From Haplodiscus bocki (taxonomy: Eukaryota), in assembly GCA_965655095.1 (NCBI GenBank), contig OZ296650.1, forward strand, positions 28,148,001 to 28,212,000: a DNA stretch of 64,000 bases, given 5' to 3'. Position numbers and translations under genes: made by a program. The notes below the pieces were generated by a model. It saw nothing but the letters and a program-made list of their open reading frames with translations. It did no database searches and was not told where the DNA came from. Of this stretch, positions 1 to 64,000 are shown in pieces; the stretch's first letter is position 1; the number at the start of each line of letters is the position of its first letter.

Positions 1-699
1 TCATAGAGGCGAAAATCCGCGATCGAAAGTTAGCTCCTTCAGCAGACTGCCAAACACGAAAAAAAAACATTGCAGAACTTCATATTTCTGTTAAATGTGC
101 TAAAAAAGGTAACTCCCAGTTGATACACCATAAACAACTGGCTAGAAAGCTTATTTAAATGCGCAAATTCCAAGAAGCTGCAATGTTAGCTGTTTATTTA
201 AAAAACAATCAGCGAAAAATCAAAATGTTTAGAATAACCTTAAGAAACTACAATTCCATATCGAACCAGTATGGAAAGGTATAAAAGGATACGAATTGAA
301 GGTCAAATAGACGAAAACAACTGAAAAAAAAATTATATTCTTTATAGTGAATGTCAAAAACAAAAGATTTTTGCAGAAATTCCACATTTACGTGGAGTTT
401 ACTAGAAATTAATACTATCGCTTATTTACTAAAAATTAAAATGCTGAAACTGAAAGAGGCCTTTTAGCTGATTAAAAGCAGTCAGCTGAATAAATTAATG
501 AAAATCACATTTAGCTACATTTCAGAACGGTGCATACATAAGTCTGAAAAAAGGATGTCCCAATATCGGATACCTTCGGTTTTGAGATTGAGGAAAAACC
601 GGGAGAACAGCGTCCATTTCATCAAGTATGACTGACACCAACTTAACAAGGATAACAGCTTCAAACTGTTTGATTGGTAGAGTTTTAGGAGGTAGTACT

Positions 700-1300
700 C
701 ATCAGGAGCGATTAGCAAAAAATAATAACTAACAAAATGCGTGTCCCGACCAATAAGTCCCAGATGTGTTTCACTCTCGTAAAGGCAGGCATTTCAGTCC
801 CAATTATTTAGTCCTAATCAAAACATAAATGATAGTTGATGCATCCCCCAAATGGCAGTACGCTGTGTTTCCGTGAGCTTCAACTAAAAATGAATTCATA
901 CTGGTTCTAATTAAGTTGAAAAGCAAGTATAGCAGACATCTTCTGTAATTAAACAGGAGGATTATTATCCCACTAAAAAAGGAAATCAACGACTAGTGGG
1001 CTTCACTCAGGGCTCAAGTGCTACTCGGAATTTTCATTGAACAACTTCTTAACGAGGAATACTCGTACATCGAACACCAAACCCTGAAGCAAGGAGCTAC
1101 TTTTTGTCCCTGATTTGCATCCAATTGTTCCATCATAAGCCCACCACATTCGCTCCTTCCAGACGTGCTGATTTAGAAAAACTCAAATTCCATGGTCAAT
1201 ATTAAAAAGCAGCAATCACAAAAGCCCCACCACCTCAAACTATTCTACAACTACAGCAAAAGGTCCAAAGCGAAGCATAAAACGCCACGCCTAAACATAC
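700..1300 (+). mobile_element. highly decayed LINE reverse-transcriptase remnant
   Basis: Only faint, frameshifted resemblance to RT and post-RT segments; no intact motif. Confidence 0.25.
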
Positions 1301-2739
1301 ATCTAACCAGAAAAGCGTTAACAGATGTCATGAGAAAACGAGACCACGAATGAAAGAGCAGGAGAATGTCAGCGAGATCCAGTTTGCCAGCTCCTTAATT
1401 CAAACAATACGGAGAGCAGTTTGTTCTCTGTGACTGAGATTATGATGACAAACGTCCAACTTCGATGCTCACCACATTACTGGCCTAGGAATTGCTGCAA
1501 GAAGCAGAGGACTGGTTTCTGCGATGGTACTATTTCGACACACCTTCAAAGTTTTCGGCTTTTGTAAGACTCAAGCTATAGTTGATGTTAGCATGCTGCC
1601 GCTTGCTCGCACTCTCTTGCCCAACAAAAAGGAAAACACAATCTCCAAGTCTTCAAATCATTTCCTTTTCAAAATGGGTCACAGCAATTGATGTAATGAC
1701 CAATCAGTTGGAAAAGAAGTGACAACACATTTCCGGATTTGATGAAAACACTATTGTGCATCGGATTTGTTTCAGTGAATCGGGTGGTTTGTGGTAGCTT
1801 TGGAAGAATTAGAGGGCCAGCTACTGGCTGACCATCACATGAGATCTTCAACTACTTCGAAGATCTTTAACTACTTCGAAGATGATAGTGGAAGACCCAG
1901 AAAATTTCGGCCAACATCCTCGGTCCGATATCTTAAACGGCGATTGCCAAGAAAGGACAGAAAACAGTGCCCAGAAGAAACAAGGCAGTAAAAGAATGGA
2001 ATAAAACTTCCCAATTGGTGCATGTTGAACACCCGAGCATTTCCAATCTAGTTCGAAAAATTTAGGACGCGCAGAAAATGCGAAAACTCTTGCCGAAAGG
2101 ACGTGCTTGGCCAAATTGTCAAAGAGGCGAAGCGACCCAACTAGATAACAATGTGTTTGACTTTGCATTTCCACCACAAAAAAAAACACTCTCCAATTCT
2201 AGCGTGCTTGTATTTACAATGTCGAAACTTGACAATCAAGTTGCCAATAATTCATTTCGCTGTCCAAACATTCCAGAAACTCAACTTTCTCAAAAGTTAC
2301 AGCATTTGTGAGCCCAGATAATGGTTGAATCAGCGAAAATTTTACGGTTTTTCCGCCTACTCCTTTCCGGTTATTCAGTGCACGCGAAAAAGGAATTTTT
2401 AGAAGAACCCGAAATCATGTTTCAAAATAGAGGAAAACCTCTATTTCGCTGGGATCGAATCCAACCGAAACACTACAGAGAATTGCAGTGCACTAAATTG
2501 CTGAAATAACTAAAATTCATCGTTATCTGTTCTAATATCTTGAGTAAACAAAAACTGATTGAAAGTTGATGCAAGGAAAAGGAGCGGTATCAATTTCCAA
2601 AGCGGTCAAAAGTTGTTTTCAACTGTTCAGTAAACTTTCCTGAACTTCATTTGAGCAAAAAAAAATGATAAACTCGATAAATTTTTTTTGAATTACATAA
2701 TCAAAAGCAGTTGAAACTATTGAAAGCTGTGACAGTCGA

Positions 2740-3830
2740 TGGTTTCATTGTTTTGGGACTAGAATTTCTAAGAACGAAATGTCTGCATTTCGGAGACTGA
2801 GACTATAGGCACTGACATGTCCCGTCACCAGTCTAGAAGGATTTAGGCACCAATGTCAGACCGCCAAGAATGGACACAGTCGCCACAGCCAATCACGCTC
2901 AAAATCCTTGATCGATTTCATTTCTGAAAAAGGTGAAGTGTCGAAAAAAGCCGGTACAAAAAACCAGAATTTCAGTACTTTCTGCAATTGCTTCTTGAAA
3001 AAATATTGATTCCAAAAAAATTCGGCTTCAGAACACTTCTATTACATGCAAGCAAGAAAATATATCGGGTTCATATTGAAAATGGTTGGTTTCAAACTTT
3101 TCGGTAACTCCTTTTCGAGCATGTTATTTCCAGCAGTCCTGTAGCAATGTTGCATTGATCGACAGGATTTCTGGACTCGAGGTGAATATGGAAAGCTGGA
3201 GACAAGCTCTGGCTCAAAGCGAAGAAGCTAAACCGGGTACCTCGCGACAGCGACAGACGCACACCCAATGGAAATACAGGACAAAGAAATGAAAACAAAA
3301 AGTCACCACCTCAAATACTTTGGATCATTGTTCGACACTACGGAATCCCCCCACCATGGGTTCAAAGCAGATGGAAAAACAAAGAATTGCTTAGAGTGAT
3401 TCGCAACCGAAAAATACCTCTCAAGTAGAAGAGCAGGGTTTACACAACAATCGTTGCAAAGCTGTGCGAAGCTGAATGCTGGGTTCCAACCCTCCCTTGC
3501 ATAAGCATGAGATTACAGAAATGAAAATGCTTCGCTGGGTGCAAGGAAACGCCAAAAGGGACGAGGAAAACAGACACAAGCTGAGACTCTACAACATTGA
3601 GAAATGTGCAAAGAGCTTCGGCTAAGGTGGTACGGACATGTAAAGACGACAAAAGGACCAGGTTTGCTGCACGCCTCCCCTTAACGAACATCGAAGTAAA
3701 CCGTCGGTGAGGAAGGACCCCTCAAACTACATGGAGCTAAGTCGTAGCCGATGACCTGAAAAAACAGAAGCTTTCCATCACACTAGCTCAAAATGCAGCG
3801 ATTGGAAAAAAACTCAGTCGATCCAAATGA
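2740..3830 (+). mobile_element. RTE-clade LINE 3' portion (RT C-terminus), degenerate
   Basis: Motifs in RTE order: VALID..LEVNMESWRQAL (~3150-3210), FKYLGS-like (~3310), EMKMLRWVQG (~3520), RLRWYGHV (~3620), R.GR.PQTTW..VVADDL (~3705-3760). Confidence 0.8.
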
Positions 3831-4276
3831 AATAGGACGGCCGGTATGGTGAGTCTTTTGCATAGTTTATGGTTCATGCAAGGGGGTAGGTACCAAAACA
3901 AAAAAACGATGCACGGGATACACCAAATAAATATGCAAACACTGAAAAGGTGTACTTGCACCCGGGTTTCAAAATTCTAAAGCCACGAAAACTGAAATAA
4001 ATTGATGTTTGTAAGAGTATTTTATTGGTATGATAATGTGTTACTTGAAGGTAATAAGTCTAAGATGATTTTATCAGACAAAAAATTTTGAAGCTTTTAG
4101 TGAAAAGGTGGCAAAAAATGTGGCGTAGAATTAGTTAGCGTGGCACACAATGTATGTGGGATTGAAAGATGCCAAATTTTTCAGGGATGTAAAGGGAGAA
4201 CAAAGTGTGAAAAGGTTTCAAAATCATCGTAGAATTTGATAAATTACTGTACTTTGAGTTTACATCATCCCGCAAG

Positions 4277-5465
4277 CGATGTTTTAGAAAAATGAGAAAG
4301 AGAATGAAGATGTATATCAAAACTTATCTTCACTACACAAAACACGATGTCTTATTCCTATACGATTGATAGGTCAAATCGGTTTTAAATCAACCATTCA
4401 TAAAACCTAATGGTAATTGAATTAAATATAATATGGTCACATGTGTCCATCTGCATTCGATTTTTGTCGCTTTCATTCGTTTATATTGGATTTGAAGACT
4501 TTTTTTGCTCATAGTTTTGTTTTCACACTGATGACATCGGTCACCATCAGCTACACACGATTCACACTGCTTATTGTCTCATGGATGATAACACTAGGAT
4601 TAAATGACTTCTTCCCTGGTAGAGGGAAGATTCCCACCACAGTTTTGCAGTCTTTCCAGTCAAAAACTGGAATCTAAATCTAACTCTACCTAAATCTGCA
4701 ATACCCTTGAAAGTATTTTCTTTAAATGTGCCATTTATTAGTTTCATTTTTGGTGCCAAAAGCAGACCATAAAATATTCCACCGACACCACAGTCATTTT
4801 ATCCAGGTCTCAACTGCTGACACACCAGGCCTTCACCCAATAGTTTAGGGGAAATTCTTATTATAATGAATTTGTTCATATTAGGTTCGCTAAATGAAAG
4901 GATGAAGGAACGTAAATGCTAAGACAAGCAAAACTTGACGGATTGAACTTTCTCAGATCCAGGATCTTTTTTAATTTTGAAAAAAAATCCTCCTGGGGCA
5001 GAGGCCAGTAGTTTTGTACTCTGTCATCGCTGTCTCTTTCAAGCCACGCTTCATTTTTGATCACATATTTTTCATCAAAATCATTTCTAATTGAATGGCC
5101 ATATAATCTTTTCCTGATCAACTCAAGAAATTCTTGCGTTAATTCATTTTTCTCTTAAATATATTTGAATCCCAAAGCAAAAAGTTTCGACTAGTCTTTG
5201 GAGGAACTTACTTCCGAATTTTCTTTATAAATAACACATTCATAAAAACTCAAAACATGACCTCCAATTTCAAACATTTCCCAAATAACAACACTATTTA
5301 TTACATATGTAATGTAATAAAGATTCATACAAATGCGATATGAAATTGGGTAAATTATAACCGATTTGTCTTATCAATCGTATCGGAGACAGCATGTTAT
5401 GTGTAGTGAAGAGTGGATTGAAAATGGATATACACTCTCTCAGTTTCCATCAACATATACAACGA
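4277..5465. mobile_element. long-TIR (foldback-type) DNA transposon remnant
   Basis: 4327-4400 (tcttcactacac...atacgattgataggtcaaatcggtt) is the reverse complement of 5341-5412; weaker similarity extends outward; broken internal ORFs on the minus strand. Confidence 0.6.
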
Positions 5466-7291
5466 CTCACCCCAATTTTGTCCAAATGCCGGAGAAGTAT
5501 AGCAAGAGTGACGACCGGAGGGAGGAACGGTGAGCGAACGAGCGAGCGGGGATAAGTGCAAAATTATTACCAACGAAAAATAAAAGGCCATTCGACACCC
5601 GGAAAAACGACTTCTATCGACGAACGGAGAGAGGAAAAGAAGGAGTCGAGTACGTAGTCGAGGTGTACTTTAATTTTTTCAGTGGGTAAATTCGCACTTA
5701 TCGATACTTCTCTCGAGGCCAATCCGTATTTGGTCAAAACAAAATGAGTCATTTTGCGCCCTGTTGCTAACTGGTAGGGAGCAGAGTCGACCTCATGTCA
5801 AAAAGCACCTGTACGCTAGTGCGTCATCAATGCCCGTGAAAAGAGTTGCTAATAGCTTCAAATGATTTAAAGATAGAAGTCACATAAAGGTTATGCTTGA
5901 AGAGTATTTTTGTTCAATAAACTCGTGCCTGCTTGGATGTCCCCAAATCCAAAAAAAATATGAGGTGGAAAAGAAATAAACTAGATAGCCAAGTCGGATG
6001 AGAAAACGAAAGCAGAAAAGACTGGGGAACTGCTGAGACAAATGATACTCATTGCCATGACTACAACTGAGTCATTACCGACTGATTTTCAACATTCCCG
6101 TCCCGACCCATCGAGAACCCGACGAACTACATTACTTCGCGTTTGAGGTAAGCACAAAACATCAGCCAACGTTTCAATGGTCCTAGAAAATATCAGTCTA
6201 CACCAGTCCCAACGGAAATTAGAAGGATGTTGGTAGTTTCCAAAGCATCAGTTTAGACTATATAGTCAACAATTGATTTGAAGAAATATGGGGCTCAGTG
6301 TCGAAGTGGTTATTGATCGAGCACCCTTTGAAACACGTAAGATCTGTTGGAATGGCAAAATTTCGGACATCTGATGCTATTTTTCTATTGCCAGGTTATG
6401 TACTTGAGAAAGTTTAGTTCTTCAATTAGGAATAGGCACAGTTCTTGTTTTTCTTCTGATGTCTTCGTCAGAGGTTTCAATCGATTTCGTCGATGGCCTA
6501 TGTTTTATTTGGGGTTATATAATTGAGAAAAATGCAGTTGATCAGCTATTTAATTGGAGATTCTGAGCATAAAAATGACTAATTTATTCACTGTCTCCTC
6601 CCACCTCCGGGTACTCTCATAAGGAAGTTTCCACTTGTTTTTACGCAAAACCAGAATTCACGGTTTCACCAAATTTGTTGGTTAATTAACACACATGGTC
6701 AAAATAAATAGATGTTAAATATTCCAATTATTCGAATTTCTTGCTCCGATCAAACTTGTTCCAAACCTCTGAAGTTGTCATCTGAACCATTGAATTGAAG
6801 AATCTCTTTTAAGCCAAGTAACGTGGAAGTTACACCGTCGCACTCGCAAATATAACACAGAGGTGAAACGAAATAAAAGCCCACCTCAGCTAGGCCAGAG
6901 AGATACCATATGAGCAAAATAAATTTCACGGTTCAAAAAAGACCTTTCAGTGTGGGTCTGTGGTCTGGAGAAAAAAGTCGTTGTATGTATGTTTGAAAAA
7001 AGTCGGGTTTTTTATTTTTGCTAGAAGCGTCGACTAAAAAAGAAGCCAGTATTTCACCTATAACATTTTGGACATTAAAAACAAGTTGACTCCGGCTTCA
7101 TACATAAAGTACCTATCATTATGTAGAATATCAGAAGCATTAAAAAATCCTAAGGTCATATTGCTATTTAATGAGGTTTCAATGTTTTGAGGTCTGAACC
7201 TTTCCGATGCAAGAAATAGCCACCCTACGAATAAAGGGCAACAACACTTGAGGCCGTAATGTTATTGCGGTCAAGTAAATCTGAAACTTAC

Positions 7292-7600
7292 GGTTTATAC
7301 AACTCTTCCTCACGAGAAGCCCTATCTGCCATTGCTGACAACGCTCGCTTCTGCTCTCGTTTCATTAGGTCATAGTCCATTAATTCTTGAGTCCTTTGTC
7401 GGGATTCGTAAACGGATGGAATTCTCCGAGAACCAGGCCCCAATGACCTTTGCGAACTACCGTACTCGGCCAGAGGCAGGCGTTCATTTCTGGCATTCAT
7501 CGTTTTCGCCATCCGGCTTCGGCCCATCACTGAATTGTAAGCATTCCCAGAAAAATTGCGATCAAGATTATCTAAGATCGACAACGAACTCATGGTACAC
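7292..7600 (-). CDS. probable host coding exon, protein of unknown function (MSSLSILDNLDRNF...EEELYKP)
   Basis: Pyrimidine-rich acceptor tttcttttag at 7601, ACC-ATG at 7593, 100 uninterrupted codons in a region where everything else is frameshifted, canonical donor GTAAGT at 7291 (phase 2). Confidence 0.65.
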
Positions 7601-8099
7601 CTAAAAGAAATTAATTTACTTTCGAGAGCTGATCCAATTTCCAGAAACTATCACTTGAACAGTGTCAATACATTTGCCGTTTAATTTTTTCCAGCAGGTT
7701 AACCTTTGAAAACCTAGCCCAATAATCTTTACTCTTTAATAAACTACCCAGCAAAAAGGGAAAAAATGTGGAATACGTAGGTCAATTATTCATCACAGAG
7801 AGCAGAATTCTCTCAACCGGCCGAGCCGTAAGCCTCAAAAAGATTCATACGAAGTTATTGGGAATAGAACAGAATATTTTAATTCAAATCCGATATAAAA
7901 CAGATTGATACATAGAGAAAAACGGATTGAAAAGTGGCAGCACCATCAATATTTTACGCCATAATTATTATAAGGAAGCAAAATCTTTCTACAAGACATA
8001 GTTCTTATGCTAACTGAAAAAAGTATAAGGCAATCTCTAACAGGTCTAAACCCTAACCATGAAGGAACTAGGAAAATATACTACCCTTCATTCGAAAAT

Positions 8100-10200
8100 G
8101 GCATATAGGAAACATCTTCCCTAAGTATGACATCTAAATTTACTGAAGTTATGTGCTCTTTCAGTACAAGACGAAACATTTTAAGGGAGCAACCCACTCC
8201 ACATTAGGTGATTTAACGGTTGAGCGCCACGTCTACTGAGAGACGTATTGAGCAAAAGACTACCTTTCTTAGGATTATCAATTTCCCCTATGTCCACGAT
8301 CCCTCTTTGATGTCAAGAAGGTTCTCACCAAGTGAACAGTCCGTTGAGGCACTAGGAGTGTGATTTTCTCTGCAAATTGAAGGTTAGTTTGACGAGCTGT
8401 AATCTATGAAAATCGGAAAAAGTCAGGACTTTGTGTCACACGAACATTGCTTTCGATGGAAAAACTCATACATTTGAATTGGAATCAACCTATTTTGAGA
8501 GTATGTTTTTATTTTCGAAAACTACTCCGTTTTCCTGGTAAATGGCAAAAACCTTTTTTCAATTTAACAGGCTGGAATATCTTCCAGCACGTCGTTCCTC
8601 CTACTTCCACATTCATCAAGACAGACGAACAACAGCAAGGTCTTCCAATTCTTTTTTGTTGGAAATTTTTGTTGAGTGATTCACGTACAGAAAAGGGAAA
8701 AATGGACCCAGCATCGAGCCCCATGAAACACTGAATTTCAATTCTGCAATTCCCAGATGTGATCCCTCAACTGCAACAATTTGCCTTCTGCTACATATAT
8801 TTGATTTTATCCATTTATTTGCTACACCCATGGATCCATGAAAAGCAAGCTGTCTCAGGATTTTGGATAATATAGGGTATCGAACCCTTTTTACCAATCC
8901 CAAAGGCGGTGACATATAACGCAACTTGAACAATTTCTGACTCTTGCAATACCCTCACTCATGCGATCAGTTTCAACAAGAACGCGCTCGCAATCCAAAC
9001 TGTTATTCCAATCTCCTTTAAGCGAATCCGAAAACTTGAAAAATCGATTGTAGAAGGCATTTTCCAAGCTTTTACTCAACGTTAGCAGGGCCGACTTTGT
9101 CTGAAAGTTGTTTAAAAGAGAAGGACTGGGTCACCAGATAAGCCAGAGACTCTAATATTACCGCTACTCTGATTCAGAGAAAGTGGGCAAAACTCGACGG
9201 AAGTCCTGCAGCTTTCGTATAAAACAGTTTCATCTTTATAACAAAATTACACAAATCATCCGCTGAAAAAATGAACTTCATTGACCAAACGATTTTTTTG
9301 ACAGGAAAACCTTCGTGTCCCACTTTTATTTCAGGTATTTGATTACGAATGATTACGTCATGTTTTAGCAAGTTCAGCATTGAAAAAGTTTGCATCAACA
9401 AAATCAGTTTTTATCGAGTCGACAGTTTGATTTGTCCGCAGGGAGTTGGCTCCTTCCATTGCTCGTCCTGGAATTGAGAAAACTCTTTCAAAAGGGGCAA
9501 GGCTTTAGCCATCAGTTTAATTTTCCACAGAAAGAATCGAGTTTACTAACTGTGCAATATATCACCGCTTTATGCCTATCTAACCGATATCGTGATAGAT
9601 TTGTTGCCGTGAGTGGAACTCCAGAAAACAGATAAACCAGGTTATCTATAACTTTGAAATTCAGACAAGTTTGATCAAGCCAATAAAGTTCCTTCCGTTT
9701 GCTAGTCCAAAGCCTGCTGAAAAGGGACATATAACCTAGTCTACAAAAAAACTGTGGCAGGAATCAGACTGCGGGCAATTGAAGCAATGTTCTCTTTCAA
9801 CACCAATGTTCTTGGAAAAAAAAGAACCTCAAAGGTAATGGTCATCTCCCTCTCTTTCTTGTCCACGCATCATTGATCAGTTCTCTACCTCAGGTCAGCG
9901 GAAAATCTTACTACACCATTAACTAAAAGTTCACTTCCTAGTTTGTGGATCTTCTGTAACGTCTCTTTGGATATGCCGTCTGAATCCTTTGGAAAAGTTT
10001 TATTGAGGCTCCAAATGGATTCGTTCTGACGTTGTTTTTGTTTCGGCCCTCAGCATCTACTATTTTTCCGACTTCCGTGGCTTCAAATGCCAAGACACGA
10101 TCTACTTACACTGTTGAAACTACAAAATGGACTTTTCGATGTGCAACATATTTTTTTCTGTCTAGGAGTACGTTGAAAACAACGTCACCTTCTCAGAGTC
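8100..10200 (-). mobile_element. BEL/Pao-like LTR retrotransposon remnant (RNase H/integrase region)
   Basis: Frameshifted FSV.GLD..GPF and LLLFVCL (~8730-8610) resemble the BEL integrase motifs GLDYxGP and LFTCL; IRNQIPEI...W (~9350) resembles FVxNRVxEI. Confidence 0.5.
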
Positions 10201-10214
10201 TTGTAAAGTTCTGA

Positions 10215-10550
10215 AAAAAGACAATTTTTGCTCAGAAAGCATTTTTTTGTGGGATGTATACGAACTGAAAATGATCATATTTGTCATAACTTACTTGGTT
10301 TCAATCTATTGTTTCCAAATTGCCAGTCAAGACGACGACCTTATCTACTTTCACGAACCGTTCATTTGGAGAACAATCACTCCCATTCTTGCTATAAAAC
10401 GTGTCAATGTATGTTTTTTGTCGAACAGGTTTTATGTTTTGTTTATCATAAAGTTTATGTCACTGTTAATCCACCTATTTGGAATTAGATTTCCCAATCC
10501 TACAAAAACAACACGAGCAACAACAGCAACTACTACTATTGCTACTACTT
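10215..10550 (+). mobile_element. LINE 3' end fragment with simple-repeat tail
   Basis: SRTVHL(W)NN.. resembles the LINE C-terminal R....WN.LP motif; ends in an acaacagcaactactactattgctactact tail. Confidence 0.4.
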
Positions 10551-10559
10551 ATCTGCCAG

Positions 10560-13100
10560 ATACTTCAAGAAATCTGATTTCCCTGGTTTTATTTGGTTAC
10601 ATTTGTTACACTTTGCTAGTGATGATTCTTCGTTCTGGTTGAAAAAACTCCCTTTCTTGGTTTTCTCACACCCTCCGTCTGAAAATATCTCCCAACGGTA
10701 GCTGCCTGTGAACAATCCCAGTTTTGCTTTACTAACCTTTAAGAAAACATCGCCAGAAAAATGCGAAATATATTACTGAGCACTATCCAGTCCAAAAAAG
10801 AGTAAATATTCTTCCGGAACTGCTCCACCACATATGCAGTTAGCAAAGTGTCCGTTGTTAAGTAAAGGTTCAGGTAATTGGCGGGTTTTGGCATCCAAAG
10901 ATGGGGAAGACTTATGTTGCATGTTGGAAATCCCGTGTAGTAAAAGACACCTGACCATCCTGGAGAGAGTTCGTCCTTTCTTTCACACCATGCGGTGTTT
11001 TCTCCCGAAAATGCCCAGATGAATTAGAAACAGCAGAGGTAAGGTCTTTTTTGATGTAGTAGTTGCAAAACGTCGAAACAAGGTAGTGAAAGTGGTTTTC
11101 CTCTAAATTGAAGTTCGCCGCAAAAAAGCAACCGACAAGTTTATCCTCACTTGAAACTATAAGTTTATAGGATTTCACGAGACGTAAGAAGATATAAACA
11201 TGTTTTCAATCCCTAAGAAGTCCATATAAGACGCAACTTTAATACCAATTGATAACGAAATTTATTTTTAGTAGATTTTACTAATGGCTTGAATTCTACT
11301 TTTTACCGGAAAAGGTGTTAGTTTTACCGAAAATTATGTACAATGTTATTCAAAAGAATTTGACGGAATAACCAAAGATAATTCACCTGTCGCCTTTTTA
11401 AGTTGCATTTCTGATGTGTGCGAAAACCAAGCACTTTCCGCTAACTTGATAGTGATCTAAAAGCCCAACGCTTTCAGCTAAACCTCTTTCTCGAGTCTAG
11501 CACTGGTTAAAAGTAGAGATTTTGTGTGGTTTCGATGTAACTGCTTCAGTTCATAATTGACCGGTGCACTTTTTTGTAAGCGTTTGACAAAACTTTGAAC
11601 ACACTATGACGACCTTTCCAATTTAAGAAGGACAGGCTCTTTGATGGTGCGCTCAATAAAAACCGAGGAAGACTCTTAAGATTCATGTCCTTCCATAAAC
11701 TCGTTTGAGCTTCTATGAGAAGTGTTGGAGCGTTTCATTGCCGGTTTATTGAGTGCTTGAAAAAAAAATTACGCAGCATAAAGTGCAAACAGTCTCGACA
11801 GGCAGTTTTGAAACTGGAAACTGCTTCACGCTTCCCGTGGTTGTTTCATATTAGCTGCTTTTTTTGCATGCAAGTTTGAAAAACTTTTGTAAAAACCGGC
11901 CGCTTGAGAAACATGGAAACAGTCATGACATGTTTTTCTACTGGATCAAGGAATATATTGTTTAAAACTGCTGCGTAAAAGTCTTTTTTCAATACTTAAC
12001 GCTAAAATTGACCAACGCTGAAAAGAACGTCTTTTTTGAAAACTAAGTCCTGTGAATTTGATATTCGCTGTAGAATGAGGTTTTTCTTCTAGGTACTTGA
12101 ATACATTGACTTGAACTCTGCTGAGCTCTTGGAACATTGGAAAAAAGTTGAAAGCCATCGCCATTTGGGAATCGGAACCTGGTTGACGTGTCAATGGATC
12201 AAAGGGACGATTTATATATGAGTTTTTTCTCATTCGCCAACCGACGTTTTCATAAAGCAAAAACGACTGTGCCACGTAGAAATAGAGGAAGCAAAAGTTA
12301 TTTCTCCGACTCTATATGGAACAGGCAATTCATACCCTGGAGGTCACTTGGAACTGCAAGGTAGTATGAACCTCCTTTCGGAATGTAATTGTCTAGAATA
12401 ACGTAAACACAAAAGAAGTCCTTCAGCATCCGCCTACTTCTTTGGGAAGTAAAAATGAGCTGACGTGATAATATGTGATCGAACAAGGTGAAAAATGCTC
12501 GCACTGTGAGTCTCTCAGCCAAGTAAACTGTCTCCACTTTGCTTTTGACGTAAAACGTAGGATCAGTGGCGTCTTCATTTTCTGAGGCCAGTTTGTACAA
12601 TTCGAATATTCGGGAAGGTTTCACTTTTTTCGGATTTACTGGGACAGGTTCGTTTATAATCTAATCATTAATTTATTTTCGGTTTTCTATGAATTGTAGG
12701 AACTCATGATCGCTGTCTGCTTCTAAAAATTACAACTGCGCTATACCATATACCACCGAAAGCAGAATAATGGGGTTACTTTTGATGCTGATTTCAGATT
12801 CGTGTATTTGGCGACAACAAATAAACATATTTTAAGTGCTATTGGAAAATTTTTGTATCGGAGAAGGGACTATTGCAATGAACGGAGGGCTGCTGTTTCG
12901 CTGTATTATGTTTAACTTAACGTGGGTCTCAATATTACCAGAGTGCCCGATTGGAATATGTTTTCCATACAGTTTGTCATTTCTGACTTCGACGTTTCTT
13001 TGTTATCAAGGTTGCGGAGTTGCTTGGTTTAACTCTTGCTTGTTAGAAAATGTTTTGCTGCAAATGTTACAGTTATCTTTTTTTCCGGTGCTGAGTTTAT
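10560..13100 (-). pseudogene. Polinton protein-primed DNA polymerase B, N-terminal ~850 codons
   Basis: C2H2-like CNICSKTF (~13050); NYIPKGGSY..VPSDLQ..CL (~12380); VQVNVFKY; DHYQVSGK.LG.AH.KCNLKRR (~11450, DHCH/EndoVII-like); SYKL.SS.DKLV; NSLQDGQVS; TTDTLL...VEQFRK..GLDSA; cut at ~10560 near motif A. Confidence 0.85.
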
Positions 13101-13559
13101 TGAACTGAATTTGAAAACTTAAGAAAAAATGCTTTCCCCGTTTTTCCCTGGTCGCTAAATTACTGACACATGCTACAAGCTTAATGTAGGTCAACTAAAG
13201 AAATGCGTAATTTTTGAAGAAGTTCCGAGTGTTTATGACACTGACTTTCGTCTTTCTTTAGATATATCTATCTTCCGTTCTCTTTGTTCTAAAACCTTTT
13301 GCTGATAGCTTTTTTATCTGATAACCACTTTTACTAATTGTGAACTCAAATTTGACTATTTTAATATGAGTGTTTTCTTTGAAGTTTCTTTTCTGATTTA
13401 ATGGCCACCCGTTTTTTGTAAAAAATGTCAATGCTTTCAATGTTTCGTTTCGGCGAGGAAATTTAGACTAAAAGCTTTCACACCAACTTTCCTCAAACTG
13501 GAACTTGTTCCAGCTGAGGTGTTTACATTAATACAAACAAGAAAAATGTGACGAATAGC

Positions 13560-14370
13560 GGAAAGTCTGGAAGACAAAATTAGAACATTGTTGTGAAAGA
13601 AAAAGTAATATAAAAATCGGAAACATCTGGTGTCTTCACTTATGATAGACAAAAGAGACGGAATTCCATTTTTTCATTTTTGGTGCCAAAAGTCATTCAA
13701 GAGGGTAGTAGGGCCTTGACTTCGCAAAAGTTTTGGGCTGATTTAGTTCAGTACTGTTCCCATTACTGTCCTGATAACGTGATTTTGAAAATGGAAACGT
13801 CACTGTTAAATCTTTTAGACGCGGAGACTGCGGGATGTTTTTTTCATCTTCCAAAGCCCCTTTAGCGATTCTGAGTCCTTTTTGTAACCCAAATGGTTCT
13901 CAGGTAGGGTTCTGTCTTCACAATTGAAACGAAGGAAGACTACGCGAACACTAACTGGTAATTCAAAACGGTCATGCAGTGTAGGTTCATGAAAATGTTT
14001 TCTACTAACTCCAATGTTCCCAAAATACTGACAACTTTTACTTCAAGAGACCAAAAAAAATTTGTTGTTACGGTTTTTGAATTATTGGCGCTCAACTCGT
14101 CATCTGATTTCTCTTCTCTGACAGTCGCCACCAATGTGGCAAGCCAAGTTGCGTAAAAATTTTGAGCATTAGGAACCACAATTGCTGGTGGTGTTTTGAA
14201 GCTCTAGTTTCATACTATAAAAGTTCAATTTTTACCACAAAGAATGTTTGGAATTAGGTTTCGTGTAGTGTCCAGGGTGTAATGTCAGTATAAAAAGGAG
14301 ACAGTTTTGTAAACGCACCAAGTAGTCTTTTGGACCACTCAATGAAGTACACCCAGTTATCGAGAACGGA
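13560..14370 (-). pseudogene. Polinton A32-like packaging ATPase (very decayed)
   Basis: SLSGPK (~14345) is Walker A-like, NYQLVFA*SS (~13950) is Walker B LLIFDD-like, FKSPR-like at ~13785; spacing is appropriate. Confidence 0.45.
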
Positions 14371-15949
14371 GTATTAGAACAGTGGCACGGTGGAATTGTG
14401 TTTTATTTACTTTACATTTAATGTCTAGACATCAGACCTTTTGTGTACATGTTTTGTTTTGATCACAGCTCTAAGTGGTTATCAACATGTTTCCCAGTTA
14501 TAAAACGAACATTGGTCTTGATCGTGTCAATTTCTCATAATCAGTGTTTCTGTGCAGGCGAAAGTCGAAATCGGCTAACAATTAGTTAATAAAGTTGGTG
14601 CACGTTCCTATTTTTGCAAAATTTAGACATAATTTATCCCAAATTACTTTGCCAAGCATCATCAATAATAGTAAAATATGCAAATGGTTCCTATCTAACA
14701 TCACAGTTTAAGCCCCACACATCAATATACCGCATTTTCTCTCCAATTACATTTTGTCGGCCTGTATCATTCAGCTTCTTAAGTTCGCTAGAAAACGGCT
14801 TCCTGCTTCATTTTGCATAACTGCTCAAAAAAATGAACCGTAGTTTCTCTGCAACTTTCCAGAAAGCTTCGGTGCATAGCCATATCAATATTACAAGAAC
14901 TGACGGTGGTCTATGACGAGTTATAACTAAAAGCTATCCTAACACGGCGACCTATTTGTTTTTGAAACTTTACAAAAAACGATTTGTTGACAAACAGCAT
15001 GTGGATCAACGACTTACACTCACTGCTTCTGAGCAACATCAATTGAAAAACGAAACAGAGGAAACTAGAAACAGGCAAGGTGGACCCGAAAAGACAATGT
15101 AAGGCAGACTATCAGGCGAGTGTAACCATTTAACAAACAGATCAGAAAATTAACCAGATCTTATACTCCTTGCTGTAACCCTCTATAGGTCTTCATGTTA
15201 AATTAATTGCCTGTGAACATACATCCTCTTGCCTCAATGGAATCTATCATATCGAGAATTTTCTTTAAACCATATGTTCGTTTTGTGAATGTTAGGAAAA
15301 AAGAACTACTTTCTCAAGTTTCCAACAAAAGTTGAAGCTATGTACAAACAGACGCCCAATTTTTCTCAAACATTGGGGAAAACTTTCACTTTCGAGTTTG
15401 TTTTGAAAAACTTCGTAAGCAGAAGGATCGGTTTGCACTCTGACGAAAGAAAAAACTGTGACATTTAGCAAAGATTTTATCTCTTTCTCCTGGAATCGAG
15501 CTCCAATTTCAAAAAGCGAGTAAAAGTGGACGAGTGCCATTTCTATTCTCATTTTTCTCGCCTCTGATGCGCACTGCTAGTTATTTAAAGTTCAACGGTC
15601 AAACATTTGGAAAATTCTTTCGAGCAGCGACCACTGACAGGCATCTTGACAACAAGAACTGGTTTTTCGAAAGCTCTAAACGAATGGGCAAAAGAGCCAA
15701 TTTGTAGGAAACGGAAACAAAATCAGAGCAAACCAGCATATTGTCTCCATTGCACTGAATTTGAGACTTGATGGTCAGCATGCAGCCTCATTTCTTAAGA
15801 TTACTGATGTGTGTTTCTGAATTCGAGACTATAAACAATCAAAATCTAGCCTTTCAGTTTGTTTCGTTGAGTTTTGCAGGAAAGAATTTTTGAATTTTGA
15901 TAAATTCATTGTGAGCAAAAACAAACTTGAAGATCACAAACGTTGAAAA

Positions 15950-16345
15950 AACTCTAAAAGCATTCATCATCATTCAATGGTGATCAAGATGTTAACCATT
16001 GAGTTTACAATGAACAATTTTTGTAAAATAAGGTCCACATAAATTCGATGTAGGCTGTTGGAGAGGTTTCTGAAAGACTTCTTCACAATTGAATTCTACA
16101 CTGATTAGGCGCTTGTTAACTTTCTCGTAGGCATCCAGACGTACCGCAATGGGTCACCAAATACATAGAATCCGTCTGTGTTACAAATTAAGAACCAATG
16201 CTTCCTTTTCTTTCAGATTCTTTTGAGTTAATGATATTGAAAGTTTTCCTGCTGACTGGTGTACGAAATGTGTCTGCAGAGAATATCCTCACGAACACAA
16301 AACTCAGGTACCTACACAACCAATCTACAGTAAAGTTTCTATACA
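15950..16345 (-). pseudogene. Polinton adenain-like cysteine protease
   Basis: IFSADTF...FNIINS.....G(H)WFLIC, YVFGDPL, PLQQPTSNLCG give His-Asp-Gln-Cys in adenain order, directly after the MCP. Confidence 0.75.
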
Positions 16346-16350
16346 CTCCA

Positions 16351-17500
16351 TCACTGCTTGTTTTCCATCTTTTTGTTCAGGAATATAATCCTGGAAGCTT
16401 TCCAAAAAGAGTCATTGAAAATACTATAAAACCGTTCGAACATGAAAAACGCTTCTACAATTTTTGTTAGTTGCGCTGAAAACCCTAACATAATGGATTT
16501 GGATCCTTTTGGCAAATCTGGGTGAAGATAGTCATAGGATGTCTCTTGTGTGTTGGTTATGTCGTGCACCAAATCTAGTGATTAGCCTAGTCGTGATATG
16601 GATATCCTTGACCATGTAGAACGGAAACTAAATCTTTGTGCGAATTAGGGTATCATTCTCTGTTTGGAGTAGAATTCCGTCAACAGCGTTACTCGTACGA
16701 CAAACTCTAATGCTGCTTAGGTTGATTATATGGAAATGTTGAAGATTTACGCCCAGAGACGCCACTTTTCTTGTCTTAGCCATTGCGAACCTTCGAATAG
16801 GCTTTCTGGTGAATACTTTTTTGTGACTCCAAGACAGCACACCTGTAGGAGTGAGAACCTCTTTAAGTATGATCTCAGTTTAACTATAAAGAGCAGGAGT
16901 TACGGTTAATGTAGTCTCAATAGCCGTGTAGACGTTGTCACCGACAGCCATTGTTCAAAATTTTGAAATAGCGGGAAAAGTTATGACCGTAGATATTTTT
17001 TTATCATCGTAAACTAGGGCATATTGAGGTCAGTTTCTGTCAAACAAAAATTTCAGTGTAACTCCACTTATCAGGTGTCTAACAGATGAGAAAAAGTCCG
17101 GTGCGAATCCTCCAATGAGTGAGAGCTCTGCTTTCGACCGCAGTTTCGGCTGTCCTCGTAAAGAAAGTTTTCTAAGTGAATTCGTCAGGCTGCTCCTAAT
17201 AAGAATGTCCCGAATACATAAACCACTTCTCTTCTGATTCCTTGCTGAGTGAAAAATCTGTTTCAAAGAAATTCTGTTGAGCGTTTTTGCTTACAGGAGA
17301 GACTTTTGTTGCCATTGGCGTTCTTACTACATTGAAAACTTTGATTTTTTTTGACGCAGAATGGCAAACCAATTTCCGCAGCACTTGCTGCGATGAAATC
17401 CGGTTAGTCGGTATTAGGCTTGAGGATCCGAAGTCTCGTTTCTAGAGAGATGTTTTGCAAATCGATGATTTTGTTCGATCTCCAACTGTTTCAAACTCTA
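16351..17500 (-). pseudogene. Polinton major capsid protein (double jelly-roll)
   Basis: FFETDFS..KESEEKW, DFFSSVRHLISGVTLK, VFTRKPIRRFAMA, FHIINLSSI match recalled Polinton MCP blocks in order. Confidence 0.75.
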
Positions 17501-17749
17501 ATGTAGTTTCAATAGTAGCATACAGGGGAATATTTTACTTCTTGAATGGTTTATTGAAGCCGATTAGAAGAAAGCGAAGCTCAAAAAGAACAGTTGGACT
17601 TTGTGATGCTTCAACCGGTAGAACGTTACGTAAAGTCTGCAAGTTGAGAAAAAAAGGTCGACTTCTCTTCAGCTTCTTTATTCGTCGACTGTTTCATTTT
17701 AAGAGTCTACCAATTCCAACTGATGCAATTCCTCCGACTAGCTTTTTCA

Positions 17750-17980
17750 TTGTTTTTTGACAACTGATGTCGCAGCCGGTTTCGGAAAAATGTACTTCCT
17801 TGCATTATAAGTCAATTTTGGTAAACCTTGAACAAACATTTCCTTCCTTATTAAATCGACAGCTGGTAGAAGGTCTTTTTTTTGCAAAAAGTAACGCAAA
17901 CCCCTATCAGCTCTGATTCAAAACCACTCCCTCTTTTATTTGCTTGGCACGAACAGTGAAGCTTGACACTTTGGTGGCAC
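17750..17980 (-). pseudogene. small basic Polinton ORF (RGSGF motif, putative core protein)
   Basis: KRGSGF...LLPAV..I.K between mCP and MCP. Confidence 0.45.
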
Positions 17981-18009
17981 TTTTTAGACTGAATTTTTAG
18001 AGTTTGAAA

Positions 18010-18850
18010 AATTTCAATTTTATCGCCTTACGACCGGTTCCAACAAATGGTACTTTGCATCAAGACACTGCAACTAATTCACTGACTCTTTCCTGAATTG
18101 TCTCTACACATAGCTTTTCATACTGAAATTCTGTAAACTATTAATGGTTCTCTGTGGATGCGATTTGCAGGTTACCGATTGTTAAGCGTCTTTCTGAATC
18201 AATGACACGGAAAACAGTTGCTTTTAGTCCAACAATGTAATGGTGTTTGATGATTCCACAGTTAACATAGTGTGGTTCCAGTTGTAAAACTTTTTGTATA
18301 TTTAACCGTGATTGGTTCTGGTCCCTTCTTCACTTTGCCATTGCTAACAAAAAACACCAACCATCTTTGCGTTCCGGCGTTCCCATCAACCCTAATACAT
18401 CGCAAAGTCTGCTGTCTTCAATACTTATTCCACTACCATCTGCAGAGCTCAAATCTACACAGCCTTCTCCAGTGCTAGAAGTAACGATGGGCTTCGTGCT
18501 TTTAGCAAGCGCAACATGTAAGGAAGTGACATCATACTGGACAGTCTTGTTTTTAGCCTCAGCAAAAACTGAATTGTTTGACTAATCTTCACGTTCCAAC
18601 AATACTCCTCCTGATTTGCATCGCTTGCTTTTAGTGACATCCTAGAAGGAGTTTTTGGTGTGTACATGAAGTACTCTTTGGTGGTAACGATCGCGATATT
18701 TGTTGGGAAAGTTCTTTCTGTTAATGCCACTCGCCAATTACTTCCTACTTGTGAAAGTTCTGCGAGTATGTTGCGAAAGCATTCCCTTGTGATTCGTCAA
18801 AAGGTTTCTTTTGACCCGGTTCACCCTAAAAAGTTGTCATAGTCATACAT
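18010..18850 (-). pseudogene. Polinton minor capsid (penton) protein
   Basis: N-terminal FRNILAELSQVGSNWRVALTERTFPTNI; C-terminal FQYEKL...IQ...EL....KVPFVGTGR...LKF. Confidence 0.75.
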
Positions 18851-18899
18851 CTCTACTGAATTTTTCTTAACTCTGGCTCGTGAATTCTCCTTTGAACGT

Positions 18900-19820
18900 C
18901 TCCTCCTTCAGAATGAATCGCCAAGTAAGTAAGTGACTTGAAGGTTGCAAACTGTTCAAATTGTAAGACTTCCTCAATCAAGCGTTAAGAGTACACTTTT
19001 TTAAATGGCTGAACTTCGTTTGCCAATCGGATGTTGTCCCATAAATTCTTGTTTAGTTTCTGACTTGTTCACTAGACTGTTGCCTTATCTGTGGAACCAA
19101 CTTTGTTACATGCATCGCCGAGAGATTGTTGGGTGCCAATCCTCTAACGCGAAATGTTCAAGAAAGATCGTGTCATTAACGACTTTTTTTATGTAGCGAT
19201 GTAACCAATTGTTCTCGAATTTTTGTAGATAAAGTTTTTGAGAGATCAACTATTGCGCTCTGAACAGGCTAATTGCGGTCCAGTTTTTGTGGTGTAGTGT
19301 CAATGCTTTTATATTCACAAATTTTTCGAAACCTCCTTTGATCTTGGTTCCTTTATCAGACCATAATTTCAATGGTTCAGTTCTGGTGATCATGCAATCG
19401 AAAGTTTTATCAGTGGTCTTAACACCCTTGGTTCGCATTGGCTGAACTCTGAGTTTTTGTAAAAAACAAAAAACAGCAACTACGAGGTATTTAACACCCT
19501 TGTTGAAGTTTAGTAGACTGTCAATAAAAACTAAGTGAGTAGACCAAATCTCACAGATATTGGAGGCAATGATTTTCAAGCGGGGAAAACGTCTTCTGAA
19601 TTGTCTGTACTTAGTATAAGATTTCGTAGTCTGTAGAAAATTTCAAATTCCAACCGAGATGGGGAGCTGGCTTTTTGCAGATTTGAAACGCTTCATTACG
19701 CTGCCGGTGCTTCCCTATGTAACTTCCTGAAAAATAAATTCTCACACTTTGAGAGTTTCCCGCGCTCGCGTTGAGACCTCTTTTTTTGAGAATGTTCTGC
19801 AACCTGTTTATCATCCTGTC
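18900..19820 (-). pseudogene. Polinton retroviral-like (rve) integrase
   Basis: RRFPRLKIIA.NI.EIWS..L.FIDSL..FNKGVKYLVVAV....KLRVQPMR...KLWSDKGT.IKG (ORF 19250-19579). Confidence 0.9.
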
Positions 19821-20299
19821 GTTGTCTTTTAGATACTTTCCTTGGGGTTTTGATTTTAGGTCCTAGCATTGTTGTGCTTCGAGTAGGTTTTAGTATTTTT
19901 TTTGACGCTGACTGATGAATTAAAGCCCACTAGTCTTTCTGAAAAACTGTTTTTAAAAAGACAGGCTTTTCTGTGCACTGCCGTCGTCCATTTTCAGTCT
20001 CATCTTCCAAACTTTCCGTTTTCGTACCAACTGATCAGTTCAAAGGAAATTTTGAAACAATACGTGTTGTCAACGTTGTATTATCGAATCGGAAATGCGC
20101 ATAATATAGGAGGGCTGACTTTTTGTATAAGGAGAAAATATACTGATGAGACTGACTTCAATGTATAACTTATTTTTATTTGGGGTATACAAATAAAAGA
20201 TCCTAACAAAAAATGTACAAGATCAGAGCGTCAAAGTGGTCCTTTTAAATCCTATGCGGTCTCCTTATGAAAGTCCTAAAAGCAGACACCTTTTTTCAA

Positions 20300-23200
20300 A
20301 CCGTTTTTTGAACAGTTTCTGACAAAAACACAGATTATCAAGGTTCTTCAGAAAAAAAGTTAACATTATACTGTGTTAGTTTCATGTCGTGTCTCGGTAT
20401 GGCACCTTGACTCATTGAAAGATTGAATAAAACGACTGCCCGGTATGTCACGATATTTCAATGTAAACCATTTGAGTTTTGGGAAGATTGCTGCTTGTCT
20501 GAAGTTTTACCCCGAGTAGAAGTTGAAAAAGTTTAAGGTTCTTTCACGAAAATGTTTTCTACACGACAGACTGGATACATCCAAATGACAGATTCCAGAA
20601 CAAATTTTCATTATTCCGTAACTTGAACTTTAGAGACAACAAGTACATTACATGTTGCTAAGAGTAGGTTAGCATTATTAGTTTTGTTTCCGGGGCGAAT
20701 TTTTGCAAATTTTTTTTCTGCAGGTTGGAACTTGGATAATATTTCTTGCAAGAAGTGCTTTTGTAGAATAAATTTCCGCCCAAAAAAATTTTTTATGTCA
20801 ATTTTCTGACGATTGATCAAAGAAGCACGTGTTACATTTTGACGCATTGTGAAAAATGCATATATTTGTGGCTGAATTTTAGTTCAAAAAAATCGTTTAA
20901 TTAATTTCAATTTTCATATCTATGTCGAGACTCACACCTAGATCATTGACGTTTTTTCCGGAAAGATTTTTCCATCTAGAAAAAGACCATTATTACATGC
21001 TTTGAGGGTGACGAACGGTGTCTTGGAAGAGTTCGTAAGCAACTTGTTTTCAGCATACCACGAGCTAATTTCAACAAGTTTTTCCTTCAATCAGCACTGG
21101 CAACTAATAGGTTCGTACACTAAATTAGTATCATCTGCAAAATGTCGAGGTATTAGGTCTTGACAATTGTTCGGCAGATCAATAATGCGATAAAAAACAA
21201 GCAACCAAGGACCAAGTTCTGACCCTTGTCGTTACGTAGTCTTTTCCTTAATTGCCGTAATTTGTCAAGTGAATTGGTAGCCTCAATCTTAGTTAGACAG
21301 TCATCAACTGTGAAAAACTCGTGGTCGTATTCATTTTCAAGGAGTGGCCATGTCTTGTCAAGCTTTCCGGTCTTCAACCTTGATAAGACATCTGTGGCTT
21401 TTCTTTCACAAAATTTTAGCTTTTTTTCCTGATTTTCTGTCAGTTGGGATACAATTGAAATTACAACATAGATTTTCGTAGGAACTGGATTAAAGTTCAA
21501 GGAGTTTTTTGTTTTAGATATGACTGGACAACTCATCTTTGGCATCAATATGATGTTTTTGTCGGGGAAGAAAGTTCGTCGTCTTTTCGTGTCATGTTTT
21601 TTAACATGGCATATTACCTTCAGCTCTTTCTCTTAGTCGAGTAACTAATCAACGTTGAATGAATTTTTCCGTTTTTTATGATGAGGGCTCCTTCACGAAG
21701 AATTTTCACTTCATTTTTAATAACTGTTTAACATAAAATTATTTTCAACTTATAGACACTTTGATTGCTCTTATACTTTGTTCTCTCAAACATTTTACAC
21801 AAAAAAAACAAACAGGGACATGTCTGCAATCTTCAATCTTTTGTATTGCTCCAGATACACATTTTGAAGGTAATGTAGCGCTTATAAGGCATTACGGGAG
21901 AACACCTTGGGAAAATGATGTACACACTTTACCCAGCAAGTTTTTGTGCTAAAATATGCGCAGAAGCTTTCAAATTAGAAGGGGAAGTTTCATCAATAGC
22001 AGTTGCTTTTACTCTTTCTAGCTTTAATTTTACAAAATTTGTATCCTAGTTATTGCAATCACGCCAGAAAAGTAATCTTCCATTTTTTTGGAATGCTCAC
22101 CGTAAACTTTCCATGAGCAAAGAATGAACAGTTCCTTGTATTCCAACACTTATCGATGAGGAAAATACTGAAAAATTCCGCACATTACCTTTCAATTTTC
22201 TTTGCAACATCTGAAAGTAAACTTCTAACTCCGACTACCAGTTGATTGTTTCCTTCGTCTCAGTTTTGATAAATGTTTGAAAAACAGTGTTCCTTTTTCA
22301 TGAAATTTGTCGACTTGTTAGAAGGAAAGTGCAGCCTCTTTTTACGTCGACTAATTTAAATAACTTTACTTCTCAGTTTTTTGTATGTACTCAAGTTATT
22401 TGTTTTCGGAGGAAGGGTTTGTTCACGAGAAACGGTAATTCTGTTTTTTTTGTTTCAGCTTTTTTACTCAATGGTTGACATCGTCTCCGACACAATGATT
22501 CGGGAACAAGGATAATAACATTCGTTCGAGGCATTCGAAGAACTTAGTGTTTTCGGCAGAGTTGTAGAGAAACGGAAAATTTTTTGTGGAGTTCTTAAAG
22601 AATCTCCTTCTGGAGAATTGTTACGAGACGTCCAAAGCACATTGATCGCTGATGTCAGCAATATCAATTTGACTATTGAAATTTGACAAAATTCTGCCGT
22701 GTATTACATGAGTAATTAGAGCGTTTGATTTCTAAGTAATCCAAGTTGTCGTATCTAACATCTGTGTACGTCCGTATTGGGTTTATCTTAGACTAGAGAA
22801 CTCACTAATTCTGAATTTCGTAGAGGATCATTGTTGAAACCTCTATTATTTATACAATGACAATTCATTTGTTGCATTTGTTCAAAACATTTATTTGGTT
22901 GCAAAAAAAATCTGTTGGAAACTCAGGGAGACTTAAAAACCCAATTTGCCAAAGCGTTTATTTGTCAAAACAAGGAAAGATCAAATTACTGAAAGTGATT
23001 ACGCGTGCCCAATTATCTCGATTGAATGGCTCTGGCGAATAAACATAGCAACTCCGTTACAGTTTTTAAAGTTAACAGAAAAAATCATTTGGTGGTTATT
23101 GAAAATATACTGCTCGAATGTTAATCACGATAGAACCATGTCTCAGAAAGACCAAACGAGCACGGATTAGATAGAAAGTGATCAACGAAAGGTTGTAGAT

Positions 23201-24420
23201 CATCAAAATGATTATTGAGTGAATGAAAATTGTTGTGATGTGTAAATGCGTCAGATCTCCTGCTCAACAACTTCCGCCAACGAGCTACTCTATGCTTGAA
23301 TTGTATAAACTTTGACGAATTCGATATCAAAAATGCAGTTCACAGAAGCACTGATCAACGATTTGTTTTATTCAGGTAGTTCATTAAAATCATCGAATAC
23401 ATGTTCACGCTCATCATTTATGTGCAGTAGTGATTTTCATCCACAGAACTAGCATTTGCTACATCTTGTTTATTTTCGGATAGAAAGTGGAATTCACTCC
23501 GAGTGGTGTGACGTTGTCAATATTTTGTTTTTCTTCTCGGTTCTCTTTTTCTCTTGTCTTGGTGGCCATAATGTTTTGTTTCAAGTGGCCTACCACTTTT
23601 TGCAATGATCGTTTCCGGACCCGTTTTTCTAGTTGGTAGTCTGTGACAAACGCCGATGTCTTCCATTGCAACAGCAAAACATGCTTCTTGCGCAACATCA
23701 ACCTATTTTTGATAGACATCCTCTCCAGACTCTCCAATCACAACAGAATTGCACACAGTGTCTTGCAGTCCATATTGATCATTAGCATCCACTTGAAATG
23801 TCCGCTTGAGAAAAATTTCCGGGAATACATCGCTCTTTGGAGGTTCGCTCATGGTTTTCGCTGCACAGCAGAAACCACACTGAAATGGCTCTCATTGGAA
23901 TCTCATGTGATTTTTCGAGGAAGCCTAACTAGGCCCTACACTGGTCAGGGCTTGCCGTCATCGACAGAACCATCCTACTTCGTTCGGCAATTTCTTCAAT
24001 CTTCGGCATCGGATGCGTTTGAGACAAGCGTTGTGCTGAACAGACATTTTGCAATCTATTTATTAAGTTTATCACAAAACTTAGATAAGAAGGATTGGCC
24101 TATTCAAGTAGTTGACTGAACAATGGGTGCTGAGGACGAAATTTGAGGTGGCAGTTTTGAGCTGAGAGTGTCAGAAACTGATCAACGACTGCCTTACATG
24201 GAAGAGAATTTGGTGACAATGGAAACTCTGAAAACTGGAATAGATCAGTTTTCATATCAATAACCGATAATGTTTTTCTGTACGCCGAAGTGATCAAAAA
24301 ATCCCCATTCACGAATTTTTTGTTGGTGTGTTTCCCACTGGTGCATACATGACAGTGGATTACATTCATCGCATGTTTTCTACATTGAAACAGAACTGGA
24401 TGACTTTTAACAATCAAGAT
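20300..24420 (-). mobile_element. CR1/L2-type LINE with Cys-rich (PHD-like) 5' ORF, internally deleted
   Basis: C..C..H/C clusters at 23600-24420; APE start H.N.HSL.NHFDDL...FGLSETW (~23240-23135); QN.VLG.L (~21220) and HFADDTN (~21140). Confidence 0.75.
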
Positions 24421-24572
24421 CAGAAAATCAAATGTTTGGATAAGTTACAACAAAGTTGGACAATAATACCCAACGATGATACCGAGTAAAAGCAATGTGA
24501 TCAACCACGGCGCGCCCGTAGACCATTTTGAACGGACTTTTTGCGAAAGAGGGTTTCGCTGGCAGCGTGTGG

Positions 24573-24700
24573 NNNNNNNNNNNNNNNNNNNNNNNNNNNN
24601 NNNNNNNNNNNNNNNNNNNNNNNNNNNNNNNNNNNNNNNNNNNNNNNNNNNNNNNNNNNNNNNNNNNNNNNNNNNNNNNNNNNNNNNNNNNNNNNNNNNN
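24573..24700. other. assembly gap
   Basis: Run of N. Confidence 1.
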
Positions 24701-27700
24701 CTATTGTTGTAGCTATTGTTGTAGATTTAAGACTTTTCGTCGTTGGTATCAATCTTCCTCGCATTTTTATTGGAACATCGTGCAATTTTTGCACTTGTGA
24801 GAATCAGTACAGTGTTGCCCAGTGTAACTGTTTTATTCAGAGAAGTTGCCTTCAACATACTTCCAGTTCCAACAGTCGATTTTTCGGCCATTCAATTTTC
24901 GAGAAGTTCACTACGTTGTCAATTCTGTTGGCTATTCTGCAGTTTCCAAAAAAATGTTCAGTTCAGACTTCTTCGATTCTTCTTTTGTGTAGACTCAAGA
25001 ATTCGGTTCTTCGTTGTCTTTTTTCGATAATTTCATTTAGGTCAATATGATCAATTTTTTCCTTCACCAATTCTGAGAGCGTTAGATGGTTGTTTAACAG
25101 GAAGTGCATTGGCGGTGGAAGAATATTCAAGTGCCGCAGCTGGCTCGTGTGGCCTTGAAACCGTCCCGCTATCCATTTAAATGATTTTCATTGTTTTGTC
25201 TCTAGATTTTTAAAGTCACATTTGGCTAGTATTATGCATTCAAGTCCATAAAGCAGGATCGGTACGATAAGCGATTTTTATAATCCGTGTTCAATGCAAG
25301 TATTCACTTTGACTGCTACATTTCTTTGGATGCTACAGAAAACTCGATTATGTCTTTTCAATCTGTTCTTTATGTGAGCTGTCCATGAAACCTTTTTATC
25401 AACAGTTATTTCTTCAAGATCCTTCACTTCCCTGTCAGTCCATAGAAGTTTTCTGGCGAAGTGGAGCTCTCTATCTATTCCGCGAATTTCCACAGTTGGA
25501 CATTTATCAATCGCCAGTTCCTTGTGGCTTCTTCTAAACAAGGAGTCAATTGCGTCGCAGTCAGCTTGAACATCACTTTGACTGATTTCGATTGCCGGTA
25601 TTTTCAAGTCATCCCCAAACAAATATGGCTCACCAAGGTGAAGGACATCCGGTACACCGTTGATGAAAAAACAAAACAGCAGAGGTCATAGCAGAAACCC
25701 ATGGGGAACTCCACTGGTTGTTGATATAACCTTGGAGCTGGTGTTGTCGGCTCGGACGGACTAATTCCTATCTTTCACATAATCAAAGAGTACTTCAAGA
25801 AAGTAGCATCTTACTCCCATTTGGATCACATTTTGAAGAAATTTTTTCGGCGGCACTTTTTTGAAGGCTTTCGAAAAATCAGATTAGAGAATAGTCATGT
25901 CATCATTTGAGTTTCTGTCTAATGCCTGGAAGACTTTTTGGAGTAAGGACAGCTTTTTTTGTCACTGATGTTTTCCCGACAAAGCCATGCTGGTGCTTGT
26001 TCAAGAAATTCACGAAATGGTTGAACAAAAGTGTGGAAAAAACTTCCAAAAACGTTGCTGTCTATGTTAGACAGCGATACGTGCCCATAGTTCTCCAACA
26101 GTTTCTTATCGGTTTTCTTGAAAGATGGCGTCAAAGCGGCATCCTTTCATTTTTTTGGTATTATCCGGAGACGTTTTATGTTCCCCATGAAAATGTTCAG
26201 AAGGGCACTCATGCTTTTAGCTGTCTTCTGAAAAAAGACGGGTGGATATCCTATGGGCCCCTCAATTCCTTGACGTTGATTTCTATCAGATTTTGATATA
26301 TATCCGTTCGGTTTACACTGAAGTTTGTTAGGGTGGCCTTCTTAGGTTGAATATCTTTTACTTTGAAGCTTTCTTCAGGAGAGTACACAGATTGGAAAAT
26401 ATCGTTCAGTAATTTGACTTTCTGTTTGATACTAGAAGCTGGTTTACGGTCTTTAACCGTTACCCTGAGAAAACTCATCGATTTATTCAGACTTCCGAGA
26501 CTTTTCAATACAACATTTCCGTCTCGGGTTGACATCAATTTTCACTGGTAATTCGTGCTGTCAATCTCGGCCGCCTCTGTTACATTGTTTTGCATGTTTG
26601 TATTTTGCATTTTACGCTAGTTTGTCGGTTTCATGAGAATAAGTCTCGTTTGTGTTCTCAGTTTCTTAGCAAAGTTAAATTGGTAGACTTTATAACAAAT
26701 ACATGTGCCAGACATTATCCAAGTACGGATCAATTGTCGGTGCCTTGATCTCCAGGGCATGTATGCTTCCACTGTTCTCTCAAGGAAATCATACTTTTCC
26801 TTGCACATCTGATATATGTCGGTGCAGCAATTTAGAATGAAGTCAATTGGTTCAAGTGTTTCATTTCTTGCTGATTAGTCGGCGCTACCAAAACGTCTGA
26901 AACTTCTTCTGATTGGCTTCTCTTCACACGTTGGACACTCTAAAAAAAACTTCAGAGCTTTGTGGTCAGAGCAGTCGTAGGATTGCGTAAACTCCTCGTT
27001 GAGGCTTGCAAGGCTGCAATTGCGGAAGAAGGCTACCTCCAACGTCTTTGTCCCTCGGGTGTGGATTTCTAATTTTTGTTGGTAGAAAACGTTCTCAATT
27101 ATTTCTACAACCAGTTCTTCTTCGTTTTCTTCAGTATTAAAGTTGCTCCGACTTAAGTTCGCAAAATTAAAGTATCCGCATATCAGAGCAGCTTTCCTTT
27201 CCAGCGCGGCTGCAGTAATTTTCTCGAAACCCTGTTCGATGTATCTATATCTGTTTTTTGAATTTTTGAAAACCTTTTTTCGGACGGTTTTGGAAACCAC
27301 ATATATGGGTTTTTTTTATTATTGATTTCCAGCTTGCAATTAGGTGAACATTTATGTTGATCAGTTTATGGCAATTCACAGTTGATATTGTTCTTCATTG
27401 CTACCATAACACCATCATGGTTGTTGATGTCTTTTTGTAGTTGCTTGTCTGAGAGGTAAAAATTGTAGTTGTGTCGCAGCTTTTCACTTGACTCAATGCT
27501 TTAGTAAAGCAAGGTCTTGCAATTACCAACAAAACTATCGTCAGAAAAAGTTACGGCGTTTGAGAATTTCATTCTGCGATCAAAGTTGCCAAGATTTCTG
27601 GCAATAAATTGATTGGAGATTGATCAGAAAAACATTGTCAGCTTTTCTTGGGCAGGTCGTCATTGGCGACCTCCACACCGTCGTATTAGAGCTCTAGATT

Positions 27701-28600
27701 GCAAACCTTCAAATTTTCTCGAGGCACAAATCGTTCGAGCAGCAGACATCGTTTTTTGAGGCACAAGTTTTTGAGTCTTCTTTATTTGAAGGCGGAAAGA
27801 CAAAAAAATCATTGCATTCAGATTATGTTTTCTTTCAAATTCTTTCGCTAAGAACAGTCTTGCTTCATGCTCGGTTGACAAGATTAGCATTAACGTTCTA
27901 GGCTTCGTTCTACAGGATTCTCTTTTCCTAAGTCGTCGTAGTTCGGTTATGCGGGACGTCACGCCCATTCCTTCAAGTATTCCTATCACAACGTTGGTCA
28001 TGGGGACAAGATTTTAGGCTCTTGATTTCTCGTTTTCACCCGGTAACCTTCAAATTCTTACGCTTTTCCGGTTGTGGAGATCCATTTAAGACATCGTTTT
28101 GGTTGATGACGGAGTTTGGTCGTTGCTTGCTTCCTTTGGTTGATTGGCCATGACTCCAGCGTAGCTTCTGTTCACTTTCTTGCCCAATGCAGCTTGGTTC
28201 GAGATTCATGTGCACCTTGCACGATACACAAACGTACTTTTCAGATATTGGCAAAACTAGTTTTTTGGCACGTAGCGCAACTTTTGGTCATGAATGGGAT
28301 CGAAGAGAGATGGGAGTTTCAAGGGTGTGGGAAGTCTTTGCTAAGAAATCTGGACACTCAAGTCCAGTCGCCGTACAAGAATTCCAAGAAATCACTTCCA
28401 ATTTCAGTCCTGCTCTTGAATTTCAAGTTTGATTCGCTACGCTTTTCGTTGCTTATCAATCGGTTTCCGTCTCCACAAAAAAGCATTTTGACATTTCAGC
28501 CGTTATTCAGGATAAATTCCAGTCCAATTCGAGGATATGATTTTGATGTAATTCTTACCCGTTAGTTTCAGACATGTCTTTTCGTTTCGAATTTGAAACT
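24701..28600 (-). mobile_element. near full-length CR1-like LINE (ORF1 + APE-RT ORF2), degenerate
   Basis: ORF1 ELRRL...KPRTL (27660-28250); APE LICGYFNF, TRGTKTLE, SDH (26875-27300); RT ENY..VSL.NIDS.VF, DFSKAF.KV, GVPHG..L.PLLF..FIN, FGDDLKI; 3' tandem tail (ctacaacaatag)n next to the gap. Confidence 0.9.
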
Positions 28601-28699
28601 AGGTCTTCACTAACGTGAACAAATGAAATTAGGAGCGTTTTCAATTCATTAGGCGTGTCTTCAGCACCTAACTTTCGCGTTTCACACTAATGTATACCA

Positions 28700-30100
28700 G
28701 CAATTTGTGGGATCGCTCGTAATTGAGACAGGAGTTCAGCATTCGTAAGGGGGCTTCGCTGCTGGGTTGGGTGTTTTGTAATCGTGTGCTTGATCACATC
28801 GTGCCACACGGTTATTTTCTCTTCAGGGTCGAAATTTCTGAAGATTTGTTGCAGATACTAGTGGTATTTGGCGTCCGAATGAAACACATTCCACCGTCCT
28901 TGTAGGGGTGATAAATGGCAGCGATTTTTTTTCATATCAATATTTCGAGGAGTTTATTTCGTGAAATCAGTCACTTGTTTTCGGTTTAAATTAATTAACT
29001 GTCAGTTTGTACGCCAATTAAGCGTGCAAAACTTATAAACTGAAACGAATACTTTCTGGTCTGCTGCTGCTACACGAAATTGAGAATTTTTCAAGCAATC
29101 GATCCTTTCTCGCGATATGTGACAATCAGTGAGTTTCAGGAAAGACATACAAATAGCTACATGCTCTTTCAAAATGCATAATCGCAAAGTTGGAGCCGGA
29201 AAAATTGCAATTGTCCATGGTTGAATTATCATTTTTCGGCGCTTTGAATAGTCGTATTTTTCGGCGCTTTGGGTAGCGATATTTTTTCGGCGCGTTGAAC
29301 CCGGGTATTGAGGGGGCGGGGTTGGATTTTGTTAAAAAATTTTTAATAAAAATGTTCAACAACACTGGTGACAGGACGCTGCGTTCAGGCAATCAGTTTT
29401 TTTGTTTCCTTAATCGGCTCTTCCGGTTGACTAGTTGAACAAAAAGCGTCTCTTGGAGAGTATACTCAAAATGATCGTTATTTTCTCTGCTAGAAGATGA
29501 TTGATTTTGGACAACATTTGGAGGTAGCTGACCGTGTCGTACGCCACTGAATGTTCAATAGAAACGATACCAGTGTGAAGGTTGCTGTGATGTAGGTTTG
29601 CTATGAATAAGAACCGCCTTTTCGTTCTAATTATTGGTCGATGTCTTTTATTGGATAGGTTGCTCTTTATTAGAGTAATTAATAACTGGTCAACCGTACT
29701 CACCTAGCACTACAGTAGCGAATATTTTGGGAATTGCATGGATTTTTTTCTCGTTGGTTTTCAGTTGACGGGACCACACTACTTTGATTGGGACTACACT
29801 TTTGAACAAATACGTAGTTTCAAGTTTTCAGTTTTGATTGTTATTTGCCCAATAAAAGTTTTGCTAGAAAACAAGATCATTCGAAATGGTTTTTCAGAAA
29901 GTGGAAGCGATGATTCGAACATCTAAAAAGTTGACAAAAACTGTTGCGTTAACGGTCAAGTCGGCCAGGTTATTATCGATTTTTGATTAACACTGGTTGT
30001 AAAAGTTGTACAGTAAATTATGTTGATGCTTTTTTGAATTGTTGAGGTGGTTGATTTTCAAGCGTCTTGTGCCTACCTAATTTTGTTTTATGCGAAGTAA
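28700..30100 (-). mobile_element. LINE RT fragment
   Basis: SVAYDTVS..MLSKI (~29540) and PERSVLSPVLLNIFI (~29390) correspond to RT domains 3-4. Confidence 0.65.
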
Positions 30101-31999
30101 GGAAACAGGAATGTCAATTATGCGCCAGGAAATGAATTTTTCTTTAGATAATTTTTTTTGATTATTTTTCAAAAGGTACGCGCTTTTCATTTTACCTACT
30201 AGGATTTACAGAATTTTAAGTATCCCCTTTTATCAGTACTTGTTCATAAAACGGTTTTGACGCATCGATGTTTATAGGTCAGTGGAGACTCCGAGCAAAT
30301 TATCCGAGCCTGTGGCATTGGAGACACTGAAGAAGACCGAAGATGCAGAGATCGGATTTTATGAGAAAGTTAGTTGAATATTTTGACTATGAAAGAGCGA
30401 TTCCAACCGGCGGTGTATTGGAAACCGGCCTATGCATAGTTATTTATCCTGTCTAAAACTTTCAGTTTGTGACGTCATCAGTGAGTCTAGTCATCTAGTG
30501 TAAACGGTCAAAAAGGGCTCTTTTTGAAACATCTTCGCAGGTACTTGTTTATTTTCGCGTTCTGAAAAATCCAAAAATTTTGAACATTGGTCTGAAAAAT
30601 GAACAACAGCCTTCTAAACGGTAATGTTTCACATAACATTACTTTGAATATGAGACAGTGTGGGCAGTGTATGAGGTCTACCAAAAAAAACGTTCCAGCT
30701 TCCAAAATTGTTAATATTGTTAAACAAGACATCGTAGAAAAAATGTTTGAAGCTGTTTTAAGGTCTTGTTGACTAATATTGGCCATTTTGAGAGCTCAAA
30801 GTTGCAAGTTAAAATATTTGCTGGAAAAAGACATGGACAGACTAAATCCTCCACTCTGAATTATCTCTAAACACGGTAAAATCAATTAAAAGTTAGATGG
30901 TTGGAATGCGATGGATATTTTTGGAAAGAAACACTACTGACGAAACACCTAAAAATCCTATTTTTCTATTTCAAGCCAAGTGAAATGTTTTCATTTTTAG
31001 CGCCTTTAATGAAAATCTGTGAAGTTTTTACTTTCGACAGAAGCATTTTTGCAATATGTTGCGTTTTTCGTCAATTCTTTTTCCGGAATTTGCTGAGGTT
31101 TGTTCTATTGTGTGTCAATCAAAAAATTGAAAATTTTGACGACTAACAGGGTATCTTCTGTCAAACTTTAAATGCACAGCAACTTGAATCTCAAAATCTT
31201 GACTTTTTTGGTTTTGTTGTGACTCTTATCCCCAAAATGGAGTAATAACTTTCTGCGAGAAATCTATTTTACCTCGCCAATGTTTGCGAACCAGTTACTC
31301 CTCTGTGCTACTGCTGAGATAGCAAGTTCCATGGACATGGATACCGAGGGCTTTTCGATCGTGAACATCTTTATGGTGTTGCACGCACTCTTTTCCATTT
31401 CCTCGCTTGCTTGAATGGAGTTGAAGCAAGCAATCTGGCGGGGAAAATGTAGCGAACAATTTTGCGCCAAACATGTAATTTGGCGGTAAGATAAATTAAA
31501 GTGATTAATTTGGCCAGTATATAATTTTCGAGATAGATTACACGAGCGAGCAAGCGAAGCTATATGTATTGCTGTCGGCCGGACAATTTTCACTTTGTTT
31601 TTTTCCGCTCGTTCAAAACTCGTTCTATGATAAATTTCAATTTTTCAAGCGCGTAAATATTTTTTCATGTGGGTTATTCGCCAACGTGCTCACTTGTTAG
31701 CAAGGGGTTTTTTGTCTTTTGGATTGGCGAATGAACCACTTAATGCTATTTTTTTTGAAAAAATACCTCAATAATTAGAAAATCGAAAAACTTGATACTT
31801 CTTTTCTGAGGAAAATCTTTCTACCACTTCGACTACATGTGACATGGAGGATCTGGGAAGTAAAAGGTATCGGCCGTTTAATACCGTCATCTCGAAATCT
31901 AGTAACTTCTAATTAAAAAATCAAAAATGTTTCAAGAAGCCCAATAAAAGTTTTTTCCTGATAACTAGAGTTCTGATTGCGTTCATGCATTGTTTATTT

Positions 32000-34600
32000 A
32001 GCTAATCGTTACCCAGAGGAAGTGAAAAGTAGGAGGTTTTGCGCTTCGATGTCGAATAAGATGAACTTGTTGTTGGTAAAACAAGGATGTTTTGGGCATT
32101 TAGTCAATCTGACTGCCTATGGGTTTCAGTTCTTTCTCCGCACTTCGGAGATGTTTCCGTGATTGACCGACAGGCTGATTACTAAAGTGAATCGGATTGA
32201 TCCCTGCATAATATTTACCTTGATTCTTTCATACTGATTTTCGGCCGCTTCCGTCAAGCTAGAGCAAGCGTTACTGTTCAATCTTGGATTTCAAGTCCAT
32301 GAAGTCGTAGCTCAGATTCAATTATTTGAAATTTAGATTCAAATTTGCTTCAGTTTGTATTCGAATCTTGGTTTCAACTTTTTCAAATTGATGACCTTTC
32401 ATCGGTTCTAAACTTTGTTTGCCAAAAGGTCGAAAGACTGAAAACTAATCGATGGGCCCAAATTGACCAGTAGACCATTGTATGCTCCGAATTTTTCTGA
32501 GCTCTGATTTGTCTGTTTAGTTTTTCGACGCGATGGGTGAATTTTTGACAGTATGATTAGTCTGCTGTTTTTCGAGCTATTTGGATTTTTTGCTATTTTC
32601 TACATTTTAGGGCTTTGAGCGGAGCCATAATGTCCTATTGTAGACATTTCGGTGTGAAACGTTTTTTCTCCGCAGGAAATTCTGCCGACCGTTCAACTTT
32701 GGAGACCTGTATCTCTGTACTGAAATTTGCGATTTGAATGGATTTTGATTTCCTTGTGGTAACTTTCGAAGGGCTCTCGGATGGTGAAAAGAAGGTCCGA
32801 TTTTTTTTCCGCCAAAATTGTTTCCTGAAACAAATTTCCTATTTTTACCGCTTCAAGTCGAGTTATAAACAGCGACGGGTGATTTGATGCATACAGCCAA
32901 CTTAGGCGCATAAAGTCTTCACTCCGCCGTAAATAGTGCACGCAGTCGTACACCGAATATTGAAAACACCTTTTTGAAATTTTCACTTCGCTAAAAATTA
33001 GTTTCAGAAGGATAACGCTTGCACGGACTTTCGATAGCTGCAATGATAGGCTTTGATTAACAAATTTCGTTTTTGTTTCACCTGTTTAATCAGAAATCGG
33101 TTTATATCATGTTTTTCTAATTTATTGCTTTTTTGCACATCAGCCAAATATTTGTCCGAAAGTCAAGCAAATCTATATGCAGCAATTGCTGGTATGTCTT
33201 AGGCATCACAAAAAGGGCTGGAAATCTTTCTCGATCGTTTCTCAAACATTTTCCGCAAGTCATATTGTTTTCAAAGTGCGGCAGTACCTTTTCCTACTAT
33301 CTTAACAACCCAACAATCATATGCTCCCCTTAGACGGATAGGTTATCTCAATAGTGCGCTTTGAGGAATATTTCAAGAATTTCTCCATGTGTTCTGGGAG
33401 ATGGCTGATCCTAGCGGTTTTTCCGGATATTTAGCACTGCATTCCCTTGTTCGCTCGGAATTGGACAGTTGCAAACGTGCCATCCGTGTATGCGCCCGAC
33501 TGCTCAAAGCCCATGAGCTAAATTCATTAGCAGCTATCTTAATAATCTAAATATTTGAAACCTCGCACTATTGCGCCCTGGTTTTTCAATCGTTCATCGA
33601 AAGTTTTTCTAGACTTGCGATCCGATCTTATCAGAGCTTGTTCTAATACACGTGACCTAGAGACTGTAAGCTGTCGCAGGTACTGTCTGTTTCAAACTTC
33701 AATCTAGAAAGGTGTTGACTTGTATTCGGAGAATCAACATTATTTTTCCTCGTGTCGTTGGTTTAAAATGTTCGTCCTGAAAAATGGCTGTCGAATTGTG
33801 TCAAATGTGCACTAATACGAGTATGTGCATTCTGGAAGTTCTTTGGAGTGGCAGTGATTAACGTTCACATTTTTCGGAGGAAAAAACCGTGTGGTTGGAA
33901 AGTCCGCCATGTTTCTACCTGCTTCGTTGATTAAATATGAATTTGAGAGCTAATTGTGGAATTGCGTCCAGCGTTATTTGGAGTATTCGCTACCTTGAGA
34001 TTGCGTGGAGAACAGATATTGATTGATTTATTGTTTTTTTCGAGAATGAGTTGACACTTGTAATTCGAAAATGAGAGATGCCTTTACTTAGAGCGTTCGT
34101 TGTCTTTTTCTTGATGACTAGTGTTTTGATTGCCTTCTTGTATTGCTTATTTCAGTAATGGGTATCTAGAGGATGTGAGAAATAAAAGAAGTTGACGTCA
34201 ATTGTCTCTTCTACCTCGAAAACTCAACTTGTACTTGGAAAATTAAAGTGGCTTTCGTCTGCATCGTTCATAAAAGGCGAATATCTCGATATTTAGTCGT
34301 ATTTTGGTCATCTTGCGGAAATTCGCTTCTTTACTTTCAAATCATGTGGAGTAGCAGGGGTTGTCTCTTCTTCGAATACGATTTTGATTTTGTAATTGGA
34401 AACTCAAGGTTGATTTTGCTTGCGAAGTTGGTGTTTTTCTCGACGATCGTTCTTTTCCACTCGTCATATTGTTTTTCAAGAAACATCCTCAGTTGTACCG
34501 AAGTAATCGAAATTTTTCTCCTCGGTGCAGTTTTTCTGAACTTTGATGATTCCTCAACAGAGTTTCTGAATTTTGATAACCAGACGTAAGTTAATGTGCG
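32000..34600 (-). mobile_element. decayed LINE ORF2 (APE C-terminus and RT)
   Basis: Frameshifted ATV.PI...ENYRPISL-like block (~33470-33390) and downstream RT-like blocks. Confidence 0.5.
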
Positions 34601-34689
34601 TGAAAAAGTCGAATGGGAAAAACATACTGCGAGTAAATTTCATCAATATAACAAATCAAAAAAACTCATTTCATTTAAACTTACTCTAG

Positions 34690-35930
34690 AATAAATGAAA
34701 ACCGCTACACATGTTATGAATACAATAACTTTGATATTTGTGATATACCAATAAAGAAAAAAGTTACCAGAGGCATTTAAAAACGAAAAAGCATCTTCTC
34801 GAAACAGGCAAATTTGTCAAAACCAAATGTGATACTTGTGAGTTTGAAGTCCCACAAAATTATTTTAACACGCACTCAAAATCCATGAATTATTTTCTAA
34901 AAATTGAAGCCTTCATCGAAACTAAATGTGATACTTGTAATATTGAATTACAACAAAACATGTTCACGAAGCATTTAAAATTAAATAGACACTTTTTCAA
35001 CTTTGATGAAAAAACAATTTGCAAACTTTGTAAAAAAAAATACTATAACCCCCAAGAAACACATTACTGTTCAAAAATGAAATGTGAAATCTGCATTAAA
35101 ATTATTATGTGTGAACATTTGGAAGCCCAAAATCATTCAAATGAACATACTAAGAATGAAGACAGAAGAAATTCATCAAATTAAATTTTTTGTGAAAATT
35201 TTAGCCTTTACGTTAAAATTTCGAATGATAAACACAAATCCTCTCTAGGAGACATAAAAAATTCAAATCCAATACCGGAGAACAAATGTGAGGATACTAC
35301 TGAAATCGAAAACACAATTGAAGTGGAAAACATAGAAAGAGCAGCTAATACAGAATGTCCATTTACTTTACCACAGGAATTACACAAAATTTTGTAACCC
35401 AATTTATATCTTTAGCCCCAGAATATGCTAGTACAATTATTATGATTTCCCCAGATGAAAATTTTAAAACAAATGATGTTAACACTATACTTAAAAAAGT
35501 AAATCTTTTGCAAGGTTAATTGACAAATCGTATTTTAAATACCGAGTATCTTTTTATGCTTTCTTTGAGCAAGAATATTGTGATGCTAGAAGTGACAAAA
35601 TAACTATTGTTTCAAATGATGTATACTTAAATATCTCACAGAAAAAATTATTAACACTAAAAGAAATTGATGATATTAACATCCAATTGGAATTATAATA
35701 AAAAAAATTAAGGCTTTGAACGAAATGTATCTAGTTTTAGTTTTGAAGGCACTGTTGATATGGATATAAATTTTTCACAAACAGAAAAATAATAATGATC
35801 TTCCTTGTAACCATATCTATAAACCCAAAGTCATAATGATATTTATTGTGCAAATTGGTCAATCCTAGTTGACTTATTTCCAGTAAAAACAGTTTTTGTA
35901 TTAAGTAGTTATGCAAAACATCTCAGTACA
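34690..35930 (+). pseudogene. Polinton-type pPolB 5' fragment with repeated C2H2-like zinc fingers
   Basis: Repeated KCDTC..E.......HLK..H units (34830-35150); downstream SG(W).F and N.D.YC..WSIL..LFP blocks (~35730-35885). Confidence 0.6.
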
Positions 35931-35990
35931 ATATATATATTGTACGTTTGCTTATTTCAAATGTTGATTACGTTTGCTAATATATATATA

Positions 35991-38900
35991 TATCCAGTAC
36001 TAAATTGATTCCTCTTCAACTATAGTACCGTCGTCAGTAGAAGAGATTGTCGGTTGCGCACGTTTTTTTGAGACTATCGTAACTCCGAATGTTAAAATCG
36101 AAGGAGTTACTAATTGCGCCTTTCGTCATATGTGCTCTACTTATAAAATACCGTTCTGATCAGAATGATGGCGCCCTGTCTCTAGCAGTCGGTGCACAGC
36201 AGTTGGGATGCTAACAAGAGCTTTTTTCACTTGCTTCTTTTTCTGGTTCGTACATTTCTAAAATCGCTTGTTTTTGTTGGTATTGATGTAACCGTCAAAT
36301 CTCTAATGTTTCCGTAATTCAACTGGGAAATGTTTTTTCAGTCTGGGACGTGTTGTCAAGTGGAGCTTCATCACTGTGCTACACTTGCGGCGTGATTTTA
36401 GGGAGCAAAGCGAGTGTCTTTTTGTCGATTTCTGTTTTTCCGTCCGTTCCGAAATCGCTCGTTGCCGTTATTGTTGTTCTGAAATTTTGTTGATGCAATC
36501 TCGCTTTGCTGAAATTGTTTCTTTGCGTGGTGTCTTTTCCAGCGCGGATGTCGAGCAGAAACTTGTTTCTGCTATTGCAGTAGGGAATAAACAGAGAGTA
36601 TGCAGCGTGTACCAAGTTCTGTTTTCAAGGATCACCAAAGTTCCTTTCGACAAATCCTAATTTCCTTTTGAAGGTCCATAATGCTTTTGCAGTCACCTTG
36701 CATTAAAGAACAGTGATTGGTTTGCGTCCATCAAAACTAGATCCCATTATCCACTTGCCGCAATGCGAGTCAGAGCTGGTCTATACTCGCTTTTTACTTC
36801 GAAATTCGTCAACTTTTATCTGGAAAAAGATTGGCCTGTATCAGATATTACTGATGTGAAAGCTTGACAAGTATGTGAGAAGTTCAAAATGTTTCTTTAT
36901 TTGTCCGGAAGGTGTTTCGCGTGAATTAGTTGTCGGATTCTGTCCTTCTGGTCTCTTTTCGAATAATCAAGGTGGGATTGCGTCCATGCAGCGCATTGTA
37001 CTAAACAATGCTATTTAGTTCTGCAGGAAAAAGTTATTGTGAATTTTGTACTTCTGTGTCGAAAAATCACTTGTATTCCGAAGATCGGCGAAGTTTTATC
37101 TTTCGTTTTCCACGAAAAGTGGCCCTCTTGAAGACTGGATCGATTGGCATGTATACAGAAAGATGAGTTCTCTGTGAGATGTTTTGCGAGTAGCAAATTG
37201 AACATACTTCAAAAGCATGGTTTTTTGAGGCGCCGTGAAGTGTGTGGTATGATGCCTTTCAAAGCTTTTGGACGAGACGTGTTTTAATTGAAAATGTACA
37301 GCTGTTCCTACTTGCGTTTGTCAATGAAAAGGTTTCTCTTGGAGACTGCCTGTCTCATTGAATCTATCCAGTACTAAATTGATTCCTCTTCAACTATAGT
37401 ACCGTCGTCAGTAGAAGAGATTGTCGGTTGCGCACGTTTTTTTGAGACTATCGTAACTCCGAATGTTAAAATCGAAGGAGTTACTAATTGCGCCTTTCGT
37501 CATATGTGCTCTACTTATAAAATACCGTTCTGATCAGAATGATGGCGCCCTGTCTCTAGCAGTCGGTGCACAGCAGTTGGGATGCTAACAAGAGCTTTTT
37601 TCACTTGCTTCTTTTTCTGGTTCGTACATTTCTAAAATCGCTTGTTTTTGTTGGTATTGATGTAACCGTCAAATCTCTAATGTTTCCGTAATTCAACTGG
37701 GAAATGTTTTTTCAGTCTGGGACGTGTTGTCAAGTGGAGCTTCATCACTGTGCTACACTTGCGGCGTGATTTTAGGGAGCAAAGCGAGTGTCTTTTTGTC
37801 GATTTCTGTTTTTCCGTCCGTTCCGAAATCGCTCGTTGCCGTTATTGTTGTTCTGAAATTTTGTTGATGCAATCTCGCTTTGCTGAAATTGTTTCTTTGC
37901 GTGGTGTCTTTTCCAGCGCGGATGTCGAGCAGAAACTTGTTTCTGCTATTGCAGTAGGGAATAAACAGAGAGTATGCAGCGTGTACCAAGTTCTGTTTTC
38001 AAGGATCACCAAAGTTCCTTTCGACAAATCCTAATTTCCTTTTGAAGGTCCATAATGCTTTTGCAGTCACCTTGCATTAAAGAACAGTGATTGGTTTGCG
38101 TCCATCAAAACTAGATCCCATTATCCACTTGCCGCAATGCGAGTCAGAGCTGGTCTATACTCGCTTTTTACTTCGAAATTCGTCAACTTTTATCTGGAAA
38201 AAGATTGGCCTGTATCGGATATTACTGATGTGAAAGCTTGACAAGTATGTGAGAAGTTCAAAATGTTTCTTTATTTGTCCGGAAGGTGTTTCGCGTGAAT
38301 TAGTTGTCGGATTCTGTCCTTCTGGTCTCTTTTCGAATAATCAAGGTGGGATTGCGTCCATGCAGCGCATTGTACTAAACAATGCTATTTAGTTCTGCAG
38401 GAAAAAGTTATTGTGAATTTTGTACTTCTGTGTCGAAAAATCACTTGTATTCCGAAGATCGGCGAAGTTTTATCTTTCGTTTTCCACGAAAAGTGGCCCT
38501 CTTGAAGACTGGATCGATTGGCATGTATACAGAAAGATGAGTTCTCTGTGAGATGTTTTGCGAGTAGCAAATTGAACATACTTCAAAAGCATGGTTTTTT
38601 GAGGCGCCGTGAAGTGTGTGGTATGATGCCTTTCAAAGCTTTTGGACGAGACGTGTTTTAATTGAAAATGTACAGCTGTTCCTACTTGCGTTTGTCAATG
38701 AAAAGGTTTCTCTTGGAGACTGCCTGTCTCATTGAATCTATCCAGTACTAAATTGATTCCTCTTCAACTATAGTACCGTCGTCAGTAGAAGAGATTGTCG
38801 GTTGCGCACGTTTTTTTGAGACTATCGTAACTCCGAATGTTAAAATCGAAGGAGTTACTAATTGCGCCTTTCGTCATATGTGCTCTACTTATAAAATACC

Positions 38901-41900
38901 GTTCTGATCAGAATGATGGCGCCCTGTCTCTAGCAGTCGGTGCACAGCAGTTGGGATGCTAACAAGAGCTTTTTTCACTTGCTTCTTTTTCTGGTTCGTA
39001 CATTTCTAAAATCGCTTGTTTTTGTTGGTATTGATGTAACCGTCAAATCTCTAATGTTTCCGTAATTCAACTGGGAAATGTTTTTTCAGTCTGGGACGTG
39101 TTGTCAAGTGGAGCTTCATCACTGTGCTACACTTGCGGCGTGATTTTAGGGAGCAAAGCGAGTGTCTTTTTGTCGATTTCTGTTTTTCCGTCCGTTCCGA
39201 AATCGCTCGTTGCCGTTATTGTTGTTCTGAAATTTTGTTGATGCAATCTCGTTTTGCTGAAATTGTTTCTTTGCGTGGTGTCTTTTCCAGCGCGGATGTC
39301 GAGCAGAAACTTGTTTCTGCTATTGCAGTAGGGAATAAACAGAGAGTATGCAGCGTGTACCAAGTTCTGTTTTCAAGGATCACCAAAGTTCCTTTCGACA
39401 AATCCTAATTTCCTTTTGAAGGTCCATAATGCTTTTGCAGTCACCTTGCATTAAAGAACAGTGATTGATTTGCGTCCATCAAAACTAGATCCCATTATCC
39501 ACTTGCCGCAATGCGAGTCAGAGCTGGTCTATACTCGCTTTTTACTTCGAAATTCGTCAACTTTTATCTGGAAAAAGATTGGCCTGTATCAGATATTACT
39601 GATGTGAAAGCTTGACAAGTATGTGAGAAGTTCAAAATGTTTCTTTATTTGTCCGGAAGGTGTTTCGCGTGAATTAGTTGTCGGATTCTGTCCTTCTGGT
39701 CTCTTTTCGAATAATCAAGGTGGGATTGCGTCCATGCAGCGCATTGTACTAAACAATGCTATTTAGTTCTGCAGGAAAAAGTTATTGTGAATTTTGTACT
39801 TCTGTGTCGAAAAATCACTTGTATTCCGAAGATCGGCGAAGTTTTATCTTTCGTTTTCCACGAAAAGTGGCCCTCTTGAAGACTGGATCGATTGGCATGT
39901 ATACAGAAAGATGAGTTCTCTGTGAGATGTTTTGCGAGTAGCAAATTGAACATACTTCAAAAGCATGGTTTTTTGAGGCGCCGTGAAGTGTGTGGTATGA
40001 TGCCTTTCAAAGCTTTTGGACGAGACGTGTTTTAATTGAAAATGTACAGCTGTTCCTACTTGCGTTTGTCAATGAAAAGGTTTCTCTTGGAGACTGCCTG
40101 TCTCATTGAATCTATCCAGTACTAAATTGATTCCTCTTCAACTATAGTACCGTCGTCAGTAGAAGAGATTGTCGGTTGCGCACGTTTTTTTGAGACTATC
40201 GTAACTCCGAATGTTAAAATCGAAGGAGTTACTAATTGCGCCTTTCGTCATATGTGCTCTACTTATAAAATACCGTTCTGATCAGAATGATGGCGCCCTG
40301 TCTCTAGCAGTCGGTGCACAGCAGTTGGGATGCTAACAAGAGCTTTTTTCACTTGCTTCTTTTTCTGGTTCGTACATTTCTAAAATCGCTTGTTTTTGTT
40401 GGTATTGATGTAACCGTCAAATCTCTAATGTTTCCGTAATTCAACTGGGAAATGTTTTTTCAGTCTGGGACGTGTTGTCAAGTGGAGCTTCATCACTGTG
40501 CTACACTTGCGGCGTGATTTTAGGGAGCAAAGCGAGTGTCTTTTTGTCGATTTCTGTTTTTCCGTCCGTTCCGAAATCGCTCGTTGCCGTTATTGTTGTT
40601 CTGAAATTTTGTTGATGCAATCTCGCTTTGCTGAAATTGTTTCTTTGCGTGGTGTCTTTTCCAGCGCGGATGTCGAGCAGAAACTTGTTTCTGCTATTGC
40701 AGTAGGGAATAAACAGAGAGTATGCAGCGTGTACCAAGTTCTGTTTTCAAGGATCACCAAAGTTCCTTTCGACAAATCCTAATTTCCTTTTGAAGGTCCA
40801 TAATGCTTTTGCAGTCACCTTGCATTAAAGAACAGTGATTGGTTTGCGTCCATCAAAACTAGATCCCATTATCCACTTGCCGCAATGCGAGTCAGAGCTG
40901 GTCTATACTCGCTTTTTACTTCGAAATTCGTCAACTTTTATCTGGAAAAAGATTGGCCTGTATCGGATATTACTGATGTGAAAGCTTGACAAGTATGTGA
41001 GAAGTTCAAAATGTTTCTTTATTTGTCCGGAAGGTGTTTCGCGTGAATTAGTTGTCGGATTCTGTCCTTCTGGTCTCTTTTCGAATTATCAAGGTGGGAT
41101 TGCGTCCATGCAGCGCATTGTACTAAACAATGCTATTTAGTTCTGCAGGAAAAAGTTATTGTGAATTTTGTACTTCTGTGTCGAAAAATCACTTGTATTC
41201 CGAAGATCGGCGAAGTTTTATCTTTCGTTTTCCACGAAAAGTGGCCCTCTTGAAGACTGGATCGATTGGCATGTATACAGAAAGATGAGTTCTCTGTGAG
41301 ATGTTTTGCGAGTAGCAAATTGAACATACTTCAAAAGCATGGTTTTTTGAGGCGCCGTGAAGTGTGTGGTATGATGCCTTTCAAAGCTTTTGGACGAGAC
41401 GTGTTTTAATTGAAAATGTACAGCTGTTCCTACTTGCGTTTGTCAATGAAAAGGTTTCTCTTGGAGACTGCCTGTCTCATTGAATCTATCCAGTACTAAA
41501 TTGATTCCTCTTCAACTATAGTACCGTCGTCAGTAGAAGAGATTGTCGGTTGCGCACGTTTTTTTGAGACTATCGTAACTCCGAATGTTAAAATCGAAGG
41601 AGTTACTAATTGCGCCTTTCGTCATATGTGCTCTACTTATAAAATACCGTTCTGATCAGAATGATGGCGCCCTGTCTCTAGCAGTCGGTGCACAGCAGTT
41701 GGGATGCTAACAAGAGCTTTTTTCACTTGCTTCTTTTTCTGGTTCGTACATTTCTAAAATCGCTTGTTTTTGTTGGTATTGATGTAACCGTCAAATCTCT
41801 AATGTTTCCGTAATTCAACTGGGAAATGTTTTTTCAGTCTGGGACGTGTTGTCAAGTGGAGCTTCATCACTGTGCTACACTTGCGGCGTGATTTTAGGGA

Positions 41901-43515
41901 GCAAAGCGAGTGTCTTTTTGTCGATTTCTGTTTTTCCGTCCGTTCCGAAATCGCTCGTTGCCGTTATTGTTGTTCTGAAATTTTGTTGATGCAATCTCGC
42001 TTTGCTGAAATTGTTTCTTTGCGTGGTGTCTTTTCCAGCGCGGATGTCGAGCAGAAACTTGTTTCTGCTATTGCAGTAGGGAATAAACAGAGAGTATGCA
42101 GCGTGTACCAAGTTCTGTTTTCAAGGATCACCAAAGTTCCTTTCGACAAATCCTAATTTCCTTTTGAAGGTCCATAATGCTTTTGCAGTCACCTTGCATT
42201 AAAGAACAGTGATTGGTTTGCGTCCATCAAAACTAGATCCCATTATCCACTTGCCGCAATGCGAGTCAGAGCTGGTCTATACTCGCTTTTTACTTCGAAA
42301 TTCGTCAACTTTTATCTGGAAAAAGATTGGCCTGTATCGGATATTACTGATGTGAAAGCTTGACAAGTATGTGAGAAGTTCAAAATGTTTCTTTATTTGT
42401 CCGGAAGGTGTTTCGCGTGAATTAGTTGTCGGATTCTGTCCTTCTGGTCTCTTTTCGAATAATCAAGGTGGGATTGCGTCCATGCAGCGCATTGTACTAA
42501 ACAATGCTATTTAGTTCTGCAGGAAAAAGTTATTGTGAATTTTGTACTTCTGTGTCGAAAAATCACTTGTATTCCGAAGATCGGCGAAGTTTTATCTTTC
42601 GTTTTCCACGAAAAGTGGCCCTCTTGAAGACTGGATCGATTGGCATGTATACAGAAAGATGAGTTCTCTGTGAGATGTTTTGCGAGTAGCAAATTGAACA
42701 TACTTCAAAAGCATGGTTTTTTGAGGCGCCGTGAAGTGTGTGGTATGATGCCTTTCAAAGCTTTTGGACGAGACGTGTTTTAATTGAAAATGTACAGCTG
42801 TTCCTACTTGCGTTTGTCAATGAAAAGGTTTCTCTTGGAGACTGCCTGTCTCATTGAATCTATCCAGTACTAAATTGATTCCTCTTCAACTATAGTACCG
42901 TCGTCAGTAGAAGAGATTGTCGGTTGCGCACGTTTTTTTGAGACTATCGTAACTCCGAATGTTAAAATCGAAGGAGTTACTAATTGCGCCTTTCGTCATA
43001 TGTGCTCTACTTATAAAATACCGTTCTGATCAGAATGATGGCGCCCTGTCTCTAGCAGTCGGTGCACAGCAGTTGGGATGCTAACAAGAGCTTTTTTCAC
43101 TTGCTTCTTTTTCTGGTTCGTACATTTCTAAAATCGCTTGTTTTTGTTGGTATTGATGTAACCGTCAAATCTCTAATGTTTCCGTAATTCAACTGGGAAA
43201 TGTTTTTTCAGTCTGGGACGTGTTGTCAAGTGGAGCTTCATCACTGTGCTACACTTGCGGCGTGATTTTAGGGAGCAAAGCGAGTGTCTTTTTGTCGATT
43301 TCTGTTTTTCCGTCCGTTCCGAAATCGCTCGTTGCCGTTATTGTTGTTCTGAAATTTTGTTGATGCAATCTCGCTTTGCTGAAATTGTTTCTTTGCGTGG
43401 TGTCTTTTCGAGCGCGGATGTCGAGCAGAAACTTGTTTCTGCTATTGCAGTAGTGAATAAACAGAGAGTATGCAACGTGTTCTAAGTTCTGTTTTGAAGG
43501 ATCACCAAAGTTTCC
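35991..43515. repeat. 1374-bp tandem macrosatellite, 5 full copies plus a partial sixth
   Basis: Unit start tatccagtactaaattg at 35991, 37365, 38739, 40113, 41487, 42861; the ORF track repeats with period 1374; only isolated SNVs. Confidence 0.99.
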
Positions 43516-43830
43516 TATTGATTTTTTTTCGCAAATTGAACGATCGGATTGCATTATTTGATAGCTAATTCTAATACTCCTTACCTAAAATTTCTACGTA
43601 GCAGTGGCAACGGTTTGTTTTGTGATTTCATCGCTAATGAACCTGAGAGTGTTTCTTTAGATGTCTTCTGTACCTTCTCCTAGAGAAATCCTAATTTCCT
43701 TTTGAAAGTCCATAATGCTTTTGCAGTCACCTTTCATTAAGGAACAGTGATTGGATTTCGTCCATGAGGGCCAGATCCAAGTATCCACTCACAGCAGTTT
43801 GAGCAAAGAGGTAGAGGTGGTCTATACTCT
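43490..43830 (-). pseudogene. Tc1/mariner-like transposase DDE remnant (undeleted relative of the array unit)
   Basis: GR.PITV...VTAK, LRFISDEITKQTVATAT.KF..RSI, QSD....SIGNF(W).IL loosely follow Tc1 G...L..L.G.V.A, FQQDNA..H.A, SPDLNPIENLW. Confidence 0.45.
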
Positions 43831-44795
43831 TTTTTATTTCGTAAATCTGTGATTCAGTTGATCAAATGTTCGGTTGACCTTTTTTAAATGCGATTTGAAT
43901 ATTTCCGACTATTAAAGCAATCGCATTTTTCAAGAATATCGAAGTCGACGAAATTCAAACTTTTAATTTTACTTGAGCGTTTCGTACATTTAAATACGTA
44001 CTTACAGAGTCGTCACGTAGTAATTTTCGAATTTTTTGATTTTTCGAAACCGCTGGTTCGTAAACTCTCGATATCCTTTTTGTAAAAATTCAATTTTTCA
44101 TTTCGAATCATAGGTACGGAATTTTTAGTGGGCGTTTTTTAGAAGAAAAAGTGTGCGACTATTTCAGTGACTTTTTTGTGCGAAAATTTTCTGACTTCGA
44201 ACCGAACCACTTTTCGGTAGAAATTTTATTTCGTTGAATTATTGGTCCAACCTGACATCCCAAATCTGCGCGGACTCGAAATCTTTCTGAAGCATCCGGA
44301 AGTTTTTGTGATGCCCCCTTATCACATTTCCTGAAAACACATCAAAAGCGCCTGAATTATCTGTAGATTATCCGCGATTCGAATTTCCGCCACTTTTGCG
44401 TGTATGCTTTTTTGGAGGTAGTAATTAGCCACCAAAATTTATCATACGCATTCCTGAACAAAATGATTACACATCTGATGTTTCATTGTTGAAAATAGTT
44501 TAATCAAATTCAGGCTCACTCTCAAAAATACTGCGAGAATTCTGGTGGAAAAATGAACTACTAAACTTCGGTTTGTTATACAGACTTTTCTTGAAAAGGC
44601 CAAAACTTTTGAATACATTGAGCGCCCACCGTACGAGTATTTTGAGGCCTAGGGGGTGCCTACACTCGTCATTCTTGGCTTCTCTCAGATAACCTTTTGC
44701 ACCTACCTAAAATTTTTCGACCCTTGAAAACTGAACTTTTTTTATAAACCCCGCTTTACATACGCAAATTTGTCGAAAACGCAGCTACCTGAATT

Positions 44796-45053
44796 NNNNN
44801 NNNNNNNNNNNNNNNNNNNNNNNNNNNNNNNNNNNNNNNNNNNNNNNNNNNNNNNNNNNNNNNNNNNNNNNNNNNNNNNNNNNNNNNNNNNNNNNNNNNN
44901 NNNNNNNNNNNNNNNNNNNNNNNNNNNNNNNNNNNNNNNNNNNNNNNNNNNNNNNNNNNNNNNNNNNNNNNNNNNNNNNNNNNNNNNNNNNNNNNNNNNN
45001 NNNNNNNNNNNNNNNNNNNNNNNNNNNNNNNNNNNNNNNNNNNNNNNNNNNNN
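44796..45053. other. assembly gap
   Basis: Run of N. Confidence 1.
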
Positions 45054-45141
45054 ATCTACTTGCAAATACCCATCAATCTACCGAAACTTTTTTGCGTCGG
45101 TTCGATGGACCGCGTTCCGTCTCAGAGTCTGGCTGCTTTAG

Positions 45142-45317
45142 GCGGTTCCTGGAGCAGTCAGTGGTGTGCCTGAGGAAAATCGTCTGGAGAGAAGAGTGAG
45201 GATTTACCAGCCAGCCAAAATGGCCACGCAGTCTGGAGACTTCGCAACAGGTACTTGGTTGATCGAATACGAAAACAGACAACGATGGGAAAACTCTCTG
45301 ATGGGATGGGGCTCTAC
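45142..45317 (+). CDS. NDUFS4: internal exon of NADH dehydrogenase [ubiquinone] Fe-S protein 4 (complex I 18-kDa subunit)
   Basis: Translation AVPGAVSGVPEENRLERRVRIYQPAKMATQSGDFATGTWLIEYENRQRWENSLMGWGST carries the GVPEE/QSG/RWENPLMGW signature; acceptor ctttag at 45141 (phase 0), donor GTTAGT at 45318 (phase 2). Confidence 0.95.
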
Positions 45318-48079
45318 GTTAGTTTACACTTACCCTTACTTGGGGTTTCCTAATAAGGGGAATTTTTAAACTGAGCTGGCGTTCCAAAAGTGTTTCGTTT
45401 GAATTTAAATGGAGATGCAAATGAAGAAGTGGTCATACGAAAGATTTTTCTCATACGAGCTTGTTAAAATTCCAAGAATGTTAAATCGTGATATATATCA
45501 TTCACTTCTTTGAACAAAAACGCAAAATTGATATCATAAAATAATTCCTTGTGACGACGAAAAGTTTGAAAGTTTTGTTGGTTTTGCTTACACTCTTTTG
45601 ATTTAAATTTTATGAAAAGTTGGTGTCGTAGTTTTCGGTGGCACAGTCATTTATACGTTCTTACTTTCTAGCAAGACGGAGTGGCTCAAGTCAGTGCCTC
45701 CCGTAAAAATCAATATTCTTGAATTGAGAGCCTTTGATGTTTTGAAAAGTTTACAAGAAAATTCAGCAGCTAATTGGTTGTCGCTTTGTCGAAAATTTTT
45801 TTAGGAAGCGGTACGTATCAACAACGTCGCAAAGAGCGTTTGTTTTTCAAAACTTTTCAATTTTTGGTATAACTAATACGGGTTATCACAATCTTTATCG
45901 ATAATTTTTTTTGTCCCAGTGCGGAAAAAGTTCGTTGTGGCGGAGGGGGTTTTGGGTGTTTTGAAAAGTACTGCTTGGTGGCACCACATGGTATTTTGCT
46001 GTAACCCCTCTTCCATGTGCGCAAAATATCGATTCCTAACTTTGGTCAAGAACTCCCTGAAAACGCTACGCACTGTAATTTAATCATCGGGCACTTTGTC
46101 TTACTTAGAAGGAGGTTTTCAACTACTCTTGGTGATAGGCAATTTTGATCCGGCACTTCAGTAGTGGTGTTTAAAACGAACGCATCAAGGAACTCAGAAT
46201 AGACGTGATTTCAGAAATCTCATTCGCTAATTGAAATAAATGCGCAAATACTTTTGGCCCACTCGCGACAATTTTAGTTGATTTTGCACTTTTACCTTAT
46301 TTTGAAAGTGTTATAAAATTCTTTTCGCTAAACTTTGCCGCACAAAGAGATCTCCTTAATCCATTGATACCTATTGATGTCGAAGTCGTTTAGTTTATTT
46401 ATAAAAAGGGAGTTTTGAATTTGCAAATTTCTAAATTCTATATAAATAATGTAAAGTCAGAAATTGTACTTTTGGGAGCTTCATATTTTTCCATGTTAAA
46501 ACCTATCAGTGATTTCTGGATGTTCAGGGGAAATTTTTGAAAATAAACTTAAGTAGTCCAATGAATCCTGTTGAAACTCATAAGAAGCTAATACAGGAGC
46601 CTTTATCATTTATTTGGTCTTAGAGGTAATTCATATGTTAGATGAAGTTGTTGACGGCATTTTATATATTCTCTTTTACCAAACAATGGGTATCTCCTTC
46701 CGTCTACTAAAGCGTACTACATTTGTTTGCACTTTCTTTGGTACGAGATATATATTCTCGATCTGATTAAAGAAAATGGTAATGCTATGAAAACCATTCC
46801 TCAAAATTTACAATGACGAACTTGCTTTACATTCTGTTGCCTCGTCGATAATCCAAGCGAAGAATTTTGGTTATTGACTAAATTTGCTTTTAATAATGTA
46901 AGCATGGAAGATGTGAACGTGTCGATTCTATTAACATATTTTTTGAAATTTTTGAAATAATTACTACTGAAAATGTGTTTTTGAAATTGATATCAGTTCA
47001 AATTGTCGAAAAAAATTTCTGCTATGATAATGAAGGAAGAACTCAATTTTGAAGATTTTGAGTTTGGTTTGTCAAGAAAAATGAAGAAAGGGGAGCTTGT
47101 ATAAATGTCATTACAAAAAATTCCTCAACTTATTGATTTATTATTTTGTAAGAAAAGATGTTTACATCATGAAACTTCTAAAAGTAATGATATCACTATT
47201 TTTGCTGAAAAGGAAAGAGAAGAAATGGTTCTTTTGAAGATTGGTTTGTTATGTATATGTAATTTATTATATGTAAATCCATTTTCTTCATTTTTTTCAG
47301 TTCTCGATCTATGAAAGCATCTACGTCCTTCGATACTGTTTCCTATTTTGTAGTTAAATCCACTGTTGATGTTGACTGCTTCTTTTATTTTTTTCACTTT
47401 TATTTTTGGTGAAAAGTTTTTCATATCCAAATCGGACATCGTTCTGTCAAGTGAAGGTTGATTTTTACCTTTCTCCGGTTATATATCTTTCTGTTTTAGT
47501 TAAGGCTATGTTTTTCTGATTCATAGAGTTGGCGAAATACATCCACTTTATCAGCATTAATAGAGTTAATAACTAATTTTTTAAACTGTCAATAGTTTTG
47601 TTTACAGAATTCATTCTCAGTTATAATGCAGGAATGTGAATGAGCGAAGTGTTATTGTCATTAGTCAAAGCTTTTTCAAATGTTGGGGAAGAAACAAGGG
47701 ATAGTTTCGAAAATTTTTATAAAAATGCTGCAATAAACCATGCTGGTATTCGAAGATCCTTAGCTGCGGAAGTTAAAATTAAATGTAATACTCCCATTTT
47801 AATGGGTGATGTAAAAAATTATTTGTCTATCAAGAACAATCACCTCACTGGAAACAAGTGCGGATTTTAAAATTTGCTCTGAAAAGTCCGTGAAATCATA
47901 TGTTAAAAAAAGTTGAACTCAAGCGACCCTGACAACGTTTTTATCGACAATAATTTATCGAGAAATGAAATTAAAAATAGCACGTAACAAAAGTGTAACT
48001 TCCCAGCAATGCACCTACTTTTTTTAAAATAATCGTCTAACTTCATGTATTTTTGTTTCTTTCCTCATTTTATTTAAAG

Positions 48080-49035
48080 TAAATGGCTATGCTCAAATTA
48101 AGTCTCTTTAGAAGTTTTTTACAAAGGATATGGGCTGAAGGTGCAACAATAATCTCATGAAAAGTTGCACATACCAAGAAAAACCGGGTGAATATGTATG
48201 TGAACTTCGTCATAAACTTTTTTTGAAGATAATGAGGCTGTAAAAGTACTTGTTTCTTCCAAAATTATCAATTTTTCGGAATAGATTAATTGACGAAATT
48301 GATGAAAAGATTAAAGCAGTAACTATTTCCATAAAAGTAGGATATCTTGAAAAAAATTACATGAACAATTAAATGAAAATAATGGAAGATGATTTAGTAC
48401 ATTGAGTTATAGAATCTATATAACAATTGTTTTTTAATACAGAAATGTTTGACAGTTTTCTAAACGAAGATCAAGTCTTACAACCGTTTTTGAAATTTGA
48501 TGCTGGCTATCTTCCAAAGAAGTATGGTGATGGAATTAATATTACAGAAGATTGGAAGAGAGGATTTTATTCATCTGATTCTCTTTTGCTTCATTGAGCA
48601 GAAAAAAAATTATACCAGGTTTATACGGCATGCGTGGAGCAAGAGATAAATTAAATATAGATGTTATAAATTGTAAAGAACGAAATTAAGAGATTAAGAG
48701 GTTTTCGGAAAATTGGGTGGGTGAAAAAATATATCCTTCTTTCAAATTGTCTCAAATTTTAAAAGAAATAATGAGTAAAAAGATAAGAGTAGTCACTTTT
48801 TTGAGCAGTCAATGAACACTATCAACTATCAATCTAATCTATAAAAGTATGGAGAATTTGGAACTTATTCTAACAAAAATTTTTTGAAATAAAACTTTCT
48901 AATGAAGCTTTTGAAAACAACAGAAATTATGATGGGACCTACAAGTACATCTAAACGAAAGTTTTAATGACTATGAATGAGAAAATCGAAAACTCTTTCA
49001 GGTTCAATCTCCCATGAATAATAATTTTCAGATCT
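48080..49035 (+). pseudogene. putative minor capsid protein of Polinton 2
   Basis: IPG.Y block (~48612), position directly upstream of the MCP; heavily decayed. Confidence 0.4.
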
Positions 49036-49044
49036 AATAAATCA

Positions 49045-50050
49045 ATGTTCGAGTTAAAATGTAGCAGAGATTTATCCAGAGATTCTAACAAGTCAGACTT
49101 TGTTGTATTTTCATCAAATCGTTTAGCAGCAGTCGATAATGATACCGGTTGTATACAAATTAATATTCCACGCGAAAATGCTCATGTTTTCGTGCAATTT
49201 ATTTCTTTTCCTAGAGTTTTAAGTAACGTAATGCTAATGCTAATACTCACTGTGCTGATATTGGTAATATGATAAGAACTAAATCTCGGACCACTAGCTC
49301 TTTTAGTTGAAGGGGGGAACTACAAGTTCAAACAAACATCTTGACAAAGTTGAAAATCCTCATAGTGTTAGTTTAGTGCACAAACTGCTGACATCTTCAG
49401 CAGGCGCAACTGATTAACTCTATGGATTCGACTCTATTATTGAAGGAAGAAAACTAACATCTTGTAATTAACTTGGGGCAATAAGGGGTTTTAATAGAAT
49501 AGGATTTATAGTTATCCTTGGATTCACTGAACAAAATAAAATAAAACATGAATTCATGGAAAATCTCACTTTGAAACGTAACAGCAATAATGATGCTTTT
49601 TCAAGAGAGGCAGCTAGAAATGGGGCCGAAATTCTTGTTGAAGATATATCATGTTGTGTTGAGCATTTGAACCCTAGTCTTGAACATCAACAACTAGTTG
49701 CGGACGAGCTACTATCGAAAAACCCTATAGAATCAATTTGTGGTGAATGGTCAAGTTCTAGAAAAAACTATTCATGATGGTACATGGATTTTTGAATTGA
49801 TGATAAAGTCGAGAATTTTTACAATGTTGGGCTATTGTAGGATTTATGAATGAAAGTAAATCTGATTCTCAATAACATGATAATTCAGTTTTTCGTTTGT
49901 TACCAGTGAGTAGTGCAGTTGGTAGATTTGGATCTGAACGTAATGCTCATAGTTTTATGATACTCGATTATCCTAGGAATAATTTTCATGAATTTTAAAA
50001 TGGAATAGTTTCCTGTAATAACTACACTGAACATAATGTAATCAAAACCT
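49045..50050 (+). pseudogene. major capsid protein of Polinton 2
   Basis: KSDFV.FS....IQINIPRENA, LNLGPLALF, HKLLTSS, LTLKRNSNND, HLNPSLEHQ..LSKNP in MCP order. Confidence 0.7.
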
Positions 50051-50449
50051 TCATAGACACACAATCCTTTAAGAAAGTAATTGTTTATGTATCTGTTATG
50101 AGAAAGCAAAATGATCATATATGTGCGAAACCAATCATTATGGATTTTCGAATCTCTGCGGAAGCGTCAATGTTACAAGTTTTGCAGCGTTTGCAATAAA
50201 ACTTAGTAATAAATCATTTAGTATTAACTCTGATGAAAGGCGCATGTTTAGTTTGATAAAGTTACTTCTGAATAGTTCTCATCCAAATAATTCTTTAAAT
50301 AAACTGTCATTTGAAAGTTTTCTTTGGTGATTTTCAAGAACTGGATTTAAGTAAACTTCATTCCCTCTGCATGAGTCTTGTGAGTGATGAATGTGTACTT
50401 TGTTTCCAAATTCATTAGCTAGATCTCTTTTAGATTGTAACTTATGATC

Positions 50450-50950
50450 TGGAGTTTTTTGATCTTATGCTAATTTTGTTCGACTACCATGTACCTTTTT
50501 GAGCCTGATTATGCAGAGTGATTGTATTAGTTCTATCAGTTATAATAGAAACAATATTATAAAACTATAAATTATTAACTCCCATCAATCATTTTTTCCT
50601 TCGAAACAGGTCCTGAACGGTCTGTAGTAATAAGTTTGTTTGGTCCTAAGTCTGTTTGGTCTTAGTCATTCTAAATTCTTATGTTTCGTGTGGCTGCGTA
50701 TGTGCTGCATTCTTTTCAACCTTACTGAACATCTTCGCTATGTCGAGAAGGAGAGTTTCTGTTTATTTAGATGGGGTAAATTGCGAGAGATCCATTTTTT
50801 TGTGCAGAACTATTTAGTTCTCTAAAATCAGCAGAGATAACTTAACGAAAATATGTTGAGAATTTTCTCAACAATGTACTTACTGTCATTGTTTACTTGT
50901 TTTATTTCGAGTCGATTTCCCTTGGAGTTCCATATTTTGTAACATGTTTT
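50450..50950 (-). pseudogene. possible packaging ATPase of Polinton 2
   Basis: Weak G..GK and RH.NL/QTYY-like remnants and expected position only. Confidence 0.3.
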
Positions 50951-50999
50951 AATCATAAGTTTCAGCTTTTATGTCATTTACTACAGTGAAATTGTGGCT

Positions 51000-51418
51000 C
51001 TTTGCAGAAACGTTTCATTTTTCGAAGCTGTTAAAATAATATGTATTTAGTAACCTTTTTTATGATCCATACCATGATGAATTCGTACGAAGGCGACTGA
51101 ACTGTGCGACTCTCTGATTCGTGCCCGTATCCCATATTCAAAATAGTTACAATTTCTATTGATATTTGTCATGGACGTGGTTATATTACGTGGTAGTGGA
51201 CTCCCATACAAATCATATTGATTTTGATTTGAATAAACAACCCAAGAAGCTCCTTTGGTTGAATGTAGATTTACGACTTCACATGTGGTTGTGAATTTAT
51301 GGCCCCTCATATACACTACTGTATCTGATCCTATTTCTGCGAGAACTGTGTGTTTCTTAATGATAGATCTTGCTTCATATTTTAGGTTGAATGAAGATTT
51401 TTTTAGGTTCCACTTCAT
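51000..51418 (-). pseudogene. cysteine protease of Polinton 2
   Basis: VYMRG..F....VVNLHSTKGASWVVY.NQN.YDLYGSP.P resembles the IVNLHP..GTHWV...YFDSYG motif. Confidence 0.8.
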
Positions 51419-51449
51419 TTATTTAAAAATGACCCCCCTAGGTATGCTC

Positions 51450-54400
51450 TCAAAACTATTAGTTTACTTTCCTCTATCTTCAAAAGAATTGAGTGCAAGC
51501 TTTCGAATTTTTGTTGAACTTCTTCATGTTCAAAGTTTGTAATCACAAAAATATCCACATGTTTTTCATATTCACCATCTCCAGTTAAACAATTTAAAAA
51601 ATCTCCACCTGAATTTTTTACTAGCTGTTTCAGTGGTTAATTTTAATTAGCCATATTTTCTGTTTCATTATGTTTTTCGAAAAAAAATAACCTTCGCTCT
51701 CAATTCACCTATTTATCTTTCGAAATACTTTTCTATCTTGAACGTACATAATACTTTGTTTTAATTCTTACTTCACTGAGGATATTTCTTAGTTTAAGAA
51801 GTGAAAAATCGAATGTATCTTTTTTCTCTTGTAGTTTTTCCTTTTATCAAACCGTATCTTCATTTCTAATACTAAGTACAAAAGAGCCACAGTCCATCTA
51901 ATGCAGCTCCGGATCATTCCGCCCAGTCGATTATTGCATTTTTTGTAATAATTTGGATAGATGTGGTGTTTAGATCGTTCCAAAGCAACATTTTTCGAAA
52001 TTAGTGGTTCGTCAAACATGACTTCTTTTTTTGAACGAAAAAGTTGTGAAGTTTTCGTACGATTATGTTCCTGCGAACGTATACATACTTTTTAAGTAGC
52101 ATGATCTCTGCTTTTGGATACAAGTCCCATGTTCAATTAATTGCGGACATTCTCCATAGTTCTTCCGTAGCAGTAATTAAATATAAATTTTTACAAGTTT
52201 CTCCACTTTCATTTTTGGTGGCAGCTTGTTTGTATTTCTATTGAAACAATTTTCCCATCTCGTTTTTTGTCCGAAACTTATGAAATTCCGTACATATGTC
52301 ACGCGCATACCTTGTGAGATATAATATTTCTCTTTTTAATGAAGTACCAATTTTTTTTCTTTTTTTCGTCCAGTCGTAGATTACTTTTTCCTGTGGAATA
52401 TGCTTTATGAAATCTTTAGGTGCATGCTTTTTTGATATTTCGTTCTTTTCCAGACAAAATGAAAAGCTGCGATGTTTCTTTTTAGGTTTATCAGTGAGTA
52501 ATAAAAGAATCTGAACAGCAAATACTTTTTCAGCACCATCTTTTGTGGCTATAATTGTGTGTATATCCGCTGTGTTGTCAGTTTTGTTATTTTTGAGATA
52601 AATTTTGTGACTTTCCGAATCATATAAATTAATAGTATCTGTATACAATATCTTACTGTTGATGTCCTTTTTTAAATGTCTATCACACTTTACACGGCCT
52701 ATTTTTTGCTAATATGCATTTCAAATGGAAGTTTTGTTTATCTTTTTCCAGTCTTTTTTCCAACAGATTTCAAACTAGCAGCCCGAGTAAATCCTGGTAA
52801 AGCAACAAATTATAATGAGTTGATAGTATGCTCCTCGTTAATTTTTTTATATCCCTCAAATAAATCAGCTGGTATTGTTATATCGGATTTCATACGCAAC
52901 ATTGTTAGATCCTTGCCTGTCTTGAGATCAATTCTTTTGATTATATCAACCGTTCTTCCCATTTTCTTTTCTGGTGACTTCCGTTTCAACTTTTGATGGA
53001 AATGTTCAGGTTATAATCTTACTAAATGTCAGGAATTTTTTTCAAGTGAGCTGAAATGTTCATAATTTATATGCTAACTTTTCTCCGATTTGGTTTTGTT
53101 GACACAAGGAATTTCACTGCTTTATGCAAGGAATTTCACTGCCTCCAGAAGCTGGAATTGTATCTATCCTTGTTATGGGTTCAGATTTAGGAGATGAAAT
53201 TCTTGTGTTATTTTGAAGTCTTTCAATTTAAGATTGTATACTAAAATATCAACACTTGATTGAAGAAATCCTTAGGAATCCTTTAATCGAAAATATCCAT
53301 GGTCTGGAGAAATCGGTATTTGAAAGTACTTTAAGTTTAGCTTTATCGTTGCTAACTTTTGCTAAAGTTTTATAGAACGACTGAGAATCATAAATACTGA
53401 GATTGTGGAATATCACTTGGACGAAACTGGATTTCGACGGTTGACATTTAACATACAGAATTGATGAGCAGCTCCTCTATGTTTTCTTGTTGATTGATAG
53501 CGATCTCCAACTTTTATATAGTTATTCGAAAAGTAAACAGTAAGGCTATTGTTTAATTGTGACAAATTGGCGCGAATCATCTTTTGTTTTGTTAAGTAGT
53601 ATGTTTTCTCATGGAGTTAGAAACGCATTTTGTTTTCTATTTCTACCATATCATCAAGAAAATGTATCATAGAACTTTTTCCGAATTGGAATGATATCCA
53701 GACGTAGTATCGTCAACCTTTATGTCTGATACAATCCGATACAATCCAAAAGAAACTGGCTTGGTGCTATCTTTTATTTGTTCTTTTTCGTTTGGGTACG
53801 TTGCAAGTTTAAGCATGTCCATAAACTGTAGGATTTTTTTGTTAGTATTTCATTTTATATCAATAAAATATTTCTCCTCGTGAAAGTTCATAATACATGG
53901 TTCATTACCTAAACCTAGGCTCTGGTGTTTAATCAAAATTGCTTTTGTTGAATGATATATTACATTTTTAACAAGCATAACTCTTATCAGGTAAAACCGA
54001 GAAATGTAGGCAACTTTTCTTACTGAACAAAATTGCTTTTTGAATAACGATCAGTGTTCAATTCTTTTATCATTCAAAAAGATTTTTGAGGCATGTGAAG
54101 GTATAATTATATTTTCATCATATAAGTCAAATGCGTTAATGATTATTCAATTTTGAATTTCTCAAAATCTTTTTACCACCATTATCGACGTCTAATCTTT
54201 TTGTTTTCGCAGAAATAACTTCCTCTTTTATAAAGAGATGTTTTTCTAACATGGTAAGGATATGATGAGAACGACCGCATTGAACATTTTTCATCTTTTT
54301 TATCGTTTGGGGTTGTTTTAGTTTTCAATGTAACTTTGACATAAAGTGAGCCTCTCATCGAATATTTTTTGAAAAGAAAATTTGCTGCTGATTGAACTCC

Positions 54401-55330
54401 ATCAGAACTCGAACCCGACCCTTTCATGTTTTTGTTTTCGGATGCGGTTTTTAATTGACGTTTTTTATCTTGTTAATCTAATTGTCTTTCTGTTCTTTAA
54501 CTACGCTTTTTTCAAATTTTATTTCGTTCGAATCCATTCTCATTCAAGGGTGCTTGTTTTTTCAAATGAACCCTTGAAATTACCTTGCAATATATCTTTT
54601 TGTTGTTAAATTAAGCCTGAATTTTTATACCATTTATTTTAAGAACAGAATTTGCATCTTCACCATGTATAGCTTTGTCCATCTTTAGCATAAACTGTAT
54701 CTTTTACTGTAACATGGTCCTCTACAGCAGTTTATATTTTTGTATGAAATCTTTTATCTCTAGCTCGTCTCTCTTGCTTTAAATGTACAAAGGAAAATGG
54801 ATTTGATTCTTCTACTTTAATCAGTAGATTCACAGCAAAATTTCTTGGTTGTGGGACCTTATTTTTGCGTTTCGTTTTCTGACAATTTCTGAGTTATATT
54901 TGTACTTTTAACTTAAACTTTGTAGACTTCACAAAACCTTTCACTGAGTGCTTATTTTATTGAGACTCAGTTTATAGGTTTATTGTTTTAATTCATTTCG
55001 ATTTTTTTAGGAATATGAACATCAGAGAAAACACCAAACATCCTTTGATGGCTTAAATGCTGCTCATGTTTTAAATGATTCTCTGAATCGTTTGATCTGT
55101 ATTATTTTTCGCAAGTTTCATACAATGTCTTGACTCCACTGCTGTTTAGATGCTTATTGGATCGATTGTATCTTGCATCTTATTGATTTAAGTAAGATTT
55201 TATTGCGATGAGAACATTGACTGTAACCATCTTATTGATATTTCTATTGCTTGAGTTGATTCCTTTTATTTAGAAAGTATCCCTTTATGCACGCTTGCAA
55301 TAAATCACATCTTCTTGATTTCAATTTGGA
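51450..55330 (-). pseudogene. protein-primed DNA polymerase B of Polinton 2
   Basis: KVIYDWT.K block, N.K..AAT..E...KF.....YG.T.ENVR (motif B region ~52220-52140), C-terminal FNCL.G..Y block; zinc-finger-like 5' end near 55100-55300. Confidence 0.75.
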
Positions 55331-55446
55331 TAGTTTTTCCTTGACACTTGCGTTCCCTGTCAAAACTTTTGACAGTTTTTTTTTCCTTTTACTAAATCAG
55401 TATTTCCTGGAGTGTTCTCCTGCCCGGCTTGACGTCTCAGAGACAT

Positions 55447-56005
55447 TCAGCGCTGATCAGCTCTGATTCAGAATACTTTCAGGTCTGTTTCAGCGCTGTT
55501 CATTACCTGAAAATCTCAACAGCGCTGATTCAGCTCTGAACAGCGCTGAAAACCGAAATTTTCAGAGCTAAAAATCAGCGCTGAAACAGCGCTGTTCAGC
55601 TCTGAAACAGAGCTGATTCAGAGCTGAACAGCGCTGATTTTCTCTGAAACAGCTCTGAAACTGGAAATTTTCAGAGCAAAAAAATCAGCGCTGAATCAGC
55701 TGTTTCAGCGCTGATTTTCTCTGAAACAGAGCTGATTTTCTCTGAAACAGCGCTGAAACACCAAATTTTCAGAGCTAAAAATCAGCGCTGAAACAGCGCT
55801 GTTCAGCTCTGAAACAGCTGATTCAGAGCTGAACAGCGCTGATTTTCTCTGACACAGCGCTGAAAAACCAAAAATCCAGAGCAAGGAAAATCAGCTCTGA
55901 ATCAGTGCTGTTTCAGCGCTGATTTTCCCTGAAAGAGCTGATACCCACCGAAGCCTTCCTAAACAGCTCTCATCATTCCTGATTTTCCCCTGAGACAACG
56001 CTGAA
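55447..56005. repeat. palindromic CAGCGCTG/CAGAGCTG/CAGCTCTG minisatellite
   Basis: Dozens of CAG-NN-CTG octamers spaced ~10-11 bp; cagagc(t/a)a..aaatcag anchors near 55561, 55670, 55768, 55876 give a ~105-bp subunit and ~207-bp higher order. Confidence 0.95.
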
Positions 56006-56029
56006 CATCCCGAGACATCTCATTTTTTT

Positions 56030-56885
56030 CCGCAAACTTCTGCAGGAAAGCTCAGATCTTAAAGCTTTCCTGGAATTTTAGAATTATTCCGTTATGGCAA
56101 AAATAGATCTTATTCTCTTTCCGCAGATTTTCTCTAGGTAACCACAGATCTTAAGCTCTGGAAATTTGGATCTTAGTGTTTTTTCGCAAATTTCTGCAGG
56201 AAAGCTCAGATCTTAAGCTTTCCTGGAAATTTAGAAATTATTCGGTTATGGCAAAAATAGATCTTATTCTCTTTCCGCAGATTTTCTCTATGTAACCACA
56301 GATCTTAAGCTCTGGAAATTTTGATCTTAGTCTTTTTTCGCAAATTTCTGCGGGAAAGCTTAGATCTTATCTTTCCGGGAAATATAGAAATTATTCCGTT
56401 ATGGCAAAAATAGATCTAATTCTCTTTCCGCAGATTTTCTCTAGGTAACCCCAATTCTTAAGCTCTCTGGAAATTTGGATCTTAGTCTTTTTTCGCGACT
56501 TTCTGCGGGAAAGCTAAGATCTTATCTTTCCTGGAAATATAGAAAATATTCCGTTATGGCAAAAATAGATCTTATTCTCTTTCCCCAGATTTTCTCTAGG
56601 TAATCCCAGATCTTAAGCTCTCTGGAAATGTAGATCTGTTTTTTTTTCGCAAATTTCTGCGGGAAAGCTTAGATTTTACGCTTTCTGGAAAATAGATCTC
56701 ATCCTTTTTTTTCGCAAAGGTCTGCAGGTAACCTTCCATTTTATATGCTTTCTGGAAAATTATTGCCTATTCCTCGGCAGAACCTAGATCTCATTCATTT
56801 TTAGTGAGTTGCTGCAGGAAAGTTTAGATCTCACTTGCTGGAATTTCAGATCTCATTCTCCTTCGGTAAAAACTAGATCTTTCTA
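56030..56885. repeat. ~154-bp tandem repeat built of ~38-bp AGATCT-centred subunits
   Basis: gttatggcaaaaatagatc at 56091, 56245, 56398, 56553; decays to the right. Confidence 0.95.
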
Positions 56886-57492
56886 AAAAGAGAAGAAAAA
56901 AATTTTTTTACAAAAAAGAACGATAAAAAAGCATCATTATGAAAAATAGTCTTTTCTCAAGTCTTTCTGTCCAAAAAACTTCAGACACACTGACCAAGGC
57001 CACTTCTCAAGTTCTGTAGGGCATTGACGTTGCTGAAACAGAAAAACAGAAGAAACTAGAAAATGGCACTCGGAGAGCGCAGATCCCGCGAAAGCCCTTG
57101 GAACTCCGATATCCTGGATCGTAACCCAGTCGTTGATATTTCAGATCGCTGATCCCTTTTGTGTCTTTGCGTCCACACAGATTTATAAACGACCATTTCT
57201 CTGGTCATATTGTTTAAGTGTACAGCAGTGGTGCAGACGGGAGACTCCGGAGATGAAGATTCTGGGTTGAAGCCCCGGTGACCACGAAATTTTATAATTG
57301 TCCCGCGGATCAGAACAGTAACAAAATATAAAATTGAAAAATTATCTTTTGTCACCGGGGATCGAACCCACAATCTCTCGAGACTCGCATATATACCACT
57401 CGTCCACCCTTGCGCAAGTCATCGACGGAATAAGTTGTATATATGTATGAACCACTACTGCACTGAAAGACTGGCTATAATTTCCCACTATC

Positions 57493-57709
57493 AAAATCGA
57501 CCAGTAGTTCATGAGAAACAGTTATCCGGATCCCAGATCCGGATTTCAATCCGGATCACGCCCAACTTTGAACTCGGTCTTCCTATGATCATAACCTCCC
57601 TACTCACCAAATTTCATCAAAATCGGACCAGTAGTTTATGAGAAATCCTGCTAACAAACAAACAGACACACGAAGGTGATTGCAATATCCCGCTTTTCGC
57701 GGGATAACA
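57493..57709. repeat. ~217-bp direct repeat copy 1 (element 5' module)
   Basis: Near-identical to 58876-59093. Confidence 0.95.
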
Positions 57710-57725
57710 GACAAACAAAAAATTT

Positions 57726-57799
57726 TGTCCACACAGAGGTTCGAGCTCTCGACTCTCGCGTTTTTAGCACAATGCTCTTACCGACTGAGCTATAGGGCC
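57726..57799 (-). tRNA. tRNA-Ile-derived pseudo-tRNA, anticodon AAA (copy 1)
   Basis: GGCCCTATAGCTCAGTCGGTAAGAGCATTGTGCTAAAAACGCGA...; T-loop CTCGAAC variant; followed by a T-run. Confidence 0.7.
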
Positions 57800-57821
57800 G
57801 TACACATCAAACAAAAAATTT

Positions 57822-57895
57822 TGTCCACACAGAGGTTCGAGCTCTCGACTCTCGCGTTTTTAGCACAATGCTCTTACCGACTGAGCTATAGGGCC
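57822..57895 (-). tRNA. tRNA-Ile-derived pseudo-tRNA, anticodon AAA (copy 2)
   Basis: Identical to copy 1 at 96-bp spacing. Confidence 0.7.
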
Positions 57896-57963
57896 GTACA
57901 CATCTGAATACTATTATCAGATTATTATTATCAGATTACTATTATCAGATTAACAAAAAATTT

Positions 57964-58037
57964 TGGCCACACAGAGGTTCGAACTCTCGACCCTCGCGTT
58001 TTTAGCACAATGCTCTTACCGACTGAGCTATAGGGCC
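57964..58037 (-). tRNA. tRNA-Ile-derived tRNA-like gene, anticodon AAA (copy 3, best fold)
   Basis: 74 nt; GGCC/GGCC-A acceptor end, D stem GCTC/GAGC, anticodon arm TTGTG-CTAAAAA-CGCGA, GTTCGAACC B box, T6 terminator. Confidence 0.75.
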
Positions 58038-58077
58038 GTACACATCTGATTACTATTATCAGATTAACAAAAACCTT

Positions 58078-58151
58078 TGGCCACACAGAGGTTCGAACTC
58101 TCGACCCTCGCGTTTTTAGCACAATCCTCTTACCGACTGAGCTATAGGGCC
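58078..58151 (-). tRNA. tRNA-Ile-derived pseudo-tRNA, anticodon AAA (copy 4)
   Basis: As copy 3 with one D-stem substitution. Confidence 0.7.
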
Positions 58152-58342
58152 GTACTCAGCTGATTAGTCTTATCAGATTACTATTATCCTGGATCTGATT
58201 GAAATCTTGATCCAATCAGGATCTCCAGATAACTGTTATCAGGATCCAACAGGACATCCTGGATCGTAACCCAGTCGTTGATATACATTACCTCCTATTT
58301 TGAGAAATCTTGCTAACAAACAAACAGACAAACAAAAAATTT

Positions 58343-58416
58343 TGTCCACACAGAGGTTCGAACTCTCGACCCTCGCGTTTTTAGCACAATGCTCTTATCG
58401 ACTGAGCTATAGGGCC
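58343..58416 (-). tRNA. tRNA-Ile-derived pseudo-tRNA, anticodon AAA (copy 5)
   Basis: Same body; D-loop GG changed to GA. Confidence 0.7.
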
Positions 58417-58610
58417 GTACTGATCTGATTACTCTTATCAGATTACTATTATCAGATTACTATTATCCTGGATCTAATTGAAATCCTGATCCAATCAGGA
58501 TCTCCGGATAACTGTTATCAGGATCCAACAGGATATCCTGGATCGTAACCCAGTCGTTAATATACATTACCTATTTTGAGAAATCCTGCTAACAAACAAA
58601 CAAAAAATTT

Positions 58611-58684
58611 TGTCCACACAGAGGTTCGAACTCTCGACCCTCGCATTTTTAGCACAATGCTCTTACCGACTGAGTTATAGGGCC
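58611..58684 (-). tRNA. tRNA-Ile-derived pseudo-tRNA, anticodon AAA (copy 6)
   Basis: Same body; substitutions in the D and anticodon stems. Confidence 0.7.
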
Positions 58685-58724
58685 GTACACATCTGATTAC
58701 TATTATCAGATTAACAAATAACTT

Positions 58725-58798
58725 TCGCCACACAGAGGTTCGAACACTCGACCCTCGCGTTTTTAGCACAATGCTCTTATCGACTGAGCTATAGGGCC
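58725..58798 (-). tRNA. tRNA-Ile-derived pseudo-tRNA, anticodon AAA (copy 7)
   Basis: Same body; several substitutions. Confidence 0.7.
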
Positions 58799-58875
58799 GT
58801 ACTCCTCTGATTACTCTTATCAGATTAGTATTATCAGGTTACTATTATCCTGGATCTGATTGAAATCCTGATCCA

Positions 58876-59093
58876 AAAATCCGACCAGTAGTTCATGAGA
58901 AACAGTTATCCGGATCTCAGATCCGGATTTCAATCCGGATCACGCCCAACGTTGAACTCGGTCTTCCTATGATCATTACCTCCCTACTCACCAAATTTCG
59001 TCAAAATCCGACCAGTAGTTTCTGGGAAATCCTGCTAACAAAAAAACAGACACACGAAGGTGATTGCAATATCCCGCTTTTCGCGGGATAACA
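58876..59093. repeat. ~217-bp direct repeat copy 2 (element 5' module)
   Basis: Near-identical to 57493-57709. Confidence 0.95.
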
Positions 59094-59104
59094 ACTAATA
59101 TCAC

Positions 59105-62100
59105 AACCAAAACAGGTTGTGCTTCACGAAGATCGATCTCTCGAACTTCTCACAAGAGCGAAACAAGCCGAGTACAGAGAGAAACAAAGCGATGTTTTTG
59201 GACGGACTCGACGACATTTTAGAAAGTTTGTGTCTTGGTTTTGGTGGCATCGGCCAACCTTTTCACCTTTTCAAAAAACTTGTACGGAAACCATCAAAAC
59301 CATTGTACACTTCCAAAACGACAAAGACCACATTTCCAAGAAATGGACTGTTTTTTATTTGGCATGGTATGAGATGTCAAACACACGACGTAAAAAAAAA
59401 CAAAGTATCAAACGTAGACTCTGAAAACCAGCCCAGCCAAACCTTGACTCTGCATTTGAACAAAGAACACGTATTGTTTCAAGTAGAGAGATCTCAGCAA
59501 ATTCTCAAAACAACTTTTTTAGTTACAACTAAAGAATCAAACCAAACAGAGCTCAAAAAGACATTTTTGGAACGTAGTCAACGTCGTTTTGGAAAGTTTC
59601 TATTTTGCTCAAGGAACAAAAGCTGTTTTTATAAGTATTCGGTATCGCAAGACATCTCAAACGCAGGATGTAAAGAGCCAAGGTACCAAACGTAGCCTTC
59701 AAAAACTAGCGCAGGCAAAACCCAACACTGCAGTCGAACAAAAATAGGTATTAATTCACGAATATTAATCTATCGAACTTCTCACAACACCTTTTTCAAT
59801 CACCACTAGAGAAACAAGCCAAGTACAGCTCAAAGCGAAGACTTTGGGCCGCCCTCAACGTCATTTTAAGAGGAATGTTAACTGGTTTTGGTGACATTGG
59901 CCGACATTTTCAAAGATTTGTACAGAAACTTTCAAAAGGAATGTACACAATCCAAAACGACGAAGACCACGTTGCCAAAAAATGAAGAACTGTTTTTTTA
60001 ACAATGGGTACTGTATATCTCAAATACACGACTTAAAACCCATTATCAAACGAAGCTTTCGACAACCAGCGCAGCCCAAACGTGACTCTGCATTTGAAGA
60101 AAAAACACGCATTGTTTCAAGCAGAGAGATCTGAGGAAGTTTTCAAAACAGATTTTTTAGTTACCACCAAAGAAACAAGCCCAGCAGAGCTCAAAAAAAA
60201 CTTTTTTGGAACGTACTCAACATTGTTTTGGAAGGTTTCTATTTTGCTCAAGAAACAAAAGCTGTTTTTGTAAGCTGTTTTTATAAGTATTCGATAGCAC
60301 AAGACATCTCAAACGCAGGATGTAAAGAGCCAAAATACCAAACGTAGCCTTCGAAGTCTGGCGCAGCCGAAACTTGACTGCATTCGAAAAAAAAACACGT
60401 ATTGTTCCAAGTAGAGAGATCTGAGGAGGTTCTCGAAACAATTTTTTTTTGTTACAACCAAAGAAAAAAGCAGAGCAGCGCTCAAAAAGACATTTTTGGA
60501 ACGTACTCAACGTCTTTTTGGAAACTTGGTGTTTTGCTTTCGGTGAAATTGGCCAATATTTTTCGGAAGGTTTGTGCGAAAATCATCAAAACAAATGCAC
60601 ACAATACAAAACGACGACGACCACGTTTCCGAAAGAATCAAAAGCTGTTTTTATAAGTATTCGGTATCGCAGGACATCTCAAACGCAGGATGTAAAGAGC
60701 CAACGTACCAAACGTAGCCTTCAAAAACTAGCGCAGGCAAAACCCAACACTGCAGTCGAACAAAAATAGGTATTAATTCACGAACATTAATCTATCGAAC
60801 TTCTCACAACACCTTTTTCAATCACCACTAGAGAAACAAGCCAAGCACAGCTCAAAGCGAAGACTTTGGGCCGCCCTCAACGTCATTTTAAGAGGAATGT
60901 TAACTGGTTTTGGTGACATTGGCCGACATTTTCAAAGATTTGTACAGAAACTTTCAAAAGGAATGTACACAATCCAAAACGACGAAGACCACGTTGCCAA
61001 AAAATGAAGAACTGTTTTTTTAACAATGGGTACTGTATATCTCAAATACACGACTTAAAACCCATTATCAAACGAAGCTTTCGACAACCAGCGCAGCCCA
61101 AACGTGACTCTGCATTTGAAGAAAAAACACGCATTGTTTCAAGCAGAGAGATCTGAGGAAGTTTTCAAAACAGATTTTTTAGTTACCACCAAAGAAACAA
61201 GCCCAGCAGAGCTCAAAAAAAAACAATTTTGGAACGTACTCAACGTTGTTTTGGAAGGTTTCTATTTTGCTCAAGAAACAAAAGCTGTTTTTATAAGTAT
61301 TCGATAGCACAAGACATCTCAAACGCAGGATGTAAAGAGCCAAAGTACCAAACGTAGCCTTCGAAGTCTGGCGCAGCCGAAACTTGACTGCATTCGAACA
61401 AAAAACACGTATTGTTCCAAGTAGAGAGATCTGAGGAGGTTCTCGAAACAATTTTTTTTGTTACAACCAAAGAAAAATGCAGAGCAGCGCTCAAAAAGAC
61501 TTTTTGGAACGTACTCAACGTCTTTTTGGAAACTTGGTGTTTTGCTTTCGGTGAAATTGGCCAATATTTTTCGGAAGGTTTGTGCGAAAATCATCAAAAC
61601 AAATGCACACAATACAAAACGACGGAGACCACGTTTCCGAAAGAATCAAAAGCTGTTTTTATAAGTATTCGGTATCGCAGGACATCTCAAACGCAGGATG
61701 TAAAGAGCCAAAGTACCAAACGTAGCGTTCGAAAACTAGCGCAGCCAAAACGTGACTCTGCATTTGAACCAGAAACACGTATTGTTTCAAGTGGAGAGAT
61801 CTGAGGAAGTTCTCAAAACAGCTTTTTTAGTTACAACCAAAGCAACAAGCCCACCAGAGCTCAAAAAGACATTTTTGGAACGTACTCAACGTCGTTTTGG
61901 AAAGTTTCTGTTTTGCTCAAGAAACAGCTGTTTTTATAAGTATTCGATATCACAAGACATCTCAAACGCAGGATGTAAAGAGCCAAAGTACCGAACCTAG
62001 CCTTCGAAAACTGGCGCAGCCGAAACGTGATTCTGCATTTGAACAAAGAACACGTATTGTTCCAAGTAGAGAGACCTCAGGAAGTTATCAAAACATATTT

Positions 62101-64000
62101 TTTAGTTACAACCAAAGAAAAAAGCAAAGCAGAGCTCAAACAGACATTTTTGGAACGTACTCAACGTCTTTTTGGAAACTTGGTGTTTTGCTTTCGGTGA
62201 AATTGGCCAATATTTTTCGGAAGGTTTGTGCGAAAATCATCAAAACAATTGCACACAATACAAAACGACGAAGACCACGTTTCCGAAAAAATCAAAAGCT
62301 GTTTTTATAAGTATTCGGTATCGCAAGACATCTCAAACGCAGGATGTAAAGAGCCAAAGTACCAAACGTAGCCTTCAAAAACTAGCGCAGGCAAAACCCA
62401 ACACTGCAGTCGAACAAAAATAGGTATTAATTCACGAACATTAATCTATCGAACTTCTCACAACACCTTTTTCAATCACCGCTAGAGAAACAAGCCAAGC
62501 ACAGCTCAAAGCGAAGACTTTGGGCCGCCCTCAACGTCATTTTAAGAGGAATGTTAACTGGTTTTGGTGACATTGGCCGACATTTTTCAAAGATTTGTAC
62601 AGAAACTTTCAAAAGGAATGTACACAATCCAAAACGACGAAGACCACGTTTCCAAAAAATGAAGAACTGTTTTTTTAACAATTGGTACTGTATATCTCAA
62701 ATACACGACTTAAAACCCATTATCAAACGAAGCTTTCGACAACCAGCGCAGCCCAAACGTGACTCTGCATTTGAAGAAAAAACACGCATTGTTTCAAGCA
62801 GAGAGATCTGAGGAAGTTTTCAAAACAGATTTTATAGTTACCACCAAAGAAACAAGCCCAGCAGAGCTCAAAAAAACATTTTTGGAACGTACTCAACGTC
62901 GTTTTGGAAGGTTTCTATTTTGCTCAAGAAACAAAAGCTGTTTTTATAAGTATTCGATAGCACAAGACATCTCAAACGCAGGATGTAAAGAGCCAAAGTA
63001 CCAAACGTAGCCTTCGAAGTCTGGCGCAGCCGAAACTTGACTCTGCATTCGAACAAAAAACACGTATTGTTCCAAGTAGAGAGATCTGAGGAAGTTCTCG
63101 AAACATTTTTTTGGAACGTACTCAACGTCTTTTTGGAAATTTTGTGTTTTGCTTTCGGTGAAATTGGCCAATATTTTTCGGAAGGTTTGTGCGAAAATCA
63201 TCAAAACAATTGCACACAATACAAAACGACGGAGACCACGTTTCCGAAAAAAATCAAAAGCTGTTTTTTTAAGTATTCGGTATCGCAAGACATCTCAAAC
63301 GCAGGATGTAAAGAGCCAAAGTACCAAACGTAGCGTTCGAAAACTAGCGCAGCCAAAACGTGACTCTGCATTTGAACCAGAAACACGTATTGTTTCAAGT
63401 GGAGAGATCTGAGGAAGTTCTCAAAACAGCTTTTTTAGTTACAACCAAAGCAACAAGCCCACCAGAGCTCAAACAGACATTTTTGGAACGTACTCAACGT
63501 CGTTTTGGAAAGTTTCTGTTTTGCTCAAGAAACAAGAGCTGTTTTTATAAGTATTCGATATCACAAGACATCTCAAACGCAGGATGTAAAGAGCCAAAGT
63601 ACCGAACCTAGCCTTCGAAAACTGGCGCAGCCGAAACGCGACTCTGCATTTGAACAAAGAACACGTATTGTTCCAAGTAGAGAGACCTCAGGAAGTTATC
63701 AAAACATATTTTTAGTTAGATCCAAAGTAAGAAGCAAAGCAGAGCTCAAACAGACATTTTTGGAACGTACTCAGCGTCGTTTTGGAAAGTTTCTATTTTG
63801 CTCAAGAAACAAAAGCTGTTTTTATAAGTATTCGATATCCCAAGACATCTCAGACGCAAGATGTAAAGAGCGAAAGTACCAAACGTAGCCTTCGAAAACT
63901 AACGCAGCCGAAACGCGACTCTGCATTTGAACAAAGAACACGTATTGTTCCAAGTAGAGAGACCTCAGGAAGTTATCAAAACATGTTTTTTAGTTACAAC
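59105..64000. repeat. complex higher-order satellite of ~277-bp and ~370-bp related monomers, open at the window end
   Basis: gacatctca(a/g)acgca anchor at 59651, 60303, 60673, 61313, 61681, 61956, 62327, 62966, 63289, 63567, 63844. Confidence 0.97.

Follow-up and report, generated by a model that had tools for sequence, protein, structure and literature searches.

The locus raised the question of whether a block of seven tRNA-like units, lying between two nearly identical modules on the minus strand of the window (the whole 64,000-nt stretch of DNA that was analysed), is a host tRNA cluster or part of a mobile element, and of which kind. The original prediction was a Helentron-type rolling-circle element that had captured an array of tRNA-like genes and amplified it. 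Our data indicate that the locus is very probably a composite that joins two HINEs, non-autonomous members of the same young Helentron family, and that inserted as one piece in a host repeat. The following features were assigned, with coordinates counted from the first letter of the window and with subTIR denoting a subterminal inverted repeat.

56500-57054, no strand: left flank, a host repeat with at least 114 candidate copies, the insertion target
57055-59090, minus: whole element, very probably a composite HINE, 2036 bp, at T^T of the host repeat, delimited by empty-site paralogs and genome-wide flanks
57055-57059, minus: 3' terminus, CTAGT on the element strand, then a flank T
57066-57080, minus: 3' imperfect palindrome, GCGCTC-TCC-GAGTGC, 11-12 nt from the terminus, kept in genomic copies
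57083-57095, minus: 3' subTIR, GCTTTCGCGGGAT on the element strand, its start ~41 nt before the 3' terminus
57096-57139, minus: 3' region common to family members (repeat family D5), with homology to a stretch of the long internal spacer
57140-57492, minus: body X of a second non-autonomous subfamily, 353 nt
57493-57706, minus: inner 5' module, with a 5' terminus and a palindromic 5' subTIR (57687-57705), head of an X-type element (57055-57706)
57707-58876, minus: central tandem array of seven tRNA-Ile-derived units, each followed by a T6 run
57726-57799, 57822-57895, 57964-58037, 58078-58151, 58343-58416, 58611-58684 and 58725-58798, minus: the seven 74-nt units (Rfam RF00005)
58877-59090, minus: outer 5' module, carrying a palindromic 5' subTIR (59071-59089) and the 5' terminus, which reads TATCCCGCG... 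on the element strand
59091-60200, no strand: right flank, where the same host repeat resumes

The limits of the element were taken from paralogs of the host repeat. An empty site, ..GAAGAAAC|AACTAATATC.., was present in 24 paralogs, which connect window position ~57056 straight to ~59090, and six other paralogs were filled. The empty-site sequence indicates that the element was inserted at T^T on the element strand without target-site duplication. The resulting limits, 57055-59090 with an ambiguity of 3 nt, differ by 1-3 nt from those first proposed (57054-59093). This proof applies to one insertion only, the six filled paralogs representing one shared insertion event. The paralogs' empty-site join was also contained in ~80-nt contigs of very high depth from public short reads; these contigs did not bridge the array, and the stretch turned up in none of the RNA runs. 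A junction T was found on each side at ~95-97% of the ~100 listed ends per side.

Both 217-nt modules end in an exact 19-nt palindrome (ATCCCGC-TTTTC-GCGGGAT; 0.01 chance matches expected), within which the 5' subTIR, ATCCCGCGAAAAGC, begins at element nt 2. Folded as DNA, the palindrome reached -8.7 kcal/mol (z -3.7), in agreement with the predicted 5' hairpin. Its 13-nt partner (ATCCCGCGAAAGC at 57083-57095) is complementary to the 5' subTIR save for one 1-nt indel; the distances of the two repeats to the 5' and 3' ends are ~2 nt and ~41 nt, respectively, the asymmetry noted at first. On the minus strand the element finishes as ...GCGCTCTCCGAGTGCCATTTTCTAGTT, then T, which is the single 3' end of the composite; the canonical 3' end of the family is ...CATTTTCTAGT. 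A genome-wide pattern search returned CTAG followed by TT at ~97 of 100 listed 3' ends and a variable base thereafter. The proposed 3' stem-loop is an imperfect 6-bp stem with one G.T pair; it is conserved throughout the family, and its folding energy equals that of shuffled sequence (z 0.0). RTTATCCC was discarded as a 5' start because the base preceding TTATCCC varies across 100 listed flanks.

All seven units, a count that describes the array as in this assembly, were found co-oriented on the minus strand between the two 5' modules (57726-58798), as predicted. They scored 29-48.6 bits against Rfam RF00005, and ARAGORN called a tRNA with anticodon AAA for three of the seven. Their spacers are of two kinds, short (period of 96-142 nt) and long (period of 265-279 nt). 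The host genome itself contains large tandem tRNA-Ile arrays. When aligned with host tRNA-Ile(AAT), the unit consensus differed at 6-7 of 74 positions, and the 74-nt core is a decayed copy of that gene. The host tRNA-Ile gene scored 65.6 bits versus about 28-48.6 for the units, a gap of 17-37 bits. The units share derived changes that are not in host tRNA-Ile genes, such as the AAA anticodon (100 of 102 units), carry fixed mismatches at acceptor position 5:68 and T-stem position 49:65, and diverge from their own consensus by a mean of 5.4%, with stems not clearly spared. The A and B boxes and the downstream T6 run are retained, and a run of at least four Ts follows within 16 nt in 96 of 102 units. 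The intact cloverleaf, standard anticodon and host-like score of a functional tRNA-Ile gene were not seen in the units. We infer that they are probably not working tRNAs but may be able to bind TFIIIC/Pol III, as the Pol III cassettes first proposed would.

The two 217-nt modules (57493-57709 and 58877-59093) were 95% identical and shared one 3' end, confirming this part of the predicted layout. Length variants were seen among 5' modules when these were compared for subfamily assignment. A complete sister-subfamily element, made of a 5' module, body X and the 3' end, begins with the inner 5' module; this layout was seen at locus L069 and also from genome-wide coordinate pairs. Body X, which contains an inverted pair (I1) of tRNA-3'-half-like arms (57257-57282 and 57351-57376), had at least 732 candidate copies in the genome at 93-98% identity. 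A match to 57053-57139 was present at three loci (L003, L009 and L011); the L003 locus includes a run of N. Since the second 5' module is part of an X-type element that is itself complete, the window copy is read as a head-to-tail composite. Its internal junction, GTTTGTCTGT|TATCCC, lies at T^T in a normal spacer. Composites with an internal 5' terminus right after the unit spacer were found at three independent loci (L004, L074 and L079), two of which (L004 and L079) have one 3' end followed by non-family flank, and the same multi-headed form occurred in ~12 of 100 listed 5' flanks.

The family was present in ~1000 dispersed copies and is young. At least 1089 candidates of the 5' module (94-98% identity), 901 exact 5' termini, 974 matches to the 3' 37-mer with at most two mismatches (control 0) and 817 exact unit 33-mers were counted in the genome. 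Every independent locus mapped had the canonical order of 5' end, n units and 3' end, with n = 2-8 in this layout and 1-8 units per element in the loci mapped. Of 35 places with units in the first 117 Mb of contig C1, 29 had an exact terminus of the family, correctly positioned and oriented, no more than 8 kb away; for the other six, among them clusters of 46 kb and 24 kb, the listing gave no exact terminus close by. Two large unit clusters of C1 lie at 36.15-36.20 Mb and 116.70-116.72 Mb. The units thus recur inside the same termini at independent sites, as the original prediction held; neither of the two outcomes that would have spoken against it was seen, be it units that spread apart from the termini or a match of the termini with a family that is not rolling-circle. 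The proposal that the window copy captured and amplified the array was given up, because the array is the normal central repeat of the family and is also carried by a protein-coding element.

That protein-coding relative of ~12.5 kb (G000 C1:147361955 to about 147374415) has the same 5' terminus and module as the window element, and its 3' subTIR and hairpin are identical to those of the window element. Its 2203-aa open frame contains DUF6570, OTU, Helitron_like_N (114.7 bits), PIF1 and Exo_endo_phos domains, with HAH and Walker A motifs present, and so supplies the Rep/helicase element with the same subterminal repeats that had been anticipated. Upstream of the frame lies ~5 kb of unit array; at least 18 of the same units (E up to 0.011) were detected in this element, 15 of them above the Rfam cut-off. 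The last ~10 nt of its 3' end read TTTTTTACTTG versus the HINE consensus ATTTTCTAGTT in the one coding copy read, so its 3' boundary and competence are putative. Five more Rep-bearing loci were 97-99.5% identical over 3.6 kb. A 2225-aa frame at C6:63147355 is a further candidate coding copy. Two other candidates were rejected: in a 2369-aa Rep/helicase family (L055) the 5.2 kb that precede the frame contained no terminus of the present family, and 3' ends with a 10.47-kb period at C1:14.08 Mb belong to a larger duplicated block with a 5'-truncated X-type copy and not to a coding element.

Insertion at T^T without duplication, the placement of the subTIRs and a coding relative with Rep, helicase and APE endonuclease together bear out the assignment to a Helentron-type rolling-circle element. 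HINEs are defined by 12-15-bp subTIRs, often palindromic, at 2-4 nt from the 5' and ~38-60 bp from the 3' terminus, by a palindrome of 5-10 bp located 8-35 bp from the 3' terminus, by insertion within TT without target-site duplication, and by an autonomous partner with the same termini, coding for Rep, a helicase and a C-terminal AP endonuclease (Thomas et al. 2014, PMC4067079). The element agrees with this definition in the length and position of its subTIRs, its TT target and its central repeats; its candidate 3' palindrome, placed within the defined range, is an imperfect 6-bp stem 11-12 nt from the end with z 0.0. Canonical Helitrons have 5'-TC...CTRR-3' ends and an A-T target, and here a TATCCC 5' end and a T^T target were found.

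We propose that the 2203-aa protein would mobilise the short copies in trans, as suggested by their 94-99% identity and by the filled and empty paralogs. Rep would nick at the 5' end, the helicase would peel one strand until a 3' signal, made up of subTIR, hairpin and CTAGT, is first reached, and the peeled strand would integrate at T^T. The composite may have arisen when an X-type element inserted in a T^T of the array spacer of another copy; a later round of transposition would then have started at the outer 5' end and stopped at the first 3' end reached. Unit number may be altered by slippage or unequal exchange.

Several other readings of the locus were weighed. In one, the composite did not move as a unit: the X-type element was there first, and a 3'-truncated array-type copy was joined exactly at its 5' boundary by aborted or unterminated rolling-circle synthesis or by local rearrangement. 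The six filled copies represent one event in the host repeat, so that this composite was seen at one independent target, and tandem and multi-headed forms are common in the family, both of which would suit such a join. An internal junction at T^T in a normal spacer is what is expected of a family insertion into an array, and the single 3' ends and non-family flanks of the L004 and L079 composites fit termination at the first 3' signal; on this evidence we regard the stepwise join as rather unlikely. That the element is a cut-and-paste MITE (a terminal-inverted-repeat transposon) is highly improbable. Small size, lack of coding sequence and high copy number would suit a MITE, as would the 13-nt inverted repeat close to both ends, and DINE-1-like elements were formerly assigned to the MITE class. 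Against this, the empty sites have no target-site duplication, the inverted repeats are subterminal and asymmetric, the ends are dissimilar (TATCCC... versus ...CTAGT), and the longer relative with the same ends encodes Rep, helicase and endonuclease, not a DDE transposase.

The units themselves could be thought to owe nothing to the termini and to stem from an ordinary tRNA-derived SINE, or from a host tRNA cluster that received two separate insertions of an unrelated DNA element. Their tRNA derivation and Pol III signals, the tRNA-Ile arrays of the host and the six of 35 places on C1 lacking a listed exact terminus would agree with this. A SINE body, a tail and a duplication are all missing from the units, and they are internal and tandem, following a 217-nt module, which upholds the earlier view that they are unlike a retroposed SINE. 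They also lie between the same two ends at every independent locus mapped and beside a correctly placed terminus at 29 of 35 places, the AAA anticodon and other derived changes are common to them and not in host genes, the coding element holds the same array inside its termini, and the entire block 57055-59090 is missing from the 24 paralogous sites, which leaves this origin with next to no probability. Equally hard to credit is a role of the units as functional tRNA genes that the transposon disperses, such as genes for a novel tRNA that reads UUU. The units do pass the Rfam tRNA threshold and retain the A/B boxes and terminator, but the bit-score deficit relative to the host gene, the fixed acceptor and T-stem mismatches, the AAA anticodon on an Ile body and a divergence that does not clearly spare the stems all argue against it.

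Non-autonomous Helentrons spread anonymous satellite-like repeats, as in Drosophila DINE-1 and oyster Cg_HINE. The Helentron type of element is well known; we found no published account of tRNA-derived Helentron cargo in the literature. The monomer here is a traceable host gene, with an intact-looking Pol III promoter and terminator, present in the coding element and in ~1000 short copies. This would make it a clear example of the uptake and multiplication of a non-coding RNA gene by a rolling-circle transposon. A 2023 study stated that capture of a tRNA by a Helitron, if confirmed, would be the first of a non-coding RNA by that family (PMC10701932). Tens of thousands of "tRNA" repeat matches have been reported without comment in some coral genomes (PMC12005156), and tRNA-carrying Helentrons may be one possible source of them. 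Multi-headed composites show one way in which new element variants could arise, by a halt at the first 3' signal, and the family offers a natural setting in which to ask whether scattered tDNA-like sites change chromatin boundaries. It is also conceivable, if quite doubtful, that the units are a working part of the transposon, that is, arrays of TFIIIC/Pol III sites maintained in the short copies and ahead of the Rep/helicase gene, which would open or insulate chromatin or make small RNAs and so aid transposition or escape from silencing. If the units were functional in this way, a by-product would be thousands of new Pol III/TFIIIC sites seeded across the host genome.

The closest known systems are the HINEs and DINE-1-like elements, which share palindromic subTIRs, a short palindrome near the 3' end (here a candidate one), TT insertion with boundary Ts and central tandem repeats, and in which short copies also far outnumber coding partners with Rep, helicase and APE endonuclease, here joined by OTU (PMC4067079). 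Their monomers are anonymous micro- or minisatellites, whereas the monomer described here is a recognisable Pol III-type unit derived from tRNA-Ile, and the coding element itself has ~5 kb of the monomer array upstream of its frame. Cg_HINE of the Pacific oyster (Vojvoda Zeljko et al. 2020, PMC7492417) likewise spreads short tandem arrays of variable monomer number across the genome of a marine invertebrate; as described there, its monomers are related to classical satellites and not to tRNA genes, and the present case is set apart from that description by a single family that has two bodies, the tRNA array and X, and that often forms multi-headed composites. The tRNA-Cys cluster of Arabidopsis also links tandem tRNA units with rolling-circle transposon annotation, since it overlaps annotated Helitrons, and its authors speculated that failed termination builds the array (PMC10701932). 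At that single locus Helitron predictors gave no reliable element and the link is hypothetical, whereas termini, empty sites, ~1000 copies and a coding partner were demonstrated here. With canonical Helitrons the family has in common a Rep-HUH and a PIF1-like helicase, insertion that leaves the target unduplicated, a putative 3' hairpin and a CTAG close to the 3' end; it differs from them in its T^T rather than A^T target, its 5' TATCCC rather than TC, its subTIRs and its C-terminal APE endonuclease.

The element was examined on C3:28148001-28212000 of the source assembly (G000, 1.5 Gb), which is the window itself. The following features were located there:

57726-58798, minus strand: seven tRNA-like units (Rfam, 29-48.6 bits)
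57493-57709: inner 5' module, 217 nt, 95% identical to the outer module
58877-59093: outer 5' module, 217 nt, 95% identical to the inner module
57083-57095: 13-nt inverted partner, the 3' subterminal inverted repeat (subTIR)

ARAGORN called a tRNA with anticodon AAA in three of the seven units, and tandem periods of 96-142 nt and 265-279 nt were detected around them. Both modules terminated in the exact 19-nt palindrome ATCCCGC-TTTTC-GCGGGAT; on the minus strand, the 13-nt partner was followed by a short imperfect palindrome and then by ...CATTTTCTAGTT. The folding energy of the 5' palindrome was clearly better than that of shuffled sequence (z -3.7). The original prediction, a Helentron-type element with a single 3' end and seven tRNA-like genes between its two 5' modules, matched the window in each structural detail; its weak point was the 3' stem-loop, whose folding energy was not above that of shuffled sequence.

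Non-autonomous Helentrons (HINEs) have palindromic subTIRs of 12-15 bp, set back by 2-4 nt at the 5' end and by 38-60 bp at the 3' end. They also have a further palindrome of 5-10 bp lying 8-35 bp before the 3' terminus, and TT target sites with Ts at the boundaries; central repeats are optional, and the partner element encodes Rep, helicase and endonuclease (PMC4067079). The window element agreed with these positions, with the 5' subTIR running from nt 2, the 3' subTIR starting some 41 nt before the 3' terminus, and the 3' palindrome lying 11-12 nt from it. A coding partner was located because one of the listed 5' termini lay 7.8 kb upstream of a same-strand Helitron_like_N match, and this single coding copy was read (G000 C1:147361000-147381907). 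It comprised, in order, a 5' terminus and module identical to those of the family; about 5 kb of family repeat with 18 units at E values up to 0.011, 15 of them above the Rfam cut-off; an open frame of 2203 aa, free of interruptions, whose domains are DUF6570, OTU, Helitron_like_N (114.7 bits), PIF1 and, at the C terminus, Exo_endo_phos; and the 3' region of the family, in which subTIR and hairpin were identical. Both the HUH (here HAH) and the Walker A motif were retained in the frame, and five further Rep-bearing loci were 97-99.5% identical to the coding copy across 3.6 kb. Because the frame has the Helentron protein architecture, this direct test supports the predicted Helentron class, and this copy is a Rep/helicase element with shared subTIRs of the kind that had been proposed as a check. 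Its last ~10 nt, at the putative 3' boundary, read TTTTTTACTTG as against ATTTTCTAGTT in short copies, so both its exact 3' boundary and its competence are tentative. Another candidate, a 2369-aa Rep/helicase family (read at L055), had no terminus of the element within 5.2 kb upstream of its frame and was rejected. The assembly contained at least 147 Helitron_like_N matches. They represent several separate Rep/helicase families, whose open frames measure 2200-2800 aa, and many of the matches form head-to-tail clusters with a spacing of about 15-17 kb (e.g., C3:133.75-134.31 Mb, C9:1.74-1.83 Mb and C9:18.6-18.98 Mb).

The element is inserted in an unrelated host repeat, for which at least 114 candidates were counted and 30 copies fetched. 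The element was absent from 24 of these, in which window ~57056 was joined straight to ~59090 (..GAAGAAAC AACTAATATC..), and present at one common point in the other six, window included. Comparison of filled with empty sites, which documents this one insertion only, revealed zero duplicated bases and a 3-nt ambiguity of position. The ambiguity was resolved by genome-wide flank statistics at both ends: of 100 listed 3' ends, about 97 had TT after CTAG, with a variable base thereafter, and of 100 listed 5' ends, about 95 had TT before ATCCCGCG, the base preceding this TT being A, T or G. With the element delimited as TATCCC...CTAGT, insertion falls between two Ts without target-site duplication, giving coordinates 57055-59090; under this convention all family insertions, including the window copy, are T^T without target-site duplication. 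Since 6 of the 30 fetched copies carried the insertion, the host repeat went on multiplying after it. The host repeat occupies window 56025-57054 and 59091-60200, with a 154-bp tandem repeat (4.4 copies) at 56025-56696; its right-hand part also contains segments that recur internally. Directly upstream of it (55514-55942) lies a ~109-bp tandem repeat with many CAGCGCTGA motifs.

The tRNA-like units are part of a high-copy element family. Genome-wide, the 217-nt module had at least 1089 candidates (those scored were 94-98% identical), the 37-nt 3' end had 974 matches at up to 2 mismatches (control, 0), the exact 5' terminus had 901 matches, and a 33-nt stretch of the unit was matched exactly 817 times. 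Copies at independent mapped loci, 460 to ~1750 bp long, always showed 5' module, n units (n = 2-8) and 3' end in element orientation. Units dispersed apart from the termini, which would have pointed to an ordinary tRNA cluster or SINE, are not the pattern seen: in the first 117 Mb of C1, where coordinates were listed for perfect termini only, 29 of 35 unit-bearing places had an exact family terminus within 8 kb, on the correct strand and side. Two clusters of exact unit matches had no exact family terminus among the matches listed nearby (C1:36152361-36198689, 46 kb, 24 matches; C1:116697508-116721805, 24 kb, 12 matches), and these may be arrays that have expanded to the scale of a satellite, or else long elements stacked together.

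The unit consensus differed at 6-7 of 74 positions from the tRNA-Ile(AAT) genes of the host. Among these differences, the anticodon has changed from AAT to AAA in its third base, acceptor pair 5:68 is mismatched as C.T, and the first pair of the T stem is mismatched as G.G. One such gene, apparently single-copy, lies at C1:9.49 Mb (65.6 bits), and a big tandem array with a period of ~378 bp spans C5:79527729-79612423; the array copies scored 40-61 bits, one with the anticodon mutated to ATT, and were the source of most of the 212 reverse-strand pattern matches. Among 102 units surveyed at 20 places, 100 had anticodon AAA and 96 had four or more consecutive Ts within 16 nt downstream; mean divergence from the consensus was 5.4% (A box, 2.6%; B box, 6.1%; other positions, 5.9%). 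The units thus derive from a single uptake of a tRNA-Ile gene, whose decay preceded expansion of the family. One otherwise unit-type copy with an AAT anticodon (L062, C1:135925360) represents either the ancestral state or a back-mutation. The units retain sequences resembling the promoter boxes and terminator of Pol III genes; it is very unlikely that they are working tRNAs.

The inner module is separated from the 3' region by a 353-nt body, X (57140-57492), which had at least 732 candidates that were 93-98% identical. Elsewhere X makes up the middle of another short subfamily, of ~690 bp (5' module, X, 3' end), a layout found at L069 and in matching coordinates of 3' ends, 5' termini and X copies; the window therefore contains a complete X-type element at 57055-57706. 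The array-type head (5' module plus seven units) adjoins its 5' terminus directly, at a T^T within the normal spacer after a unit. Multi-headed elements at three independent loci (L004, L074 and L079) likewise had an internal 5' terminus straight after a unit spacer with no intervening 3' end, as did about 12 of 100 listed 5' flanks. Such composites could arise when a family member inserts at the spacer T^T of another copy, and later transposition from the outer 5' end would halt at the first 3' signal, fixing the composite. The window composite was seen only in the six paralogs, all from one insertion; as these vary in unit number (one, L014, is without window 57328-58530), arrays alter length after insertion. 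Inverted arms within X (57257-57282 and 57351-57376; 26 nt, 85% complementary) resemble T-arm/acceptor halves of a different tRNA. At C1:14078193-14099170, a 10.47-kb unit that lacks any long open frame forms at least three tandem repeats, each containing a 5'-truncated X-type copy.

In full-text literature searches, no paper turned up that connects Helentrons or Helitrons with arrays derived from tRNA. A coral genome paper gives more than 20,000 "tRNA" repeat matches in two species, unexplained (PMC12005156). Central tandem repeats in non-autonomous Helentrons are already known from DINE-1 and from mite and mosquito HINEs (PMC4067079), and the oyster Cg_HINE has central repeats with satellite-like monomers (PMC7492417).

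What the first reader, a model, noticed from the sequence alone, without database searches (positions are those of the whole stretch)
57726..58798. All seven tRNA-like copies have an Ile(AAT) body with a fixed AAA anticodon
Seen: the body closely follows eukaryotic tRNA-Ile(AAT) (GGCC..TAGCTCAGT.GGT.AGAGC.T.GTGCTAATAACGC.A.GGTC), but the loop is CT-AAA-AA in every copy while other positions vary. Copy 3 folds with only two mismatches. Known: Phe is normally decoded by tRNA-GAA and functional AAA-anticodon genes are essentially absent; IleRS reads U36 and PheRS reads G34. Inference: most likely an uncharged Pol III transcript, a TFIIIC-binding/insulator array or a tRNA-fragment source whose founder mutation removed it from translation. 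If charged and I34-edited it would read UUU/UUC/UUA.
Basis: partly seen in the sequence, partly recalled or inferred. Interest (0 to 1): 0.75.

Follow-up and report, generated by a model that had tools for sequence, protein, structure and literature searches.

The report
Transposon-borne decayed isoleucine tRNA copies
The seven odd "tRNA-Phe(AAA)" genes are decaying copies of the host's isoleucine tRNA gene, carried as the internal tandem repeat of a rolling-circle transposon present over a thousand times in this genome, so the AAA anticodon is an inherited founder mutation and not a new way of decoding.

Summary
Seven 74-nt tRNA-like units lie on the minus strand at 57726-58798, and all have the loop CTAAAAA. 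Their body matches the host's own tRNA-Ile(AAT) gene at 68 of 74 positions, against 47 of 76 for the host's tRNA-Phe(GAA).

The "fixed" anticodon carries no signal:
- With only 9 variable columns among the seven copies, an untouched anticodon is expected by chance (P = 0.67).
- Genome-wide the anticodon varies as much as other sites (7.9% against 7.0% per site).
- Substitutions in stems break pairs about three times as often as they keep them.
- No sampled copy has more than 19 of 21 pairs.
- The units are 2.5 to 3.5 times more diverged than the non-tRNA part of their carrier.

The carrier is a non-autonomous Helentron (HINE). It has a palindromic 5' subterminal repeat, a (GTTT)n microsatellite, central tandem repeats (the tRNA units), a 3' subterminal repeat, a 3' palindrome and a CTAGTT end. 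The genome holds 919 exact 5' ends and 712 exact 3' ends. One 12.45-kb copy with the same ends carries an open Rep reading frame.

Whether any unit is transcribed could not be tested, because no RNA run was available. Other agents of this scan reached the same reading on other copies in this genome. I found no published HINE with tRNA-derived cargo.

The parts
57726..57799 (-). tRNA-like unit c1 (loop CTAAAAA). It is followed 4 nt downstream by a T6 run at 57717-57722.
   Evidence: Rfam tRNA 35.1 bits. 18 of 21 pairs, 9 differences from host tRNA-Ile, and T54C in the B box.
57822..57895 (-). tRNA-like unit c2, identical to c1 (96-bp duplication).
   Evidence: TRF period 96, 100% matches. Rfam 35.1 bits.
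57964..58037 (-). tRNA-like unit c3, equal to the family consensus.
   Evidence: Rfam 48.6 bits. ARAGORN calls it Phe-aaa. 19 of 21 pairs and 6 differences from host tRNA-Ile.
58078..58151 (-). tRNA-like unit c4.
   Evidence: Rfam 40.5 bits. The D stem is broken at 10:25. A T5 run lies downstream.
58343..58416 (-). tRNA-like unit c5.
   Evidence: Rfam 36.7 bits. It carries G19A and C71A. 18 of 21 pairs.
58611..58684 (-). tRNA-like unit c6.
   Evidence: Rfam 29.0 bits, exactly at threshold. 17 of 21 pairs and G10A in the A box.
58725..58798 (-). tRNA-like unit c7, the most decayed.
   Evidence: Below the Rfam threshold. 17 of 21 pairs. The downstream T-run is broken, reading AAAGTTATTTG.
57909..57952 (-). 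14-bp minisatellite spacer between units. Further blocks lie at 58423-58467 and 58809-58849.
   Evidence: TRF period 14, about 3 copies each. The same spacer flanks units at other loci.
58877..59094 (-). HINE 5' end. It comprises a T-rich terminus, the palindromic 5' subterminal repeat (59070-59090), a (GTTT)n-type microsatellite and the 5' body.
   Evidence: The 5' boundary is shared by 9 independent loci with unrelated flanks. The 33-nt 5' end occurs 919 times in the genome. The palindrome is repeat I10.
57493..57709 (-). Second, internal copy of the HINE 5' end and body. It abuts unit c1 head-to-tail.
   Evidence: 217-nt direct repeat, 95% identical to 58877-59093. The same tRNA-to-5'-end junction is seen in L007 and L011.
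57098..57492 (-). Filler between the internal 5' body and the 3' end. It is other repeated sequence, including an inverted pair of tRNA T-arm-like pieces at 57257-57282 and 57351-57376, and is not part of the tRNA array.
   Evidence: It has no match of 120 nt or more in ten other HINE loci. The inverted repeat is I1. Summed contig depth is high, so it is repeated elsewhere.
57054..57097 (-). HINE 3' end. It comprises the 3' subterminal repeat (57083-57097), a 6-bp-stem palindrome (57066-57080) and the terminus CTAGTT (57054-57059).
   Evidence: The same 3' module and boundary occur at 8 independent loci with unrelated flanks. The 33-nt 3' end occurs 712 times in the genome.

Best explanation
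The seven units are pseudogene copies of the host's tRNA-Ile(AAT) gene together with its T-run terminator. They form the central tandem repeat of a non-autonomous Helentron, a HINE of the DINE-1 type, which lies on the window's minus strand from 59094 to 57054. One captured gene copy had already acquired six changes before it spread: G5C, a D-loop T-to-A, C28T at a CpG, T36A (which turns AAT into AAA), C65G and A67G. Two of these break stems, two turn Watson-Crick pairs into wobble pairs, and none is compensated. That founder was multiplied inside the element by tandem duplication. It was then spread through the genome by rolling-circle transposition, driven in trans by a protein-coding partner that shares the same ends. 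Shown here: the Ile origin, the founder changes, decay without constraint, the HINE anatomy, the copy numbers, and a long copy with the same ends and an open Rep frame. Inferred: the capture event, trans-mobilisation, and the absence of any role in translation.
For: (1) Origin. The consensus unit matches the host tRNA-Ile(AAT) at 68/74 positions and the host tRNA-Phe(GAA) at 47/76. Host Ile genes score 63-67 bits and the window units 29-48.6. (2) Decay, measured on 131 de-duplicated units. Anticodon variability is 0.8, 5.3 and 17.6% per position, mean 7.9%, against 7.0% overall. Paired sites are more variable (9.2%) than unpaired sites (6.0%). One-sided stem changes break the pair 284 times and keep it 90 times, and only 5 cells show a compensatory double change. 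No unit has more than 19 of 21 pairs. Anticodons found are AAA 101, AAG 21, ACA 4, ATA 3, AAT 1 and GAG 1. Genome-wide, 812 of 1098 units keep the loop intact. (3) Folding. The cloverleaf energy is -24.4 kcal/mol for the parent, -16.3 for the consensus unit and -6.3 to -16.3 for the window units. The consensus unit has an alternative fold at -26.1. (4) Relative divergence. Units are 7.0% diverged from their consensus (5.2% in dispersed copies), against 2.0% for the element's 5' body. (5) Carrier. The 5' and 3' boundaries are shared by 8-9 independent loci with unrelated flanks and no target duplication. All HINE substructures listed in PMC4067079 and PMC7492417 are present. The genome holds 919 exact 5' ends and 712 exact 3' ends on both strands. 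(6) Partner. On contig C1 the 5' end lies at 147361954, a Rep domain at 147369799-147370407 and the 3' end at 147374373, all on one strand. The reading frame is open across all 3,609 nt of L051 and holds DUF6570, OTU and Helitron_like_N domains.
Against: No expression data could be obtained, so residual Pol III transcription is not excluded. 132 of 148 sampled units keep a run of four or more T within 15 nt downstream. 30 of 148 keep A and B boxes identical to the consensus, which are the same as the parent's. The A-box region is somewhat less variable (4.6%) than average. The helicase and endonuclease domains of the long copy were not seen, and it is not known whether that copy carries tRNA units. 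The TT target site could not be shown without empty sites. The sample of 131 units comes from one chromosome plus the window and is seeded by a pattern search.
Confidence: 0.9

Rival explanations
1. The units are dead for translation, but a fraction still work as Pol III/TFIIIC cassettes. The transposon family would then have seeded thousands of ectopic Pol III start sites or TFIIIC binding sites. These could act as insulators or as a source of small tRNA-like RNAs that matter to the host or to the element. This reading is compatible with the best explanation as to origin.
For: Each unit is a complete Pol III gene in outline. The A and B boxes are identical to the parent gene in the consensus, and a T6 run lies 4 nt downstream. 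89% of sampled units keep four or more T, and 20% keep both boxes unchanged. The shortest repeat unit (96 bp) is little more than a Pol III transcription unit.
Against: There is no sign of selection. B-box variability is 8.2%, which is at or above the average, and the units are more diverged than the rest of the element. In this window only c3 and c4 keep both boxes. No RNA or ChIP data exist here.
Confidence: 0.12
2. The units are working tRNA genes with anticodon AAA. They would either be charged with Phe or Ile and read UUU, or be I34-edited and read UUU/UUC/UUA.
For: ARAGORN calls three units tRNA-Phe(aaa), and six reach the Rfam threshold.
Against: The founder has two broken stems, and every sampled unit has 14-19 of 21 pairs. 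The cloverleaf is about 10 kcal/mol less stable than an alternative fold. The anticodon drifts to AAG, ACA, ATA and others. The host has canonical tRNA-Phe(GAA) genes at 63.3 bits with all pairs standard. The units travel inside a transposon.
Confidence: 0.01
3. The units are a tRNA-derived SINE (a retroposon), or a free-standing tRNA-derived satellite, that merely lies next to unrelated repeats.
For: tRNA-derived tandem repeats of SINE origin are known, for example Xenopus Satellite 1 and Hydromantes Hy/Pol III, listed in PMC9659126. Arrays of 30-60 kb of this unit exist on contig C1.
Against: A T-run follows each unit directly, so a Pol III transcript could not carry an element body. There is no A-rich or LINE-like tail and no target duplication. 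The arrays sit between constant HINE ends at independent loci. The large C1 arrays also end in a HINE 3' terminus, at C1:36200628 and C1:116729765.
Confidence: 0.03

Closest known systems
HINEs, the non-autonomous Helentrons: DINE-1 of Drosophila, HINE-Cq of Culex, HINE-Mo of a mite (PMC4067079)
   Same: A subterminal inverted repeat a few bases from a T-rich 5' end, with its complement beside it. A microsatellite in the left arm. Central tandem repeats of variable number. A 3' subterminal repeat about 43 nt from the end. A short 3' palindrome. No target duplication. High copy number. A long partner with the same ends that encodes Rep.
   Different: The central repeat is a recognisable host tRNA gene with its terminator, not anonymous sequence. 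The partner's endonuclease domain was not examined.
Cg_HINE and Pearl elements of oysters, which carry satellite-like central repeats (PMC7492417)
   Same: A HINE propagates a tandem repeat across the genome. The same repeat also occurs as long satellite-scale arrays, here 30-60 kb on contig C1.
   Different: The oyster repeats are about 160-170-bp satellite monomers with no known gene origin. Here the monomer core is a 74-nt tRNA-Ile pseudogene.
tRNA-related tandem repeats of SINE origin: Xenopus Satellite 1 and Hydromantes Hy/Pol III (listed in PMC9659126)
   Same: Tandemly repeated units containing a tRNA-related region with Pol III promoter boxes.
   Different: Those derive from SINE-like retroposons. 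These units sit inside a rolling-circle DNA transposon and show no SINE tail or target duplication.
Small-RNA-gene-bearing non-autonomous LTR elements: Cassandra (5S), Helenus and Ajax (tRNA-like) (PMC10886601)
   Same: A non-autonomous mobile element carries a copy of a Pol III-transcribed small RNA gene.
   Different: That is a different transposon class (LTR retrotransposons), and the small-RNA part lies in the LTR rather than in a central tandem array. I read only the title and the start of the abstract of that paper.
Ordinary tRNA pseudogenes, including mis-called 'tRNA-Phe(AAA)' predictions
   Same: The units pass generic tRNA detectors at low score, have broken stems and a drifting anticodon.
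   Different: The copy number is in the thousands, and dispersal is by a DNA transposon rather than by local duplication or retroposition.

Membership tests
Functional cytosolic tRNA gene | Cloverleaf with all four stems paired | tested here: not met
   The consensus unit has 19 of 21 pairs, the window units 17-19, and 131 sampled units 14-19. The host Ile gene has 21 of 21.
Functional cytosolic tRNA gene | Covariance-model score comparable to the host's bona fide genes | tested here: not met
   The window units score 29.0-48.6 bits, with one below threshold. Host Ile genes score 63-67 and host Phe 63.3.
Functional cytosolic tRNA gene | Purifying selection: stems kept by compensatory change, anticodon invariant | tested here: not met
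   284 pair-breaking one-sided changes against 90 pair-keeping ones, and 5 compensatory cells. Anticodon variability is 7.9% against 7.0% overall.
Functional cytosolic tRNA gene | Expressed, CCA-tailed and aminoacylated | not testable with these tools
   No RNA run holds the stretch. The four runs laid are contigs of unrecorded kind.
tRNA-Ile(AAT) descent (origin, not function) | Closest host tRNA is Ile(AAT), far closer than the tRNA matching the present anticodon | tested here: met
   68/74 identical to the C5-array Ile gene, 67/74 to the single gene in L033, and 47/76 to host Phe(GAA). tRNAscan-SE isotype models were not available.
HINE (non-autonomous Helentron) | 12-15-bp subterminal inverted repeats: 2-4 nt from the 5' end and about 38-60 nt from the 3' end | tested here: met
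   The 5' repeat ATCCCGCGAAAAGC starts 5 nt from the end. The 3' repeat GGCTTTCGCGGGAT starts 43 nt from the end. The two are complementary over 11 nt and then differ by one base. The criteria come from PMC4067079.
HINE (non-autonomous Helentron) | Inverted repeat beside the 5' subterminal repeat, and a microsatellite in the left arm | tested here: met
   The 5' repeat is itself a palindrome (I10). A GTCT/GTTT tetranucleotide tract follows about 20 nt later. The criteria come from PMC7492417.
HINE (non-autonomous Helentron) | Short palindrome 8-35 nt from the 3' end | tested here: met
   GCGCTC-TCC-GAGTGC forms a 6-bp stem with one G-T pair, 12 nt from the end, at 57066-57080.
HINE (non-autonomous Helentron) | Central tandem repeats of variable number between constant arms | tested here: met
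   Loci hold 2 to 8 or more units between the same ends. End-to-end distances on C1 range from about 350 to 1,750 bp.
HINE (non-autonomous Helentron) | Insertion at TT with T strings at the boundaries and no target duplication | tested here: inconclusive
   The element begins TTATT and ends CTAGTT, and no duplication is seen at 8 loci. The exact target cannot be read without empty sites.
HINE (non-autonomous Helentron) | Autonomous partner with the same ends encoding Rep-helicase-endonuclease | tested here: inconclusive
   A 12.45-kb copy on C1 has both ends and an open frame holding DUF6570, OTU and Helitron_like_N. The helicase and endonuclease parts lie outside the DNA I could fetch.
tRNA-derived SINE | 5' tRNA-related head whose Pol III transcript covers the whole element, a 3' tail, and target-site duplications | tested here: not met
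   The units lie in the middle and 3' part of the element, and each is followed at once by a T-run. No tail and no duplications are seen.

The most novel reading that the evidence does not exclude
A young, possibly still active Helentron family has used a captured tRNA gene with its terminator as its central repeat. It has thereby scattered several thousand near-complete Pol III cassettes through the genome. A subset with intact A and B boxes would still recruit TFIIIC or Pol III, and would act as mobile insulators or as a source of tRNA-like small RNAs. A tRNA cargo of this kind does not appear in the literature I could search.
Probability: 0.12. Interest if true: 0.6.

Novelty: new variant of a known kind. 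Interest (0 to 1): 0.28.

Why it matters
For annotation: generic tRNA finders will report hundreds to thousands of "tRNA-Phe(AAA)" genes in this genome. These should be masked as transposon cargo and not counted as decoders. For transposon biology: this is a clear case where the origin of a HINE's central repeat can be named, namely a host tRNA-Ile gene plus its terminator. The same repeat has grown into satellite-scale arrays of 30-60 kb, which documents the route from gene to transposon cargo to satellite. If some cassettes still bind TFIIIC or Pol III, the family would be a natural experiment in the spread of Pol III sites, but nothing here shows that.

Tried and rejected
- A whole-genome DNA search with the 74-nt unit returned nothing, because very common words are skipped.
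- My first pattern mis-set the loop length and found only two units, both with a 2-nt insertion.
The per-site statistics therefore rest on 148 units from L001-L034 and the window. The 5' part of the 12.45-kb copy could not be read.
A looser pattern found the gene.
- No RNA run was on offer. The four runs laid are short contigs of unrecorded kind. They show only that the stretch is highly repeated, and give no starts, ends or strand.
- I first considered a SINE or a plain satellite. I rejected both once the shared HINE ends were found.
- The organism was not identified, because run and organism names are coded.
- tRNAscan-SE isotype scoring was not available. Direct comparison with the host's genes replaced it.

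Full report
**Observation**

The stretch 57726-58798 holds seven 74-nt tRNA-like units on the minus strand. Rfam's tRNA model scores six of them at 29.0-48.6 bits, and the seventh falls below threshold. ARAGORN calls three of them tRNA-Phe with anticodon aaa.

All seven read CTAAAAA in the anticodon loop. Six are followed, four bases after the discriminator, by a run of five or six T. In copy 7 that run is broken.

Copy 3 equals the family consensus and has two non-pairs, 5:68 and 49:65.

The contrast "loop fixed, other sites vary" is not informative:
- Only 9 of 74 columns vary among the seven copies.
- The chance that none of them hits the anticodon is 0.67, and 0.39 for the whole loop.
- Copies 1 and 2 are a perfect 96-bp duplication.

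**Origin**

A pattern search of the window's own genome (1.5 Gb) found the host's tRNA-Ile(AAT) genes. One is a single gene on contig C1 (L033). The others form a tandem array of at least 221 copies at a 379-bp period on C5. These genes score 63-67 bits.

The consensus unit is identical to the C5-type gene at 68 of 74 positions and to L033 at 67 of 74. It matches the host's canonical tRNA-Phe(GAA) (L052 and L053, 63.3 bits, all pairs standard) at only 47 of 76 positions.

The six differences from the parent are:
- G5C, which breaks pair 5:68.
- A T-to-A change in the D loop.
- C28T at a CpG, which turns C-G into U-G.
- T36A, which turns AAT into AAA.
- C65G, which breaks pair 49:65.
- A67G, which turns U-A into U-G.

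None of these is compensated. The founder was therefore already a damaged copy, and AAA is one of its six marks.

**Decay**

I took 148 de-duplicated units from loci L001-L034 and the window. Of these, 131 lie within 14 mismatches of the consensus.

| Measure (131 units) | Value |
|---|---|
| Per-site variability, anticodon positions 34 / 35 / 36 | 0.8% / 5.3% / 17.6% (mean 7.9%) |
| Per-site variability, whole unit | 7.0% |
| Per-site variability, paired sites | 9.2% |
| Per-site variability, unpaired sites | 6.0% |
| One-sided stem changes that break the pair | 284 |
| One-sided stem changes that keep the pair | 90 |
| Cells with a compensatory double change | 5 |
| Most pairs in any unit | 19 of 21 |

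The anticodons found are AAA 101, AAG 21, ACA 4, ATA 3, AAT 1 and GAG 1.

Genome-wide, 1098 units match 23 fixed flanking bases, and 812 of them (74%) keep the loop intact. That corresponds to about 4% change per loop site. Units of the element type with AAT are at most a handful.

The cloverleaf energy falls from -24.4 kcal/mol in the parent to -16.3 in the consensus unit and to -6.3 to -16.3 in the window units. The consensus unit also has a non-cloverleaf fold at -26.1.

The units are 7.0% diverged from their consensus, or 5.2% in dispersed copies only. The non-tRNA 5' body of their carrier is 2.0% diverged.

The second half of that criterion, that no transcripts exist, could not be tested.

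**Carrier**

In the orientation of the tRNA units, nine independent loci share a 5' boundary and eight share a 3' boundary. Their flanks are unrelated and there is no target duplication.

The anatomy runs as follows:
- A T-rich start (TTATT).
- A 14-nt subterminal repeat that is itself a palindrome.
- A GTCT/GTTT microsatellite.
- A body of about 200 nt.
- The tRNA units, separated by a 14-bp minisatellite or by a longer spacer.
- A (GTTT)n tract.
- The complementary 3' subterminal repeat, starting 43 nt from the end.
- A 6-bp-stem palindrome 12 nt from the end.
- The terminus CTAGTT.

These are the substructures that define HINEs in PMC4067079 and PMC7492417.

The exact 33-nt 5' end occurs 919 times in the genome and the exact 3' end 712 times, on both strands. 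Distances between paired ends on C1 run from about 350 to 1,750 bp, which fits a variable number of units.

Only 25% of the sampled units match the search pattern. The genome therefore probably holds more than 4,000 units. This is a rough inference.

In the window, the copy is a head-to-tail composite:
- The 5' end lies at 59094 and is followed by the seven units.
- A second 5' end and body (57709-57493) abuts unit 1.
- About 390 nt of other repeated sequence follows.
- The 3' module lies at 57097-57054.

**Partner**

On C1 a 5' end (147361954), a Helitron_like_N Rep domain (147369799-147370407, in a 2203-codon open frame) and a 3' end (147374373) lie on one strand within 12.45 kb. No other ends lie between them.

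The 3.6 kb that I could fetch (L051) is open in one frame throughout. It holds DUF6570, an OTU protease domain and the Rep domain. PMC4067079 lists OTU-like proteases among the proteins that Helentrons sometimes carry.

The helicase and endonuclease parts lie outside what I could fetch. "Autonomous partner" is therefore likely but not shown.

**Mechanism**

Shown:
- The descent from tRNA-Ile.
- The founder changes.
- The absence of constraint.
- The HINE anatomy.
- The dispersal.

Inferred:
- A HINE captured a tRNA-Ile gene with its short trailer.
- The cassette was multiplied by tandem duplication.
- Rolling-circle transposition spread the arrays, driven by the long partner.

On C1 the same unit has grown into arrays of about 60 kb and 30 kb. 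Each of these ends in a HINE 3' terminus. This mirrors the route from HINE to satellite described for oysters and Drosophila.

**What stays open**

Each unit is a Pol III gene in outline, with boxes identical to the parent's in the consensus and a terminator. 132 of 148 units keep four or more T downstream, and 30 of 148 keep both boxes unchanged. In this window only units 3 and 4 do so.

Transcription or TFIIIC binding by some copies is therefore possible but untested. No RNA run was on offer. The four runs that hold the stretch are short contigs of unrecorded kind, which only show that it is highly repeated.

**Novelty**

HINEs with central tandem repeats are well known. In the paper library, 14 papers hold both "Helentron" and "tRNA". 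None describes tRNA-derived HINE cargo in its title or in the start of its abstract, and I opened only one of them (PMC9659126).

The nearest tRNA-related tandem repeats, Xenopus Satellite 1 and Hydromantes Hy/Pol III, are of SINE origin.

Other agents of this scan reached the same reading on other copies in this genome. My tests were run independently on this window and on my own sample of loci.

The finding as posed, a special fixed anticodon, is ordinary. The cargo itself is a modest new variant of a known kind.

Noticed in passing
G000:C5:79526222-79634119 and beyond (loci L035-L042): A tandem array of at least 221 tRNA-Ile(AAT) genes on one strand at a 379-bp period. Some copies are intact (63-67 bits) and some decayed (about 45 bits). 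It is the closest parent type of the transposon's cargo.
   Followed up: partly
G000:C1:36142141-36200660 and C1:116697513-116729797: Satellite-scale arrays (about 60 kb and 30 kb) of the same tRNA-like unit. Each ends in a HINE 3' terminus. The first is rich in an AAG-anticodon variant shared by descent.
   Followed up: partly
G000:C1:147361954-147374405 (L051 covers 147368299-147371907): A 12.45-kb copy with the HINE's 5' and 3' ends. L051 is open in one frame over all 3,609 nt and holds DUF6570, OTU and Helitron_like_N domains. It is a candidate autonomous Helentron.
   Followed up: partly
G000:C1:14078204, 14088675, 14099145; and C1:109366480-109370477: HINE 3' termini repeated at exactly 10,470-bp spacing and at about 1,330-bp spacing. 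This suggests whole elements in tandem.
   Followed up: no
window 57257-57282 and 57351-57376: An inverted pair (26 nt, 85% complementary) of pieces that look like tRNA T-arms of a different tRNA. They lie inside the 57098-57492 filler of the second HINE copy.
   Followed up: no
window 55514-55942 and 56025-56696: Two unrelated tandem arrays just beside the element: a 107-109-bp period with about 3.8 copies, and a 154-bp period with 4.4 copies at 90% identity.
   Followed up: no
G000:C4:12602031 and 12613307 (L052, L053): Two identical canonical tRNA-Phe(GAA) genes 11.3 kb apart. A loose pattern found only these two in the genome, so other Phe genes, if any, differ in sequence.
   Followed up: partly
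G000, many contigs: 147 matches to the Helitron Rep domain. Many lie in open frames of 1,600-2,780 codons, clustered at roughly 15-kb spacing (for example C3:133.75-134.31 Mb and C9:18.6-19.0 Mb). This points to several large Helitron/Helentron families in tandem clusters.
   Followed up: no
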